In this document: in pieces, positions 1 through 60,594 of the stretch
Layout of the letters: each line of letters opens with the position of its first letter
Position numbering within the stretch: the first letter of the stretch is position 1
Source: an uncultured delta proteobacterium
GTDB taxonomy: Bacteria; Desulfobacterota; WTBG01; CAIYCZ01
NCBI GenBank assembly: GCA_963803975.1
Contig: CAWDOY010000029.1
Coordinates: 1-60,594, forward strand
Length of the DNA: 60,594 nt
Direction of reading: 5' to 3'
Made by a program: the position numbers and the translations under genes
The notes under the pieces: model-generated
What the model saw: only the letters and a program-made list of their open reading frames with translations
The model's database searches: none
Told to the model about the DNA's origin: nothing

Positions 1-925
1 TGAGCGGCATTCAGCATGTACCCCGGCAGGGGACGCAATCGGGGGATAAAATCTATGGCTCCATCAACCTCTGGTATGCTGAGGGTGTTGCCGGTGAGAG
101 TACCTTCCCCACCGTGTGGTTTTCCAGTATGGACGGCACGAACGCCCAGGGGAATGTTCCACGTCGGGCCGGAGGAGGCGCCGTATCATGGGCGAAAGAC
201 GGGCTCATATCTTTTTACCGTCCGAGCATGGTACGCGGATCAATACCTCGGAGGTCGGACCCTGGTAACCGGAAGGTCTCGCGGCACGCCCGCCACCGCG
301 TTTGAGGAAATAACTGTTAACGCCGGCTCCCAGGGGCCAACCCTGTTTGCATTTCATCCCTTTGAAAGCGACAGCCCGTCAGGTAATCTGGATGCGCTTC
401 CCATGCTCTACTATCGGGTAAAATTCCCCGGCTGCGCCGGGCCGAATGTGGGCAATGTCTCTGAATGCGACTATCCCGGATTCACCATGTGCGATGACTG
501 GACCGGGGGCGCCTTTGTCGACAGCGGTACGAAGCGGACAATTATGCTGCTGGGGTATACAGGGGCTCGGCAGCAATTGCTATGATGAGCCGCCGGTTCA
601 GTGCAACGACCCGTGCAGCCAGAACCACGGCTATCACTGCCAACCCTACGAGCGGCAGGTTATTTTTTACGATGTGAAGCAGATTGGCAAAACTGCTTTG
701 GGGCAACAGGACCCCTGGGCCGTGCTGCCCTACACAATATGGCGGCCCAGCGAGTTTTATCTCGACGGCGGCACCTGCTGGAATGCCGGAGGCATGGCGT
801 ATGACACTCAGAACAAGCGGCTCTTTATGGCAGAGCGCGGGCTGGGAGAAAGCGAAATGAATGCCATCGTGGTCATGTGTGGTCGGTGCAATGACAGTGT
901 AACAGGATTTAGTGAGCTCGTATAA
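1..925 (+). CDS. C-terminal part of a probably secreted hypothetical protein (5' end outside the window, frameshifted)
   Basis: ORFs 16..585 and 446..925 join near 565 (LLGY/KGLGSNCYDEP) into a coherent Cys/Gly/Trp-rich protein. Confidence 0.55.
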
Positions 926-954
926 TTAAACATCACAGAGAGGGAGGGATCAGC

Positions 955-2463
955 ATGAATATTTTTCACAAAAAAACATTCTTTCTTATCGGGGCTGTAT
1001 TGATATGTATTGTATGTACGGGTGCTTCTGTTGGGCAGCTTACAAAATATAAAAACGGAGCGCATCTGTTTGTCCCTTCTAACGCTCAAGACAACATTAA
1101 TCCACCTGCAAGTCCATTGCGATTGATTTTCATTCACCATTCCACTGGTGAAAACTGGCTGTCAGACGATAATGGAACGCTTGGCATCGCCCTGCGCGAT
1201 AATAATTACTTTGTTAGCGACAATGATTACGGATGGGGGCCGGATGACCTGGATGTGGGCAGCGAAACAATAGGTGACCATACTGACATCGGCAACTGGA
1301 ACTGGTTTCGCGGACCGCACAGCTCAACCTATCTGAACGCTCTCTATGCAGAGTCTGGTCAGAATAGCTACTATTCAAGGCTGGATGAAAATCAAAACCC
1401 TGGGGGAGAGAATGAAATTATCATGTTTAAATCGTGCTTTCCAAACTCAAACCTCCAGGGCGATCCCAATGATGCTGTTCCTTCAATCAACAATAATCCT
1501 TTACGGGGGCAGGATTCTTCATCAGAATACCATACGGTTGCAAACGCTAAAGGGATATACATTGACCTGCTTGAATATTTTAGCACCCGTCAGGACAAGC
1601 TGTTTATTGTTATCACTGCCCCGCCCCTCACCGACCCCTCAAATGCAGCCAATGCCCGCGCATTCAATCAGTTTCTGGTGAATGATTGGTTGACAAACTA
1701 TCCCTATAAAAACGTATTTGTCTTTGACTTTTATAACGTATTAACGACCAACGGCGGTACCCCGAACATAAACGATCTGAATAAGGAAACCGGGAATCAT
1801 CACCGCTGGTGGAATAATGCCATCCAGCACAAGATTGATGATGATAATGACAGCAACCCCAATGTTTCTGAATACCCCAGCAGGTTTGACGATGATCACC
1901 CGAGCCAGGCAGGTAATTTAAAGGCAACCGCAGAGTTTCTGCAGCTCTTAAATATTGCCTATAACCGCTGGAGGGAAACGTATGCTCCGACTACCACCGT
2001 CAACGGATCATCCACCACCACTACCGGGTTGCCAAGCACCACGACAACTACCGCAGAGCAACCTAACTGCCCGCTTGCAAGATCATTAGATAATCAGGAG
2101 CAGATAGCAACCTTGAGAGCGTTTCGGGATTTCTGGAAAACTACCGGTTTCGGGTCACAGATGGTGGCTCTCTATTATCAAAATGCTGCTGAGGTAACTT
2201 CAATATTAACCCGGCACCCGGAGCTTAAGGAACAGGTGCAGCAATTAGTGAGCGAAAATATTGCTATAGTCAGGGAGCTTGCTGCAGGCAAAAAAGTGAT
2301 GGTTTCCATTCAAGAGCTACGCAAGGTAACTGGATTCCTGAATGAGCTAAAGGCAGAAGGCAGCCCGAAGCTGCAGATAACCATTAGTTTCATCATAAGA
2401 GAGCTTGAAGAAGGGCATCTGCTGAGAGGGATGGGAATTACTGCAGATAAAGAGGAGAGATAA
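955..2463 (+). CDS. Secreted protein with SGNH-like domain, Thr-rich linker and CFI-box-CTERM-like C-terminal domain
   Basis: Signal peptide; motifs IFIHHSTGENW, MFKSCFPNS, DDHPS; TTTT linker; C-terminal CPLA...LRAFRD...GSQMVALYY; RBS GGAGGG. Confidence 0.7.
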   Translation: MNIFHKKTFFLIGAVLICIVCTGASVGQLTKYKNGAHLFVPSNAQDNINPPASPLRLIFIHHSTGENWLSDDNGTLGIALRDNNYFVSDNDYGWGPDDLDVGSETIGDHTDIGNWNWFRGPHSSTYLNALYAESGQNSYYSRLDENQNPGGENEIIMFKSCFPNSNLQGDPNDAVPSINNNPLRGQDSSSEYHTVANAKGIYIDLLEYFSTRQDKLFIVITAPPLTDPSNAANARAFNQFLVNDWLTNYPYKNVFVFDFYNVLTTNGGTPNINDLNKETGNHHRWWNNAIQHKIDDDNDSNPNVSEYPSRFDDDHPSQAGNLKATAEFLQLLNIAYNRWRETYAPTTTVNGSSTTTTGLPSTTTTTAEQPNCPLARSLDNQEQIATLRAFRDFWKTTGFGSQMVALYYQNAAEVTSILTRHPELKEQVQQLVSENIAIVRELAAGKKVMVSIQELRKVTGFLNELKAEGSPKLQITISFIIRELEEGHLLRGMGITADKEER

Positions 2464-2823
2464 ACATATCTATGGGGGAACATAAAACTGGCTGGATTCA
2501 AAGAAGATTTTGCTATTTGAGTAGCGGGGTTCGACTTCTATGTTTATTTCCATTCTATCAATGTCCTGTGATTTGATTTGTAAATATACTGCGAGGTTAT
2601 CTGTACAAGGCATTTTCTAAGAAGGGTGGAGTTGCATATTGTATTAAGTCTTTAGTTGTGAGGCAGTTGGGAAACATTAATAAGAAAATATGACTAAAAA
2701 TAATTATCAAAAGGATCATCTGTTAATCCTCTCTTACACCGTTTCCCTCAGGAAACTATACATATAAGGTGAGGGGTGACCATGCATTAAATGCAGGAAA
2801 ACATGTCTTGAAAGGAGGCAAAC

Positions 2824-5800
2824 ATGAGTAAAAAACTATTTCTCTTTTGTGCAGCGATGCTGCTTGGATGCAGCTTCACGGCCACCGCCATGGCAGCCGA
2901 TGCCGTAACTGTGTACGTTGAGCCGGCAAGCGCCACCTACACACTCTACCAGCCTGACAACCTGCCGTGCCGGGCTACATTCCTCGATGCCGCCGGCCAG
3001 CTTGCAACCACGTTTGCAGGCGCACAGATCGGGGACTCAGTGCTGGAGCTGAAGTCAGCAAACTTCAGCACTGCTATTGTCTTCAACCCCGGCTCACCGG
3101 TGAACATCAGCAATGACGGCTACCAGGAATTTGAGATTACCTATAATCCTGCAGCCATAACCGAGCCAGGGGACGACACTATCACCGCAACCCTGAAAAA
3201 CGGCACCTCGACAATCAGCAGCTCACTATCAATAAAAGTGCTTGCCCCGGTGGCAAACACCTATGTCACGAGGACCGGTCTTGCCAGCTCCCAGATACCC
3301 GAAGTGCTGGAAGCAATTCCCGCCCGCACGAACAACAACGGCGCCATCATCAGCGCAGGCAGTGCTCTGAACGTGACCGTTATGGCAGCTTTTGGCCGCG
3401 ACACTGATGCAAATAATGTGTATGACCAGTGGTATTTTACTGACAATCTACCGGAAGGTGCAGAGAAGGTGAATATTTCTGGTGCAGCCACGCATGCGAT
3501 CATTACCGGAGCGGTAACCATAGCCCAGACCAGCGCCACCCTGGAAAACGGTATCGCAACCGTTTCCGTGACAGCTCAGGATCTGAAAATACCCGACATC
3601 CTTGAAAAAGCCCCTAATCTTGGCGCACAGGCAGCCCTCATGGATGATCTGCTCAACCCGAATTACACCATTGGCAGTGCCTTTGGCGTGCAGCCAGCCT
3701 GGAGCGCAACAGGCACCCTGACCAGGGAAGTGGGTAACTACAACAACGCAGGGATCTTTGATGCCAACCTTGACCAAGTAATTATAAACCCGGTGCATGC
3801 GACCATCGGTCTTGCATTCCAGGATGTCGCATTCCAGTCAGACAAATCCGCCCACAAGCCGGCACCGATCAATTTTGTGACCATAGTGGGGTTGCCGATA
3901 AATAACCAGGATGGTGCCGAAAGCGGTAATACTGTTCCACAGGCGGTGGAGTATCTTCAACTGATGCATACAACCTGCTGGTTGACCCCAAGGCAAAGCC
4001 AAACACATTCATCGTGAGCGGCAATCCAGCAACCCATATGTTATGGTGCCATTGTGGGCTATGACCAGTTCAAAAATCCCGCACCATTTTTAACATTCCG
4101 GTGCTTTAGCGACGTTTGCCATGAATGATGTTGGCGGTCCAGTAGCTGCGATCAAATCAGGCGGACCTTTGGTATTCGTCCAGCGGGCAATGTGATTGGA
4201 CCTGCAACACCGTATTTAGCGTTTGTTCCGTTTGGGTTCCCTGCTGCAGCTAACAGCGTATACATCGACCCAGCCGCAACCGTAGGACCTGCTGCTGCCA
4301 CCTATGCAAATGTTGACACATCTGCAGAGGGTGTCACCTTTGATGTACAGGATAAGGTGAATGCGGTGAATTTTGGCGGTGCAGGCATTAACCCGATCCT
4401 TGACATCACTGCCGGTAAAGACTCTGTAAATCTCCAGGTGGTTGCCGAGGCAGGACTTGGGGATTCATTTACCCTGCGGGCAAAAACCAGGCTCGGCCAG
4501 ACCGTGCTGCTCAATGTGAGGGATTCAACTACTGGAAAAGAATCCCTTAACATCCCGCGTGATGGCAGCACTGTTAATGCTGAGCAGGACGTTGTCTTCT
4601 TTACCAGGGTACGAGAGCAGGATGGCCCGCTTTACCTGATACTGGAAGGGAATACGGCGCCTAAGACCATCACCAATATAACCGTGCCCATAGGTAATGG
4701 CGCGCCACCGTTAGAGCCCGGCATCCGGCCGGCTGACCCGGGCGATTTCCCGCCGAGCGCGGTGACTGTGCAACTCAATACAATTCAAGCGGTAGTGGAC
4801 ACCGAGCATAAAGAGATTCTCATCTTTAATGCACCGGACCCGCCCATTCCGACCGTACTGATTTTTGACGCGTTCGGCAACACCTATTATCCGGGCATGG
4901 TTGGAGCTGTTTTTGATCCGGTCACACTCCAGGATGCGGACGCAACTGTTGCAGTGGTTAAATCAAACGGCTCGCCGTATCCCGGCGCAAGTGCGGACAT
5001 TGACGGTAATAATATTATCGTCAGCCTTTCCCTGCCGGACGTGACCGAAGCCAACGGCGACCCGATACTGAAGATAACTGCGGGCACAGCCAGCGCACAG
5101 ATCACCTACCGGGTGCGGGCACTGGTCAAGACTTCGCTGGTTAACCGGTTCGTGCCGGTGTTTGGTGTGGATGATACGCCCATCGTTCTCAACTTTGCTG
5201 ACCAGAACGGTGCATACATCATTCCGGTCACCAACGGCCCCGGGTTTGACGTAGATGTCGAGGCCACCGACGGTACCACCTCAGAAGGTGACGACTTCAC
5301 CAAAATACTGTCTGAGTTCAACCCGCGCGAGGTTTTCACTGCCCAGCTTGCAGACGGCGATGCGGATAAGATCATGACCCTTGACGCTGACGGCACAGAT
5401 GCCAATGCCGGCAAGACCACGCTGACCCTAGACTTCAACGCCGACTTTCGAGAAGCCGGTGGTGGGAGCAGCAACGGTGAGCGACTGCGCCATCAGCATA
5501 GCAATAACCGACAACAAGGCAGTGAACCTGGCAGGCTCCACGGTGGTGGTGAAGAACGGCTCCACGGGTGCGGATGTAACCGCGACCCTGACCCGCACCA
5601 ACACCAACGACGGAACCCCGGCAGGCTCCATTGACTTTACCAATGTGCCGGTAGGCAGCTACACCCTTGACATCGTAGCCAGGGACAAGGCCAACAATAC
5701 AGCCAGCCCGGTCAACCTGGCTGCCAACGTCACAACCTGCGGCGCAGAGCCGGGCTGCGCAAGCGTTGACCCTGCCTTCAGTTTGAAGGGATCAACTGTT

Positions 5801-6604
5801 GATGTGGTAATTACGGGGACTAACACAAACTTTGGCGCAACCTCGGCAGTGACCTTCAGCTGCCCCGGCGTGACGGTAAACAGCGCAACCGCCAACAGCG
5901 CTACCCAGATTACGGCCAATATCACGATCGCTGCCGATGCAGCTGATGCAGCCTGCAACGTAACCGTGACCACCGGCGCCGAGACCGTGGTGTGTTCCGG
6001 CGGCTTTGAGATCAAGGCCGAGCTGCCCGGGTGCGTGAGCGTGAGCCCGGCATCGGTTGATACAGGGTTTACCGGTGATGTAACGATTACGCTGTCATCC
6101 ATTGATGTAAGCGGCCTCTCTGATATTGCGGTGAGCTTTGGCTGCCCGGGTGTGACCGTGAACAGCACCACGGTAACCGGCCCGACCACCGTGGTAGCCA
6201 ACATCACGATAGCCGAAGACACAGCAGGCGGCACCTGCAGCGTGACCGTCAGCCGCGGCAGTTCCCTGGCCATTGTTTGTCAGGATGCATTCACGGTCCT
6301 GTCGGCACCTGAGTGCTCAATCACGCTAAGCCCGAGCACGGTGAGTGCCGGCTTTATCTTCCCGCGGTTTGCAACGATCACGATCACAGGTTCAAACTGC
6401 ACGTTTGATGACACTACGACGGTGAGCATCAGCGGTAAGGGCGTACGAATTTTTGGCAGGCCGACCATCAGCGGCAGCACCATCACAGTGCGTTTGTTTA
6501 TTCGTCCGCGGCTGTTTGGCGGCCCGTTCAGCAGCGCAGGTGAAAAGACCGTAACCGTGACGACTGGCACTGAAACAGCAACGGCAACGTTGACGGTGGA
6601 GTAA
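2824..6604 (+). CDS. Large secreted surface (S-layer-like) protein with C-terminal Cys-bridged Ig-like repeats; frameshifted
   Basis: ORFs 2824..4017, 4192..5634 and 5459..6604 are contiguous with the same Thr/Ala/Val/Asn-rich composition; signal peptide; RBS GAAAGGAGG; repeated CxSVxP...FxCPGVTVNS units. Confidence 0.7.
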
Positions 6605-6656
6605 CCAGATAAAGTCACTGTACCCTGGTTGCATTTAAGCCGGGGGAATAGATAAG

Positions 6657-6700
6657 GAGACGGGGTTTGCAGGTAACACTGCAGGCCCCGTTTTCATTTT
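6657..6700 (+). terminator. Rho-independent terminator
   Basis: Hairpin GAGACGGGGTTTGCAG / CTGCAGGCCCCGTTTTC followed by ATTTT. Confidence 0.7.
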
Positions 6701-7345
6701 GAATAAATGTGGAAAGGTAAATAAAAATGCGAATGCGGATTGTGGAGTGGGGAATTGTGACGGTGGATAGGTTAAAGGTTAAGAGGTTAAGAGGTTAAGA
6801 GGTAAAAAGAGTAAATTGTCACGAGATATTAAAGCCCACAGCTGCATGTCTGAAAGCAAAAATACAAGATGTATAAAATAGGAATCTATGCGAAGTTAAT
6901 TTAAAAGTATAGCTTATGTATCAAAGCTGCAATCCGCCCAAGGGTACGGATCGTTCCATTGGGGGTGGGGGGACTATGCAGTAATTGTGCTGTAGAAATG
7001 ATATAAATGAGCGATCATCCTGAAGGTATTGCCGAGAATGGCGCAGAAGGTGGGTAAATAGAGATAAATAGAATTTTTTAGAGAGTAAAGACAGAAATCA
7101 AACTGGTTTCTGCCTTTGCTCTATATCAACATATTGTGGCGGCATCTTTACGATCAAAATGCGCGACTTCTTCTAAGCGCATCGACCAATTCTGCTCAAG
7201 CTATTGAAACTTTATTAAGAAGTCATCACTATTGTCAGCTTGCATTCAAGCTACACCCCTCAGTGTTGTCATATTCAATCTCAGTTATTAAAGGTGTAGA
7301 CGGTACGACGTCCAACTACATTAAGACGACTCTGTGTGATGTAGA

Positions 7346-8092
7346 TCAGTATCGAATGGCCGGCGCAAAGTGCGCCAGGGACAGGGCCTCCAGCGGCACG
7401 CCCAGTTTTTGGGCGACTTTGACCGAGATATCCTTCAGCAGATAATACTCCATTATCCGTGCCCTGACAGCATACATCAGGGCACTTTGCTTTTCAGTGA
7501 ACCGCTCCCGCTTTCTCTTCTCAACAACTTCAAAATAAGACGCAAGCCAGTTTAACCCTGCTTCCTTGACCAGCGCTGCCTGGTCGCTTCCCAGCTCAAG
7601 CCTGATGCCGATCTCCGCGTTCAGGGCTTTGCCCCAGGACTCCATCCAGTACATATCTTTCAGCTTTGCCCGCAGGGCTTCATAATCCTGCCCGTATTTT
7701 TCTGTAACCTTCTTTATCTTTGTCTGCAGAAATTTTAAATCATCTTTTCGCGCTGCCGCAGGCGCTACATCGAGAAACCCGGCAAAGATATCATCTCCGG
7801 CAACACGGTTTTCCATGTTAAAAAGCATTACGGGTATTTTAGGCGAGGCTGGATAGATTTTGACCTGAAATACATTAAAGCGGGTATCTTCATCGGTGAG
7901 GGGGTTTTTTGTGTTGAGGATGATGCGTGAAGTTGCTGCCTTTTCCAGTACCTTTCCCCGCACCACGTTTACTTCCCAACTTCCCGCAGGCACCTTCCAG
8001 AGTTTATGTTCAATCCTGTCTGTCTTATTCAACCGCTTGAAACCTTCCAGTGCGGTCTGGTTGAGCTGGCTGAAATAATTTTTCATTTCCAT
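7346..8092 (-). CDS. Divergent coproporphyrinogen III oxidase (HemF)-fold protein
   Basis: W...VVRGKVLEKA and KIYPASPKIP resemble HemF RNGGVFEQAG and VVHPHNPYVP; start MEMKNYF chosen at 8092. Confidence 0.55.
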   Translation of the reverse strand: MEMKNYFSQLNQTALEGFKRLNKTDRIEHKLWKVPAGSWEVNVVRGKVLEKAATSRIILNTKNPLTDEDTRFNVFQVKIYPASPKIPVMLFNMENRVAGDDIFAGFLDVAPAAARKDDLKFLQTKIKKVTEKYGQDYEALRAKLKDMYWMESWGKALNAEIGIRLELGSDQAALVKEAGLNWLASYFEVVEKRKRERFTEKQSALMYAVRARIMEYYLLKDISVKVAQKLGVPLEALSLAHFAPAIRY

Positions 8093-8116
8093 AAAATTTT
8101 TATACTGTCCCAGGCA

Positions 8117-8200
8117 GAGATTGCCGCGGCTTCGCCTCGCAATGACAGGTGGATAAGCATGGTGCTGTGAGGTCATTACGAGCGCAAGCGAAGTAATCTC
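8117..8200. repeat. Inverted pair of REP-like palindromic units (GTCATTGCGAG...GCAATCTC family)
   Basis: 8117-8146 (reverse) and 8172-8200; related copies at ~41990-42009, 44607-44641, 47785-47819 and 57352-57387. Confidence 0.7.
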
Positions 8201-8201
8201 A

Positions 8202-9011
8202 TCATTGCAACTTCACTGCAAGACCGAACGTCAGCTTCCATTCTTTTTTGGTCTGGCGCGGAGTGGCAAAATATTTCGCGAACTTTGTTTCCCAGTCCTT
8301 GTCTCCAGTGACGAGTGCCATATCCCGGCAGAGCTGGATTACGGGGATGCCGCAGGATTCCAGGGCAAAGACGCGGTGCTCGGGCATGCGGCACTCGCCG
8401 TCGCCGAGGCACGGGTTGGGGTGGCAGAGCTGGCAGGGTCCGGCGCCAAACGCTGCTACAACCGACTCCTCCCCTGCAGCGCTCTTTATCGCCTTTCTGA
8501 ATTTATTTACGATGTGGTCCTGCCAGCCGCGATGCTCCGGGGGCTCAAGAAAAGATTTTGACTGTATGGCTATGAAAATATCCGCCTGGTCAAGTTTTTC
8601 CCGGGCCTCTTGCGCGGTAAAGGAGTACGGCGGGCAGGCGGACATCTTTCCGTGCCCGGGACAGGGGCCGAAGCTGACGCCCGTGGCTTCGGTGTAGGCC
8701 TTGGGCAGGGTAAACATGTTGCGGCACATCTCCCTGATGCGCGGGTCAGTAATTACCATCCCTGCGGGAAGCCAGCCGACCTTTGCCACATACTGCCCTC
8801 TTTTTTCATCAAGGGACTGTACATATGTGGCATCTATCAGCTGCTTTATTTCCGGGTGCCGGTCAAGAAGCTTCTGTTGCTCGCGATACAGAGACAGCTT
8901 GCGTGCTTTAGTTTTAAAGTTGCGGTAAATATCCGTATCCCGGACAATACAGTCATGAATAACCGTAACATCGTATGCGACCTGTGGCCTTGCTGGCATG
9001 GTAACCCTCAT
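8202..9011 (-). CDS. DUF2284 metal-binding domain protein
   Basis: CPGHGKMSACPP, GAGPCQLC...C...C and ALESCGI motifs. Confidence 0.7.
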   Translation of the reverse strand: MRVTMPARPQVAYDVTVIHDCIVRDTDIYRNFKTKARKLSLYREQQKLLDRHPEIKQLIDATYVQSLDEKRGQYVAKVGWLPAGMVITDPRIREMCRNMFTLPKAYTEATGVSFGPCPGHGKMSACPPYSFTAQEAREKLDQADIFIAIQSKSFLEPPEHRGWQDHIVNKFRKAIKSAAGEESVVAAFGAGPCQLCHPNPCLGDGECRMPEHRVFALESCGIPVIQLCRDMALVTGDKDWETKFAKYFATPRQTKKEWKLTFGLAVKLQ

Positions 9012-9037
9012 TATTGATGGTAAATTCTCTTCATCTC

Positions 9038-9643
9038 TTACAGGATGACCAGTTTAACCCCGGCTTCAAATGCCTGCTGCAAATCTGCTTCTTTATTTTT
9101 AACATTGGCTATCTCCAGATTGCCGGTACTGAAAACCTCGGCGACTTTTTTCAGCCTGAAGTCTTTCAAATTGGAATCAAGCGCTCTCAAGAGCAGCGCT
9201 GATGCCGAGGGACTGAAATCACCCTGGCTTGCAACCATAACCGCTTTTTTGCCGCTTATGAGTGTCGTTGCAGTAGCGCTTAGTATTTTCCCGGATTCAT
9301 CCTTAATGGCCTGCATCTTTATGAGCGGCTGCATCCGGCAGAACAGGTTTGTCAATGCCGCGGACATGGAATGCACATGATTCGGCGAGCCGAAAATAAG
9401 CATGTCGGCTTTAATCATGCGCTGAAGAATGCCGGCCATATCATCTTTAAGCGGGCAGTCCTGACCTCCCCTGAAGGCGGTACAGGCAAGACAGCCGGTG
9501 CAGTTTTTAATATGTGCCTCATAGAGGTATATCTTTTCAACCTCCGCCTCTATTTTACTTTTTGCGCCTTCAATGACTTTATCAATCAGCGTATCAATGT
9601 TAGAACCTTTTCGCGGACTGCCGACAAATGCCATGATCTTCAT
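9038..9643 (-). CDS. Flavodoxin family / iron-sulfur flavoprotein (NADPH-dependent FMN reductase fold)
   Basis: GSPRKGSN, CTGCLAC...CPLKDDM, LIFGSP. Confidence 0.85.
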   Translation of the reverse strand: MKIMAFVGSPRKGSNIDTLIDKVIEGAKSKIEAEVEKIYLYEAHIKNCTGCLACTAFRGGQDCPLKDDMAGILQRMIKADMLIFGSPNHVHSMSAALTNLFCRMQPLIKMQAIKDESGKILSATATTLISGKKAVMVASQGDFSPSASALLLRALDSNLKDFRLKKVAEVFSTGNLEIANVKNKEADLQQAFEAGVKLVIL

Positions 9644-10500
9644 GTAAACGTTCCTCTTTCAATGAACTGTTTATTGCAGCCTATTCCTTCAGCCATTTTT
9701 CTATCAGCCGTGCAAACTCCTCCCAGTTTTTCTCCAGCATGAACATGTGGCCGCCGGGCTCGATGACCTGAAAGTCTTGAGCGCGGTAATAGCGGGCCAA
9801 GCTCCCGGCCGAGGTCTATCGGGTAATCAAGGCCGATCTTTTTCAGATCAAACCCGATCACATACACCGGGCACGTTACTTTCAGCGCGTCCACGTCCAC
9901 ATCCTTCATCTCAAAAAGCGCCCGCGCTGATTCCACGCACATCTTCTGGTGGCACATCTGCAGCACGTCCGGCTCAACGTTTCCCGGATCAAACATGTAG
10001 CCGATCAGCTTCTGCGGGTCCTTGTCAGGCTGGAGCGTCTTCTCCGTCATCACGCGGCCCTGCTCCTGCCCGCGCTTCATGAAGGCATTGAAATCAATCT
10101 TTTCCACGACTGATTTCGGCGGCGCGGTATGCAGGAGAATCATTTTTGCCGGATCCCCGGTTTCCGCGTATTTCTGCGCCAGCACCCCGCCCATGCTGTG
10201 GCCGATCAGCACCGGCGCCCTGCCGAGCCACTTGACTACAATATCTATATCTTCAAGATACGAGCTGACCCCGACATCTCCCCAGTCTTTAACCGGCTCG
10301 CTTAAATGATGGCCGCGCAGATTCAGCGCGTAGCAGGTCCAGCCGCGAGGGGCGAAGTAGTTAAGAAAATTTTCCCAGCACCAGCTGCCGCAGGTAGAGC
10401 CGTGAATAAAAAGAAGCGGGTCGGGAGACGCTTCATGTTCCGGCAGGAAGCATTCTATTGCAATGCCTTTAATCTTTATAGTCTTGGCAGTAAATTTCAT
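9640..10500 (-). CDS. Alpha/beta hydrolase (probable frameshift near the C-terminus)
   Basis: LFIHG, LRGH, GHSMGG nucleophile elbow; the catalytic His segment (PGGHMFM) lies in another frame. Confidence 0.85.
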   Translation of the reverse strand: MKFTAKTIKIKGIAIECFLPEHEASPDPLLFIHGSTCGSWCWENFLNYFAPRGWTCYALNLRGHHLSEPVKDWGDVGVSSYLEDIDIVVKWLGRAPVLIGHSMGGVLAQKYAETGDPAKMILLHTAPPKSVVEKIDFNAFMKRGQEQGRVMTEKTLQPDKDPQKLIGYMFDPGNVEPDVLQMCHQKMCVESARALFEMKDVDVDALKVTCPVYVIGFDLKKIGLDYPIDLGRELGPLLPRSRLSGHRARRPHVHAGEKLGGVCTADRKMAEGIGCNKQFIERGTFT

Positions 10501-10550
10501 ATGTTTTTTTCTTCTTGAGTTCCTGAGTTCCAGATTAACTATTCATCTTT

Positions 10551-11300
10551 TTATTCAAATCCCTCAATAAATGCTCTCACATTTTTGCCCAGCACGCTAT
10601 GGTTATAGCCGCCCTCGAGTACGGCAAAGCGTCGGCCCCGGCAGACCCGCTCAGCAGCTTCCCTGGTCATCATCCCGATAGCGCGGTAATCCTCTGTGGT
10701 AAGCTCGCCGCCCCAGTCATCAACGTGCCGGTCAAATCCCGCGGATACTGCAAGGATATCATAGCCGGATTCTTCCCCGAGCTTGTGGGCAAGCCTCTTC
10801 ATAAAAACTTCCCGGTGATCCGCATCAGGCTGGAAATACATGACCGGGGTGCCGGTGAAAATGTTATTGGTGCCATCACCGAAGTGCAGGTCAAAATCGA
10901 TTATCAGCGCCTTCGCGATTTTCTTTTCCGCCCGCAGCTTTGCCAGCGCCACGGCTATATTATTAAAGAAGCAGAAGCCCCAGCAGTGGTCGGAGCTGGC
11001 GTGATGTCCGGGCGGCCGTATCAAGCCGAATGCCGGCTCCCCTGCCAGTGCCGTTTCCGCCGCCATGATGGCGCCGCCCGCCGCAAGGCAGGAAATTTCA
11101 TACAGCTCCGGGTCTTTTTTTATTGAGCTTATGTGATGGGCGCCGTGGACCCGTTTTATATCCTGTTCAGCGGCAGGCCGGGGTTCGAGGAATGTATAGT
11201 TTCCCACCAGCTCTTTGTGAATTGCCTCGATCCGCCCCGCCCTGCTGGCCGGGTCTGAGCTGTAGATTTCAAGATATGCAGGATGATAGATGATCTTCAT
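10551..11300 (-). CDS. Histone deacetylase family protein
   Basis: RPPGHHA, GFCFFNN, DFDLHFGDGT, SAGFD, LEGGY. Confidence 0.92.
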   Translation of the reverse strand: MKIIYHPAYLEIYSSDPASRAGRIEAIHKELVGNYTFLEPRPAAEQDIKRVHGAHHISSIKKDPELYEISCLAAGGAIMAAETALAGEPAFGLIRPPGHHASSDHCWGFCFFNNIAVALAKLRAEKKIAKALIIDFDLHFGDGTNNIFTGTPVMYFQPDADHREVFMKRLAHKLGEESGYDILAVSAGFDRHVDDWGGELTTEDYRAIGMMTREAAERVCRGRRFAVLEGGYNHSVLGKNVRAFIEGFE

Positions 11301-11515
11301 GTTTGCATGCAACCACAGTCCCGATAGATTAGCTCGGTAAAGAGGTCAATGAAGCCATCCATTTGTGCACCGCCTGTTACAGCACTACGCAGACCCTGAT
11401 CAGCTTTTCCACTCTCTTCCTGTTTGCGGCGTTGCGCAGCTCGCGTTTGCCAGTAATGTGAAACAGCTCGTTCCACCCATTCTGTTATGTGTTGAATTGT
11501 TTGGCTGTTTGTCAT
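11297..11515 (-). pseudogene. N-terminal fragment of a PaeR7I/XhoI-family type II restriction endonuclease
   Basis: AVSHYWQTRAAQRRKQEESGKADQGLRSAVTGGAQMDGF matches the family N-terminus; truncated after ~65 aa. Confidence 0.7.
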
Positions 11516-11633
11516 AAAGGTTGGGTTATTGAATGTTTTTTTCTTTCTCAGGGGACAATCTTTTTTATACCAGCAGGAAAGGGGAAGGTTCTAATTAAAG
11601 TTAAAGAACTATTTCTATTCTCTGCGGGTGTTG

Positions 11634-12185
11634 TCAAAAATCAACCGGCTTTGCCAGAATCTCCCGCACCTTGATATTAAAGAAACGGTTTGAAGAATCG
11701 GCCGCGATAACAGCCGCGGTATCCGCGCCGCGGCCCGAACCGCCGACCGCTATGACATCGCCGGCCGGGATGAGCCCGGCATCAGCCGCCATGGCAGCTA
11801 TCTCCACGCACACCTTGATGCCCTGGCCGAACATCCGCAGGGTGTCCGCCACCACCTGTTCATGGGAAAAATTGTAGCGCGTGCGAAGCGCCGCACCCAG
11901 CCCCCGCAGCACATGCGTTCCCGTATAGACGATGCCGCCCAGGCGCGTGATTTCTTCGCGCGCCTTCTGGTTAAACTCCTGCTTTCCAGGCTCATTAAAC
12001 CCGCTGTTATGGGTAACGATAATTACCTGAATGCCGCACTGGTGAAACAGCCGTGCTGCCGCAAGCCCCGTCTCACCGGCGGTTGAGGCAACAAGAACAA
12101 AGCCGATGCCCCGCTTGACTGCCTCGGCTTTTGCAATCCGCAGGGTTTCCTGCGTGTTTTCTTTTCCTGCCTTCTGAAAATACAC
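11634..12185 (-). CDS. Stand-alone pyruvate kinase alpha/beta (PK_C) domain protein
   Basis: YFQKAGKENT, VASTAGETG, TLRMFGQGIKVCVEIAAMAADAG; GTG start at 12185 after AGAGGG. Confidence 0.85.
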   Translation of the reverse strand: MYFQKAGKENTQETLRIAKAEAVKRGIGFVLVASTAGETGLAAARLFHQCGIQVIIVTHNSGFNEPGKQEFNQKAREEITRLGGIVYTGTHVLRGLGAALRTRYNFSHEQVVADTLRMFGQGIKVCVEIAAMAADAGLIPAGDVIAVGGSGRGADTAAVIAADSSNRFFNIKVREILAKPVDF

Positions 12186-12210
12186 TGCGCCCTCTGCTCG
12201 CGCAAAGCCG

Positions 12211-12645
12211 CTACCGGACCGTGTCCAGCAGGTCGCTTGCTGCAGCACTCTTTACCTGGCTTTCCTCCCACACCATCTGGCAGTTGCCTTCAAAGAGCAC
12301 GCCCTCGGCAATAATAAGGCTGCCGGTTTTTATGTTGCCCCTGAGCTTGCCGTGAGAAGTAATCTCGAGCTTGGTCTTGGCGACAATATTGCCATGCACT
12401 TCCCCGCTCATGAGCACCGTGTCCGCGGTAATGTCTGCTTCCACCTTGCCGGTCTCACCGATGATGATACAGGCATCACTCATGATCTTGCCCTTGAACA
12501 CGCCTTCCACGCAGACATTCTCCCGGGAGGAAATTATTCCCTCAATCATGGTGCCGCTGCCGATAACAGTATCCCGCGGTACTGCTTCCGCGGATTCATA
12601 CCGGACATGGGTATCTGTTTCAGCATTTTTCTTGAAAATGCTCAT
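12211..12645 (-). CDS. Bactofilin (polymer-forming cytoskeletal protein)
   Basis: TVIGSGTMIEG...VEG.FKG...IGETGKVEADI beta-helix repeats. Confidence 0.9.
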   Translation of the reverse strand: MSIFKKNAETDTHVRYESAEAVPRDTVIGSGTMIEGIISSRENVCVEGVFKGKIMSDACIIIGETGKVEADITADTVLMSGEVHGNIVAKTKLEITSHGKLRGNIKTGSLIIAEGVLFEGNCQMVWEESQVKSAAASDLLDTVR

Positions 12646-13042
12646 AAAAACCCCCTGTTTAAATTTAAAGAAGCTATCAGCGCTCCAAGTACGTGCTCGA
12701 GTTCGTAGTAATGACTGTTCGGACCTTTGGCGTCCTTCTGCACTGCCAATCCCGTAATCCGGCGACAATTCTATTCCCTATTCAATTTGACTTTACCTCA
12801 TAAACCATAACCCTTGTCAAGGATATTGTGGCAGGCACCTGCGGGCCGTATCGCGCTTGTTTTTAACGTGTTGCGTTTATCAAATTAAATAACTCCAAAA
12901 CTCCGTAACCCCTCAACGCGCTAACTCTCAATGGCCTCTGTGGTTCCATAAAACGTAACCGTACCCCTATGACCATTCCCCGGAGCAGGTTATTATAGCT
13001 TCATTTATTAAAATATGGTATTAGTTCAGGCAACTTAAAGAC

Positions 13043-13071
13043 TTGCAGCGGCTATGCTCTTTTCTTATAAT
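13043..13071 (+). promoter_or_regulatory. Sigma70-type promoter
   Basis: TTGCAG-N17-TATAAT. Confidence 0.5.
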
Positions 13072-13088
13072 TGCTAACACCGGCTTGC

Positions 13089-13307
13089 ATGACGATTATG
13101 CCCTGGCTTCCCTACGAGAATGATGATTTCTGCATCGGCTCCATTCAGTACAGCTTCTGCAGCTCGTGCGGACTCATGCTGACGCACGCCGCGCGCTACC
13201 AGCAGCCGGATGAGCCACTCTGCCAGGACTGCTATGAAATACTGAAGGGCTCTTCTGACGCCGAACGGCAAAAACTCATAGACGCTCTTCATGACGGGCG
13301 CGCATAA
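13089..13307 (+). CDS. Small zinc-finger-like protein
   Basis: CSSC and CQDC pairs; lies downstream of a promoter and directly before the HlyD gene. Confidence 0.45.
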   Translation: MTIMPWLPYENDDFCIGSIQYSFCSSCGLMLTHAARYQQPDEPLCQDCYEILKGSSDAERQKLIDALHDGRA

Positions 13308-13351
13308 ATGCGCTCCTACAATACAATAATATAATGACGGGTCGCATACCA

Positions 13352-14314
13352 ATGATTAAAAAACTGTATCCTCTTGTTCTCTGCCTGCTGCTCGGGTGCA
13401 ACCAGCTCTCAGGCGGCCTGGTAGAATCTACCGGCACCCTCGAGGCCACGCAGATTGATATCCGGGCAGAGGTCGGGGGAAAAATTCTCAAGCTCAACTT
13501 TGACGACGGCGACCGGGTAACAAAGGGCGCGTTGTTTGCCGAGATAGACCGGGAAAAGCTTGAATACCAGCTCCAGGGGGCCCAGGCCGGTCTTCGGGAA
13601 AGTGAGGCCCAGCTCGCGCAGCTGCAGAGCGGGTTCAGAGTGGAAGAGGTGGGCAAAGCAAAAGAGATATTTCTTGAAGCGCAGGTGCAGATGGAAGAGG
13701 CAGAGCGTGAATATAACCGGGTGCTCAAACTCTATCGGGAGAAGGTAGCTGCTCCTGATATGAAGGACCGGGCCGAGACCGCCTACAAATCAGCCCGCAA
13801 ACGCTATGAAGCGGCAAATAATGATTATCAGATGCTTAAAAAAGGTTACCGGGAGGAAGAGATAGCGCGCGCGCGCGCTGCAAAGGAAGGCGCTGAAGCG
13901 GCAATCCGGCTCATCCAGCGCAGCATCAAAGACGCGACCGTCATCATCCCCGCGAACGGCATCATGCAGGTGCGCTATGTGGAACTCGGGGAGCTGGTAA
14001 CGCCGGGCAGCATCCTGGCCACAATCACCGATCTGCATGATATGTGGATCATGGCCTATGTTTCTGAGAAGAACCTCGGGCAAATAAAGCTCGGCCAGAG
14101 CGCCGAGGTATTTGTCGACTCCTTTCCGCAAAAACCGTTCCCGGGAAAAGTCAGCTATATCTCCACCGAAGCGGAGTTCACCCCTAAAAACATCCAGACC
14201 AAGGAAGAGCGGGTGAAGCTGGTCTATGCGGTCAAGGTGCAGATTGACAACACCAAAGAACTCTTAAAAGTCGGCATGCCGGCAGATGTTGTCATCAGCG
14301 CAAGCCAGAACTGA
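13352..14314 (+). CDS. HlyD-family efflux periplasmic adaptor (YbhG-like lipoprotein)
   Basis: LLGC lipobox, coiled-coil hairpin, AEFTPKNIQTKEERVKLVY. Confidence 0.92.
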   Translation: MIKKLYPLVLCLLLGCNQLSGGLVESTGTLEATQIDIRAEVGGKILKLNFDDGDRVTKGALFAEIDREKLEYQLQGAQAGLRESEAQLAQLQSGFRVEEVGKAKEIFLEAQVQMEEAEREYNRVLKLYREKVAAPDMKDRAETAYKSARKRYEAANNDYQMLKKGYREEEIARARAAKEGAEAAIRLIQRSIKDATVIIPANGIMQVRYVELGELVTPGSILATITDLHDMWIMAYVSEKNLGQIKLGQSAEVFVDSFPQKPFPGKVSYISTEAEFTPKNIQTKEERVKLVYAVKVQIDNTKELLKVGMPADVVISASQN

Positions 14315-14348
14315 ACCATCGCCACGCTCTAAAAGATAGATTATTACC

Positions 14349-15278
14349 ATGCCGGCAATCTCCACGACAAACCTGACCAAAAAATTTGACCGCGTCACTG
14401 CCGTCAACAGCCTGAATCTCTCCATAGAGAAGGGAGAGATTTTCGGCTTTCTCGGCCCCAACGGCGCCGGCAAGTCAACCACCATCCGCATGCTCTGCGG
14501 CATCCTCGAGCCCACCAGCGGCGACGGCCAGGTGGGCGGGTTTGATATCAACCGGGAGTCCGAGCAGATAAAAAAAATCATCGGCTACATGTCCCAGAGC
14601 TTCGGCCTCTACCAGGACCTGACCGTGGAGGAAAACCTCAAGTTTTATTCCCGGCTCTACATTGCCGACCGCAAGACCGCGCTCCAGCACATCGAAGCAG
14701 TGGTTGAGCTGCTGCAGCTTGACCCCTACCGCAAACATCTGGCGGCAAATCTTTCCGGCGGCTGGCGCCAGCGCCTGGCGCTTGCCTGCTCGGTGGTGCA
14801 CCGGCCGCAGCTCATTTTTCTTGACGAGCCGACCGCGGGCATCGACCCGGTATCCCGGAGAATCCTCTGGGATTTTCTCTACGAGCTTGCCCACGGGGGC
14901 ACCACCCTGTTTATCACCACCCATTACATGGAGGAGGCTGAGCGCTGCAACAAGATCGGCTTCATCTGGAAGGGCAACCTGGTGGCCTGCGACACCCCGG
15001 AGGGCGTGAAGCAGGGCCTGATGCATGAGCAGATACTGAGCCTGAAGTGCCCGGACCTGAACAGCGCCTACAAATATCTGCGCACCCACGGGCTGGTAAA
15101 AGATGTCAACCTCTATGGCGATGAAATACATCTGGTGGTGGAAAATGCCGCCGCCGCCATCCCCGAGCTGAAAAAATCCCTCGCCGCAGCGCACCACACG
15201 GTTGAAACCCTGGAGCAGATTCAGCCCTCTATTGAAGACGTGTTTGTGTCTTTGTCCAAAACCACCAGCAACGGGTAG
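14349..15278 (+). CDS. ABC transporter ATP-binding protein
   Basis: GPNGAGKST, LSGG, LDEPT, TTHYMEEAE. Confidence 0.95.
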   Translation: MPAISTTNLTKKFDRVTAVNSLNLSIEKGEIFGFLGPNGAGKSTTIRMLCGILEPTSGDGQVGGFDINRESEQIKKIIGYMSQSFGLYQDLTVEENLKFYSRLYIADRKTALQHIEAVVELLQLDPYRKHLAANLSGGWRQRLALACSVVHRPQLIFLDEPTAGIDPVSRRILWDFLYELAHGGTTLFITTHYMEEAERCNKIGFIWKGNLVACDTPEGVKQGLMHEQILSLKCPDLNSAYKYLRTHGLVKDVNLYGDEIHLVVENAAAAIPELKKSLAAAHHTVETLEQIQPSIEDVFVSLSKTTSNG

Positions 15279-15285
15279 GCGCCGC

Positions 15286-16422
15286 ATGTTTCGCAGAATT
15301 TACGTTGTCGTGTGCAAGGAGCTGATCCAGATCAAGCGCGATCCCATCGCCCTCATGCTGCTCTTCATGCTGCCGGCGTTTCTGCTCTTTATTTTCGGCT
15401 TTGCCATTAATCTTGATATCCGCAAAATCCCGCTGGCCGTGCTCGACTATGACCGGACAGAAAATTCCCGCACCCTGGTTGACCGCTTTGTCACCTCCGG
15501 CTATTTTGTGCTCGTTAAGCGGCTCTCCTCTGAGGAAGAGATCAACCGGCTGCTTGACCGCGGCGAGGTCAAGGTCGTTCTCAAAATCCGCAATAATTTC
15601 CAGCGCGACGTCCTGAAAGGCAAAAGCACGCCGGTCCAGGTTCTGATTGACGGCACCGACAACAACACCGCAACCGTGGTCATGGGCTACGCCCGCACCA
15701 TTATCCAGGAGCATTCGCGGGACGCGCTCTTTGAGCTGCTGCGGTCAAGCGGCGGAACGAGCTTTGCCGCCCTGCCCTCCCTCGATGTGCGGCCCGATAT
15801 CTGGTACAACCCGGAGCTGCGCAGCATCAATTTCATGGTGCCGGGCCTCATCGGCATCATCATGATGGTGGTCGCGGTGGTCAACATGTCGGTGTCGATC
15901 GTGCGGGAAAAAGAGCGCGGCACCATTGAGGCCATCATGGTCTCGCCCCTGAAGCCCTTTGAGCTGATGCTGGGAAAAATCGTGCCCTACATTATGATCG
16001 CCGTCACTGACCTGCTGCTCGTAATACTCTTGAGCCGCTATTTTTTCGCGGTCCCGTTCCGGGGAAGCTTCTGGCTGTTCATGTTTTTGTCGCTCATCTT
16101 TCTGGCTTCCGCCCTTTCCACGGGTCTCTTTATCTCAAGCATTACCAAGACCTGCCAGGTCGCCTGGCTCATCAGCTTCCTGACGACCATACTGCCGTCC
16201 ATCATTCTTTCCGGCTTCATTTTCCCGATTTCGAGCATGCCGTGGCCCATCCAGATCATCAGCTACAGCCTGCCGGTAAAATATTATATCACCATACTGC
16301 GCGGCATTATCCTGAAAGGCGTCGGCCTGACGGTACTGTATCCGCAGGCGCTGATACTGCTTGGCTTTGCGGTGGTGCTCATCACGGTGAGCTCGTTCAG
16401 GTTCAAAAAACGTATCGCATAG
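15286..16422 (+). CDS. ABC-2 type permease (YbhS-like)
   Basis: KELIQIKRD, WYNPEL, REKERGTIE, multiple TM segments. Confidence 0.92.
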   Translation: MFRRIYVVVCKELIQIKRDPIALMLLFMLPAFLLFIFGFAINLDIRKIPLAVLDYDRTENSRTLVDRFVTSGYFVLVKRLSSEEEINRLLDRGEVKVVLKIRNNFQRDVLKGKSTPVQVLIDGTDNNTATVVMGYARTIIQEHSRDALFELLRSSGGTSFAALPSLDVRPDIWYNPELRSINFMVPGLIGIIMMVVAVVNMSVSIVREKERGTIEAIMVSPLKPFELMLGKIVPYIMIAVTDLLLVILLSRYFFAVPFRGSFWLFMFLSLIFLASALSTGLFISSITKTCQVAWLISFLTTILPSIILSGFIFPISSMPWPIQIISYSLPVKYYITILRGIILKGVGLTVLYPQALILLGFAVVLITVSSFRFKKRIA

Positions 16423-16425
16423 GTT

Positions 16426-17593
16426 ATGAGTCTTCAGCGCATTATTGCAATCATCATAAAAGAACTGCTCCAGCTGAAGCGGGACAAGAAAATGTATCCG
16501 CTGCTGTTTACCGCCCCGCTGGTTCAGCTGGTGGTGCTCGGCTATGCCGCAACCTTTGATATAAAAAACATCCCCACCGGCATCCTTGACCAGGACAACA
16601 CGCTACATGAGCCGCCAGTACACCGACGCGTTCTCCTATAACGGGTACTTTTCCATCCTCTACCGCGCCCGCACCCGCGACGAGCTGTGCCGCCTGCTTG
16701 ATGCCGGTGACATAAAAATAGGAATTGATATCCCGCGGGACTTCCAGAAGGACCTGAAAAAAAACCTGCCGGCGCAGGTGCACGTGCTGGTCGACGGCGC
16801 TGATTCCAACAGCGCCACCATCGGCCTCACCTATGTGAATATCATCTCCCAGAAGTTCGCTTCAAAGCTCATCCTGCAGAGCATCGACACCGCCGCCTTC
16901 CGCGAGGGGGATTTTCTCGGGACCTGGCGCCGCGCCATCGGCAAATCATTGCTGGTAGATGACGCCATGCGCATCTGGTACAACCCGGAGCTGGTGAGCA
17001 AATACTTTTTTGTTCCCGGCGTTATCTGCATGATCCTTCTGATCGTTACCACCAACCTGACCTCTTTGAGCCTGGTCAAGGAAAAGGAGATCGGCACCAT
17101 GGAGCAGCTGATGGTGACGCCGGTAAAGGCAAGCGAGATACTGCTGGGAAAGCTCATCCCCTTTATCATCATCGGCTTTTTAGACGTCATCTTCATCGTG
17201 CTTGCCGCCCTGTTCATCTTTGACGTGCACGTAAAGGGCAGCCTCGTGCTCCTGTTTCTTTTTTCCGGGTTCTTTCTCTTCTCAACCCTTGGCCTGGGCA
17301 TATTTATTTCCACGGTGAGCCGCAGCCAGGAGCAGGCCATGATCATCGCGTTCTTCTTTATCCTGAACATGAACATGCTCTGCGGCGTCATCTTCCCCAT
17401 TGAGAACATGCCGGCGGTGATCCAGTGGTTTACCTACCTTTTGCCGCTGCGCTATTTTGCGATTATTGTGCGGGGGCTTTTTCTGAAGGGCGTGGGGCTT
17501 GACGTGCTCTGGGACCAGGGGCTCTATCTGCTTTTGTGCGGGATTATCATCTTTGCCCTGAGCCTGAGCAGGATGAAGAAAAAAATCTCATGA
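16426..17593 (+). CDS. ABC-2 type permease (YbhR-like), frameshifted near 16600
   Basis: 16426..16641 plus 16586..17593 form one permease (WYNPEL, KEKEIGTMEQL). Confidence 0.88.
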
Positions 17594-17624
17594 AATAAAA
17601 GTTAGAGGAGTTGAGGAGTTAAAA

Positions 17625-17664
17625 AGTTAAGGAGCCGGGCGGTCAGACGCCCGGCTCCTTAACT
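17625..17664. terminator. 17-bp perfect inverted repeat between convergent genes (bidirectional terminator candidate)
   Basis: AGTTAAGGAGCCGGGCG / CGCCCGGCTCCTTAACT. Confidence 0.7.
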
Positions 17665-17678
17665 CAAGTATATGTCGG

Positions 17679-19274
17679 TTATTGCGGGGTGCGCGGGGCT
17701 TTCAGCTTCAGCAGCTCAAGTCTTGAGTATCCAAGGTACTTCCAGAACGCGCTGCCCCTGCTGTGGCACTTGTTGCAGCCATTGAGATTGTCTTTGGTCG
17801 CATAGCCCAGGGCATTTGCGCCTTTCTGCACGCCGTGGTCAATTTTTAGCGCGCAGACCATGGGGAAGGGTATCACCATGACAAGCGCTTTGCGCAGCTT
17901 AAAATTATAGGGCGGGCTCCCTGCCGGCAGCCAGCCTGAATCATCCATCCCTTTATTGGCGGCAGCTGCCAGATCTCCGTCAACCAGGAAGTCCTTCAGT
18001 TTGTAGGCAACCGGCTGCAGCACTCCAAGGTCAAACCAGAGCAGGGCTTCGTAGCGTTTAAACGCGGTGATTTTGGAGCCGTCATCTGTTGCGGTAACCT
18101 TTCAGGCCTCCAATCGGGCCGATGGGACAGGGGCCTTCAAGCACTCCTTCCCAGCCGCCGGATGTGCCGTTGAACCACCGGTACTCAGGAGCTACCCCGT
18201 AATGCACCTCATCTTTAAATTCATAGAAGTGCCCTTCGCTTGTGGGTGGAATGGGATAGCGCAGGTCGCGCTTCATCAGGCCGCCGGTATGGGTGATATG
18301 ACAGGTCTGACAGGCAAGATATGAGGTGTGTTTATCAAGCGTATCTTTGTAATAATTAGCAGAGCTTTTATGTGGCGAAGTGCCGTGACAATTTACGTTT
18401 GAGCAGTTAAACGTATCAGGGACTTTATCGTGCGCCCAGGAGACATTATGCTGTCCGAACTGAACTTTATGTTCGCCGATAAAATGGCACTCGGCGCACC
18501 TGATGCCTGCTTTTGCATGAACATCATTGTCAATGGTTGCGGTCTCCTGCACGCCTGAGCCATTATCATAGGTCAATTGATAGGGTTCTGCTACATAGTC
18601 AGTTCCGTATTTGAAACCTTTCGTCATCTTGCCGTCCGGGGCAAAAACCTTACCGCCGCTGTTTACATGGCAGCGCTTGCAGGCGGTTGCCGAAACTTTG
18701 CCGCCGACTGTTTTGGCGTCTTCAACGCGTGCCAGGCTCCAGTAGCCAATGCCCTGGTCATTGGTTGTAACCGTGCGCTGCCCGTCCTGGCCGCCGCCGT
18801 TATACGTCAAGCCGTGGCACAGCACGCAGTCTATCTGGTCTTTTGATTTATCGGTTACGTCAAGCGGCTGCCCCTGCAGGGTAACCGGCATTGCATCAAC
18901 TCCTGCTGCTACGTGACAAATGCCGCAGCCGGCACTCTTTTGTATACTGCGAATCAAATATGCTGGTCCACTTTTCCGCCCAGTTGGCCCCAACGAGGCC
19001 ACCAGGGAGGCCTCAGTAGCGGTTCCCTTTACCCTTTTCACCGGTCACCAGCTTGTTGGTGAACATATCATAGACTCCCTGCACGTTCCCGAGCAGGCGA
19101 TAGTGAACTGCATGGGTGAGATCATCAACCGCTGCCATCGTGACAGGGCCGACAGGTTTTTGACCCTTCGTAGGTTGTGATAAAACTATGGTCGGTATCA
19201 GCTAAGGCCTCGGGTAAACTTGTCAGGCATAAGAGCAAGACAGAAATAACCATGGAAGCTATACGGTACTTCAT
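17679..19274 (-). CDS. Periplasmic octaheme cytochrome c (OTR-like), candidate selenoprotein; 3 apparent frameshifts plus an in-frame TGA
   Basis: ATG at 19274 after AAGGAG; signal peptide; heme motifs CRPCH, CGICH, CVLCH, CKRCH, CAECH, CSNVNCH, CQTCH, CNKCH; OTR-like DVH, ACQTCH, PEYRWFNG, SKITAFK, HGV; TGA at 19015-19013 within GKGNRY*GLPG. Confidence 0.8.
18985..19012 (-). promoter_or_regulatory. Putative bacterial SECIS element
   Basis: After UGA: 11-nt spacer GGCCUCCCUGG, then stem UGGCCUC, loop GUU, stem GGGGCCA. Confidence 0.6.
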
Positions 19275-19427
19275 TGAATACTCCTTTCTTGTTTGAAGGT
19301 TTTAATGATTATAAGTGATTACCTATAATCTATACCACCTGTTATTGAAAGCGGCAATAGCCGGAAGTAATCAATTAATAAGAAAATCGCGCAATTAATC
19401 GCAGCTGGGGTGTTTTTAATCAGCCGG

Positions 19428-20486
19428 CTACGGGCGGGCTTCAAATATGAGATTAATCGGGCTCTGAGCAGCCCGGCGAAAACGGGAAAACCCTCCTGCT
19501 GTGACAACCTCGCGGATGCGCGCTTCACCGGCCTGCCCGCCAAGGACCATCTGCCCCTCCTGGGCAATGGCGCCGGATGTGCAGAGCAATACCGAGGCGC
19601 AATAAAACAGCCTTCCAACCGGATTGAAGTTGTCCTCCACCCGGTCTCCGGCAAGCGGCTCAACAATCATCCAGGTACCGTCGTCGCTGATTGCCTTTCG
19701 CATGTGCTGCGCGACCCCTACCGGGTCGCCCATATCATGGAGGCAGTCAAACATGGTGATAAGATCGTAGTTATCTCCCGGCATATCCTTCGCGCTGCAG
19801 GCTTCAAAACGCGTTCTGTCTGATACGCCTGCTTCCGCTGCCCGTTTGCGCGCCCACTGAATAGAAAGCTCATGATAATCGAACCCGAAAAAACGGGAGT
19901 TAGGGAACGCCTGAGCCATAAGTATCGTTGATACTCCGTAGCCGCAGCCCACATCAGCCACGCGGGCACCATCTTTTAGTTTCTGCTCCAGCCCGTCGAG
20001 TGCCGGGAGCCAGGAGTTCACCAGGTTGGCAACATAGTTTGGCTTATAGAACCGCTCCGCGCCGAGGTATAATTCAGGATCATGCTCATGCCAGCCGACC
20101 CCCTTTCCGGTGCGAAAAGCTTCAGCAATCTTTGCTTCAGAGCGTATGGCTGCTGTGGCAGCCTGAAATGCGCCCGGCATGTAGGCAGGACTTTGCTCAT
20201 CGGCAAAGGCAAGAACCTGTTCCGGGGAAAGAAAATAGCGGCCGCTTTCCGGGTCATATTCCACATAGCCCCCGGCTGCCATTGCGGGAAGCCACTCAGC
20301 CACGTAGCGCTCGGCAGTCCTGGTGCGCCCTGCCAGCTCTGCGGCGGTAAGCAATCCGGCGCCGGCCATTTCCTTGAACAGCCCGAGCTTCTCGCCGATG
20401 AGCACCAGCGGCGCGTGAAACGTGGCACCGATATCTTCTATAACCTTTCCGATTATTTTATTAAGTTTGGTTTCATCAATGGGCAT
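19428..20486 (-). CDS. Class I SAM-dependent methyltransferase with N-terminal winged helix (Rv2258c-like)
   Basis: GEKLGLF, VADVGCGYG, FDCLHDMGDP, LGGQAGE. Confidence 0.9.
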   Translation of the reverse strand: MPIDETKLNKIIGKVIEDIGATFHAPLVLIGEKLGLFKEMAGAGLLTAAELAGRTRTAERYVAEWLPAMAAGGYVEYDPESGRYFLSPEQVLAFADEQSPAYMPGAFQAATAAIRSEAKIAEAFRTGKGVGWHEHDPELYLGAERFYKPNYVANLVNSWLPALDGLEQKLKDGARVADVGCGYGVSTILMAQAFPNSRFFGFDYHELSIQWARKRAAEAGVSDRTRFEACSAKDMPGDNYDLITMFDCLHDMGDPVGVAQHMRKAISDDGTWMIVEPLAGDRVEDNFNPVGRLFYCASVLLCTSGAIAQEGQMVLGGQAGEARIREVVTAGGFSRFRRAAQSPINLIFEARP

Positions 20487-20581
20487 CTCTTCACCTTTGC
20501 TTAATGGTCAAAATCCCTGTCTCACATCTATGTCTGCCGTTACCTTTACCGCTTTCCCGGCATCTTGCTTTTTCCCTGCTG

Positions 20582-20926
20582 TTACACTGCATTGAAGGCA
20601 TCAAGAGCTTTTATAACTTCTCCCACATGGGTGAAGGCCGGCCCTCCGCCCATGAGCACGGCAACTCCTGCTGCCTCCATTATCTCCTTGCGCGTTGCCC
20701 CGGCCTCAATTGCTTTCTGGACGTGAAGATATATACATGGCGTGCAGTGCTGGGCCACGGCAATGCCAAGGGCCACAAACTCCTTTTCCTTAGTCGTTAA
20801 TGCCCCCGGCTCCAGGCTTTTGCTAACCAGCCCCTGAAAGCTCTTTACTACCTCGGGGATATCACGGGCCATTTTCTGGGTTGATCTGATAAACTCTTTG
20901 AAATAATTCTGCACTTCATTTTCCAT
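20582..20926 (-). CDS. Carboxymuconolactone decarboxylase/AhpD family protein
   Basis: GALTTKEKEFVALGIAVAQHCTPCIYLH, MGGGP. Confidence 0.9.
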   Translation of the reverse strand: MENEVQNYFKEFIRSTQKMARDIPEVVKSFQGLVSKSLEPGALTTKEKEFVALGIAVAQHCTPCIYLHVQKAIEAGATRKEIMEAAGVAVLMGGGPAFTHVGEVIKALDAFNAV

Positions 20927-21048
20927 GGATGTTCTCCTCTCTTGCGAAACCTTATATTATTTTTAATTTTACAGCCTGCGCAGTTCATCTTTTTTCCCTG
21001 AAAAAGATTATCATTATCTATCATGTTGTTGAAAAAGCAGTTTTCTCC

Positions 21049-21173
21049 CAGGCTGGTCAAAAACATCCGGATGCAAGGCGCGCGAAATCAAGAGGAATGA
21101 GGCGTACTGTATAGTACGTCGCAATGACGAATGATGAGCGCAACACAGCAGACGGGTGTTTTTCAACAGCCTG
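21049..21173. repeat. ~125-140 bp non-coding element with ~20-bp imperfect terminal inverted repeats (MITE-like), copy 1
   Basis: CAGGCTGGTCAAAAACATCC...GATGCAAGGCGCGCGAAATCAAGAGGAATGAGG...GGGTGTTTTTCAACAGCCTG. Confidence 0.8.
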
Positions 21174-21179
21174 CTATGA

Positions 21180-21902
21180 CTATTTTTTCATTGGCGTAAC
21201 CAGATAGTATTGGTCTCTCTCAAATGCCTTGACAATAACAGCGCCGATACATGGCCTTACCAGGAGTGCCTCTTCCTGAGTATTGATGAGATTAAACATC
21301 TCCACACAGCACGTGCTCATGTGCACTGAATCAGCTATTGAATACGGAATATTGCCGAATTTTTCACCGCTTCGATAGGCGGGACAAACAAAGTTTGCAT
21401 GCACTGCAGTCCACGTGCACAGCAGGTCTTCAAAGGTACTGATCCGGGCCCCGAACACTTTTCCCAGCCCTTTGACAATCGCTTCCCCCATTTCTTTCGG
21501 AAACGCTCCCCAGCCCTGCGGCTGGCGGGTTTGATAATCAGGGTTAGCGGCAAGCGCCTTTTGCTCCTCCGGCGAGGGAATGCAGGGCGGATCAAACGCG
21601 ACCGGCTCGATAGTCGTCTCAAGAAATTGATTAAACGGTTCAGCAAGTGCCTGTGAGGTTACAACAAGATATTTGCCTGCATGTTGCGATGCCTGGTACC
21701 ACGGTGCAGCATCAAATCTGCAGATCACCGACCAGGTTGCAGGTTCGGCATAGCCAATCTCTGCAAGCAGTATCTCACAGGGGTTCTGCTTGGCACGCGC
21801 CATCTCAATCCCCTGAGCCTGCAGGTGCGCTTTGAGCTGCTCAAGATGTTCTTCGGTAAGCCAGTAGCAGTATTTCCATGGTTTCTTTATGTGCTCATCC
21901 AT
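21180..21902 (-). CDS. Hypothetical Cys-containing protein
   Basis: 240-aa ORF with RBS AAGGAG; C-terminal STCC...RPCIG is weakly reminiscent of DUF169. Confidence 0.6.
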   Translation of the reverse strand: MDEHIKKPWKYCYWLTEEHLEQLKAHLQAQGIEMARAKQNPCEILLAEIGYAEPATWSVICRFDAAPWYQASQHAGKYLVVTSQALAEPFNQFLETTIEPVAFDPPCIPSPEEQKALAANPDYQTRQPQGWGAFPKEMGEAIVKGLGKVFGARISTFEDLLCTWTAVHANFVCPAYRSGEKFGNIPYSIADSVHMSTCCVEMFNLINTQEEALLVRPCIGAVIVKAFERDQYYLVTPMKK

Positions 21903-22004
21903 TGGTAGCTCCTTTTAAAAGAATCAAGAATTGTTTAAATATAAATCGGCATATGCTTGGTTACCTCCTGTTAAGCGCTGTGCGCGTAAACAATTAAACG
22001 GGCC

Positions 22005-23702
22005 TCACGTGTTTCCTATGGTCTTAAACGGCCAGGCCACTATGCCCCCATCCATAAATGATACACGGGTAAACCCCTGCGCTTCGAGAATGCGCTGGGC
22101 TTCATAGCCCCTGAGGCTGACCTGACAAAAGGCAATAATCTCCTTCTCCTTTGGAATCTTCTGACATTCCTCCCGCAACCTGCCCAGCGGCATGAGCGTT
22201 ACCGCGGGGTGGTCGATGCGCAGGGCCTCATATTCTTTCGGGCTGCGCACGTCAAGCAGAATAAAATCCTCGCCGCGATCCATTTTTTCCTTAACCACCA
22301 GCGGGGAAATTGCTTTTGCAATTCCGCTGAATTTATTTAACATAACATGCGCTGCTGTTATCATATTATCCATCGCTGCAGAATAGGGCGGGGCATAGGC
22401 AAGATCAAAAGCGGCGATGTCCTGTATCGTTGCCTGCGAGCTTATGGCGGTTACGGCAATTTCAATGCGTTTGGCAGCGTCGCCGGGGCCGATTATCTGG
22501 CTGCCCAGGAGCCTGCCGCTCTTTTTATCTGCGATAAGCTTGATAATAATAGTGGCCTTTCCCGGATAATAGTGCGGACGGTCGGGCCCGGGGCAGATAA
22601 CGGTTTCTATATCAAAGCCTGAGGCTTTAGCTTCGTACTCAGACAGGCCGGTTCTGGCAATGGTATAGTCAAGCACTTTGCAAATCGCGGTCCCCAGCAC
22701 CCCGGGGAACGGACTCCCGCGGCCGGCGATGTGGTCCGCAATACACCTGCCGTGCTTGTTTGCTGTTGAGCCAAGCGGCGCATATATCTTTTTCCCGTTA
22801 ATACGATGCGTATTTTCAACGCAGTCTCCCCCGGCATAGATATCAGGGTCGCTGGTCTGCAAATATTCATTAACCTGAATGGCCCGGGTCACACCGATGG
22901 CAAGCCCTGCTTTTTTAGCCAGTTCCACATTCGGCCGCACGCCAACCGCAAGCAATACCAGATCAGCCTGCAGTTCGCGCTTATCAGTAATCACGCGCTG
23001 TATCAACCCGTCTTTGTTTCCCTCGCATCGAAGCACTTTCTCCCCGGTATAAACATGTATCCCTTTCTGGCTCACGTATCGAGCTGCCAGAAGCCCCATG
23101 TCCTTATCAAGGACAGCAGGGAAAATCCAGTCAAGCATTTCCACTACTGTCACATCTATGCCAAGGTGGTAAAATGCTTCAGCCATTTCCATGCCTACCA
23201 GACCAGAGCCGACAATCACGGCTTTTTTGACAGATTTTTCGGCGACGCGCGTCTTTATTTTCACACCATCTTCTATGGTCCTCAGCGTATAGATTCCATT
23301 GAGGTGCACCCCTTCGATGGGCGGGATGACCGGTTCCCCTCCGACCGCAAGAATCAATTTGTCATAGGGAAATTCTTTTCGTTCTCCGGTAGCCGCATGT
23401 ACAGCCTTTACTACCTTCTTCTGTCGATCGATTTCCTCCGCACAGGTATTGATATGGACGGTGACTCCCTTGACATTTTTAAAATAACCGGCATCACGGA
23501 CAACGCCGATGGCCGTGCTCATCAGTTCTTTCTCATCTTTAATTACATCTGAGATGAAATACGGCAGTCCGCATCCCCCGTAGGAGACAATGCCGCCTTT
23601 TTCAAGAATGGTTACTTCGGCTTCTGCATCAAGCCGTTTGATGCGGGATGCAGCTTTGCAGCCCGCAGCCACCCCGCCGATGATAAGCACCTTTTTGTTC
23701 AT
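22005..23702 (-). CDS. FAD-dependent CoA-disulfide/persulfide reductase with C-terminal rhodanese domain
   Basis: IGGVAAG, SYGGCGLPY, AGGDC, LAYAPPYS, DVRSPKE...FCQVSLRG. Confidence 0.9.
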   Translation of the reverse strand: MNKKVLIIGGVAAGCKAASRIKRLDAEAEVTILEKGGIVSYGGCGLPYFISDVIKDEKELMSTAIGVVRDAGYFKNVKGVTVHINTCAEEIDRQKKVVKAVHAATGERKEFPYDKLILAVGGEPVIPPIEGVHLNGIYTLRTIEDGVKIKTRVAEKSVKKAVIVGSGLVGMEMAEAFYHLGIDVTVVEMLDWIFPAVLDKDMGLLAARYVSQKGIHVYTGEKVLRCEGNKDGLIQRVITDKRELQADLVLLAVGVRPNVELAKKAGLAIGVTRAIQVNEYLQTSDPDIYAGGDCVENTHRINGKKIYAPLGSTANKHGRCIADHIAGRGSPFPGVLGTAICKVLDYTIARTGLSEYEAKASGFDIETVICPGPDRPHYYPGKATIIIKLIADKKSGRLLGSQIIGPGDAAKRIEIAVTAISSQATIQDIAAFDLAYAPPYSAAMDNMITAAHVMLNKFSGIAKAISPLVVKEKMDRGEDFILLDVRSPKEYEALRIDHPAVTLMPLGRLREECQKIPKEKEIIAFCQVSLRGYEAQRILEAQGFTRVSFMDGGIVAWPFKTIGNT

Positions 23703-23859
23703 GTTTTTCCTCCCGTTCATAAGTGAAAATCCTGCGGCACGATACACTACGTGCGGTTACCCTTCCCTCTCTCCCGTGCCAGCTCCCGGATCACGCACTG
23801 CGTTCTGAATTTGCAGTACAGCGCGGGATCGAGACACTCGCAGCACTCTTCTGTATCTC

Positions 23860-24697
23860 TCATATGAATATTTTTAACTGCGCGTCCTCGCCAAACTCCC
23901 CGGCCTTTTCTTTAAGCCAGGCTTCCATGGGTGAAAAGTCAGCTGCTATGGCCTTTTCCGGGCAGAGCCGCATGCAGTTGTAGCACAGAATGCAGGTTTC
24001 ACCGAAGCAGGGATAGGGGTCAAGGGTAATCGCGCCGGCAGGGCATATCTCAGAACATACCGGACATTTTGTACATGCGTCCTTCAGTACCTGGCGCTGG
24101 GGAAGCATCTGCCGCGCAGCCTTGATGGAGAGCTTCGCCATGGAGTTATACACATCTTCCGGCTGATAATTAAGCTCTGCGAGCGGTACGGTGCTGACTG
24201 GTTGCGCTTTAAGTTTCGCGGCAACCTTTTTGACCATCTCCGCAACCTTGTGATCATCGGCAGCATCAGGCCGGCCTTCTCCCAGCGGATGACTGAACTG
24301 CCACATGAGAGAATGGGCAGCAGCTATTTTTGCCGCGCCGATTACCGGGAAACCTTTTTTATAAAGCATCGTTCCCATTTCGTGCAGGGCAATACCGCTC
24401 GTCACCGCGCCCCAGGTCACAAACGGAACGCTGTAGCCTTTGAGCGTTGCCCGGCAAACGTTCAATAAATTCCATGACCGGGGGAACAGCATGAAACGCG
24501 TACACCGGGGAGCCGATGAAAAGCACGCTGTCCTGCCTGATTTCTTTTATCCGGGTTTTAACCGCAACAGCGTTTTTCGTGTCGCAAAGATCAATCATGA
24601 CAGGAGCTTGGCCGAGGTCAGCAAGTGTTTTTCCGATGACCTCTGCCACATGTTTGGTGCTTCCGGCAGGCGAACAGTAAATGACAAATGCGTTCAT
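23860..24697 (-). CDS. EFR1-family flavodoxin-ferredoxin fusion, frameshifted near 24460
   Basis: N-terminal YCSPAGST...GSPVY; C-terminal GRPD, CTKCPVCSEICP, CILCYNCMRLCP. Confidence 0.85.
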
Positions 24698-24895
24698 ATA
24701 ATAATCCTCTTATGAATGTTAAACAATATCCGACAGAGGAGTCAGGCAAACTGCTGATAGCCGTCGAGCCGTTCGGCCCAGGCTAGGTCAGGGCTGCAGC
24801 TAAGCTGTTAACTTATTAGGAACGAGGTGTCGGTTTCGTCTGACGCAACGTCGAAGATCAGTGTACTCAGCGGATGCATGTTTTTCACCAGCCTG

Positions 24896-25228
24896 CTAAT
24901 GGGTCCATTCCAGAATGCGAATACCAGGGCCAACCTTTTTTATAACCGCATCCCGCATCTTGTTAAAAAACGGGCAGGGAAACTCAATGGGATTTCCCTT
25001 GCTGATGCAGGAGGCAAAAGCAATCACCTCAGCGCCCCGCTCAGCCATGAGCTTTGCCCGGGGAACAGCCCGCTTGCCGGGACAGCCGCCGCAGGAAACA
25101 AATCCCACAATTTCAACTGCGCCGGTTTCCTTAAAAGCGCCGCTGCCCTCTCTGGCAGCTTTAAAATCGGCATCAGCCGGGCACATATCTTCAGTCTGCT
25201 GACATCGAATAATCCCTGCTTTCACCAT
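24896..25228 (-). CDS. CGGC domain protein
   Basis: GIIRC...C...GFVSCGGCPGK...ASC...CP. Confidence 0.9.
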   Translation of the reverse strand: MVKAGIIRCQQTEDMCPADADFKAAREGSGAFKETGAVEIVGFVSCGGCPGKRAVPRAKLMAERGAEVIAFASCISKGNPIEFPCPFFNKMRDAVIKKVGPGIRILEWTH

Positions 25229-25391
25229 AAAAGCCTCCTCTTGAGAGAACTGTCATCTGGTCATGATTTGACAAGAATTAAAAAAGTCCGCTAAAGAAGA
25301 CACACTAAGCACTATAACAATAATAGAGCAAGAAATCTATCTCCTTGCAGCCGGCATCAGCCTCTTCTGTTCAGCCTTTCCATGATTCCTC

Positions 25392-25438
25392 TTGACAAAC
25401 AGGTATAGCCCGGCTATATTATTGGCATATGCTAATAA
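25392..25438 (+). promoter_or_regulatory. Sigma70 promoter with overlapping palindromic operator
   Basis: TTGACA-N17-TATATT (25392-25420); near-palindrome TTATTGGCATATGCTAATAA (25419-25438). Confidence 0.65.
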
Positions 25439-25451
25439 AAATGAGGCAGCT

Positions 25452-25928
25452 ATGTCAAGACCTTTTAAGTGCCGGCATATCGGCTGCGAGCCGGGAACAA
25501 AGTATTTCAAGCCGCGGGGGATTCCGCTTACAGAGCTGCAGGAAGTAGTTCTGACCGTGGATGAGTTTGAGGCCGTGCGGCTTGCTGATTTAGAAGGGCT
25601 GTACCAGCAAGCGGCCGCAGAAAAGATGAAGATATCACGGCAGACCTTCGGCAATATCATAAGAGGCGCTCATGGGAAAATTGCTGACGCGATAATTAAC
25701 GGCAAGGCAGTAAAAATAGAGGGCGGTGTCTATACCAGGGCGGAAAAGCGAATGTTTATCTGTGAAGAGTGTTCCCATGACTGGGAACTTGGTTATGGAA
25801 CGGGCAGGCCGCGGGAATGCCCGAAATGTAAAAGCAGTATCATCCATAGAGCTGCACCGGATAAAGACCCTGCTCCTAAAGGTGCCTGTTGCCATGGAAA
25901 AAAACAACGAAAAAGGAGAAGCGAATGA
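25452..25928 (+). CDS. DUF134 domain DNA-binding protein with C-terminal zinc ribbon
   Basis: MSRPFKCR, FKPRGIP, EFEAVRLAD, MKISRQTF, CEEC...CPKC. Confidence 0.9.
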   Translation: MSRPFKCRHIGCEPGTKYFKPRGIPLTELQEVVLTVDEFEAVRLADLEGLYQQAAAEKMKISRQTFGNIIRGAHGKIADAIINGKAVKIEGGVYTRAEKRMFICEECSHDWELGYGTGRPRECPKCKSSIIHRAAPDKDPAPKGACCHGKKQRKRRSE

Positions 25929-26290
25929 AAATATGTATCCCGACTGAAACCAATGCAGGAAAAGAAGCACCAGTGTACGGCCATTTCGGCAGCGCGCCCT
26001 ATTTCACCATCTGTGACCTCACGGACGATACCATCGAAATAGTTGATAACACCAACCAGCACCATGAGCATGGCATGTGCCAGCCGGTCAGCGCCCTGGC
26101 AGGCAGAGTCGTCAACGCGGTGGTTGTCGGCGGCATGGGCGGGCGGGCAGTGATGATGCTCAATGAAAGCGGCATTAAAACCTTCCGGGCAGTCCCGGGG
26201 AGTGTTGCAGATGTAATCAAGCGGTATAAAGAAGGCGTGCTGGAAGAGTTAACCGTTAAAAATGCCTGCGCCAGCCACGACTGTCATTAA
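25925..26290 (+). CDS. NifB/NifX family (FeMo-cofactor-binding-like) protein
   Basis: HFGSAPYF, HEHGMC, VVVGGMG. Confidence 0.9.
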   Translation: MKICIPTETNAGKEAPVYGHFGSAPYFTICDLTDDTIEIVDNTNQHHEHGMCQPVSALAGRVVNAVVVGGMGGRAVMMLNESGIKTFRAVPGSVADVIKRYKEGVLEELTVKNACASHDCH

Positions 26291-26390
26291 GCGGCAGCGC
26301 CTTCTGCAGATTTTTAAAAAACCTCCGCAAGTTTTTCTCTGCCGGCCTGTTTATTAAAGTAGAGATACAAACATATAAGGAGGCAGTGCT

Positions 26391-26936
26391 ATGAAAAAAT
26401 CAATAATCATATCCATGCTTTTCGTCGCAGCTTTGCTGTGGGCCTTTTCCGCGGAAGCCCAGTGGTGGGGTCGAGGAGGAGGCGGCAGAGGTGCCGGTCC
26501 CTGCTGGCAGAATGATACGTACGGGCTTAATCTGACACAGGACCAGACTGCAAAACTCAATACCCTGCACCAGGCCTTCCGGAAAGACACCGCTGCTCTC
26601 AGCACCAGGATTAATCAAAAGCAGCTGGAATTGAACAGCCAGCTTCTTGAGCCGGCCCCTGATGCCGGAAAAATCTCTGTACTGCAAAAAGAAATCTCCG
26701 GCCTTCAGCTGCAGTTCAATGAGAAAAGAGTGTCCTGCCAGCTTGAGGCACGAAAAATTCTCACCCCGGAGCAGATAGCGCAGCTCCCGGCGGGCTGTAC
26801 TTTTGGATTTGGCAATGTGACCGGCCGTGGTCAGGGATATGGCTGCGGTATGGGCCCGGGCTGCGGAAGCGGTTACGGAAGGGGTTATGGATGCGGCAGA
26901 GGTCCCGGCTACGGCAGAGGGTGCGCGTGGTGGTAA
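26391..26936 (+). CDS. Spy/CpxP/ZraP-family periplasmic protein
   Basis: Signal peptide, LNLTQDQ and ILTPEQ motifs, Gly/Cys-rich tail. Confidence 0.85.
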   Translation: MKKSIIISMLFVAALLWAFSAEAQWWGRGGGGRGAGPCWQNDTYGLNLTQDQTAKLNTLHQAFRKDTAALSTRINQKQLELNSQLLEPAPDAGKISVLQKEISGLQLQFNEKRVSCQLEARKILTPEQIAQLPAGCTFGFGNVTGRGQGYGCGMGPGCGSGYGRGYGCGRGPGYGRGCAWW

Positions 26937-26985
26937 AATATTTTCAACATTTCATCCCGGCAGCAAGGTAGAAGGCTCAATCAAT

Positions 26986-27022
26986 AAAAGGGAGGCAGCT
27001 CATAAAGTTGCTTCCCTTTTTT
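26986..27022 (+). terminator. Rho-independent terminator
   Basis: AAAAGGGAGGCAGCT / AGTTGCTTCCCTTTTTT. Confidence 0.7.
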
Positions 27023-27110
27023 GCATGCTTATTGACATATATCATGATTGTGGTCTATGTTTTTTACAGCAACATAACTTGTGCCCGTATGAAAGGAGGC
27101 CTGAAAGTCA

Positions 27111-27635
27111 ATGAAATCATCAGATGACAAAAAATACTGGAGCCCCTATCTCGCGGGAGCCTTAAGCGGTCTGGTGCTGGTTTTATCGGTCTGGGTTACC
27201 GGAAAATTTTATGGCACCTCAACCACGTTTGTCAGGGCCGCGGGAATGGTTGAAAAAATCTTTGACGCCACGCGTGTGGCCCGCATGGACTATTTCATCA
27301 AGGAAGTGCCCATGATCGACTGGCAGTGGATGTTTGTAATAGGGATATTTATAGGCTCTCTTATTGCCGCGAAAACATCCGGCACCTTTTCCTGGCAGGC
27401 AGTTCCCGGCATGTGGCAGAAGCGTTTCGGCTCAAGCATCAGCAAACGGGCAGTGGTTGCCTTCATCGGCGGTGTCATAGGAATGTTTGGCGCACGCCTT
27501 GCTGATGGCTGCCCGTCAGGCCATGGGCTGAGCGGCTCGGTGCAGCTGGCAATGAGCGGATTTGTTTCGCTGATCTGCTTCTTCATCGGCGGCGCTCTGG
27601 TTGCCCGCATTATATATAAAGGAGGTGACCGATGA
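27111..27635 (+). CDS. YeeE/YedE sulfur-compound transporter half (pair 1, A)
   Basis: WSPYLAG, FGARLADGCPSGHGLSG. Confidence 0.9.
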   Translation: MKSSDDKKYWSPYLAGALSGLVLVLSVWVTGKFYGTSTTFVRAAGMVEKIFDATRVARMDYFIKEVPMIDWQWMFVIGIFIGSLIAAKTSGTFSWQAVPGMWQKRFGSSISKRAVVAFIGGVIGMFGARLADGCPSGHGLSGSVQLAMSGFVSLICFFIGGALVARIIYKGGDR

Positions 27636-28162
27636 TGAACACACTTCTGTATGGCCTCATTACCGGCATATTGTTCGGCTTTCTTTTGCAGCGGGGGCAG
27701 GTGCTGCGCTATGACAAACAGCTGGGCGCGCTCCGGTTTTTTGATATGACCATAGTTAAATTCATGCTGTCAAGCGTGCTGGTGGGGATGATCGGCGTGT
27801 ACTTTTTGAAGGACCTGGGACTGGCAACCCTTTCAGTCAAACAGACCGTTCTCGGGGGCAATATTCTTGGCGGCCTTATCTTCGGCATTGGCTGGGCACT
27901 GCTTGGCTACTGTCCCGGGACTTCTCTCGGCGCGCTGGGTGAAGGCCGGTGGGACGGGCTGTGGGGAATTCTCGGGATGCTGGCCGGCGCCGCGCTTTTC
28001 GCGGAGGCCTATCCCGTCATAAAAAAGACGGTTTTAACCTGGGGCAACTTCGGAGCAATCACCCTGCCGCAGGCGCTGGGAATAAATCACTGGCTTATAA
28101 TCATTCCCTTTATTATTGGAGGGATTCTGCTTTTCAGATGGTTTGAGAAAAAAGGCCTGTAA
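27632..28162 (+). CDS. YeeE/YedE sulfur-compound transporter half (pair 1, B)
   Basis: GILFGFLLQRG, GGLIFGIGWALLGYCPGT. Confidence 0.9.
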   Translation: MMNTLLYGLITGILFGFLLQRGQVLRYDKQLGALRFFDMTIVKFMLSSVLVGMIGVYFLKDLGLATLSVKQTVLGGNILGGLIFGIGWALLGYCPGTSLGALGEGRWDGLWGILGMLAGAALFAEAYPVIKKTVLTWGNFGAITLPQALGINHWLIIIPFIIGGILLFRWFEKKGL

Positions 28163-28188
28163 AGAATAGCTGTTTAAGAAAATAGACA

Positions 28189-28635
28189 ATGAAAAATAGT
28201 GTCGTGTTTACTGGATTGCTCATTTGTTTATTGGGCTTTTTTAGGGCAGCTCCTGCTGCTGCGCTGAGAAAGATCCCCGCCCCGGAGCTATTTTATATTA
28301 AATGTATCAAATGTCATGGGGCGGATGAGTCGTTAAAGCGTCACGCGTCAAAAGAGCAATTTTTGGTTATGATACGGACTATGCAGTTTGGGGCAAACGT
28401 TTCAGACCGGGAGATGGAGCGAATAGCCGCTTTCCTCGGGCATCCGGACCGCCCTTTGTTTGAAGTGAAATGCACCCGGTGCCATGATATGAATCGCATC
28501 CAACAGGCGCGGCTGGAAAGAAAAAAAGATGCAGCGTTAAAGGCACTCGTGGAGAGGATGAGAACGATGGACAAATCATGGATATCAGAGAAAGATGGCG
28601 CGGCGATATATCAGTATTTAATTTCCATCTATTAA
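28189..28635 (+). CDS. Small periplasmic diheme cytochrome c
   Basis: Signal peptide; CIKCH and CTRCH, each with a downstream Met. Confidence 0.8.
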   Translation: MKNSVVFTGLLICLLGFFRAAPAAALRKIPAPELFYIKCIKCHGADESLKRHASKEQFLVMIRTMQFGANVSDREMERIAAFLGHPDRPLFEVKCTRCHDMNRIQQARLERKKDAALKALVERMRTMDKSWISEKDGAAIYQYLISIY

Positions 28636-28683
28636 TGCTGGGGACCGGGCAGCAGAAGAATTCGGAAAATTAACCGCTAAACA

Positions 28684-29410
28684 ATGGAGGCCGTGATGAC
28701 CAAAGAGGAACTTATCCGCACGCTGAAAGAGGATTTGGAAGTTAAAAAGGAAGTGATCGCGCTGAAGGCGGTAAAAGAGCCGCCGGCGGGTGTTCCCCCG
28801 TACCAGGGCCAGGCCATACCGGGCATGTGCGCTCTCCTGGGAGAGCTTCTGCGGGAAGGCGGCGTCTATTATGTCACTAAAGACAACCTCGGCTGCTTCA
28901 TGTCGCTTCTGGGCACCGGCACCTGTAAGCAGATGCCGCGGGACCAGTATCTTGAATTTATGATCAGCCAGAATGAAGCCTATCGCCTGCACCAGGATGC
29001 GGCCACGGTGGTGAAATATAATGACCGGGTGGACAGCTTCTTTAAATATCCTGAAGTCTCCGGCACCGGGATGGTGGTCGGCACGCTGGCAAAGTGTCGA
29101 TGACCCGGACCTGGTGTTTCTTATCGTGACCCCTCACCAGACAGATATTTTAAACCGCTGCCGCGCGTACCTGGGCGATTACTCGCGCGGCTTTGGCGGA
29201 AGCGGCTCCTGCATCTTTAATATCCGCTATTCATTTGTCACCAATGACCCGTGCTTTTCCGTGAGCGATACAGCATGGAGAGTTTTTGCGGCTCTGGGAC
29301 GGGATGAATTGACTTATACCTTCCCCTATGCAAAGCTTATGGAAATCGCCGACCAGATAAAACCCACGGCAGAGTATATCAACAATCTCTATACATCGTT
29401 AGTTTCATAA
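28684..29410 (+). CDS. DUF169-family protein, frameshifted near 29095
   Basis: 28684..29103 plus 29021..29410; GMC, NLGC, DPDLVFL, DELTYTFP. Confidence 0.7.
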
Positions 29411-29481
29411 GGTAAGACCATGGACCATAACGCTCGCTCATAATCTGAATAAACCAACCGGGGTCTGGAGATGCTCAGCCA

Positions 29482-30309
29482 ATGATTGCCGCCATTGTAT
29501 GGAATGTAAGCCCTGAGATTTTTCGCATTGGAAATTTCGCGCCGCGCTGGTACGGCGTCCTGTTCGCCCTTTCATTTTATGTCGGCTACCTCATCCTGAC
29601 CGGGGCTTTCAACAAGGAAGGCGTGCCGATAAAGGTGCTTGATTCCCTAATCCTCTATATCGGCGTTGCGGTCCTGATCGGCGCGCGCCTGGGGCATTGC
29701 CTGCTGTACGAGCCGGGATATTATCTGCAGCACCCGCTGGAGATGTTAAAAATCTGGCAGGGAGGCCTGGCAAGCCACGGCGCTGCAATCGGCATACTGA
29801 TTGCCATCTATATTTTTTCCAAGCGATATAAGAAACCGTATTTGTGGGCTTTAGACCGCGTTGTCATTGTCACGGCCCTGGCCGGATTTTTTATCCGCAT
29901 GGGGAACCTTTTGAACTCTGAAATCTACGGGGTTGAAACAACGCTCCCCTGGGGGTTCATCTTCGCGCAGAATCAGGAAACAGTGCCCCGCCACCCGACC
30001 CAGATTTATGAAGCGCTTGCCTATCTTGCCATCTTTATCCTTCTCTACGGCATATACCGTAAAAAAGGCACAACCCTGAGAGACGGTTTTTATTCCGGCG
30101 TCTTTCTTGCGCTCGTATTTTCCACGCGCTTTTTTATTGAATTTGTCAAAAACACCCAGGTTGATTTTGAAAAGGGGATGTTTTTAAACATGGGGCAGCT
30201 GTTAAGCATTCCCTTTATAATAACCGGCATGGTTCTCTGGTACTTCAGTCTTGGAAAAAGACCGCAGCCGGAACCAGTAAAGAAAAAAACCAAAAAGGGG
30301 CACCCATGA
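29482..30309 (+). CDS. lgt: Prolipoprotein diacylglyceryl transferase
   Basis: RWYG, GARLGH, GGLASHG, RMGN, RHPTQIYE, MGQLLS. Confidence 0.95.
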   Translation: MIAAIVWNVSPEIFRIGNFAPRWYGVLFALSFYVGYLILTGAFNKEGVPIKVLDSLILYIGVAVLIGARLGHCLLYEPGYYLQHPLEMLKIWQGGLASHGAAIGILIAIYIFSKRYKKPYLWALDRVVIVTALAGFFIRMGNLLNSEIYGVETTLPWGFIFAQNQETVPRHPTQIYEALAYLAIFILLYGIYRKKGTTLRDGFYSGVFLALVFSTRFFIEFVKNTQVDFEKGMFLNMGQLLSIPFIITGMVLWYFSLGKRPQPEPVKKKTKKGHP

Positions 30310-32031
30310 AATTCAGAGAAAATAATAATCCGCGGTTCTGTAACGTTCACAAAGCTTTTTTTCATTGCTGCAGTCTCCAGTTGTTTTTTTGCCTGCACAC
30401 CGGGGCCCGTTACCGTAAGCCCGGAGGTTGCCGCTATTATTAAAGAAAAATGTGCCGGCTGCCATTCTGAAAAACTTGTCAAGCTGCCGGAGATTGCCTA
30501 TAAGCAGTATCCCGGCGGGTGCGGCGGGTGTCACGTGCCCCTGCCTGAGGGCCACTCCAGTGACCGATGCGTAGAGTGCCACAGCTCTCCTGCAGCAACT
30601 CATTTTGCTTTGCGCGACAGCGATGATCAGACCCGGCTGCGCGCTGATGCTGAGATTGCGTGCATCAAATGCCATACGGGTGATTTTCATAAAATGGGAA
30701 AAGGGTTCCCGCCGCTCACGAAAGACGAGGAAATTATCAAATACGCCCGACAGGGGACCCTGCGGTCATGGATTCAGCCCGGCGGCTCCATGGCGAAATA
30801 CCTGACCGGGAAAGAAGCAAAGACCCTGACCGCCTGGGTAGATTCCATATCGCGCAACCGGGCGCTAGATTATGACCCGTATCTTGACGCAATCAGGATT
30901 GATTCTGATTTTGACATCAGCGGCAGCAATGACAGCCCTGCATGGGACGAGGCCCCGGAACATCTCGTAACCTTAGGCCCCACGCCGCTTGCTTCACTGG
31001 CAGGTCCGGCCCCGGCCTCACAGGTTGATCAGGTTACGCTCAAGGCCCTCTATTCTCATACGTATCTCTATATACGCGCTGAATACAAAGACCCGACCCT
31101 GAGCATGACCCGGGCAGGCTCAGGGCTTTATGATGCTGCTGCCGGGACGTGGAGCCACCCTCAGGCAGTAAAATTATATGAACAGATGTTTCCTGCCGCG
31201 GAAGTATACACCCGGCAGGCAGAGGACGGGCTCGGCTTTATCTGGAATATTTCCATCCCCGGATTTCGGGACAAGTATGGCTGCGCTGTCAAGTGCCACG
31301 GCAGCGACCCGGGGGCAAGCTGTTTTACTGATACCAAAGGGGCTGCGGCTGACATCTGGCATTCCCGGGCCGCAAGCGGCATGGCCGCGCTGTCCGTCAC
31401 GCAGGCGGAAACGCCCGAGCTCTCCGCGGCGAGCGGCAGTTATGAGGCAACTGAAGGTGAGGCGGGCTTGAGCGGCTATGCTGATGATAACTATTTAACC
31501 TGGTACATGGACCTTGCCGGCGGGTATAACACAACGGACGCCGGAAGTATTAATGATGCGGGGAGCAGCTCCTTCGGCAGCAACTTGAGCGCGGATAAAC
31601 AAGCGCCCCGGTATCTTGAGAAGCACCCTGATAATTATATGGATGCCATGGCGCTCACCCAACAGGAGATTGACGCGGGGGAAGTAATCATCGCCGACCC
31701 TGATGACCCGCAGTACGCGGGCAAAGATGCGGTCGCGGCAGCATGGGCTTATTATGAAGCCGTAAACGCGGTGGTCCCGGAGATGGTTCTTGAGACCCCT
31801 TCCGGCAGCGAGAAAGATGTGCGCGTTGCCGCGACATGGAAGAGCGGCCTCTGGACCGTTCAGTTTAAGCGCAAGCTCGTAACCAGCAGCTGTGACGATG
31901 TGCAGTTTTTCCCCTTACGGGAATATGAATTCAGCGTTACCGCCTTTGATAACTGCGGCTGGGGAGAGGTCCCGCCCATGCATAACACCTATGGCAACGG
32001 GCAGTACCAGGTTTTGCGTTTTAAGAAATAA
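30306..32031 (+). CDS. Multiheme c-type cytochrome lipoprotein fused to an ethylbenzene-dehydrogenase-gamma-like heme domain
   Basis: The frame is open upstream of 30535: lipobox FFAC, CAGCH, CGGCH, CVECH, CIKCH, then VTLKALY, CAVKCH, DIWH, WTVQFKRKL; ATG at 30306 is off by one base. Confidence 0.75.
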
Positions 32032-32081
32032 TCGCGTCCGGAAAGACAAGGCTCCTGAGCAAGTTGTTGAAAAAATTTTTT

Positions 32082-32222
32082 CAGGCTGGTCAAAAACATC
32101 CAGATGCAAGGCGCGCGAAATCAAGAGGAATGAGGCGTACTGTTTCCGTACGTCGCGAAGTGACAGAGCAGGATGAGCGCGAAGCACGGGAGCGCCAGCG
32201 ATGGGTGTTTTTCAACGGCCTG
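32082..32222. repeat. MITE-like element, copy 2
   Basis: Same termini and core as 21049-21173. Confidence 0.8.
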
Positions 32223-32235
32223 TTAGAGGTTCCCC

Positions 32236-32781
32236 ATGAAGGCAATAATCGTTTACTGGTCAAAGACCGGCAACACCGAGAAAGCGGCACGGGCCATCGA
32301 GGAAGGTTTCACGGAGGCCGGAGCGGACGTCCTGCTCACGAGCGTTGAGGATGCCGGGGATATCGACTTTTTTGCCTATGATCTGGTGTGCATCGGCTTT
32401 CCCTCCTACCAGTGGCGGGTGCCCAAACCCATGGATGAATTTATCAAAACAAAGTTCAACACCTACCGCAACCAGAAGCGCGTCATAGAAGGGGCGCCGA
32501 AGCTGCCGGGTAAAAACGCGGTAATCTTCTGCACCTATTCCGGCCCCCATACCGGCATTCGCGAGGCCATACCGCCGGTGCTGTATGCCGGGCAGTTCTT
32601 CGAGCACCTGGGGTTCACCATCCTTGGTGAATGGTACGTGGTGGGCGAGTTTCACGGCTCTCTTGAGGCAAGCACCAAAGGACGGCTGGGAGACATCCGC
32701 GGCCGTCCCAACGAGGAAGACCTGCGCGCGATAAAGCTCGATGCAATTCAGGTGGCAAAGAAGCTTAAAGAAATGCCGTAA
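32236..32781 (+). CDS. Flavodoxin domain protein
   Basis: YWSKTGNTEK, GFPSY, FCTYSGPHTG. Confidence 0.85.
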   Translation: MKAIIVYWSKTGNTEKAARAIEEGFTEAGADVLLTSVEDAGDIDFFAYDLVCIGFPSYQWRVPKPMDEFIKTKFNTYRNQKRVIEGAPKLPGKNAVIFCTYSGPHTGIREAIPPVLYAGQFFEHLGFTILGEWYVVGEFHGSLEASTKGRLGDIRGRPNEEDLRAIKLDAIQVAKKLKEMP

Positions 32782-32916
32782 ATACCGTAACCAGCGACCA
32801 ACTGCCATGGCTGCAATGCGTGCCGGGTAGTATGCTATTATATATATTATATATGCCAGCCAGGCGGTCATTAATCCATTGCCGGAGCAAACACTATATC
32901 AGTATGGAGGTGAACA

Positions 32917-34336
32917 ATGTTTGTACAGCAGTTTTTTGTTAAAGGCATTGCCCACAGCTCGTATCTGCTCGGGGGAGCAACAACCTGTGCCATTATTGAT
33001 CCCCGCCGCGATATCGAGATATACCTTGATGCGGCAAAAGAGATGAATATGAAGATAACCCACATCCTTGAAACCCATCTCCATGCTGATTTCATCTCCG
33101 GTCACCGTGAGCTTGCTGAAAAAACCGGGGCAGCAATCTATGCGCCAAAAAAAGGGCGCTGTTCCTTTAAACACACGGGTGTTTCAGAGGGCAGCACCTT
33201 TACCATTGAAGATATGAAGATCATTGTGTTTGAAACTCCCGGCCACACACCGGAGCATATTTCGTATGTTGTGACGGATCTGTCGCGGGGAGCCGACCCG
33301 GTTGCGGTCTTTTGCGGCGACACGCTCTTTGTCGGCGATGTGGGGCGGCCTGATCTGTTTCCCGGCATTGCCCGGGAACTTGCCGCGAAGCTCTATGGCA
33401 GCCTCCATGAAAAGCTCCTGACCCTGCCCCCCTATTGTGAGGTGTACCCGGCCCATGGCGCCGGATCCCTGTGCGGCAGGGCCATGGGAGCGAAAAGAAC
33501 CAGCACCATAGGGTATGAAAAAAAGTATAACGCTGCTTTAAAGATTAAAAATAAAGCCGCATTCATCACGTCTCTTACCACCAGCATGCCCCCGGCGCCT
33601 GACCACTTCAGCCGCTGCAGCGCGGTCAACGGCAAAGGGCCGGTCCTGGTCAGGAAATTGCCTGCCCTCGAGCCCCTGGAACCCGGGCAGTTCAGCAAAA
33701 GAGCAAAGCAGAAAAACGCGCTGGTGCTGGATATCCGGCCTTATGGATCGTTCTCAGGCGGTCATGTTCCCGGCGCATACCATATTGATTTCAGGATGAA
33801 CTTCGCCACCTTCGCCGGCTGGGTTCTGCCGCCGTCTGCGGAGATTCTCCTGGTTGCGGAAACACCCGGTACTGGCACAGGAAGCTGTGCTGTGGCTGCG
33901 GCGTGTCGGGCTGGACAAAGTCGCCGGGTATCTTGACGGCGGCATGTATGAGTGGGCAAAAGCAGCCCTCCCCCTGGCGCACGTCCCGCTGCTGTCTGCA
34001 GCGGAGCTGTATAAAAAAATTCAGAAAGGGGCTGCACTCACCCTGGTTGACGTGCGGGCGCAGCGTGAATTTGAATCCTCACATATCAGGGGCGCTCTGA
34101 ATATACCGGTCCCTGAGCTCCGGACCCGCTACAAGGAACTCAATCCGCGCGCGCCAGTCGCAGTCATCTGCAACACCGGCCAGCGCTCCAGCCTGGGCGC
34201 GAGCATCCTCAAGCAGCACGGGTTTCAGGAGGTCTATAATGCGGCCGGCGGCATGACCGCGTTCAGCGCCGCGGGCTACGCGGGTGAATGCCCGGTTTGT
34301 ATTGGCCCCCATGGCCCGCAATTAATCGCGAAGTAG
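32917..34336 (+). CDS. MBL-fold hydrolase with two rhodanese domains (persulfide dioxygenase/sulfurtransferase-like), frameshifted near 33870
   Basis: ETHLHADF, TPGHTPEH, GDVGRPDL, PAHGAGSLCG; DVR...ICNTGQRS. Confidence 0.9.
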
Positions 34337-34357
34337 AACAGCGAAAGGTATCGCCCT

Positions 34358-34873
34358 ATGGACATACTATCCATGAAACAATGGTCGCCCTATGCTGTCG
34401 GCATCGGCATTGGCCTGCTGAATTGCCTGGCCTTTCTTCTGTCCGACCGGTACATCGGCTGTTCCAAGGCCTTCTCCGACGGCTTTGGGGCAATAGAGCG
34501 GATATTTAAAGGCAGCCGGGTCCTGGAAAAACCCTATTACCGGAAATTTGTTCCGCAAATAGACTGGTTCCTGATGCTCGTCATCGGCATTGTCTTCGGC
34601 GCCTTTATCTCCGCATGGCTTTCCAACGAGCTGCAGGTTGTCTGGGTCCCTTCGCTCTGGGCCGCTCACTTCGGCCCCTCTGTTGCCGGCCGCTTCTTTG
34701 CCGCGCTGGCCGGAGGATTTTGCATCGGGCTTGGCGCGCGCTGGGCCGGCGGCTGCACCAGCGGCCATGGCATCAGCGGCACGATTCAGCTGGCGGTGAG
34801 CAGCTGGCTGGCAGTGCTCTGTTTTTTTGCCGGCGGCATTATAACCGCAGCGCTGCTGTTTAAAGTCCTGTAG
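34358..34873 (+). CDS. YeeE/YedE sulfur-compound transporter half (pair 2, A)
   Basis: WSPYAVG, GARWAGGCTSGHGISG. Confidence 0.9.
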   Translation: MDILSMKQWSPYAVGIGIGLLNCLAFLLSDRYIGCSKAFSDGFGAIERIFKGSRVLEKPYYRKFVPQIDWFLMLVIGIVFGAFISAWLSNELQVVWVPSLWAAHFGPSVAGRFFAALAGGFCIGLGARWAGGCTSGHGISGTIQLAVSSWLAVLCFFAGGIITAALLFKVL

Positions 34874-34894
34874 CCAATAGAAGGAGAACTATTT

Positions 34895-35565
34895 ATGCTC
34901 TCGTCAATCCGCTCCAATAAAAGTCTGCAGCTTGCAATCGGGCTGCTTATCGGGACCGGCTTCGGCTTTCTGCTGCAAAAAGGCGGGCTCACCAGCTACA
35001 ATGTCATTGTCGGGCAGCTGCTCTTCACTGATTTCAGCGTGCTGAAGACCATGATGACTGCCGTGATAACCGGCATGATCGGGGTCCATCTGCTGAAATC
35101 AGCAGGGCTTATCATTTTTCATCCCAAGCAGGGATCGCTCGGCGCAACAGTCATCGGCGGCCTTATCTTCGGCGCAGGGTTTGCGCTTCTGGGCTATTGC
35201 CCGGGAACGGTTGTCGGCGCAGCCGCCCAGGGCTCGTTCGACGCGCTGTTCGGCGGTATCGCGGGTATTACCATCGGCGCGGGCCTGTTTGCCGCGCTCT
35301 ATCCCCGGCTGGAGAAAGCTAACAGTTGTCGGCGCAGCGCCAGGGCTCATTCGACGCGCTGTTTGGCGGTATCGCGGGCATTACCATCGGCGCGGGCCTG
35401 TTTGCCGCGCTCTATCCCCGGCTGGAGAAAGGAATCCTTAAAAAAGGTTACTTTGGAGAGCTCACCCTGCCCGAGCTTCTGAAGGCGGGGGAATGGACGA
35501 TTATAATTCCTCTCTGCATCCTGATTATGGTGCTTTTTATTTTCCTGGAAAAATCAGGTTTTTAA
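34895..35565 (+). CDS. YeeE/YedE half (pair 2, B), disrupted by an internal ~113-bp tandem duplication
   Basis: GFGFLLQKG, LLGYCPGT; 35206-35318 is repeated at 35321-35431. Confidence 0.8.
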
Positions 35566-36881
35566 TGCCTGGCGCAAAAAAACCAAAGCTTCGCCCAAAA
35601 CTCCTCTTTGCCGACGAGCAGGGAACGATTTACAGCCACGACACGCTTGAGATGCTTGGCTGCAGCGGCTCTTCAATTGTGCGACCAGAGCCTTCCGATC
35701 TCACCATGCTGCCCCCCATGAGCAGGCTTTTCTTTCACCCCAACTGCCCGCCCTACGGCTATGACCCGAAAAAGAAGACCGTGGTGCGCCTGGCTGAAAT
35801 GAAAATCGGCAGGCGCAGGGTAAAGTGCAGCGCTGTGTCCGCCTTCATCCAGCAGGGCTGGGTGCGGCTGCTGCTCCCGGCAGTAGATTACGCAAAGAAA
35901 GATTACCAGCTGCCCCTCTGGGCCTACAGCGCGGTGGGGGACGCGGACGGCCAGTACTTCGCCCCTGCGTTTGAGATTGATGACAACTTCCGCTGGCACC
36001 CGGACCAGTTTGATGACCGCGCGCTCCCCCAGGCAGTGAGCGCGCGGCACGCGGAGTTTCCCGATAACCGCCTCTTAAAGCATCTTGAGCGCTGCGCCTG
36101 CGAGTACCACTGCTTCGCGGCAAAAAACTTTTTTCATCGCCGCTGGGAAGCCCCCATCCCCGTAAGCCCTGCCTGCAACTCCCAGTGCCTCGGCTGCATC
36201 TCGCTGCAGCCTGACAGCGCCTGCCTCGCGCCACAGGAGCGGATCAACTTTGTTCCCACGCTCGATGAGATCGTTCCGCCGTTTGTGCGCCATCTGAATG
36301 AGGCAGCTGACCCCATCATAAGTTTTGGCCAGGGCTGCGAGGGAGAGCCCATCACGCAGTGGAAGCGGATCAGCGAGGCAATCGCAGCAATACGCGCGGA
36401 GACTAAGCAGGGCACCATTAACTTGAATACCAACGGCAGTGTACCGCAATGGGTCGAGGCAATCTGCAAAAGCGGGCTTGACAGCATCCGCATCAGCCTG
36501 AGCAGCGCCCGCAAAGACCTCTATGACAAATATTACCGGCCGCAGAACTATAGCTTCGCGGATGTTGTCGAGTCGATACGACGCGCACGTGAGCGCGGGG
36601 TCTTCACCATGATAAACTATCTTATCTTTCCCGGCATCACTGACCAGCGGGAAGAGGTGGAGGCGCTGGTTAAGATAATAGAGGAGACGCAGCCCCATTT
36701 GATTCATTTCAAGAACTTAAATATTGACCCTGACTTTTATCTGAAGGCCATGGAAGCGACCGACGAGGCCGGCATCGGCATTAGAAAAGTGAAGGAGATA
36801 CTTGCCGCGGAATTTCCCCAGCTCCAGTTCGGCTACTACAACCGCACAAAAGAAAATTTTGCGATAACAAGAGCAAAATAA
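35565..36881 (+). CDS. Radical SAM protein
   Basis: CNSQCLGC, SFGQGCEGEP, NLNTNG. Confidence 0.9.
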   Translation: MPGAKKPKLRPKLLFADEQGTIYSHDTLEMLGCSGSSIVRPEPSDLTMLPPMSRLFFHPNCPPYGYDPKKKTVVRLAEMKIGRRRVKCSAVSAFIQQGWVRLLLPAVDYAKKDYQLPLWAYSAVGDADGQYFAPAFEIDDNFRWHPDQFDDRALPQAVSARHAEFPDNRLLKHLERCACEYHCFAAKNFFHRRWEAPIPVSPACNSQCLGCISLQPDSACLAPQERINFVPTLDEIVPPFVRHLNEAADPIISFGQGCEGEPITQWKRISEAIAAIRAETKQGTINLNTNGSVPQWVEAICKSGLDSIRISLSSARKDLYDKYYRPQNYSFADVVESIRRARERGVFTMINYLIFPGITDQREEVEALVKIIEETQPHLIHFKNLNIDPDFYLKAMEATDEAGIGIRKVKEILAAEFPQLQFGYYNRTKENFAITRAK

Positions 36882-37237
36882 GAAAGCTGTCAGCCATCAG
36901 CTTGCAGCAAATGCGTTTCAGTGTCCACGATTCACTTTTCCGCTAGCCACGGGCCCTGCCCCGAGTCGCTGGTCCCAGAGTTCACTGGCCACTTATTTTC
37001 ACTCGGCCCCTCGAATCCTCGACCTCCTTGTGCCTCTGTACTCGCCTATTCCCCTAACCCCGAATCCCTATTCACCGACTCACCCATTCACCGATTCCCC
37101 AATTCCCTGACCTCGGTCAACAAACAGCTTGAAAATTCTCCATAAATATGAGATACCGTTAACAGCATAAAAACCATCGGCGCTATCACACGCAACGATC
37201 TCACACAGCACATGAACTGTATGACAACGCTCTAAGT

Positions 37238-37276
37238 AAACCCCTTTGAAGACTTTTGTTTCAAAGGGGTTTTTTT
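37238..37276 (+). terminator. Rho-independent terminator
   Basis: AAACCCCTTTGAA / TTCAAAGGGGTTTTTTT. Confidence 0.7.
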
Positions 37277-37410
37277 ATTTACCGCACCCGGTTTAACTTT
37301 TTTCAAGGTAGTGTCAATAGGGAACAGGATGAAACCACAGAGACCACAGATAAGCGTCATCTGTGGCCAGCTTTCGGTCGAGGGCTCGCTTTCTAAGAAA
37401 ACGAGTAACG

Positions 37411-37512
37411 AGTTGGAAGAGTTAAGGAGTTGCGAGTGCTGAGTTTGTTAACTCCTAAACTCCTCGACTCCAATACTCATAAACCAACGCGTACTGTGGT
37501 TAGTTTTGATAA
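37411..37512 (+). repeat. ~100-bp direct repeat, copy 1 (copy 2 at 39730-39832), internally palindromic GAGTT/AACTC units
   Basis: AGTTGGAAGAGTTAAGGAGTT...GAGTTTGTTAACTCCT.AACTCCTCGACTCCAA...CTGTGGTTA occurs in both copies. Confidence 0.8.
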
Positions 37513-37541
37513 TAACTTTTTTCAAGAAAAGGAGAACGGCT

Positions 37542-39698
37542 ATGGAAAAGAAGGCAAGAATTTTATTTCTGGCTGCAGCACTGCTGCTGCTCGGAACCGC
37601 GTCCGGTTTTGCTGCCGCTGCGAGCGACAAGATCGGTGTTCTGATTACTGAATGGGGCACCCCCGCGCGCTACATCTTTGAATATTCCTGGGACAATAAT
37701 TACTGGTGCCGCGTCGGCGACCTCACCGAGTACGAGGGCCAGCCCTGTAAAATAGGTCACGTGGGCAAGTTTGTTGAAGTTGACGGCGAGTCCTATTCCA
37801 TGGAAACCCATCTCGGGCTTATGCCCTGGGGGCTGAACCATAAATACCCCGGCTTTGAGTACACCTATGACCGCTCCGGCATTTATAAACTTGAAAACGG
37901 CGTTTATAAGTCCATCCACCCCGAGGGAAAATCATACACCGCGGCGGAAGTTCCCGACAATGTCACCATTGTCCCGGCCCGCGAATTCATTGACACCATG
38001 ACCGACGCGCTGCAGTTCCCCCTTGACCCCCGCGACAACAGTGACCCGCTTGAAGGGTGGTATAAGTTTGATTCCAAGGACATGCAGAACAACCCGTTCC
38101 AGAACGGGCTCTGCGACTTCTACGAAAACAACAACATAACCTTCATCTACTATTATGTGCTCATGGGCATGCCGGTTGAGCCCTGGCAGGCAAAGGACAT
38201 CACCGACCCCATGCTCTTCTACAGCATCGGCGGCGACCGCTTCCAGATGACGAAAGACCTTCTTGAAGAGGCTTTCGGCGATGTGGTTGATGTGCGCTAC
38301 GGCGGGCATACCGGCATTCCCGGCCACACCAAGCATGAGATCGAGGTGGCAAAGGAGTTCGCCCAGGAAGGCGTGAGAAAGATGGTGGTCTCGCGCGAGA
38401 CCACTGACTACAACCATTACGCTGATGACTTTCTCATGATGAATTATGTGAAGGAGGCGGTCTGCGAGGAGAACGCGCTTGATGAAACCGCGTTCGCTAA
38501 AATTAACCAGATCGGCCGCACCCCTGAGTTCAACGCCATGAACATCAAGATGCTCAGGCCCTATATTGAATCATATCCCGAGGGCAGCACCATCGCCATG
38601 ATCTATGTCACCCACGGCCTCTCCTGGCCGGGCCGGGAGACCTACGGGTTCATGGGCGTGCAGTTCCCCTGGTGGAAGGAAGTGATTCATGAGAACGGAT
38701 TTCTTAACTATCTCTCATGGAAGAACGCCCTGCAGAAAGAGTTCGGCAGCCGCTATAACCTGGTCTTCAGCAAAAATAACAGCACTCTGCTGAAAGACAG
38801 CCTGTTCACCTACGGCTATTTCACGCCGGAGCGTCTGAGCGGCGCCTTTTACACCATCCGCGAGTGCATGAACATGGCACTGGAGATGGGCGTAAAGAAT
38901 ATGATCATCGCACCCTGCCACTGGTATTCAGACAACCAGGACACGCAGGTCATAATGCGCAAGAACAACCATTTGAAGTTCACGCCCAAGGCTGACCTGG
39001 CCAAGGGAAAGTATGACGTCACCTACTGCGAAGACGCTGAAGGAAAAGAAATCGCCTGCAGCGGCAGCGAGGCAGCCCACATCACCATCACCTCCTCCTA
39101 CACTGACCAGCCCGATGACTTTGCCATGGTCTATTACGTGGTGCTGCGGGGCGGCGTGGAAAAATTAGGCGTCTACCCGAAGGACGCGGGAATTACCATC
39201 GAAGCGTCAAACCTCATCACCAAAAAGGACGGCGGCGCGGTTGTTGTGAATAAATTCCTCAACCCAATCAACAAGGCAAAGATCGAGATCCCCGCTGACC
39301 CGTCCCCTGAATATCCGGATAACTTTACGCCGCCGGAGCAGGGTCTTGCAACTGCCGCAGTCGCCTTCAGCGACCCGGACAAACCCTATGACTGCATGTG
39401 GGAAGACACGGAGATACGGATCGGCCAGCAGGGTAATGTGCCGGCGATGAAGACCGCGCGGCAGGCCGGCCCGGCAGTGTACATCGGCCCCTACCGGACG
39501 CTCTTCAACAAGGATGTGACCATCACCATCCCGTACCGCAGGCTCCTTGCAAGCCCGTCCAAGGTGCAGCCCTTTATCTATAACGAGCTCACCAAAGACT
39601 GGGATGCAATCGACGGCGGCCAGGCTGATTTTATGAAGGGCACAATCACCTTTAAGACCAAGGTGCTGGGCCTGTTCCGGGCAGGAGTTGCTCAATAA
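37542..39698 (+). CDS. Secreted ferrochelatase (HemH)-fold protein with C-terminal beta domain
   Basis: Signal peptide; KIGVLITEWGTP, MIYVTHGL and MIIAPCHWYSDNQDT occur in HemH order. Confidence 0.6.
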   Translation: MEKKARILFLAAALLLLGTASGFAAAASDKIGVLITEWGTPARYIFEYSWDNNYWCRVGDLTEYEGQPCKIGHVGKFVEVDGESYSMETHLGLMPWGLNHKYPGFEYTYDRSGIYKLENGVYKSIHPEGKSYTAAEVPDNVTIVPAREFIDTMTDALQFPLDPRDNSDPLEGWYKFDSKDMQNNPFQNGLCDFYENNNITFIYYYVLMGMPVEPWQAKDITDPMLFYSIGGDRFQMTKDLLEEAFGDVVDVRYGGHTGIPGHTKHEIEVAKEFAQEGVRKMVVSRETTDYNHYADDFLMMNYVKEAVCEENALDETAFAKINQIGRTPEFNAMNIKMLRPYIESYPEGSTIAMIYVTHGLSWPGRETYGFMGVQFPWWKEVIHENGFLNYLSWKNALQKEFGSRYNLVFSKNNSTLLKDSLFTYGYFTPERLSGAFYTIRECMNMALEMGVKNMIIAPCHWYSDNQDTQVIMRKNNHLKFTPKADLAKGKYDVTYCEDAEGKEIACSGSEAAHITITSSYTDQPDDFAMVYYVVLRGGVEKLGVYPKDAGITIEASNLITKKDGGAVVVNKFLNPINKAKIEIPADPSPEYPDNFTPPEQGLATAAVAFSDPDKPYDCMWEDTEIRIGQQGNVPAMKTARQAGPAVYIGPYRTLFNKDVTITIPYRRLLASPSKVQPFIYNELTKDWDAIDGGQADFMKGTITFKTKVLGLFRAGVAQ

Positions 39699-39858
39699 GT
39701 TTAAAATTTGAGAGGACACAGAAATTACAAGTTGGAAGAGTTAAGGAGTTACGAGTTCAGGAGTTTGTTAACTCCTGAACTCCTCGACTCCAAACTCATA
39801 AACTCTGCGTTCTGTGGTTAATTTTTGACAAAACGCTTAGATAGAAAAGGAGATATAT

Positions 39859-40452
39859 GTGATTAAAATATTAGTAAAAAAGAGGCTGTTTTTTTATGCA
39901 ATGTTTTTCATAGTACTTTCAGGGAGAATAGCCATGAGTGCAGAGACAGGAGAGCTGCTTATTTCTAACTTTGACAAGCCCGGCGAGGGAAATATCTGGC
40001 GGGTTATAAACGATGGGGTAATGGGTGGGATTTCATCAAGCACCTGGAATATCACGGAGAATGGCGCCGCAGTGTTCGCCGGAAACGTTTCCCTTGAAAA
40101 CAATGGCGGGTTTGCCTCGGTGCGCTCCGCGGTGGGCACCTATGACCTGAGCAAATACAAGGGAATAGTGCTCCGTGTAAAAGCTGATGGTAAACGCTAC
40201 AACCTCAATCTAAAAACCGATGCAGAGTTTGACAGCATCCTGTATAAGGCGGAATTTGGGACTGAAAAAGAGAAATGGCAGCTTATTAAGATTCCCTTTT
40301 CCAGTTTCTCTCCCACCTATCATGGTTTTGTACCTCCTGATGCGCCAAAGCTTGACACCAAAGAGATTAGAAGATTTGGCTTTCTAATCGCAGATAAGCA
40401 GCAAGGTCCGTTTCGTTTAGAAATTGCCTGGATTAAGGCATATCGCGATTAA
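39859..40452 (+). CDS. CIA30-family protein
   Basis: WRVINDGVMGGIS, VSLENNGGFASVR, DKQQGPFRLEI. Confidence 0.92.
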   Translation: MIKILVKKRLFFYAMFFIVLSGRIAMSAETGELLISNFDKPGEGNIWRVINDGVMGGISSSTWNITENGAAVFAGNVSLENNGGFASVRSAVGTYDLSKYKGIVLRVKADGKRYNLNLKTDAEFDSILYKAEFGTEKEKWQLIKIPFSSFSPTYHGFVPPDAPKLDTKEIRRFGFLIADKQQGPFRLEIAWIKAYRD

Positions 40453-40463
40453 GCAGTCTTTTC

Positions 40464-40592
40464 CAGGCTGGTCAAAAGCATCCGGATGCAAGGCGCGCGA
40501 AATCAAGAGGAATGAGGTCCCGATAGCTCAATACTCCGGAATGATCGAAGGATGAGCGCATCGCGAGCAGACGAATGTTTTTCAACAGCCTG
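40464..40592. repeat. MITE-like element, copy 3
   Basis: Same termini and core as copies 1 and 2; lies between convergent genes. Confidence 0.8.
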
Positions 40593-41868
40593 TTAGAATG
40601 TCCAGTGGGGCCGCGTCTGCCATCCATGCGGCCACCGTCTCCCGCAGCCATGCCTCAAGCCCCGGCACCATGTAGAATCTCGGGAGCAGCAGGTCATCAT
40701 CAGGTGAAATCAATCCGTCGGCAACAGCGGTTTGGGCGAGTTCCGTACCGGGATAGATGCGGATGCCGATACTGATCTTCATCGCGTCAAGGGGAAGGGA
40801 GTCTGCGAACATGAGGCTCTCTTCAACCGAACCCCTTGTTTCCCCCGGCCCGCCCAGAAGCAGAAACCCCATCTGCTTGATTTTATATTTCACCAGAAGC
40901 TCTGAAGTTCTTCGCACCTCGGAAAGAGTATATTTCTTGTTCATGATGCTAAGAATCTTCTCGCAGCCGCTCTCAAACCCCAGGCTCACTTCACGGCAGC
41001 CGGCCTCTGCCATCGCTTTTATCAGCTCTTCCTCGATGTTGCCCGGATAGAGAATACACACCCAGGTTATATCTAATTTTCTTTCTATGATCCGCTGGCA
41101 CAGCTCAAGAGCGTATGACGGCGGCATGTTGAAAGTGTTGTCCGTGAAATAGAAGCGCTTGAACCCCAGGGCAGCATGGCGGGCAAGTCCGTCAACAACT
41201 GATTCAGTTGAGCGCTTGCGCAGCGCTGTCCCCTCGATGGTTGCGGTTGAGCAGTAGTTGCAGCCAAGGGCGCAGCCGCGCCTGGTCTGAAGCGGGATGA
41301 GAATATCTTCGCCTGCAGTTGGCGGCAGAGTCCAGAGGTGTTCATCGGGAAAGGGAATGCTGTCAAGGTTTTTGGTAAAGAGCCGCTCTCCCTGCAGCCC
41401 GCGGCCGGGCAGATAGATGCCGGGGATGTCAGCAAGGCTGGCACCCTTCTGCAGTTTATCAAGAAGCTCCGGGAATGCCGCCTCCCCTTCGCCCTGGATG
41501 CCGGCATCAGCGCCCAGGTATGAGAGCACGCTTTCAGGAAATATGCTGTACCCTGCTCCGCCAAGAATTACAGGCGCGCGGGAATGGCTGCGGCAGGCAG
41601 CAATTACATCCTTTACCTCCTGCAGCAGGAACCGGGTGTTCTCCATGCTCTGATCATCGATATTTCTAACTGCTATGCCGATGACCTCAGGCCGAAAGCT
41701 TTCTATCGCAGCCTTCACCCGCGCCAGCGGCTCCTGCGATGCAAGCAGATCAAGAACTTCCACCTCATGCCCGGCAGCTTTTGTTGCCGTGGCCACGCTC
41801 ACCAGCCCCAGCGGCAGGGTGGGCATGTTGATGTCAGAGGTGTTGGCGGAGATAAGAAGGACTTTCAT
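40582..41868 (-). CDS. Cobalamin-binding radical SAM protein
   Basis: PLGL, RNID, ILGG, QTRRGCALGCNYC, FTDNTFN; true end probably TAA at 40593-40595. Confidence 0.9.
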   Translation of the reverse strand: MKVLLISANTSDINMPTLPLGLVSVATATKAAGHEVEVLDLLASQEPLARVKAAIESFRPEVIGIAVRNIDDQSMENTRFLLQEVKDVIAACRSHSRAPVILGGAGYSIFPESVLSYLGADAGIQGEGEAAFPELLDKLQKGASLADIPGIYLPGRGLQGERLFTKNLDSIPFPDEHLWTLPPTAGEDILIPLQTRRGCALGCNYCSTATIEGTALRKRSTESVVDGLARHAALGFKRFYFTDNTFNMPPSYALELCQRIIERKLDITWVCILYPGNIEEELIKAMAEAGCREVSLGFESGCEKILSIMNKKYTLSEVRRTSELLVKYKIKQMGFLLLGGPGETRGSVEESLMFADSLPLDAMKISIGIRIYPGTELAQTAVADGLISPDDDLLLPRFYMVPGLEAWLRETVAAWMADAAPLDILTGC

Positions 41869-42169
41869 AATTAGACTTTCGTCTCCCCTTGTCCCATCGA
41901 CCGTAAGCTCCCTTCGGGTCTGAGCCTCAGGGTCGAAGACAGGGCCGAACGGCAAGGGGAGATACAGAGGGGTCGTAAGGTTCACGCCGAAGCGAAGCGC
42001 GGCAATCTCCTCTTCTAAACAACTATAAATAAAATTATAACTGAAATTCACTGGCGGGAGAAGACAATAAAACTGGAGGCCTGAGTCTTCGATAATCAAT
42101 AGTGCAAACTTAATTTTTTCAGTACATACTTTTATATTGCTAAATAGCCCTATTAAGTTTACTTATAGA

Positions 42170-42253
42170 ATTGATATCATCAGGATCATAGGCGCCGGAT
42201 TCTGGCGAAAGGGGAAGAAACTATATGAAGAAGAAAATAAAATACACGGATGA
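42170..42253 (+). pseudogene. C-terminal remnant of a BrnT-family toxin
   Basis: IRIIGAGFWRKGKKLYEEENKIHG* overlaps the antitoxin start; no intact N-terminus. Confidence 0.6.
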
Positions 42254-42455
42254 GCCGATGGGAAAAGTCTGGAAAGTGTCTGACTTCCTCCCGTCACCGA
42301 AAGATCTTGTTTTAAAGGATGAAACAGTAAAAGTAACTATTTCTTTAAGCAAGGCAAGCGTGGAATTTTTCAAGGAAGAGGCCCGGAAGCATAAGACACA
42401 ATACCAGAGAATGATCAGACGGCTTCTTGACGAATACACAGCGCACCAGCTATAG
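42225..42455 (+). CDS. CopG/BrnA-like antitoxin
   Basis: DFLPSPKDL, KVTISLS, YQRMIRRLLDEY ribbon-helix-helix. Confidence 0.8.
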   Translation: MKKKIKYTDEPMGKVWKVSDFLPSPKDLVLKDETVKVTISLSKASVEFFKEEARKHKTQYQRMIRRLLDEYTAHQL

Positions 42456-42536
42456 ACTTTGCACAACCTGCGGTCTGCAATTCACGAAAACGGGCGATGT
42501 CTCCATTATACTAAATACATTTACAACGGTGTGGTT

Positions 42537-43046
42537 ATGAAGATAGCAGTAAGAGTATTATTGATATGGTTATTTGCGGTGCTTTGTGTCTGCAGCTGGA
42601 CATACCCAGGATACTGCCAAGACAAAACACGAAAAGACTATTACCCTAATGGTGCATTAAAGTTTGAGGTGAATTTAAAAAACGGCAGACCGGAAGGCAT
42701 AGGGAAGGCATACTACCAGAGTGGCGAGGTATTTAAGAAGATTAATTATAAGAACGGCAAACGGGAAGGCATAGCGAAGACGTACTACGAGAGCGGCAAG
42801 GTATGGGCAGAGAAGAAGTATAAGAACAACAATCAGGTAGGCATAGAGAAGATATATTCACGAGACGGTCAGTTATTTAAGGAGAAGAACTATAAGAACA
42901 ACAAACCGGAAGGTATAGAGAAGATATATGCCGGAAGCGGCAAGTTAATTAGGGAGTATAATTATAAGGCTGGCAAAAAAATATCAGCAGTTTGTTATGA
43001 TGAACAGGGAAACAAAATTGAATGCCCTAAATTGGACAAAAAGTAG
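42537..43046 (+). CDS. Secreted MORN-variant repeat (YwqK-like) protein
   Basis: Signal peptide; ~24-aa repeats YYxSG...NYKNGKxEG. Confidence 0.85.
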   Translation: MKIAVRVLLIWLFAVLCVCSWTYPGYCQDKTRKDYYPNGALKFEVNLKNGRPEGIGKAYYQSGEVFKKINYKNGKREGIAKTYYESGKVWAEKKYKNNNQVGIEKIYSRDGQLFKEKNYKNNKPEGIEKIYAGSGKLIREYNYKAGKKISAVCYDEQGNKIECPKLDKK

Positions 43047-43291
43047 TGTGTATTGCCACTAAGTGGCGATGGCGGAAATAGAAATCAATATTGGTAAGGT
43101 AAGCAGGGTCAGCAATGGCGCTGCCTTTACAGCGCAGTAAATTATGCAGTAGACAGGATACGGCAAGAGGGAACACCGTGTATGACTTTGCACAACCTGC
43201 GGACTGCAATTCACAAAAACGTTCGCTGTCCCTATTATCCTGAATTCTCTGTTTGCCAAAACTCGGCCATGATTGCATACAAATATTTCTA

Positions 43292-43434
43292 TTGACTGCT
43301 TCCCCCCGCAGGAATAAAATAAAATGCAATAAAAAGGGGGCTCGTATGTACGGAATATACACAGGGAAAATTCACAGTGCCGGTAATAATTCCAACCCTA
43401 TCAGTCTGCGTGGCTGATGGGGTTTTGTTTTTTT
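43292..43434 (+). promoter_or_regulatory. Promoter, leader and terminator (attenuator-like 5' region)
   Basis: TTGACT-N17-TAAAAT; uORF 43346-43417; hairpin 43394-43424 with T-run just before RBS AAGGAGG. Confidence 0.55.
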
Positions 43435-43457
43435 ATTAATATAAAAGGAGGGTTATT

Positions 43458-44435
43458 ATGAAAGCAAACAACAGCAATTCCGGGACTGAACTGCGAAGAA
43501 GAAATTTTCTCAAATGGGGAGGGGCGAGCCTGCTGACGCTGCCGTTCATGACAAAAGTCAAGCTTGCGTGCGGGGCCTCACCGGTACTGGGGACACAAAA
43601 AAACTACTGGTCAGACGCGGCAGGGAAAAAATATTGCGTGCAAAGCACCGTCTATGATGGAGAGGTCAAGCAGGGCTATATCTGGGCGCGAATTGACGGG
43701 TGGTGGAAACGCTTTCAGATCAGGAACATGGAGGAAACGTTCTGGACCTGGCATTATACGGAAATGCAGAAAAGTTTTGAACAGCAGCTGGCGGACACGC
43801 CGTACGAATACCGCGCCGGGGGTCCCCATAGTCCGTCGGTTGCCACCTATGGGAACCGGCGGGGACGCGGTGACAGCGATTTTCATATCAACAACAAAAT
43901 CATCGGGCTGCAGGGCGCACCCATACAGGCAAAAGTAAAAGAACTGAATGACACCATGCTCAAGATGATAGAAGATAACGAAGCGTATAAAACAAAGGTG
44001 GCATGGCTGAAAGACGTCCATGAGCAGGACATCTGGCGCAGGGAATTGCAGGTCGGTGTCGAATATTTCACGACCCCGGACTTTGAAACCCACACCTTTC
44101 TCAACCTTATGGAAAACCCGGTCGCGACCCTCTGCTTCCAGGGGCGCTATGATGTATTCACCAGTTTTGAAATACGCTGCATTGCGCAGATCGTTGACCC
44201 GCGGAACCCCGCCATTACGGAAGACCTGCGTGAATTAGTAAAGTACCCGGCCATACTCCACGGGTTCTATCACAATAATGTCCCCGAGATTCCGGCAGTT
44301 CTCTACTGGCCGGTTGAAGAGTATGATAACTCGGCGAAGGACAAGCCAGGCCAGCGGCTGGTGAAATTATTCGGGGAGAAGGTTAAAAAGTTCTTTGTCG
44401 TAGCAGGATGGGGCCGGCACCGTCGCTGTTCTTGA
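43458..44435 (+). CDS. Tat-exported protein with probable PNPOx-like split-barrel domain
   Basis: RRRNFLK twin-arginine motif; PSVAT, HTFLNLMENPVATLCF, SFEIRC. Confidence 0.6.
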   Translation: MKANNSNSGTELRRRNFLKWGGASLLTLPFMTKVKLACGASPVLGTQKNYWSDAAGKKYCVQSTVYDGEVKQGYIWARIDGWWKRFQIRNMEETFWTWHYTEMQKSFEQQLADTPYEYRAGGPHSPSVATYGNRRGRGDSDFHINNKIIGLQGAPIQAKVKELNDTMLKMIEDNEAYKTKVAWLKDVHEQDIWRRELQVGVEYFTTPDFETHTFLNLMENPVATLCFQGRYDVFTSFEIRCIAQIVDPRNPAITEDLRELVKYPAILHGFYHNNVPEIPAVLYWPVEEYDNSAKDKPGQRLVKLFGEKVKKFFVVAGWGRHRRCS

Positions 44436-44551
44436 ACGCACGGGGTTATTGACAGCACCGGTTTATTTGTATATGCTGCGCTGAAAAAAAGAGGGCTTCC
44501 CCTGGACCGGTTCCGGGATGAGGTAAATAAGAATAACCCTTAGGCAAACAC

Positions 44552-44810
44552 CTTGACCTCTATCAGTTTATATGCTGGTAGAGGTTTTTTTATTTTACAG
44601 CAGGCAGTCATTGCGAGTCGCACAAGCGACGCGGCAATCTCGTACTCGAACCGTAATTGCGATCCCGCCATAAATATAGATGAATTTCACTGGAGGGAGA
44701 AGATAAATCTTTTAAAGAAGGCAAGCGTTCTGGAGCTTTTCAAGGAAGAGGTTCAATAAGCATAATGCTTATGCAAACACTATGAGCGCGAACAATATAG
44801 ACTTTGGTAT
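44552..44810 (+). repeat. Composite repeat (terminator hairpin, REP, AT-rich leader, decayed antitoxin 3' end); second copy at 47731-47995
   Basis: CTTGACCTCTATCAGTTTATATGCTGGTAGAGGTTTTTTTATTTTACAGCAGGCAGTCATTGCGAGTCGCA is identical in both copies; downstream sequence resembles 42350-42460. Confidence 0.85.
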
Positions 44811-44812
44811 AG

Positions 44813-45214
44813 GTGAAATATAATAAAAAACAGGCAGTAACTGCAATTCGAAAAAATGATTACGAACAATTAAGGTATACTGGAAAACATAGACAAATAA
44901 GATCAAAAGAATTTACAAAGGAAATCACCTCGGAAGGTGATGATAGACTAAGAGTAAAAATCACTGTTGCAAAAGGCAAAGCCACCGATATTGTAGTTCA
45001 GTATGAATCCAAAATAAAAGACAAATGGTATGCAATCGTAAGATATGATTGCTCACACGGATTCTTTCACCGTGATGTAATGAGCCCCAAGGGTGCAAAG
45101 GAAAAGCACCTCATTCCCATTCAAAATCTCAATGACGCTTTAACCTATGCAGAGCAGGATATTAAGGACCGATGGGAATGGTATAGGGATAGATTCAAGA
45201 AAAGGATGAAATAA
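44813..45214 (+). CDS. Putative toxin (DUF6516/DUF7718-like)
   Basis: VVQYE...W.AIVRYDCSHGFFHRD; translationally coupled to the next small gene; true start may lie downstream. Confidence 0.55.
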   Translation: MKYNKKQAVTAIRKNDYEQLRYTGKHRQIRSKEFTKEITSEGDDRLRVKITVAKGKATDIVVQYESKIKDKWYAIVRYDCSHGFFHRDVMSPKGAKEKHLIPIQNLNDALTYAEQDIKDRWEWYRDRFKKRMK

Positions 45215-45423
45215 TGACCAAAAAAGAACTTGCCGACAAAAACATAGGTATGACATTTGATTTTATAAAACAACTGCTTGAGCACCCCGAAATAGTGGAT
45301 ACAATAAAAGATGGTGCCGAAGTACTTTACAGATATAGGACACGCCGATTAAAGAAAGGAGCAGGGAAAAAGAAGAAAAATTATGTCACATACGTGTCGG
45401 CCGTATATTTACGAATCATATAG
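45214..45423 (+). CDS. Putative antitoxin (DUF5647-like), C-terminus probably frameshifted
   Basis: KNIGMTFDFIKQLLEHPEIVDTIKDGAEV; TAATG overlap with the preceding gene. Confidence 0.5.
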   Translation: MTKKELADKNIGMTFDFIKQLLEHPEIVDTIKDGAEVLYRYRTRRLKKGAGKKKKNYVTYVSAVYLRII

Positions 45424-45582
45424 TGTGCTGTCCCTATTATCCGTATGTTAATCACGTGATCAAGCTTTGCCCAATGCAATCACCAGTTTTCTTGTCGATC
45501 AAAAACCAGATTTAGCGGGCGCTGTCCCTATTATCCCTTATATACGGATTCAATATGCGGCCTCACTTTGAATCCTATCGCA

Positions 45583-47583
45583 TCAGCCGGGATAGGCATG
45601 GGGATCGGTCGGCACTATCGGCGTTATATCCGGTCTGATCTCAGTCCAATTGAACTGGAAATTCTCTCCTGTGTGGCTCCCTGCTGGAATGACCCAGTTT
45701 GAAGGTAGAGAGTTTGTACCCGAAAGCGGAACGGTGAAGACACCGATCCACGGCTCCTGTCTTACCGCTCCTTCAGGTGAGGTGACGGTATCGGTTCCGG
45801 TAACTACGCTGCCAAGTATAAGCATGTAGGTTGCATTGGCCACGTTTGGATCAAGCTCAAATGTAATCATGCATTCCAGGCCGGGGAGCGGGGAACTTGC
45901 TAAATGCCCGGGGACAACTGGCGCATTTCCCTGTGCCTGCAACTCATGCTGATTACGATCGTCATCGGTCCAAGTACCGCTGATATCCCACTCCAATTGA
46001 CCTCTCTCTGCAAAAAAAGGGCAGATAAGTAAGGGGCCTGTTGCAGTTTCCGGATCTCCGTCCACTTCACTCCTCATCAGTTGCAGCGGAACGCGTCCTT
46101 CAAAATTGGCTGAGATTTCGCCTCTATATTTTCCCGCTTCGTTCACCTGGCAGGTGATGCTGCCGCTAAAGCCCCAAAGTCGCAACGGATTGCTTTCAAG
46201 GTTGTTGGCTCGTACCTTGATATCTCCGGTTGTGTTATCATTCGGCAAGTATGCAACAATACGGTCCTCATCCCATAAGAGAATCTGTGCGAGCGGCTGG
46301 TTGTTAAACAGCAGCTCACCGCGATCGGGTCCGAAGTAACCGGACAGATTAATGCTGGGATTTGTCACTCCTGCCCTCGCGTCCGGCCACAAGTAGTAGC
46401 CGGTGCTAATCACCGGGCGGGCAGTAACGGCAGTGCCTGTGGTGGGGTAATAAACCAGCCGGGAGCCTCCTGGCTGACTGGTGCGTCCTTCATCATAAAG
46501 GTGTGTGTAAATCTGCTGGGCGGTAAATGGTCTGGTGGGAGGATGAAGGTCGTCTGCCTCCACTTGGCTCAAACCGCAGAGACGGTCAAAGAAGTAAGCA
46601 GCGGTTTCTGCTCCATAGCGGCGCGGTACAAGATTCTCCCACCCCAAGATCATCTGTGCCCCGCAACTCACAAGCGTAGCTGCTGTTCTATTTGGATCAG
46701 TAGTATTGTCAAGGGTGTGACAGGCATCAAGATAGATTATGCTGTTAGGAAGAGCAGCGGCAGCGGGATTGTCTGGATTACCGGCCTGGTAGTGGTATCT
46801 GAAAAAGCGGGAGGTAACTGCAAAGGTTCGATACCTTGAAGTAGTACTGTATACAAGGCGGCGTGCATCCGTTGACAGATCTGACTCGTATGGGTTACCC
46901 GTTACACCTGATTCTACATAGGGGGTTGAGGTATAGATATACTCGAACTGCTCACCGGCTTCAGGGTGTCCGTCAGAGTCCGGATAGGTATCTACACCGC
47001 CATGGCCTGATAGATATATTAATCCATACTGATTCCAGCTTCTAAACCATTCAAGAGTTGGTTCTTGAAGACCTGCTTCCGTATACCCTGCAGCTCTATA
47101 CGCTTGCAGAATCTGCTGGACTGACGAGCGGATATCTGCACCCGAACTCGGGTAGACTGCTGCAGTTGCCGCTGGTGATTGCTGATTCGGGAAACCGGAA
47201 AATATTCTGGGATTGGAACCTGTGCTGTACGTGTTCACTGCTGCACCAGATTCCTCAGATCTTTCATCTTCTGGTTCACAGTAAAAGACATGCAAAACAC
47301 CGGAGCGATACAGCACTGTAAAGTATTCAGGGTTATCACTAAGCTGTGCTACCTCCACTTCCTCGAGATTTTGCACATAATCAATAAAACTAGCTGCTTC
47401 AGTCGGCCATTCGCCAGATTGGCATAGGTCCTGGAAAAGATCACTGGCCTGGTCAGCCGCTTCGACAGTCGGATACAATGGGCCCCGTTTTGCGACATCG
47501 CAGCCATGCAGAAACATACATAGTAAAAGCATAGCAACACTCAGCCGGGCCATATCATATAAATTGTTTAAATTGTTCATCAC
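45583..47583 (-). CDS. Lipoprotein with caspase/gingipain-like His-Cys motifs and an IPT/TIG-like domain
   Basis: LHGC lipobox; IYLSGHGG...IIYLDACHT; GYFG...WDEDRIVAYLP...ESNP. Confidence 0.65.
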   Translation of the reverse strand: MMNNLNNLYDMARLSVAMLLLCMFLHGCDVAKRGPLYPTVEAADQASDLFQDLCQSGEWPTEAASFIDYVQNLEEVEVAQLSDNPEYFTVLYRSGVLHVFYCEPEDERSEESGAAVNTYSTGSNPRIFSGFPNQQSPAATAAVYPSSGADIRSSVQQILQAYRAAGYTEAGLQEPTLEWFRSWNQYGLIYLSGHGGVDTYPDSDGHPEAGEQFEYIYTSTPYVESGVTGNPYESDLSTDARRLVYSTTSRYRTFAVTSRFFRYHYQAGNPDNPAAAALPNSIIYLDACHTLDNTTDPNRTAATLVSCGAQMILGWENLVPRRYGAETAAYFFDRLCGLSQVEADDLHPPTRPFTAQQIYTHLYDEGRTSQPGGSRLVYYPTTGTAVTARPVISTGYYLWPDARAGVTNPSINLSGYFGPDRGELLFNNQPLAQILLWDEDRIVAYLPNDNTTGDIKVRANNLESNPLRLWGFSGSITCQVNEAGKYRGEISANFEGRVPLQLMRSEVDGDPETATGPLLICPFFAERGQLEWDISGTWTDDDRNQHELQAQGNAPVVPGHLASSPLPGLECMITFELDPNVANATYMLILGSVVTGTDTVTSPEGAVRQEPWIGVFTVPLSGTNSLPSNWVIPAGSHTGENFQFNWTEIRPDITPIVPTDPHAYPG

Positions 47584-47649
47584 GCACCTCCCCAGTTTCC
47601 TGTGAAGAAACCGTCTGCAAGTTTAACATATAGCCTAAGTAGGGTTCTA

Positions 47650-47718
47650 GGGTCAAATCTTTATCTTGACAAAAGACTTTTTCAACGACCATGAAATGTC
47701 AAGATAAAGATTTGACCC
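47650..47718. repeat. 22-bp perfect inverted repeat with 25-bp spacer
   Basis: GGGTCAAATCTTTATCTTGACA / TGTCAAGATAAAGATTTGACCC. Confidence 0.85.
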
Positions 47719-48185
47719 CCATTCACCCGCTTGACCTCTATCAGTTTATATGCTGGTAGAGGTTTTTTTATTTTACAGCAGGCAGTCATTGCGAGTCGCA
47801 GAAGCGACGCGGCAATCTCCTGTTCTGGACAACCCTAAATAATAATATAATTGAATTTCACTGTCGGGAGAAGATAAATCTTTTAAGCATGACAAGCGCG
47901 GAATTTCTCACGGAAGAGGCCCGGAAGCATATAACGCAATACCAGAAAATGACCAGAAGGCTTCTTGACGAATACACAGCTCACCAGATGTAGGCTTCAA
48001 AATAGAAAAGTGTCTCCGGCTCTTTTAAAAGTGTCCGCGTTAAATACCCCGCAAGTGTTATTGCAACGTAAGTAACTACGTCCCCAAAGTCCCCAATGCT
48101 TATGATTATCTCGTATTGATGATAGATTAATGTTCATAACAGAATTTTCTATTTATGGGAAAATGGGGACAGCACCTTGAAATGT

Positions 48186-48245
48186 AAATCCGGGGCATAA
48201 ATCCGGAAATCCGGAAATCCGGGAAATCCGGGAAATCCGGGGACA
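48186..48245 (+). repeat. Tandem AAATCCGG(G) repeats ending in GGGGACA
   Basis: Six AAATCCGG units are visible. Confidence 0.8.
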
Positions 48246-48347
48246 CCATACTGGTTTTTTGCTTCTCTGAAAATAAGGGACTTCCCGTATTGTTTAGCAA
48301 TCACAACTGCGCCCGTTATTTTAAATGCAGCCTGCAGCCGTAAGCTC

Positions 48348-48554
48348 TCAGCTTTCTGCCAGAATAGCCAACTTGGAGCGTTTGCCGGCATATTCCAGAG
48401 CAGGGATTTTCGCACGGTCAAGCGCCTGCACATCAAACTTTTCGGCTGTGCCCGGAAAAAGCTTGGGCAGCAAATTCGGCTGCGGTTCAACGCCTTTATT
48501 GATTGCCTCAATTAGACCGGCTTTTTCTTCTGACGTTAGATTAACTTTAACCAT
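48348..48554 (-). pseudogene. Probable N-terminal fragment of a type III-like DNA methyltransferase
   Basis: LIEAINKG...LFP...LEYAGKRSKLAILAE resembles Mod N-termini; truncated after ~68 aa. Confidence 0.4.
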
Positions 48555-48905
48555 TTATCCTCCATGCGCCGCCACGGGCGGCACCGACACGCGCGACTGC
48601 GCCTTTTTCTTTAAGTTTTTTTAGATTCTTCTCCACCGCCGTTGTGCTGATGCCTAGTTTTTCGGCCATCACCGGTATAGCAATAAACTTGTCGCCCGCG
48701 ATCAACGCCAGATTCTTCTTTTCGTTTCACTCAACCTTTCCCCGACCTTTCACCCAACTCTTTCACCCAACTCCGCCTTGCGGAGAAAACGGAAAGACCG
48801 CCGAACTCTTCGCGAAATTCCGGTTCGGGCAATCCGGCCTTTTTACATTCGTCCACAATCTTGATCGTGCCGCGTCCCCAGGCTTCGATCATGCCCGCTC
48901 ACCTT
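48547..48905 (-). pseudogene. C-terminal fragment of an HATPase_c_4/HTH (RecG-like C-terminus) ATP-binding protein
   Basis: GMIEAWGRGTIKIVDECKKAGLPEPEF...RVGAARGGAWRING*; frameshifted, no N-terminus. Confidence 0.6.
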
Positions 48906-49042
48906 GAATCATGGCTCGTGACTCGGGGTTCGGGACTCGTAATAAAAAAGGTACCTCTCGACTGCGCTCGGTGAAGGCATAGGGACGCAAAAAAAACAAG
49001 CTAAGTTCCCTTTTCAGATCAGCAAGCTGCCTCGCTGGGCAA

Positions 49043-50159
49043 TCATTTTTTCCCCTCCAATTCCGCCTCGATCTCCTCCACCGTCGGCAGGCTGCCTTTG
49101 AGCTCCTTGGGCAGGCTCTTGACGATCCGGGTTTCCCACTCGGCCACGCCGATGGGCCGGTCGAAACCGCGCAGGGCGTACTCGACGATCAGTTTTGTTC
49201 TTAGAGCGGCAGAGCAGCAGTCCGATGGTCGGCTTGTCGTCCGGATGGCGAAGCAGGTCGTCCACGGCGGAGAGGTACATGTTCATCTTGCCGACGAAGC
49301 CGGGGTCGAAGGGGACGGCCTTGAGTTCCACCACGACGTAGCAGCGGAGCTTCAGATGGTAGAAGAGCAGATCGAGATAGAAGTCTGGTCACCCGATCTC
49401 CAGATGGACCTGTCGGCCGACGAAGGCGAAGCCCGCGCCGAGTTCCAGCAGGAAGCGCTGGATGTGGTCGACCAGGGCCTGCTCGACCTCCCGCTCGCGG
49501 CGCGGGTCGGCGGTGCCGAGGAAGTCGAACAGGTAGGGGTCCTTGAAGACCTGGGCGGCCATGTCCGATTCGGCGGGCGGCAGGGTGAGCGGCGAAGTTG
49601 TTGACGGCCTTGCCCTGGCGCTCGTGGGCGTTGGCTTCGATCTGCAGTTTCAGGATGTTTGGGACCAGCCGTAAAGGGCGCTTTGACGGGCATACCAGAG
49701 CCGCTCGGGGGGTATCGCAGCGTTCGAGCAGTGCAAGATGGTGATACCAGGGAATTTGTGCAACGAGCCGTTGCACAATTGCCGCATCCGGCCACGCAGC
49801 CGCAAAAGCCCGCATGTACTTGAGGTTGCGGGGCGAAAGGCCGCGTCATGTCCGGAAACGCCTCGCGCAGGTCGGCGGAAAGGCGGTCAATGACCTTGGC
49901 GCCCCAGCCTTCCTTCTCCTGGCGGTCCAGGATCATCCGTCCGATGTCCCAGTACAGCAGGACCATGGCCGAGTTGGCGGCAAGGACAGTCCGGAGGCGT
50001 TCCGTGCGGATGCGTTGCTTGATTTCACCCAGCACCGCTCCATAACTTTCGGGCAGGCCAACGTGCGAAGGCGGCAGGGGAAAGAGGTATTGCCTCTTGT
50101 TCGCCCTCGCGATACACTCACGCCGGGCGTGACCTGAACGGGTTTCTTCGTTTTTTCAT
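49043..50159 (-). CDS. DUF1016 (YhcG-like) PD-(D/E)XK nuclease protein, multiply frameshifted
   Basis: LLYWDIG, WGAKVIDRLSADL, IPWYHH, VELK, GKMNMYL, PTIGLLLC, LPTVEEIEAEL; visibly more GC-rich than its flanks. Confidence 0.85.
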
Positions 50160-50190
50160 ATCCCCAACTCCTCGAAGTTCTCCTGAATCT
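50156..50190 (-). pseudogene. Last codons of a type I R-M HsdM-like gene
   Basis: IQENFEELGI* with ATGA overlap to the DUF1016 start. Confidence 0.4.
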
Positions 50191-50455
50191 TTATGAAATC
50201 CGGGGACATCATCTCTGGGTGAGCAAAATTTTTAAACACCTTTTTCAGTTATATTATACCAACCGCATTTTTTTCGCTTCATAGTAGCTTTCAGCCATCA
50301 GCAATCGCAGAAGCGCAGCTCGTGTCCCGGGGAGCTTGACTCGTGACTCGGGGTTCGAGATTCGTGCAAAATATCTTTCTTTATTTTGGGATATGCCTTT
50401 GTCATATCCGGTCAAAATCAGTTTGGATATTTATCTTGATGTTTGTTTTTCCTGA

Positions 50456-51442
50456 TCAGAGATTTCGTTGTAGGCCTTTAAGCATGGCCAGGGCTTCTGC
50501 ATGGATCTCATCTTTAAGAGACTTTGGCTCAAGCACCTCTGCCCGTGCCCCCCAGCTCATGATCCAGGAGATAAGCTCAGGTGTCTGTGCGACGTCTGCC
50601 TCAAAAATAATGGAGCCATCTTTCTGCTGATGAATTGCCTGGCTCTCATGCCAGGTTCTCTCTTGTATGTACCCGGCAACTTCAGGTGAAAACCAGATTT
50701 TAATTTTTTCAGGAACTCCCCTCACCACCCCAAAGGCTGACCCCATGTAGCTGTCCAGACTGAAATCCCCGGGCACCACAAAGTTTTCATCTGTAACGTG
50801 GACCAGTTTGATCCGGTCAAGGGCAAAGGTCCGTACGTCTTTGCGCAGATGGCAGTAACCTATTATGTAAAACGTCCCGTTGAAGAACAGTATCCGGTAG
50901 GGATCAACTTTTCGCTTTGTCTTCTTTTTGCGCCCCATGGTGAAGTAGATCATCTCCAGGGTTTTTCTCCTGAGCGCTGCATCATTGACGCTTTTTATGA
51001 TCTCTTTGAACGTGCTGTACTGCTTGTGCTGCTTCTGGCTTACGAAGACTGTTTCCTGAACTGTTTTCAGGAATTTTATGGATTCTGGCGGGATGGTGGT
51101 CCGTATCTTCTGGAACAGTGACTCAAGAGAGTCATGGAAGACCGTGCTCTGCAGGAACTTCATCAAGTCACAGCTGAAATAAAGGGACAGAAGCTCGGTG
51201 AAGGTAAAGGGGATGGGGATGTGGTGCTTCAGGGTGTCAAGGATGGACCAGAGATTTTTACCTTCTACCCGCTCGGTGTAGAGCGGAAACCCTGCAGCCT
51301 GCAGGGCATCGAGGTCCCGGTACACAGAGCGCGGATGGCAGTCAAGCTCATCGGCAAGTTCTGCTGCAGACTTACCGGTGTGGGATGAAATAAGTGTCTC
51401 TATAATCCGCCATTGTCTGGCTAACTGGTCGCCTCTCGCCAT
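50456..51442 (-). CDS. WYL-domain transcriptional regulator (HTH-WYL-WCX)
   Basis: RSVYRDLDAL, RKVDPY, FYIIGYC, RTFALDRI, WIMSWGARAEVLEP. Confidence 0.93.
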   Translation of the reverse strand: MARGDQLARQWRIIETLISSHTGKSAAELADELDCHPRSVYRDLDALQAAGFPLYTERVEGKNLWSILDTLKHHIPIPFTFTELLSLYFSCDLMKFLQSTVFHDSLESLFQKIRTTIPPESIKFLKTVQETVFVSQKQHKQYSTFKEIIKSVNDAALRRKTLEMIYFTMGRKKKTKRKVDPYRILFFNGTFYIIGYCHLRKDVRTFALDRIKLVHVTDENFVVPGDFSLDSYMGSAFGVVRGVPEKIKIWFSPEVAGYIQERTWHESQAIHQQKDGSIIFEADVAQTPELISWIMSWGARAEVLEPKSLKDEIHAEALAMLKGLQRNL

Positions 51443-51610
51443 AGCACCCCTCTGAAACGACAAAAATCGATAATTTTTAATAAAGTATCCTAATTTGATT
51501 TTTAAAACAATAAAAAGATCTTTTGTACCCCATTCCGGCAGATAGGAATCTCAATTTTAAAACTGTCCTATAAATGAGCCCTTCAAAATCAGCAAAAATA
51601 TTTATTTCAC

Positions 51611-51644
51611 TTTGACCGTATCTGACAAACTCACCCTGTATAAT
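51611..51644 (+). promoter_or_regulatory. Candidate WYL-activated promoter
   Basis: TTTGACCGTATCTGACAA-N10-TATAAT; inverted copy at 50383-50416. Confidence 0.6.
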
Positions 51645-51677
51645 CGGGCCATAACAATAAAAAAGGAGGAACCTTTT

Positions 51678-52680
51678 ATGCACAAACCAATTAATGACTA
51701 TGTAGCAAAGTTACAAATCAGCACCAAACAGTCCTACAAAAACCTGTCCATGTATCCGCTCATCTGTCCGGACAATATTGAGCTTGACTATCTGCTGCTG
51801 GATGAAGCGCTTGCCGGAAGTGTCCTTGACATTGTTGAGGTGAACCAGGGAGGCTCAGTACCAGACCTCAAAGTGGTAAACAAGGCAGGGAAAATGGTCC
51901 TGCTGCTTGACGGCGAGGAGCTGGTGGGTGCCAAGCAGAACCGGATCATCAACACCACAATACTTATTGCTGCAAACTCTACAACGACTATACCGGTGAG
52001 CTGTGTTGAGCAGGGGCGCTGGTCGTACCGGAGCAATAAAGTTTTCACAGCGAGGAGCGGGTAATGTCACCCATGATGCGGTCACATAAGGCCGAGCAGG
52101 TCCATAACTCAAAGAAATTCAATAACACTTATTGCGCAGACCAGGGAGCAATCTGGAGTGAAATAGACGAAAAAGCACGGCGCATGAAAGCCATGTCAGC
52201 CACAGGGGCAATGGCAGATATCTATGAGAAAGAGAAACCGTCTATAGATGAATATGTGAAACAGTTCAGCCTTACTGATAATCAGGCAGGGGCGGTGTTC
52301 CTGATTAATGGAAAAGTGGTGGGGCTTGACAGCTTCGGGAAGCAGAGCACCTTCTCCCGGGTTTTTAAGAAACTGATCGAAAGCTATGCCCTTGATGCAA
52401 TTGACTGGCTGGAAGAGGGCAAAAAAGAAAAGAAAGCTGAAGATGGTGTGACAGCATTTCTTGAAACAGTGCGTTCAGCAAAGTCAGAAAGCAGCCCCTC
52501 GGTAGCGCTGGGCAAGGATGTGCGGCTGGAGTCTGACACTACAATCGGCTTTGCCCTGGAATATGAGAATGCGCTTCTGCATTTGTCAGCCTTTGCACGG
52601 GAGAAGAAGGATAATCAGGATGCACCTCACTCCCGGATGGAGCGCTCCTCACGGAGGTCAGAATTCAGGGGGAATTATGA
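51678..52680 (+). CDS. ARPP-1 (DUF6569) family protein, frameshifted near 52040
   Basis: GSVPDL, LLLDGEELVGAKQNR, IPVSCVEQGRW, DQGAIW, LIESYALDA. Confidence 0.85.
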
Positions 52681-52838
52681 AAAAGAGACATATAGTACCA
52701 GACGAGTATTGCTCCAATTGTGGCAAAATAATAACAGAAGCAGAGTATTCGTCAGGGAAATGTTTGAATTGTGGCGGTGTCATTATTCCTGTGGAGGTGT
52801 TACTTGAAGATGATTTTTTTATGGAAGGTTTATTTTAA
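52677..52838 (+). CDS. Small zinc-ribbon protein
   Basis: CSNCG...CLNCG; coupled to the upstream gene. Confidence 0.55.
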   Translation: MKKRHIVPDEYCSNCGKIITEAEYSSGKCLNCGGVIIPVEVLLEDDFFMEGLF

Positions 52839-52868
52839 ACTCACGCCGCTTAAAGGAGGTGTAATTAT

Positions 52869-53697
52869 ATGTATCTCTTTGTCTACGGAACCTTTTGTAA
52901 GGGCCTTTCCAGAAATTCTATTCTCCAAAATACTGAATATCTGGGAATAGCTTCCTGCAAGGGTAAAGCTGTTAAATATTGGAGCTTATCCTGCCTTGAT
53001 TCAGGGTAATGAAAAAGTCATAGGAGAGGTTTATAAGATTGATCCTGAAGCTCTGCTGCCAAAACTTGATAAAATAGAGGGCTATAGCAAAAATAGCGAG
53101 GCCGGGTCTTTATATATAAGAAGGAAAACTTTGGCAACTCTGTTTTCAACCGGTGACAATGTTGACGTATCCCTCTATTACTTTAACAAAGCTCCAAAAA
53201 AATATCCGCCTATAAGCTGCGGTGATTACCGGAGATATCTTTTGGACCAGAATACGTCTCCGGTTTATTACCTGGCATACGGGTCTAATTTATCTACATC
53301 AAGACTGAAAGGACGGATAGGCAGCTGGGGTAAAACAATAACGGGGTCCATTCCTGATTACCGATTGGTCTACAATAAGGATGATGGTACCGGTCATGCT
53401 TACGCTAACATAACGGTGCGGACGATGGATAAACGCTGTCCTGCGGTTGCTTATGAGGTCAGCAGAGAAAGTATTTTATTTTTGGATGGATGCGAGGGAG
53501 TACACAATAATCACTATATTCGAACCGTGCTTCCATTTAAAAGCGATTCGGGAGAGGAAATCATGGGCTATGTTTATATAGCAACTCCTGAAAAACTTGT
53601 ATGGGGGAAAAAGCCAACTGAAAAATACAGAGAGCACCTTTTAGATGGTTATATGGAGCATAACCTGGGTAAATTAGAATTATATGAGTCTTGTTGA
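52869..53697 (+). CDS. Tandem gamma-glutamylcyclotransferase (GGCT/AIG2-like) domain protein, frameshifted near 52965
   Basis: MYLFVYGT...GAYPAL...GEVY...LDKIEG; second domain YLAYGSNL...LDGCEG; RBS AAGGAGG. Confidence 0.85.
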
Positions 53698-53777
53698 GAA
53701 ATTTTATGGGTATTTTTAACGCAGAGGGAACAAGAAAAACAGGTGATATTAAGAAGTGCTGAAGGAGGTGAAACAGA

Positions 53778-53957
53778 ATGAAAAAATTATTCTTATTAAT
53801 TATTCTAATGGTGTCATGTTCAGGGTGTGCTTTGTTGATGGCGACACCGCCAGGATTCTATGACAGTCGTGGAAACTATAGTGGATGTTCATATCCGTGT
53901 TATATCGGAAATGACGGACGCTATCATTATGATGTAGATATAGACGACCACGATTAA
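53778..53957 (+). CDS. Small lipoprotein (59 aa, below the ORF-track cutoff)
   Basis: RBS AAGGAGG; MKKLFLLIILMVSCSGC... Confidence 0.6.
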   Translation: MKKLFLLIILMVSCSGCALLMATPPGFYDSRGNYSGCSYPCYIGNDGRYHYDVDIDDHD

Positions 53958-54113
53958 CAACTAATTGTCAGGCAAAGACAAACAGTATCAGCATATGTGA
54001 TGGTACAGTCGGTAGCAGAGGCGAGTATGTAAAGAGATACTTGCGTTGCCCATGCGGGATGTTACCGAAGATGATGTTGTTAGAATAACCACCATTATAA
54101 AGGAGGTCATTCA

Positions 54114-54404
54114 ATGAAGACAGTAGTTATTATCGCAGCAGTGTTAATGTGTGTGGGGGTAGCCTATGCCTGGGATGACGATGTCCGGTCAGAGACGTAT
54201 CAAAAGTATGATACCTACGGGATGGATATAAACCCACCGGGGAGTATAACCAATCCTTATGTAACAGAAGAAACAGACAGGCATGGGAACACCAGGGTTT
54301 ATGAGACGCACCAGAAGATATGGACGCCACCGGGACAGGAGAACAGCCCCATAGCGCAGCCGGGGACACGGCTTAACCCATACGTTACAGAGCGCGTGAG
54401 ATGA
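54114..54404 (+). CDS. Small secreted protein with two PG(S/T)xxNPYVTE repeats
   Basis: RBS AAGGAGG; signal peptide. Confidence 0.7.
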   Translation: MKTVVIIAAVLMCVGVAYAWDDDVRSETYQKYDTYGMDINPPGSITNPYVTEETDRHGNTRVYETHQKIWTPPGQENSPIAQPGTRLNPYVTERVR

Positions 54405-54579
54405 ATTTCGACCAGATGAACCTTCCATGCCGCAGGAACTTTATCGAGCCAACGGTAAGGATAACCAATGGTGCTGACATAACCATAGGCGACCCATGCT
54501 ATATAGGGCACAACACGATTATAGAATGATAGCCAAGTGGGGGGAAATAAAGAGAACCTATCCTACAGGGGTAATCGTT

Positions 54580-54943
54580 ATGAAAAAGTCATGGTTAGTA
54601 TTGATAGTTGCAGTTCTTTGCTGTGCCGGTTCTATTGAAGCCGAGGACGAATACTGGGGGAACGTGGAGCATGGGGACAGTAACACAATCGGGAAATTTG
54701 ATTTCTACGAGGATGGAACGTCTGCGTCACGGATTGGGAATTTTAAATTCTATTCCAATGGAGTTTCAGAGAACACTATTGGCAGCTTTACCTTCCGCTC
54801 AGATGGTGCAAAGCTCAACAGAGATAGGTGATTTTCACTTCAGGTCAAATGGAAATAACGGTACAGATATTGGCAAATTCCAGTTCAACACCAATGGGCC
54901 GACTATTTACAAGTTTGATGGCTACACGGGCACATCAAAATAG
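54580..54943 (+). CDS. Small secreted protein with five ~15-aa IGxFxFxxxG repeats, frameshifted near 54810
   Basis: Signal peptide; the repeats continue across ORFs 54496..54831 and 54608..54943. Confidence 0.65.
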
Positions 54944-54957
54944 ATTGGGAGCATGTT

Positions 54958-55293
54958 ATGTGGCTGATAACTACTACAGGCTTTTACAGTATTGTACAGA
55001 AGCCGGGTGAAAAAGACCTGACCATTCGCTCGCGGGTGAGAAAAGATCTGGAGGCTTTGCGCGATAAGTATCTTCCGGACCTGGGAGAAATCGCGAGAAG
55101 TGACAACACCGATTATAGGTACCGTGCAAAAGTATCGCATGCAGATCTTGCCAAGGCAGCCTCACAGATGGTCAGGGATATTAATTATGATAATTTCAAA
55201 AACACGGTGGCAAAGGTGCAGGGGCACGATAGGTCGCATGTCTATAGCAACGTCTGGGAGGGTCTTCTGGTTCTTGAAAAAGAGGAGAGTTAA
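54958..55293 (+). CDS. Hypothetical protein of the MWxxTxxGFxSxV type
   Basis: MWLITTTGFYSIVQK, IRSR, DYRYR, INYDNFK. Confidence 0.7.
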   Translation: MWLITTTGFYSIVQKPGEKDLTIRSRVRKDLEALRDKYLPDLGEIARSDNTDYRYRAKVSHADLAKAASQMVRDINYDNFKNTVAKVQGHDRSHVYSNVWEGLLVLEKEES

Positions 55294-56619
55294 TTGCGTG
55301 TTATGGGTAAAACCTTCACGGTAATTTTCTTATCATATTTTTACTGCTCAAAAATTAAGCAATCTGCTGATTCTCTTTGTGCTATGTGGAAATGATCTGG
55401 CGTGAACCTCAGTTTTTAACAGGGTTTTCCACAAACGCTGTGGAAATCTTAATCTGGGTTCAGCCTTTTTCTTATTCATCTCCTGCGTTACGGCTCTCAT
55501 CCCCTCAAGAAATTCTTCTTTTGTCACAATACCTTTTTTACCAGTATTTTCAACAATGCTTACTGCTCAAGCATATTTTCGTAGCTGAGTTATTCCCGGG
55601 ATACGGTTTCTTTTGCGTCAAGCTTCTGTGCCATTACTCACCTGCTATACCATCAAATATGATCTTTCCGCTCTTTTTAGAGATGCATAATACACGACGG
55701 GTCCTGCACCTTGGATGGGGAAAGGCACGTAAATTACCCAGCAGTTTTTTAACGCTCCAGTATGAGCCATGTGTATATTGTGGGAACGAGGCAACTTATC
55801 GGTGATTTTTATTTTATCCCGATACTGTTCTCCGAGGTTTTTGATTGCTATCTCCAATGCTTCCTCTTTTGTCCATACAGGCATGGGGTTATCCTGCGGT
55901 CTACAGAAACCATTTGGGTTTATTTGAACTTTTTCCGCGTCTGAAGAAAACAGGGACAACAGCGGCCGTTTTTTTCAGATATAGCACATTCATACTGTAT
56001 GGTTAAAACCATACAATTGTATTGTTTTACCATACAGTAATATTTTCATCGGACAGAAAGTGAAGAGTGTAGACCTGACCCTTATCCTGCTTCAATTAGG
56101 GATTGGGGGCTGGGGTTAGTAGAAAGGTCCTGAGTGATGAGTCGTGAATGGGTTAGTGGGTGAGTTTCTAATACAGAATGCGGATTTCGGAATGCGGAAT
56201 AATAAAAATACCATCGATTTGCATAGTATTGTGCTGCATAAGGCCACCTATACCAAGAGTTTTTTCGCCAGCATAAACAATGCTGATACCAAAAGAAATA
56301 ACAACGAGCATTATCAGCCTTAAAAAGAATCTTTTCATGTATTCCCCCAGACTGATTAAAATAGAAAATAGTGACAATGCGCCTATTTTATGCAGGCTGT
56401 CAGGTGATAGGCAAGAGAAAAAGGCACAAAGGCATCCCTCGACTGCGCTCGGGGCAAGCAGGCAATAGTCACAAATGAAGTTCTGAGTGCCCGCTGCGCC
56501 ATAGCGACAGCGCGGCGAGCTGAGTACTGAGTCGGTGAGGGTGAGTAATGCAGCGGATTCGGTGAATAGGTGAATGGGTGAATAGAAAATAGAAATGCGG
56601 AATGGGTGTTCAGTTCAAA

Positions 56620-56919
56620 TCAAGCCTTAGAAGCTTGGACCGAAAGCCGTAAACCTGAATGTGAAAGAAGTGACAGCAGCGTTGCAAGGGTCGGGTTGCC
56701 TTTGGAAGACAGTGCCACATAAAGACTTTTTCTGTTTATTTTTGTCTTGCGGGCAAGGTTTGACATCCCCCTGGCCTCACAAACATCCCGCAGCGCAAGC
56801 AGTATTTCTTCCCTGCTTCCGTCTTCGAACACCGCATTGAGATAGTGCTCAGCAAATTTCGGATTTTTAAGTTTTTCAAGCAACTCGACTTTAAACTCTT
56901 TTGCTGCTGTCTTACGCAT
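56620..56919 (-). CDS. Addiction-module antidote (HTH antitoxin)
   Basis: YLNAVFEDG, GMSNLARKT, RKSLYVALSSKGNP. Confidence 0.9.
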   Translation of the reverse strand: MRKTAAKEFKVELLEKLKNPKFAEHYLNAVFEDGSREEILLALRDVCEARGMSNLARKTKINRKSLYVALSSKGNPTLATLLSLLSHSGLRLSVQASKA

Positions 56920-57256
56920 GGTGCATTTCTCCCCGAAGTCTGTATTCGGCCCAGTATTTTTGCGCCAGGGCAATGTCTTTGTTTTGACTCTTCTTGCTGC
57001 CGCCGCAAAGAAGGATGACGATCGTCTTACCGTCATTTCCAAAATAAACCCGGTAACCTGGGCCGAAGTCGATTTTCAGTTCATGCACGCCCTCTCCCAC
57101 CCGGCCTGCAGTTATTGAAATTGCCCAGCGATAAACTTCTTAGCATAGCGAAATATCCGCGCTTGTGTTTGTATGTTCCTGATGCTGTCAGTCCAGCGCT
57201 TAAAGGGGCATTTCCCATCCGGAGTTTCATACTCAATTAAGGTTATTTTGTTCCAT
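56912..57256 (-). CDS. Addiction-module killer (RelE/ParE-like toxin), frameshifted
   Basis: YETPDGKCPF, LGNF, GVHELKIDFGPGYRVYF, LLCGGSK. Confidence 0.85.
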
Positions 57257-57280
57257 ATGACTCCGGAGCTTTAATTTTAG

Positions 57281-57298
57281 TGTGGCATATATGCCACA
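57281..57298. promoter_or_regulatory. Perfect 18-bp palindrome, probable TA autoregulatory operator
   Basis: TGTGGCATATATGCCACA just upstream of the toxin start. Confidence 0.6.
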
Positions 57299-57571
57299 AC
57301 CAGTCAAGCAAAAACAAGGAAAATAGGGACAGCAGCTATTTTATGCAGGCTGTCATTGCGAGTCCGTCACAACGGACGCGGCAATCCCGTATTCCGGACA
57401 ACTCTAAATAAGAGTATAAATGAAATTTATTGGCTGTAGAAGATAAAAAAATGGTTATTACTCGTGGGAGAGTTGCTGGAAGTAAAAAAGGATAAATAGA
57501 ATTTTTCCGGCCCAATCAATTAGTCGCTGTTGTCCCCGATACGTCTGCGCAGCATACCTGTTGCCGATTGT

Positions 57572-59398
57572 TTATTGCGCGTTTTTCAAGAATTCAGACT
57601 CAAAACTGCCGCTGGTCGGCGAAGCTCCTCTGACCATGGCTGCTCCGCTCACGCTTACCGGAATTTTCTCTATCGCTTTGTGTGGCGGTTCGGAAGGCTC
57701 TGCGGACTGATCCATAAGGTTATTATTGCTCTTGCGGGATTCGTCAATGGCTTTAAAGGCCTCCATCATCAGGTTCATGGTATCCATCGTGATGTTTATT
57801 TCATCGATGGTCCGCCCGTGCAGTATATTAAAGAAACCGCTATCCCACTGCATAAGCTCAAAGAATGCCTCCTGGCCGGAAAGCGTCCCCAGTGTGGCAT
57901 TGAACACCGTGCCCCCCTTGGTGTAAATCTCCCCCTTTTCTCCTTTGCGCGTGAGGTTGACCCTGGCGGTTTTCAATCCGATGTTTAATATCTGAATTAT
58001 ATCTGAAAGGCTGAAATCCTCCAGCTTGCCCGAAACCCCCTTCATTTCCTCATTGCCCGCAACAGGCAGTGCCTGCTCAAGCTCGTGCCTGCACAGGCTG
58101 AAGATTTTTTGCGACAATTCATCCACATCCAGCGGCTTTGTGACAAAATAAACCAGCGGGTCACTCGTCTCAAAAGAATATCCCTTGCTGGGCAACAGGA
58201 TGATTATCGGCACATCTTCAGTTGACGATTTCTTTTGTCGCAGCCGGGAATAAAACGCCATCTTGTCAGCTGTCGCTATTTCCGCATCAGCTATCAGAAG
58301 ATCTATTTTCTGCTCCTGCAGCACGGCCGCAGCATGGTCTGTGTTTGTTTCGAACAGTACCGCAAACTTGTCACTGTCCAGGCTGAATCTCAGAAGCGCA
58401 GGCAGCGAAGCATCCTGGGTTACAACCAGTACGCAATTTTTATCAGGCGCCACCTCATTGCTTATAACGCTCAAAAACATTTCTACAACTTCCGGATCGA
58501 ACTGCGTTCCTGCCTTTTTATTTATTGCTTCGATGGCCTCCGCCGCAGGGAGCGCTTTCCGGTACGGCCGGTCCGTTGTCATGGCAATGTACGCATCAGC
58601 CACGCCGATAATTCTGCTGCCGAGCGGAATTGCCCGGCCTTTAAGCCCGGCAGGATAGCCGGTGCCGTTATAATATTCATGATGATGCCTGATAATTGGT
58701 TCAACGTCCCAGGGAAAGCCAATGTGTTTCAGCATCTGAATGGTAAGCAGCGGGTGGCTCTGGATAATGGACATCTCCACCTGGTCAAGTTTTTCCGTGT
58801 CGTTGAGGATAGTCTGCTGTATGCCCAGCTTGCCCAGGTCCCGCAGCAGGGCCGCCATCTGTATCGCATCAATCAGTGTTTCTTCCAGCTTCATGCGCTC
58901 CGCAATCCGTTTTGAAAGACCGGCAACCAGCTGGGCGTTATTGAAAAAATATTTATCGTTGACGCTGAATATCTTCAGGATGTGACTGGCAAATGAAAAG
59001 TAAAAATCCTTGAGCTGAGCGCAGTCATTGATAAGGCGTTTTTCCGTCCGGATGTGATTGTTAATGAAGCCTGCCAAATCCCGTATACCCATCTGGCAGT
59101 ACTGTGGCTCTCCGTGCTCTTTTGTCGCGCATTCATTGTCAGACGGCATGGGCAGGAGAAAGACCTTCACCTCGGGACTGATGCGCTCAGCCAGTTCTTT
59201 GAATTCCTGACTGTCGATGCCCGCTAAGTTCTGATTCGCCAGTATGACATCAATACCATTTTTAAAAATCAGACGAATTGCTTCAAGAGGCGCTTCTGTT
59301 TCAAAGATGTCATAATCTTCGGACCGCAGAAGACCTTTCATGGCATTGATTGCCGGGTTTTCCTGGTTGAATATAAGTATGTTTTTGTCCTGTTTCAT
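57572..59398 (-). CDS. REC-like / HD-GYP / REC-like / DUF4388 signalling protein
   Basis: HHEYYNGTGYP, VADAYIAMTTDRPYR, GTQFDP; SGKLEDFSLSDIIQ (DUF4388). Confidence 0.88.
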   Translation of the reverse strand: MKQDKNILIFNQENPAINAMKGLLRSEDYDIFETEAPLEAIRLIFKNGIDVILANQNLAGIDSQEFKELAERISPEVKVFLLPMPSDNECATKEHGEPQYCQMGIRDLAGFINNHIRTEKRLINDCAQLKDFYFSFASHILKIFSVNDKYFFNNAQLVAGLSKRIAERMKLEETLIDAIQMAALLRDLGKLGIQQTILNDTEKLDQVEMSIIQSHPLLTIQMLKHIGFPWDVEPIIRHHHEYYNGTGYPAGLKGRAIPLGSRIIGVADAYIAMTTDRPYRKALPAAEAIEAINKKAGTQFDPEVVEMFLSVISNEVAPDKNCVLVVTQDASLPALLRFSLDSDKFAVLFETNTDHAAAVLQEQKIDLLIADAEIATADKMAFYSRLRQKKSSTEDVPIIILLPSKGYSFETSDPLVYFVTKPLDVDELSQKIFSLCRHELEQALPVAGNEEMKGVSGKLEDFSLSDIIQILNIGLKTARVNLTRKGEKGEIYTKGGTVFNATLGTLSGQEAFFELMQWDSGFFNILHGRTIDEINITMDTMNLMMEAFKAIDESRKSNNNLMDQSAEPSEPPHKAIEKIPVSVSGAAMVRGASPTSGSFESEFLKNAQ

Positions 59399-59824
59399 GC
59401 TGCACCCCACCTGTGAAATTATATCATGTTGAATTTGCTTGTATTATTGCATGGCATCTGCCGTGCCCTGTATGCGATGTTATTATCGGAACTTATTAAA
59501 AAAACTTTAAATATCCAAAAGCAGCCGAAAATGAGGCACCAGGGTTAGTGCGCGCCATCAGGGGGAAGCAGAAAAAAACAGGGGTTGTGAAGTTGAGTCC
59601 TGCGTGTGCTGTCGCAGGCAATCGGAATGAAACAAGGGCTGAAAAACCAGGGACAGCTGTCCCCGATAAATATACGGCAAAAATCAATCTGCCGAGTAAT
59701 CCCTCCGGCTTGAGGGCGGTATGTGGTGATTAATGGGGATGGGACAGTCAGCTTCAGCGTGCAAACGCGGGGAATGTTTGTGCTGGCGGAAATACCATAA
59801 TCAGGAGCGTGCGTATCAGCAATT

Positions 59825-60472
59825 CTAACGTTTTTGTAAATATAACCGGTAGCAAAGCCGGTCGTAGGTGTCCGGGCACTCGCCGTTTATCTCATGTTCT
59901 TCCGTCGCCCAACCGGGGGTTGCGCCGGATAAAAGGACCTGAAGGTATGGATACAATTGAGTGTAGAGGAAGCAGCAGGCGCCGCCTACATTGAACGGGT
60001 CAACCTCAAACACATCGCCGATTTTGTGACCCCAGGTGCATCGTACGACAATATCCCGGACTTCCACCATCAGACGATACTGATCAAGCAAGGGAAACCC
60101 TTTACCGCGCATATCTTTCAAGGTGAGGGGTGTCTGCAACAGAACCGGCTCTTTCTGCTCGACCCGTTTTACTGCAACCTCCACCGTGCCCCCTTCAAGG
60201 CAGCGACCGAAGAAGGTGCCCGGCTGCTTCTCCCAGAGGAGAGACCCGCCATAGTGCAGGCTGACAATGGGTGAAAAAATTCCCTGCAAGAGGGAGCCGC
60301 AGATGCCATCGCTGTTCATAGCCGTCACTTTGAATGTGTCGCCCACCCGGTGGCCGTACGGGCATTTGCCGTTAACAGCGGTGACCGTCACTTCCTGGTA
60401 ATAGCGGTGCTCTAATTTTAATACACGCTCCGCATATTCAGTTAAATCTTGTGAAGTATCTTTTTCTTCCAT
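59825..60472 (-). CDS. Tandem TIGR04076-like domain protein
   Basis: Two CxxGH(R/K)xGDxF...C...C units. Confidence 0.75.
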   Translation of the reverse strand: MEEKDTSQDLTEYAERVLKLEHRYYQEVTVTAVNGKCPYGHRVGDTFKVTAMNSDGICGSLLQGIFSPIVSLHYGGSLLWEKQPGTFFGRCLEGGTVEVAVKRVEQKEPVLLQTPLTLKDMRGKGFPLLDQYRLMVEVRDIVVRCTWGHKIGDVFEVDPFNVGGACCFLYTQLYPYLQVLLSGATPGWATEEHEINGECPDTYDRLCYRLYLQKR

Positions 60473-60594
60473 GGATGGAGTCCTATTACATAGCTGGCAG
60501 AGGTTTTTGATTTCTTACATACCCATTGTTTCCTCTGTGGAAAGGATATTTATCTGTTTTTATTATGTCTCCAGATTCTAATAAAAGGCCCTGT

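Follow-up and report, generated by a model that had tools for sequence, protein, structure and literature searches.

The physiological role of the OTR-family octaheme cytochromes is described as open (PMC12949373), and it has been called cryptic (bioRxiv 10.1101/2023.04.20.537704). In OTR itself, heme II is reported to be the catalytic heme (PMC4484225); heme 2 is bound at C74-H78 with Lys56 as its ligand (PMC3769277), and a conserved Cys is given as part of the catalytic site (bioRxiv 10.1101/2023.04.20.537704). In vitro, OTRs reduce nitrite and hydroxylamine best, and a deletion study of 2026 reported that OTR plays no part in the respiration of tetrathionate, suggesting sulfite instead (PMC12949373). 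Tetrathionate is a doubtful substrate even of OTR itself. In the multiheme selenoprotein MccSep (ExtKL) of Geobacter sulfurreducens, a selenocysteine (Sec) and a heme-bound Cys are reported to reduce polysulfide, a case of Sec-mediated S-S cleavage on a heme centre (PMC13510729). A review of 2026 lists, in its Table 1, a Sec-containing TIGR04315 protein, WP_331457571.1, as "GenBank annotated" (PMC13188914), so Sec by itself is no novelty among OTR-family proteins. The RY[U]GLPG form is not among the entries given there, and no paper on a Sec-containing OTR was found in the literature searched, which leaves out most subscription journals.

We analysed a gene in a 60,594-nt stretch of DNA (the window) from the genome of an uncultured delta proteobacterium. 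The clade to which the gene belongs is a real, unannotated subfamily of this known kind of selenoprotein. We are close to certain that its product would be an OTR-fold periplasmic octaheme cytochrome in which a UGA codon is decoded as Sec through an adjacent SECIS and SelB.

An octaheme cytochrome gene in four frame pieces

Three-frame translation of the minus strand, from the ATG at 19274 to the TAA ending at 17679, gave a signal-like N terminus followed by eight heme motifs, seven of the CXXCH type and one CX4CH (Table 1). The first frame piece holds the ATG, the signal-like N terminus and CRPCH; the second reads HAVHYRLLG...GEKGKGNRY[TGA]GLPGGLVGANW; the third contains CGICH, CVLCH, CKRCH, CAECH, CSNVNCH and CQTCH; and the fourth contains CNKCH and ends at the TAA. 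An earlier note on this DNA had stitched together the same gene (signal peptide, CRPCH, the TGA-containing piece and seven more heme motifs) and had held that the TGA is not one of the indels. Both points stand, and the breaks relative to intact relatives are single-base insertions near 19134, 18940 and 18090 that leave the TGA unaffected. The product of the intact relatives is about 530 aa long. A scan of the genome collection yielded two relatives, L011 and L012. At L011, which belongs to the same family, an unbroken frame of 530 codons has a TGA at the matching codon, and its alignment with the window gene (77% nucleotide identity) contains only three 1-nt gaps, each an extra base in the window; at L012, the codon matching the window TGA is TGC. 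Nucleotide identity with L024 reaches 87%. AGGAG-like sites are found upstream of the gene in most relatives. We conclude that 19274-17679 is one octaheme cytochrome c gene, the product of which is presumably exported. The gene stands alone in the window, with its own ribosome-binding site and a strong terminator. The terminator-like hairpin, which was absent from the output of a consensus scan, sits between the gene and convergent ABC-transporter genes, and a promoter scan returned none on the strand of the cytochrome gene.

Table 1. Features of the cytochrome gene and its flanks, in window coordinates
Feature	Position	Strand	Remark
Octaheme c-type cytochrome gene	17679..19274	-	read in four frame pieces here
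Ribosome-binding site AAGGAG	19281..19286	-	6 nt upstream of ATG
Probable signal peptide (Sec pathway), 25 aa with ALA at its end	19200..19274	-	by eye; N termini of relatives similar
Heme 1 motif CRPCH	19140..19154	-	
Frameshift 1, one extra base	19133..19135	-	absent from 7/7 relatives aligned
Lys of GK, counterpart of OTR Lys56	19028..19030	-	conserved column
In-frame TGA read as selenocysteine	19013..19015	-	U87 in L011
SECIS-like hairpin, 7-bp stem, GUU loop	18985..19001	-	conserved synonymous sites
Frameshift 2, one extra base	18937..18943	-	absent from 7/7 relatives
Heme 2 motif CGICH	18913..18927	-	catalytic heme by analogy with OTR C74-H78
Heme 3 motif CVLCH	18814..18828	-	
Heme 4 motif CKRCH	18667..18681	-	
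FKYG, Lys as counterpart of OTR Lys153 (KHG)	18604..18615	-	
Heme 5 motif CAECH	18484..18498	-	
Heme 6 motif CSNVNCH (CX4CH)	18385..18405	-	CXXCH in other clade members
Heme 7 motif CQTCH	18298..18312	-	
Frameshift 3, one extra base	18086..18092	-	absent from 7/7 relatives
Heme 8 motif CNKCH	17763..17777	-	
Terminator-like hairpin, 18 bp, -35.7 kcal/mol, then T run	17624..17665	-	

Errors of assembly are the most likely source of the three insertions, so that the gene is probably intact in the organism itself. The extra base of frameshift 1 is also missing in one contig of sequence run X2, that of frameshift 2 in contigs of runs X1, X2 and X3, and that of frameshift 3 in the same-genus genome G411. 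The alternative is that the selenoprotein family is real and the copy in this genome is a recent pseudogene with genuine insertions. Three frameshifts were observed against 0.32 expected in one gene at the genome mean (3 of 168 test genes carried as many), which speaks for decay, as do an additional TGA at a different, non-Sec codon in G411, which lies 38 nt from a contig end and could mean decay in the genus, and a truncated, frameshifted gene copy at locus L037. Weighing against decay, frameshifts are spread through the assembly: 26 of the 168 genes of the related genome G035 found in the window genome (15%) were frameshifted (36 events in 58,853 residues), compared to 1 of 181 genes in the reverse test for frameshifts in G035, and selA, an EF-Tu copy (both in two frames) and the adjoining ABC permease are likewise broken. 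Isolated one-base gaps in the genome comprised 27 extra versus 10 missing bases, an insertion bias. The substitutions also point to purifying selection, with 7 non-synonymous versus 37 synonymous changes and no stop specific to the window gene, compared to 12 and 47 for the closest relative's own changes, and the SECIS is intact. We consider a pseudogene improbable.

The ABC permease (window 16426-17593) is frameshifted relative to L024 and L028, and a flavodoxin/ferredoxin-like gene and a hydrolase (window 23860-24715 and 9640-10500) look frameshifted by eye. Since the assembly is indel-rich with an insertion bias, other frameshift findings from this genome call for caution. When sequence runs were searched for the window, no reads of its source sample turned up, and the best share of its words was at most 0.17. 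The four runs compared with the window contained contigs of relatives, none spanning the whole gene; the 40 run rows listed (372 more exist) contained no other letters at 19013-19015, which does not count as evidence. A contig of the RNA run X19 covers 18905-19132, but this does not demonstrate that the gene is transcribed.

The in-frame UGA, its hairpin and the decoding machinery

Relatives were collected from a metagenome scan (25 loci, 18 of them covering the codon) and from searches of 401 genomes of the phylum and 42 of the class. Repeats were merged in the codon count. Rows left out of the analysis were those of L019 and L040, which repeat L018, those of L081 and L084, and those of eight loci lacking the codon region (L027-L030, L033, L035, L037 and L140). 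Homologues with Cys or TGA at RY[C/U]GLPG, on which the Sec reading in the earlier note hinged, were indeed found: of 22 distinct relatives, 20 have TGA and 2 have TGC, with no TAA, TAG or other codon in the column, and the surrounding motif was GK(G/S)(N/D)RY[U/C]GLPG. The UGA is thus aligned with a Cys codon in homologues, the pattern by which a selenoprotein is recognised. In each of the nine TGA genes that are complete, the frame continues past the TGA without another stop, for a product of about 520-550 aa. As the note had also expected, gene callers split the gene: in the protein collection, 34 of 36 matches with 57-100% identity to an intact query begin downstream of the codon, and the two full-length matches are Cys forms, one being the query. 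Database entries for the downstream part are 390-440 aa long and are labelled hypothetical or cytochrome c3.

Were the TGA a true stop or an error, with the two halves forming separate proteins, such stand-alone entries for the downstream part would be expected, and the thermodynamically unexceptional hairpin (see below) would also suit that reading. It is contradicted by the two relatives with Cys in one continuous frame, by 20 independent sequences that keep TGA and never have TAA or TAG, and by the downstream part, which is without signal peptide, heme 1 and ligand Lys; we give it virtually no credence. Judging from these alignments, the in-frame TGA at 19015 almost certainly specifies selenocysteine. 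In a FastTree phylogeny (unrooted, with SH-like support only), the two Cys forms group together and are nested inside the TGA forms, suggesting that Sec preceded Cys within this clade. This unrooted tree contains 7 changes between U and C and does not fix the number of Sec origins.

The hairpin was reproduced as the earlier note had drawn it, with an 11-nt spacer, a 7-bp stem (UGGCCUC/GGGGCCA), and a GUU loop. Its folding energy is -9.8 kcal/mol, and 18 nt lie between the UGA and the loop, which opens with its G at the 19th base. The published bSECIS rules give a loop of 3-9 nt, a stem of 4-16 bp, a G in the first two loop positions, a distance of 16-37 nt from the UGA and an energy of at most -7.5 kcal/mol (PMC13188914), and the window hairpin falls within all of these ranges. 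By itself, the hairpin is weak evidence; an equally good one lies behind 32 of the 2251 TGA triplets in the window, and a 56-nt fragment folded no better than its shuffles (z = -1.0) and had a different minimum-energy structure. The outermost U-A pair is open in 4 of 19 distinct rows, leaving a conserved core of 6 bp.

Conservation at synonymous sites is strong and supports the SECIS identity that the note had proposed. Among 17 TGA relatives, which have a mean amino-acid identity of 66% and are mutually related rather than independent, hence no p-value, third-position conservation in the four stem codons is 100, 100, 100 and 94%. At 97 other fourfold sites it averages 58%, and 94% is attained at 4 of them. 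The third base of the loop varies among the TGA relatives. Both Cys relatives differ at stem sites in ways that break the stem. Only one pair had changed on both sides, and this was in a Cys row, so the support for a SECIS comes from conservation and not from compensation.

A search of the window genome for selA, selB, selC and selD, the machinery on which the Sec reading depends, found all four above their cut-offs: tRNA-Sec scored 72.5 bits (cut-off 47), selA is split over two frames in this assembly, and selD carries a TGA of its own. Hairpins also accompany the UGAs of this selD, two Fdh genes and an HdrA-like gene, and three of these hairpins are, like that of the window gene, of a 7-8 bp type with a G-first 3-nt loop. 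Six of the seven genomes that have TGA at the codon or belong to the sister clade contain selA (the window genome, G000, and G035, G108, G405, G409 and G197); the exception, in which no selA was found, is G404, a 79%-complete genome with TGA at the codon. Both G035 and G108, which have TGA, contain selA and selB, and neither gene was found in G172, a genome of the TGC type that is 97% complete. A cytochrome c assembly gene was present in all four genomes tested.

Fold, probable active site and proposed chemistry

By score, the window gene is not a member of TIGR04315; two intact relatives scored 78.3 and 85.7 bits against a cut-off of 375, and there was no better match. A phmmer search of the PDB with a single intact relative returned no relative, and a profile of 99 relatives matched 1SP3 at E 5e-100. 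The AlphaFold model of the L011 protein (pLDDT 88.7) had 1SP3, the structure of Shewanella oneidensis OTR, as its sole clear match (Foldseek E 6.6e-19), with a VIA Z of 24.6 and an rmsd of 3.4 over 385 residues. The predicted structure, for which the earlier note had suggested comparison with OTR, thus has the OTR fold, and the modelled protein belongs to the OTR structural family by fold. Eight heme motifs, the second motif and the axial Lys are all OTR-family features present in the gene.

We take Cys64, Asp150 and Lys153 of OTR, numbered by counting on the 1SP3 chain, to line its active site. The GK Lys is conserved in all 11 full-length clade members and in all 28 canonical OTRs, as is the counterpart of Lys153, which is also K in 63 of 70 other relatives. 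Seven His residues outside the heme motifs are invariant in the 11 full-length clade members. In 20 of the 70 more distant relatives, the heme 2 ligand column has Met instead of Lys, which would change the ligation of the catalytic heme. The Sec lies five residues after the heme-ligand Lys. The earlier note had put it in place of the active-site-proximal Cys of an OTR-like enzyme, and this part of its claim fared unevenly: MAFFT, BLASTP and four of four hhalign runs set NRY[U] on NNF[C], and relatives with GKINDFC, which have the identical five-residue spacing, bridge the two, but the hmmsearch alignment to 1SP3, with its loop ungapped, puts the Sec opposite Asn61, three positions from Cys64. 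The aligned sequences make it likely that the Sec position is that of OTR Cys64.

In the mechanism that we propose, seven hemes would be bis-His electron carriers and heme 2, held by the GK lysine, is probably catalytic, with Sec probably at the place of OTR Cys64. Beside heme 2, the selenolate would attack a polysulfide or polythionate at an S-S bond, or else a selenium oxyanion, and heme 2 would reduce the resulting selenosulfide, so that sulfide or thiosulfate is released. Electrons might reach the heme chain from the quinol pool through a cytochrome b/multiheme module; whether the enzyme works in this way as a whole we regard as an even question. Reductive S-S cleavage is our best guess at the activity, favoured by analogy with MccSep, and we lean, if only slightly, toward a Sec-containing octaheme cytochrome that cleaves S-S bonds as the best explanation as a whole. 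Counting against it are the unsettled substrate of OTR itself, the loss of OTR Asp150 and His154, the lack of a sulfur-carrier or sulfur-reductase gene as conserved neighbour and the failure to find dsrA in four of four host genomes. What the data show directly is the codon pattern, the SECIS conservation, the Sec machinery, the fold and the conserved ligands; Sec incorporation itself, export, and the active-site geometry, substrate, direction and partners of the enzyme are inferred.

The same selenoprotein might instead rely on the iron of heme 2 to act on a small oxyanion (nitrite, hydroxylamine or sulfite), with Sec only tuning or protecting the site, either by donating a proton or as a cap that resists oxidation. 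The in vitro preference of OTRs and the suggestion of sulfite in vivo (PMC12949373) accord with such iron chemistry. So do the retention of a Lys-ligated heme 2 and the Lys153 counterpart, the failure of a search at E 1e-30 to find an NrfA-type gene in the host and in 41 of the 42 genomes of its class, and the Ser, Tyr or Gly found at the Sec/Cys column in many distant relatives. Within this clade and the canonical OTRs, however, that column is exclusively U or C, and Sec occurs there in three separate tree branches. Sec is also costly and usually marks a catalytic redox residue; its recurrence at the Cys64 column in three branches thus points at that residue. We regard iron chemistry as rather unlikely.

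Quite improbable, in our view, is a Sec that serves as the sixth ligand of the heme 2 iron (Lys/Sec or His/Sec), giving a chalcogen-ligated heme like those of TsdA and SoxA that would open for substrate or act as a low-potential electron carrier. The position of the residue, five from the axial Lys and strictly U or C, in a loop three residues shorter than that of Shewanella OTR, would suit ligation, and His/Cys-ligated catalytic hemes are described in MccSep, TsdA and SoxAX (PMC13510729). Heme 2 of OTR, however, is reported to be penta-coordinated (PMC9250108), so the OTR Cys is not a ligand, and the Sec of MccSep is described as lying beside the iron and not on it.

The surroundings of the gene in relatives fit a periplasmic respiratory role while naming no substrate. 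At L012, L018 and L021 the gene adjoins a cluster of multiheme, cytochrome b and beta-propeller genes; a homologous cluster in the window genome, on contig G000:C19 at about 14000-37400, has at least 10 multiheme cytochrome frames together with cytochrome b and beta-propeller genes and is a candidate electron donor module. The gene precedes a formate dehydrogenase at L011 and a NiFeSe-type hydrogenase with cytochrome b at L014 and L015. A methyltransferase and a carboxymuconolactone-decarboxylase-family gene are nearby in the window and at L014, L015, L023 and L024. Across all loci there was no conserved operon partner, and no sulfur-carrier or sulfur-reductase gene was a conserved neighbour. 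An eight-CXXCH lipoprotein cytochrome is encoded directly upstream of the gene in two loci (L011:80-1258 and L014:4611-5789); it had no match at E 1e-15 in the window genome. Sulfur-handling genes are found 3-9 kb upstream in the window (22005-23747 and 27111-28162): one for a CoA-disulfide-reductase-like flavoprotein with an apparent rhodanese part at its C terminus, and a YeeE/YedE-like gene pair. In most relatives they were not seen beside the gene.

A further-reaching proposal is that the clade represents a Se-dependent terminal reductase of an unrecognised S/Se respiration in dsrA-less Desulfobacterota, with the Sec either acting on the iron of a Lys-ligated catalytic heme or bound to it directly. 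dsrA was not found in four of four host genomes. We think this unlikely; if true, the recruitment of Sec in three branches would show that the OTR superfamily serves in truth to cleave chalcogen bonds rather than to reduce nitrite.

Relation to other selenoproteins and octaheme cytochromes

Among the 401 phylum genomes, 28 of 67 matches above the TIGR04315 cut-off contained one TGA. Thirty such loci were fetched (L067-L096), and in all 15 that have a TGA it falls at N(N/S)F[U], a column probably equivalent to the Sec column of the window gene; the Sec of WP_331457571.1 is presumably at NNF[U] as well. In a subgroup of canonical TIGR04315 proteins, heme 2 is immediately preceded by an additional Cys (SNWCRCTSCH). 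The window clade is separate from the canonical Sec-containing TIGR04315 proteins, joined by a long branch of 1.14 changes per site with a support of 100, and has a different motif (RY[U]GLPG) and SECIS sequence. Two genomes, G108 and G409, carry a window-clade gene and a canonical Sec OTR together, hinting that the two kinds have different jobs.

The long branch also separates the window clade from a third Sec branch, identified from one locus (G197:C7; L050/L117) with a TGA at L117:1483 in GMMESY[TGA]APPNTVVGHNW and a weak hairpin of -3.5 kcal/mol, in a genome that has selA. Its protein is 65% identical to a truncated Anaeromyxobacter protein. About 20 truncated database proteins of 300-360 aa, one from Anaeromyxobacter diazotrophicus, resemble the downstream halves of the third branch.

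What appeared to be a broken gene is read here as one gene, almost certainly for a selenoprotein. Because 34 of the 36 close database matches are truncated and labelled hypothetical or cytochrome c3, metabolic reconstructions of these sediment bacteria miss the enzyme. The natural Sec and Cys versions, which are 65% identical, offer a direct test of the role of the residue.

The concept itself is not new, with a Sec-containing OTR already catalogued and one multiheme selenoenzyme solved. That enzyme, MccSep/ExtKL (NF040886, 9WT8), resembles the window protein in being a periplasmic multiheme cytochrome c with a UGA-encoded Sec (PMC13510729), in being split by gene callers and in occurring mostly in Desulfobacterota. 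It is described as having five hemes, a His/Cys-ligated heme 2 and its Sec at residue 325, near the C terminus (PMC13510729), whereas the window family has eight motifs and Sec at residue 87. MccSep gave a weak, motif-level match to the family profile (E 4e-5), was not among the listed Foldseek matches to the L011 model, and its NF040886 profile did not match the intact relatives at E 0.1; in the 42 class genomes NF040886 had no match, and neither did the control. We rejected an identity with MccSep/ExtKL on the number of motifs, the position of the Sec and the lack of an NF040886 match.

MmcA of Methanosarcina (TIGR04314) belongs to an OTR-related fold family, and there was a weak profile match to it (E about 1e-7). 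It is described as an electron conduit without heme 2 and the Lys (bioRxiv 10.1101/2023.04.20.537704), both of which the window protein keeps. The nearest known protein is OTR of Shewanella oneidensis (SO4144, 1SP3), which shares with this clade the eight heme motifs in the same order, the Lys ligand of heme 2, in all likelihood a residue at the Cys column, the counterpart of Lys153 and the pattern of distal His. Identity is only 21-24%; this clade is longer by about 20 residues ahead of heme 2, carries an insertion in front of KYG and has a GK-to-Cys spacing of 5 as opposed to 8 in OTR. A Cys pair, C382 and C473 (GPCP at 18124-18135 and MVCA at 17850-17861), is invariant in the clade, absent from canonical OTRs and possibly a disulfide. 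Asp150 and His154 of OTR are not kept (KVF...KYG), so that the pocket differs from that of OTR, and the clade has Sec where OTR probably has its Cys.
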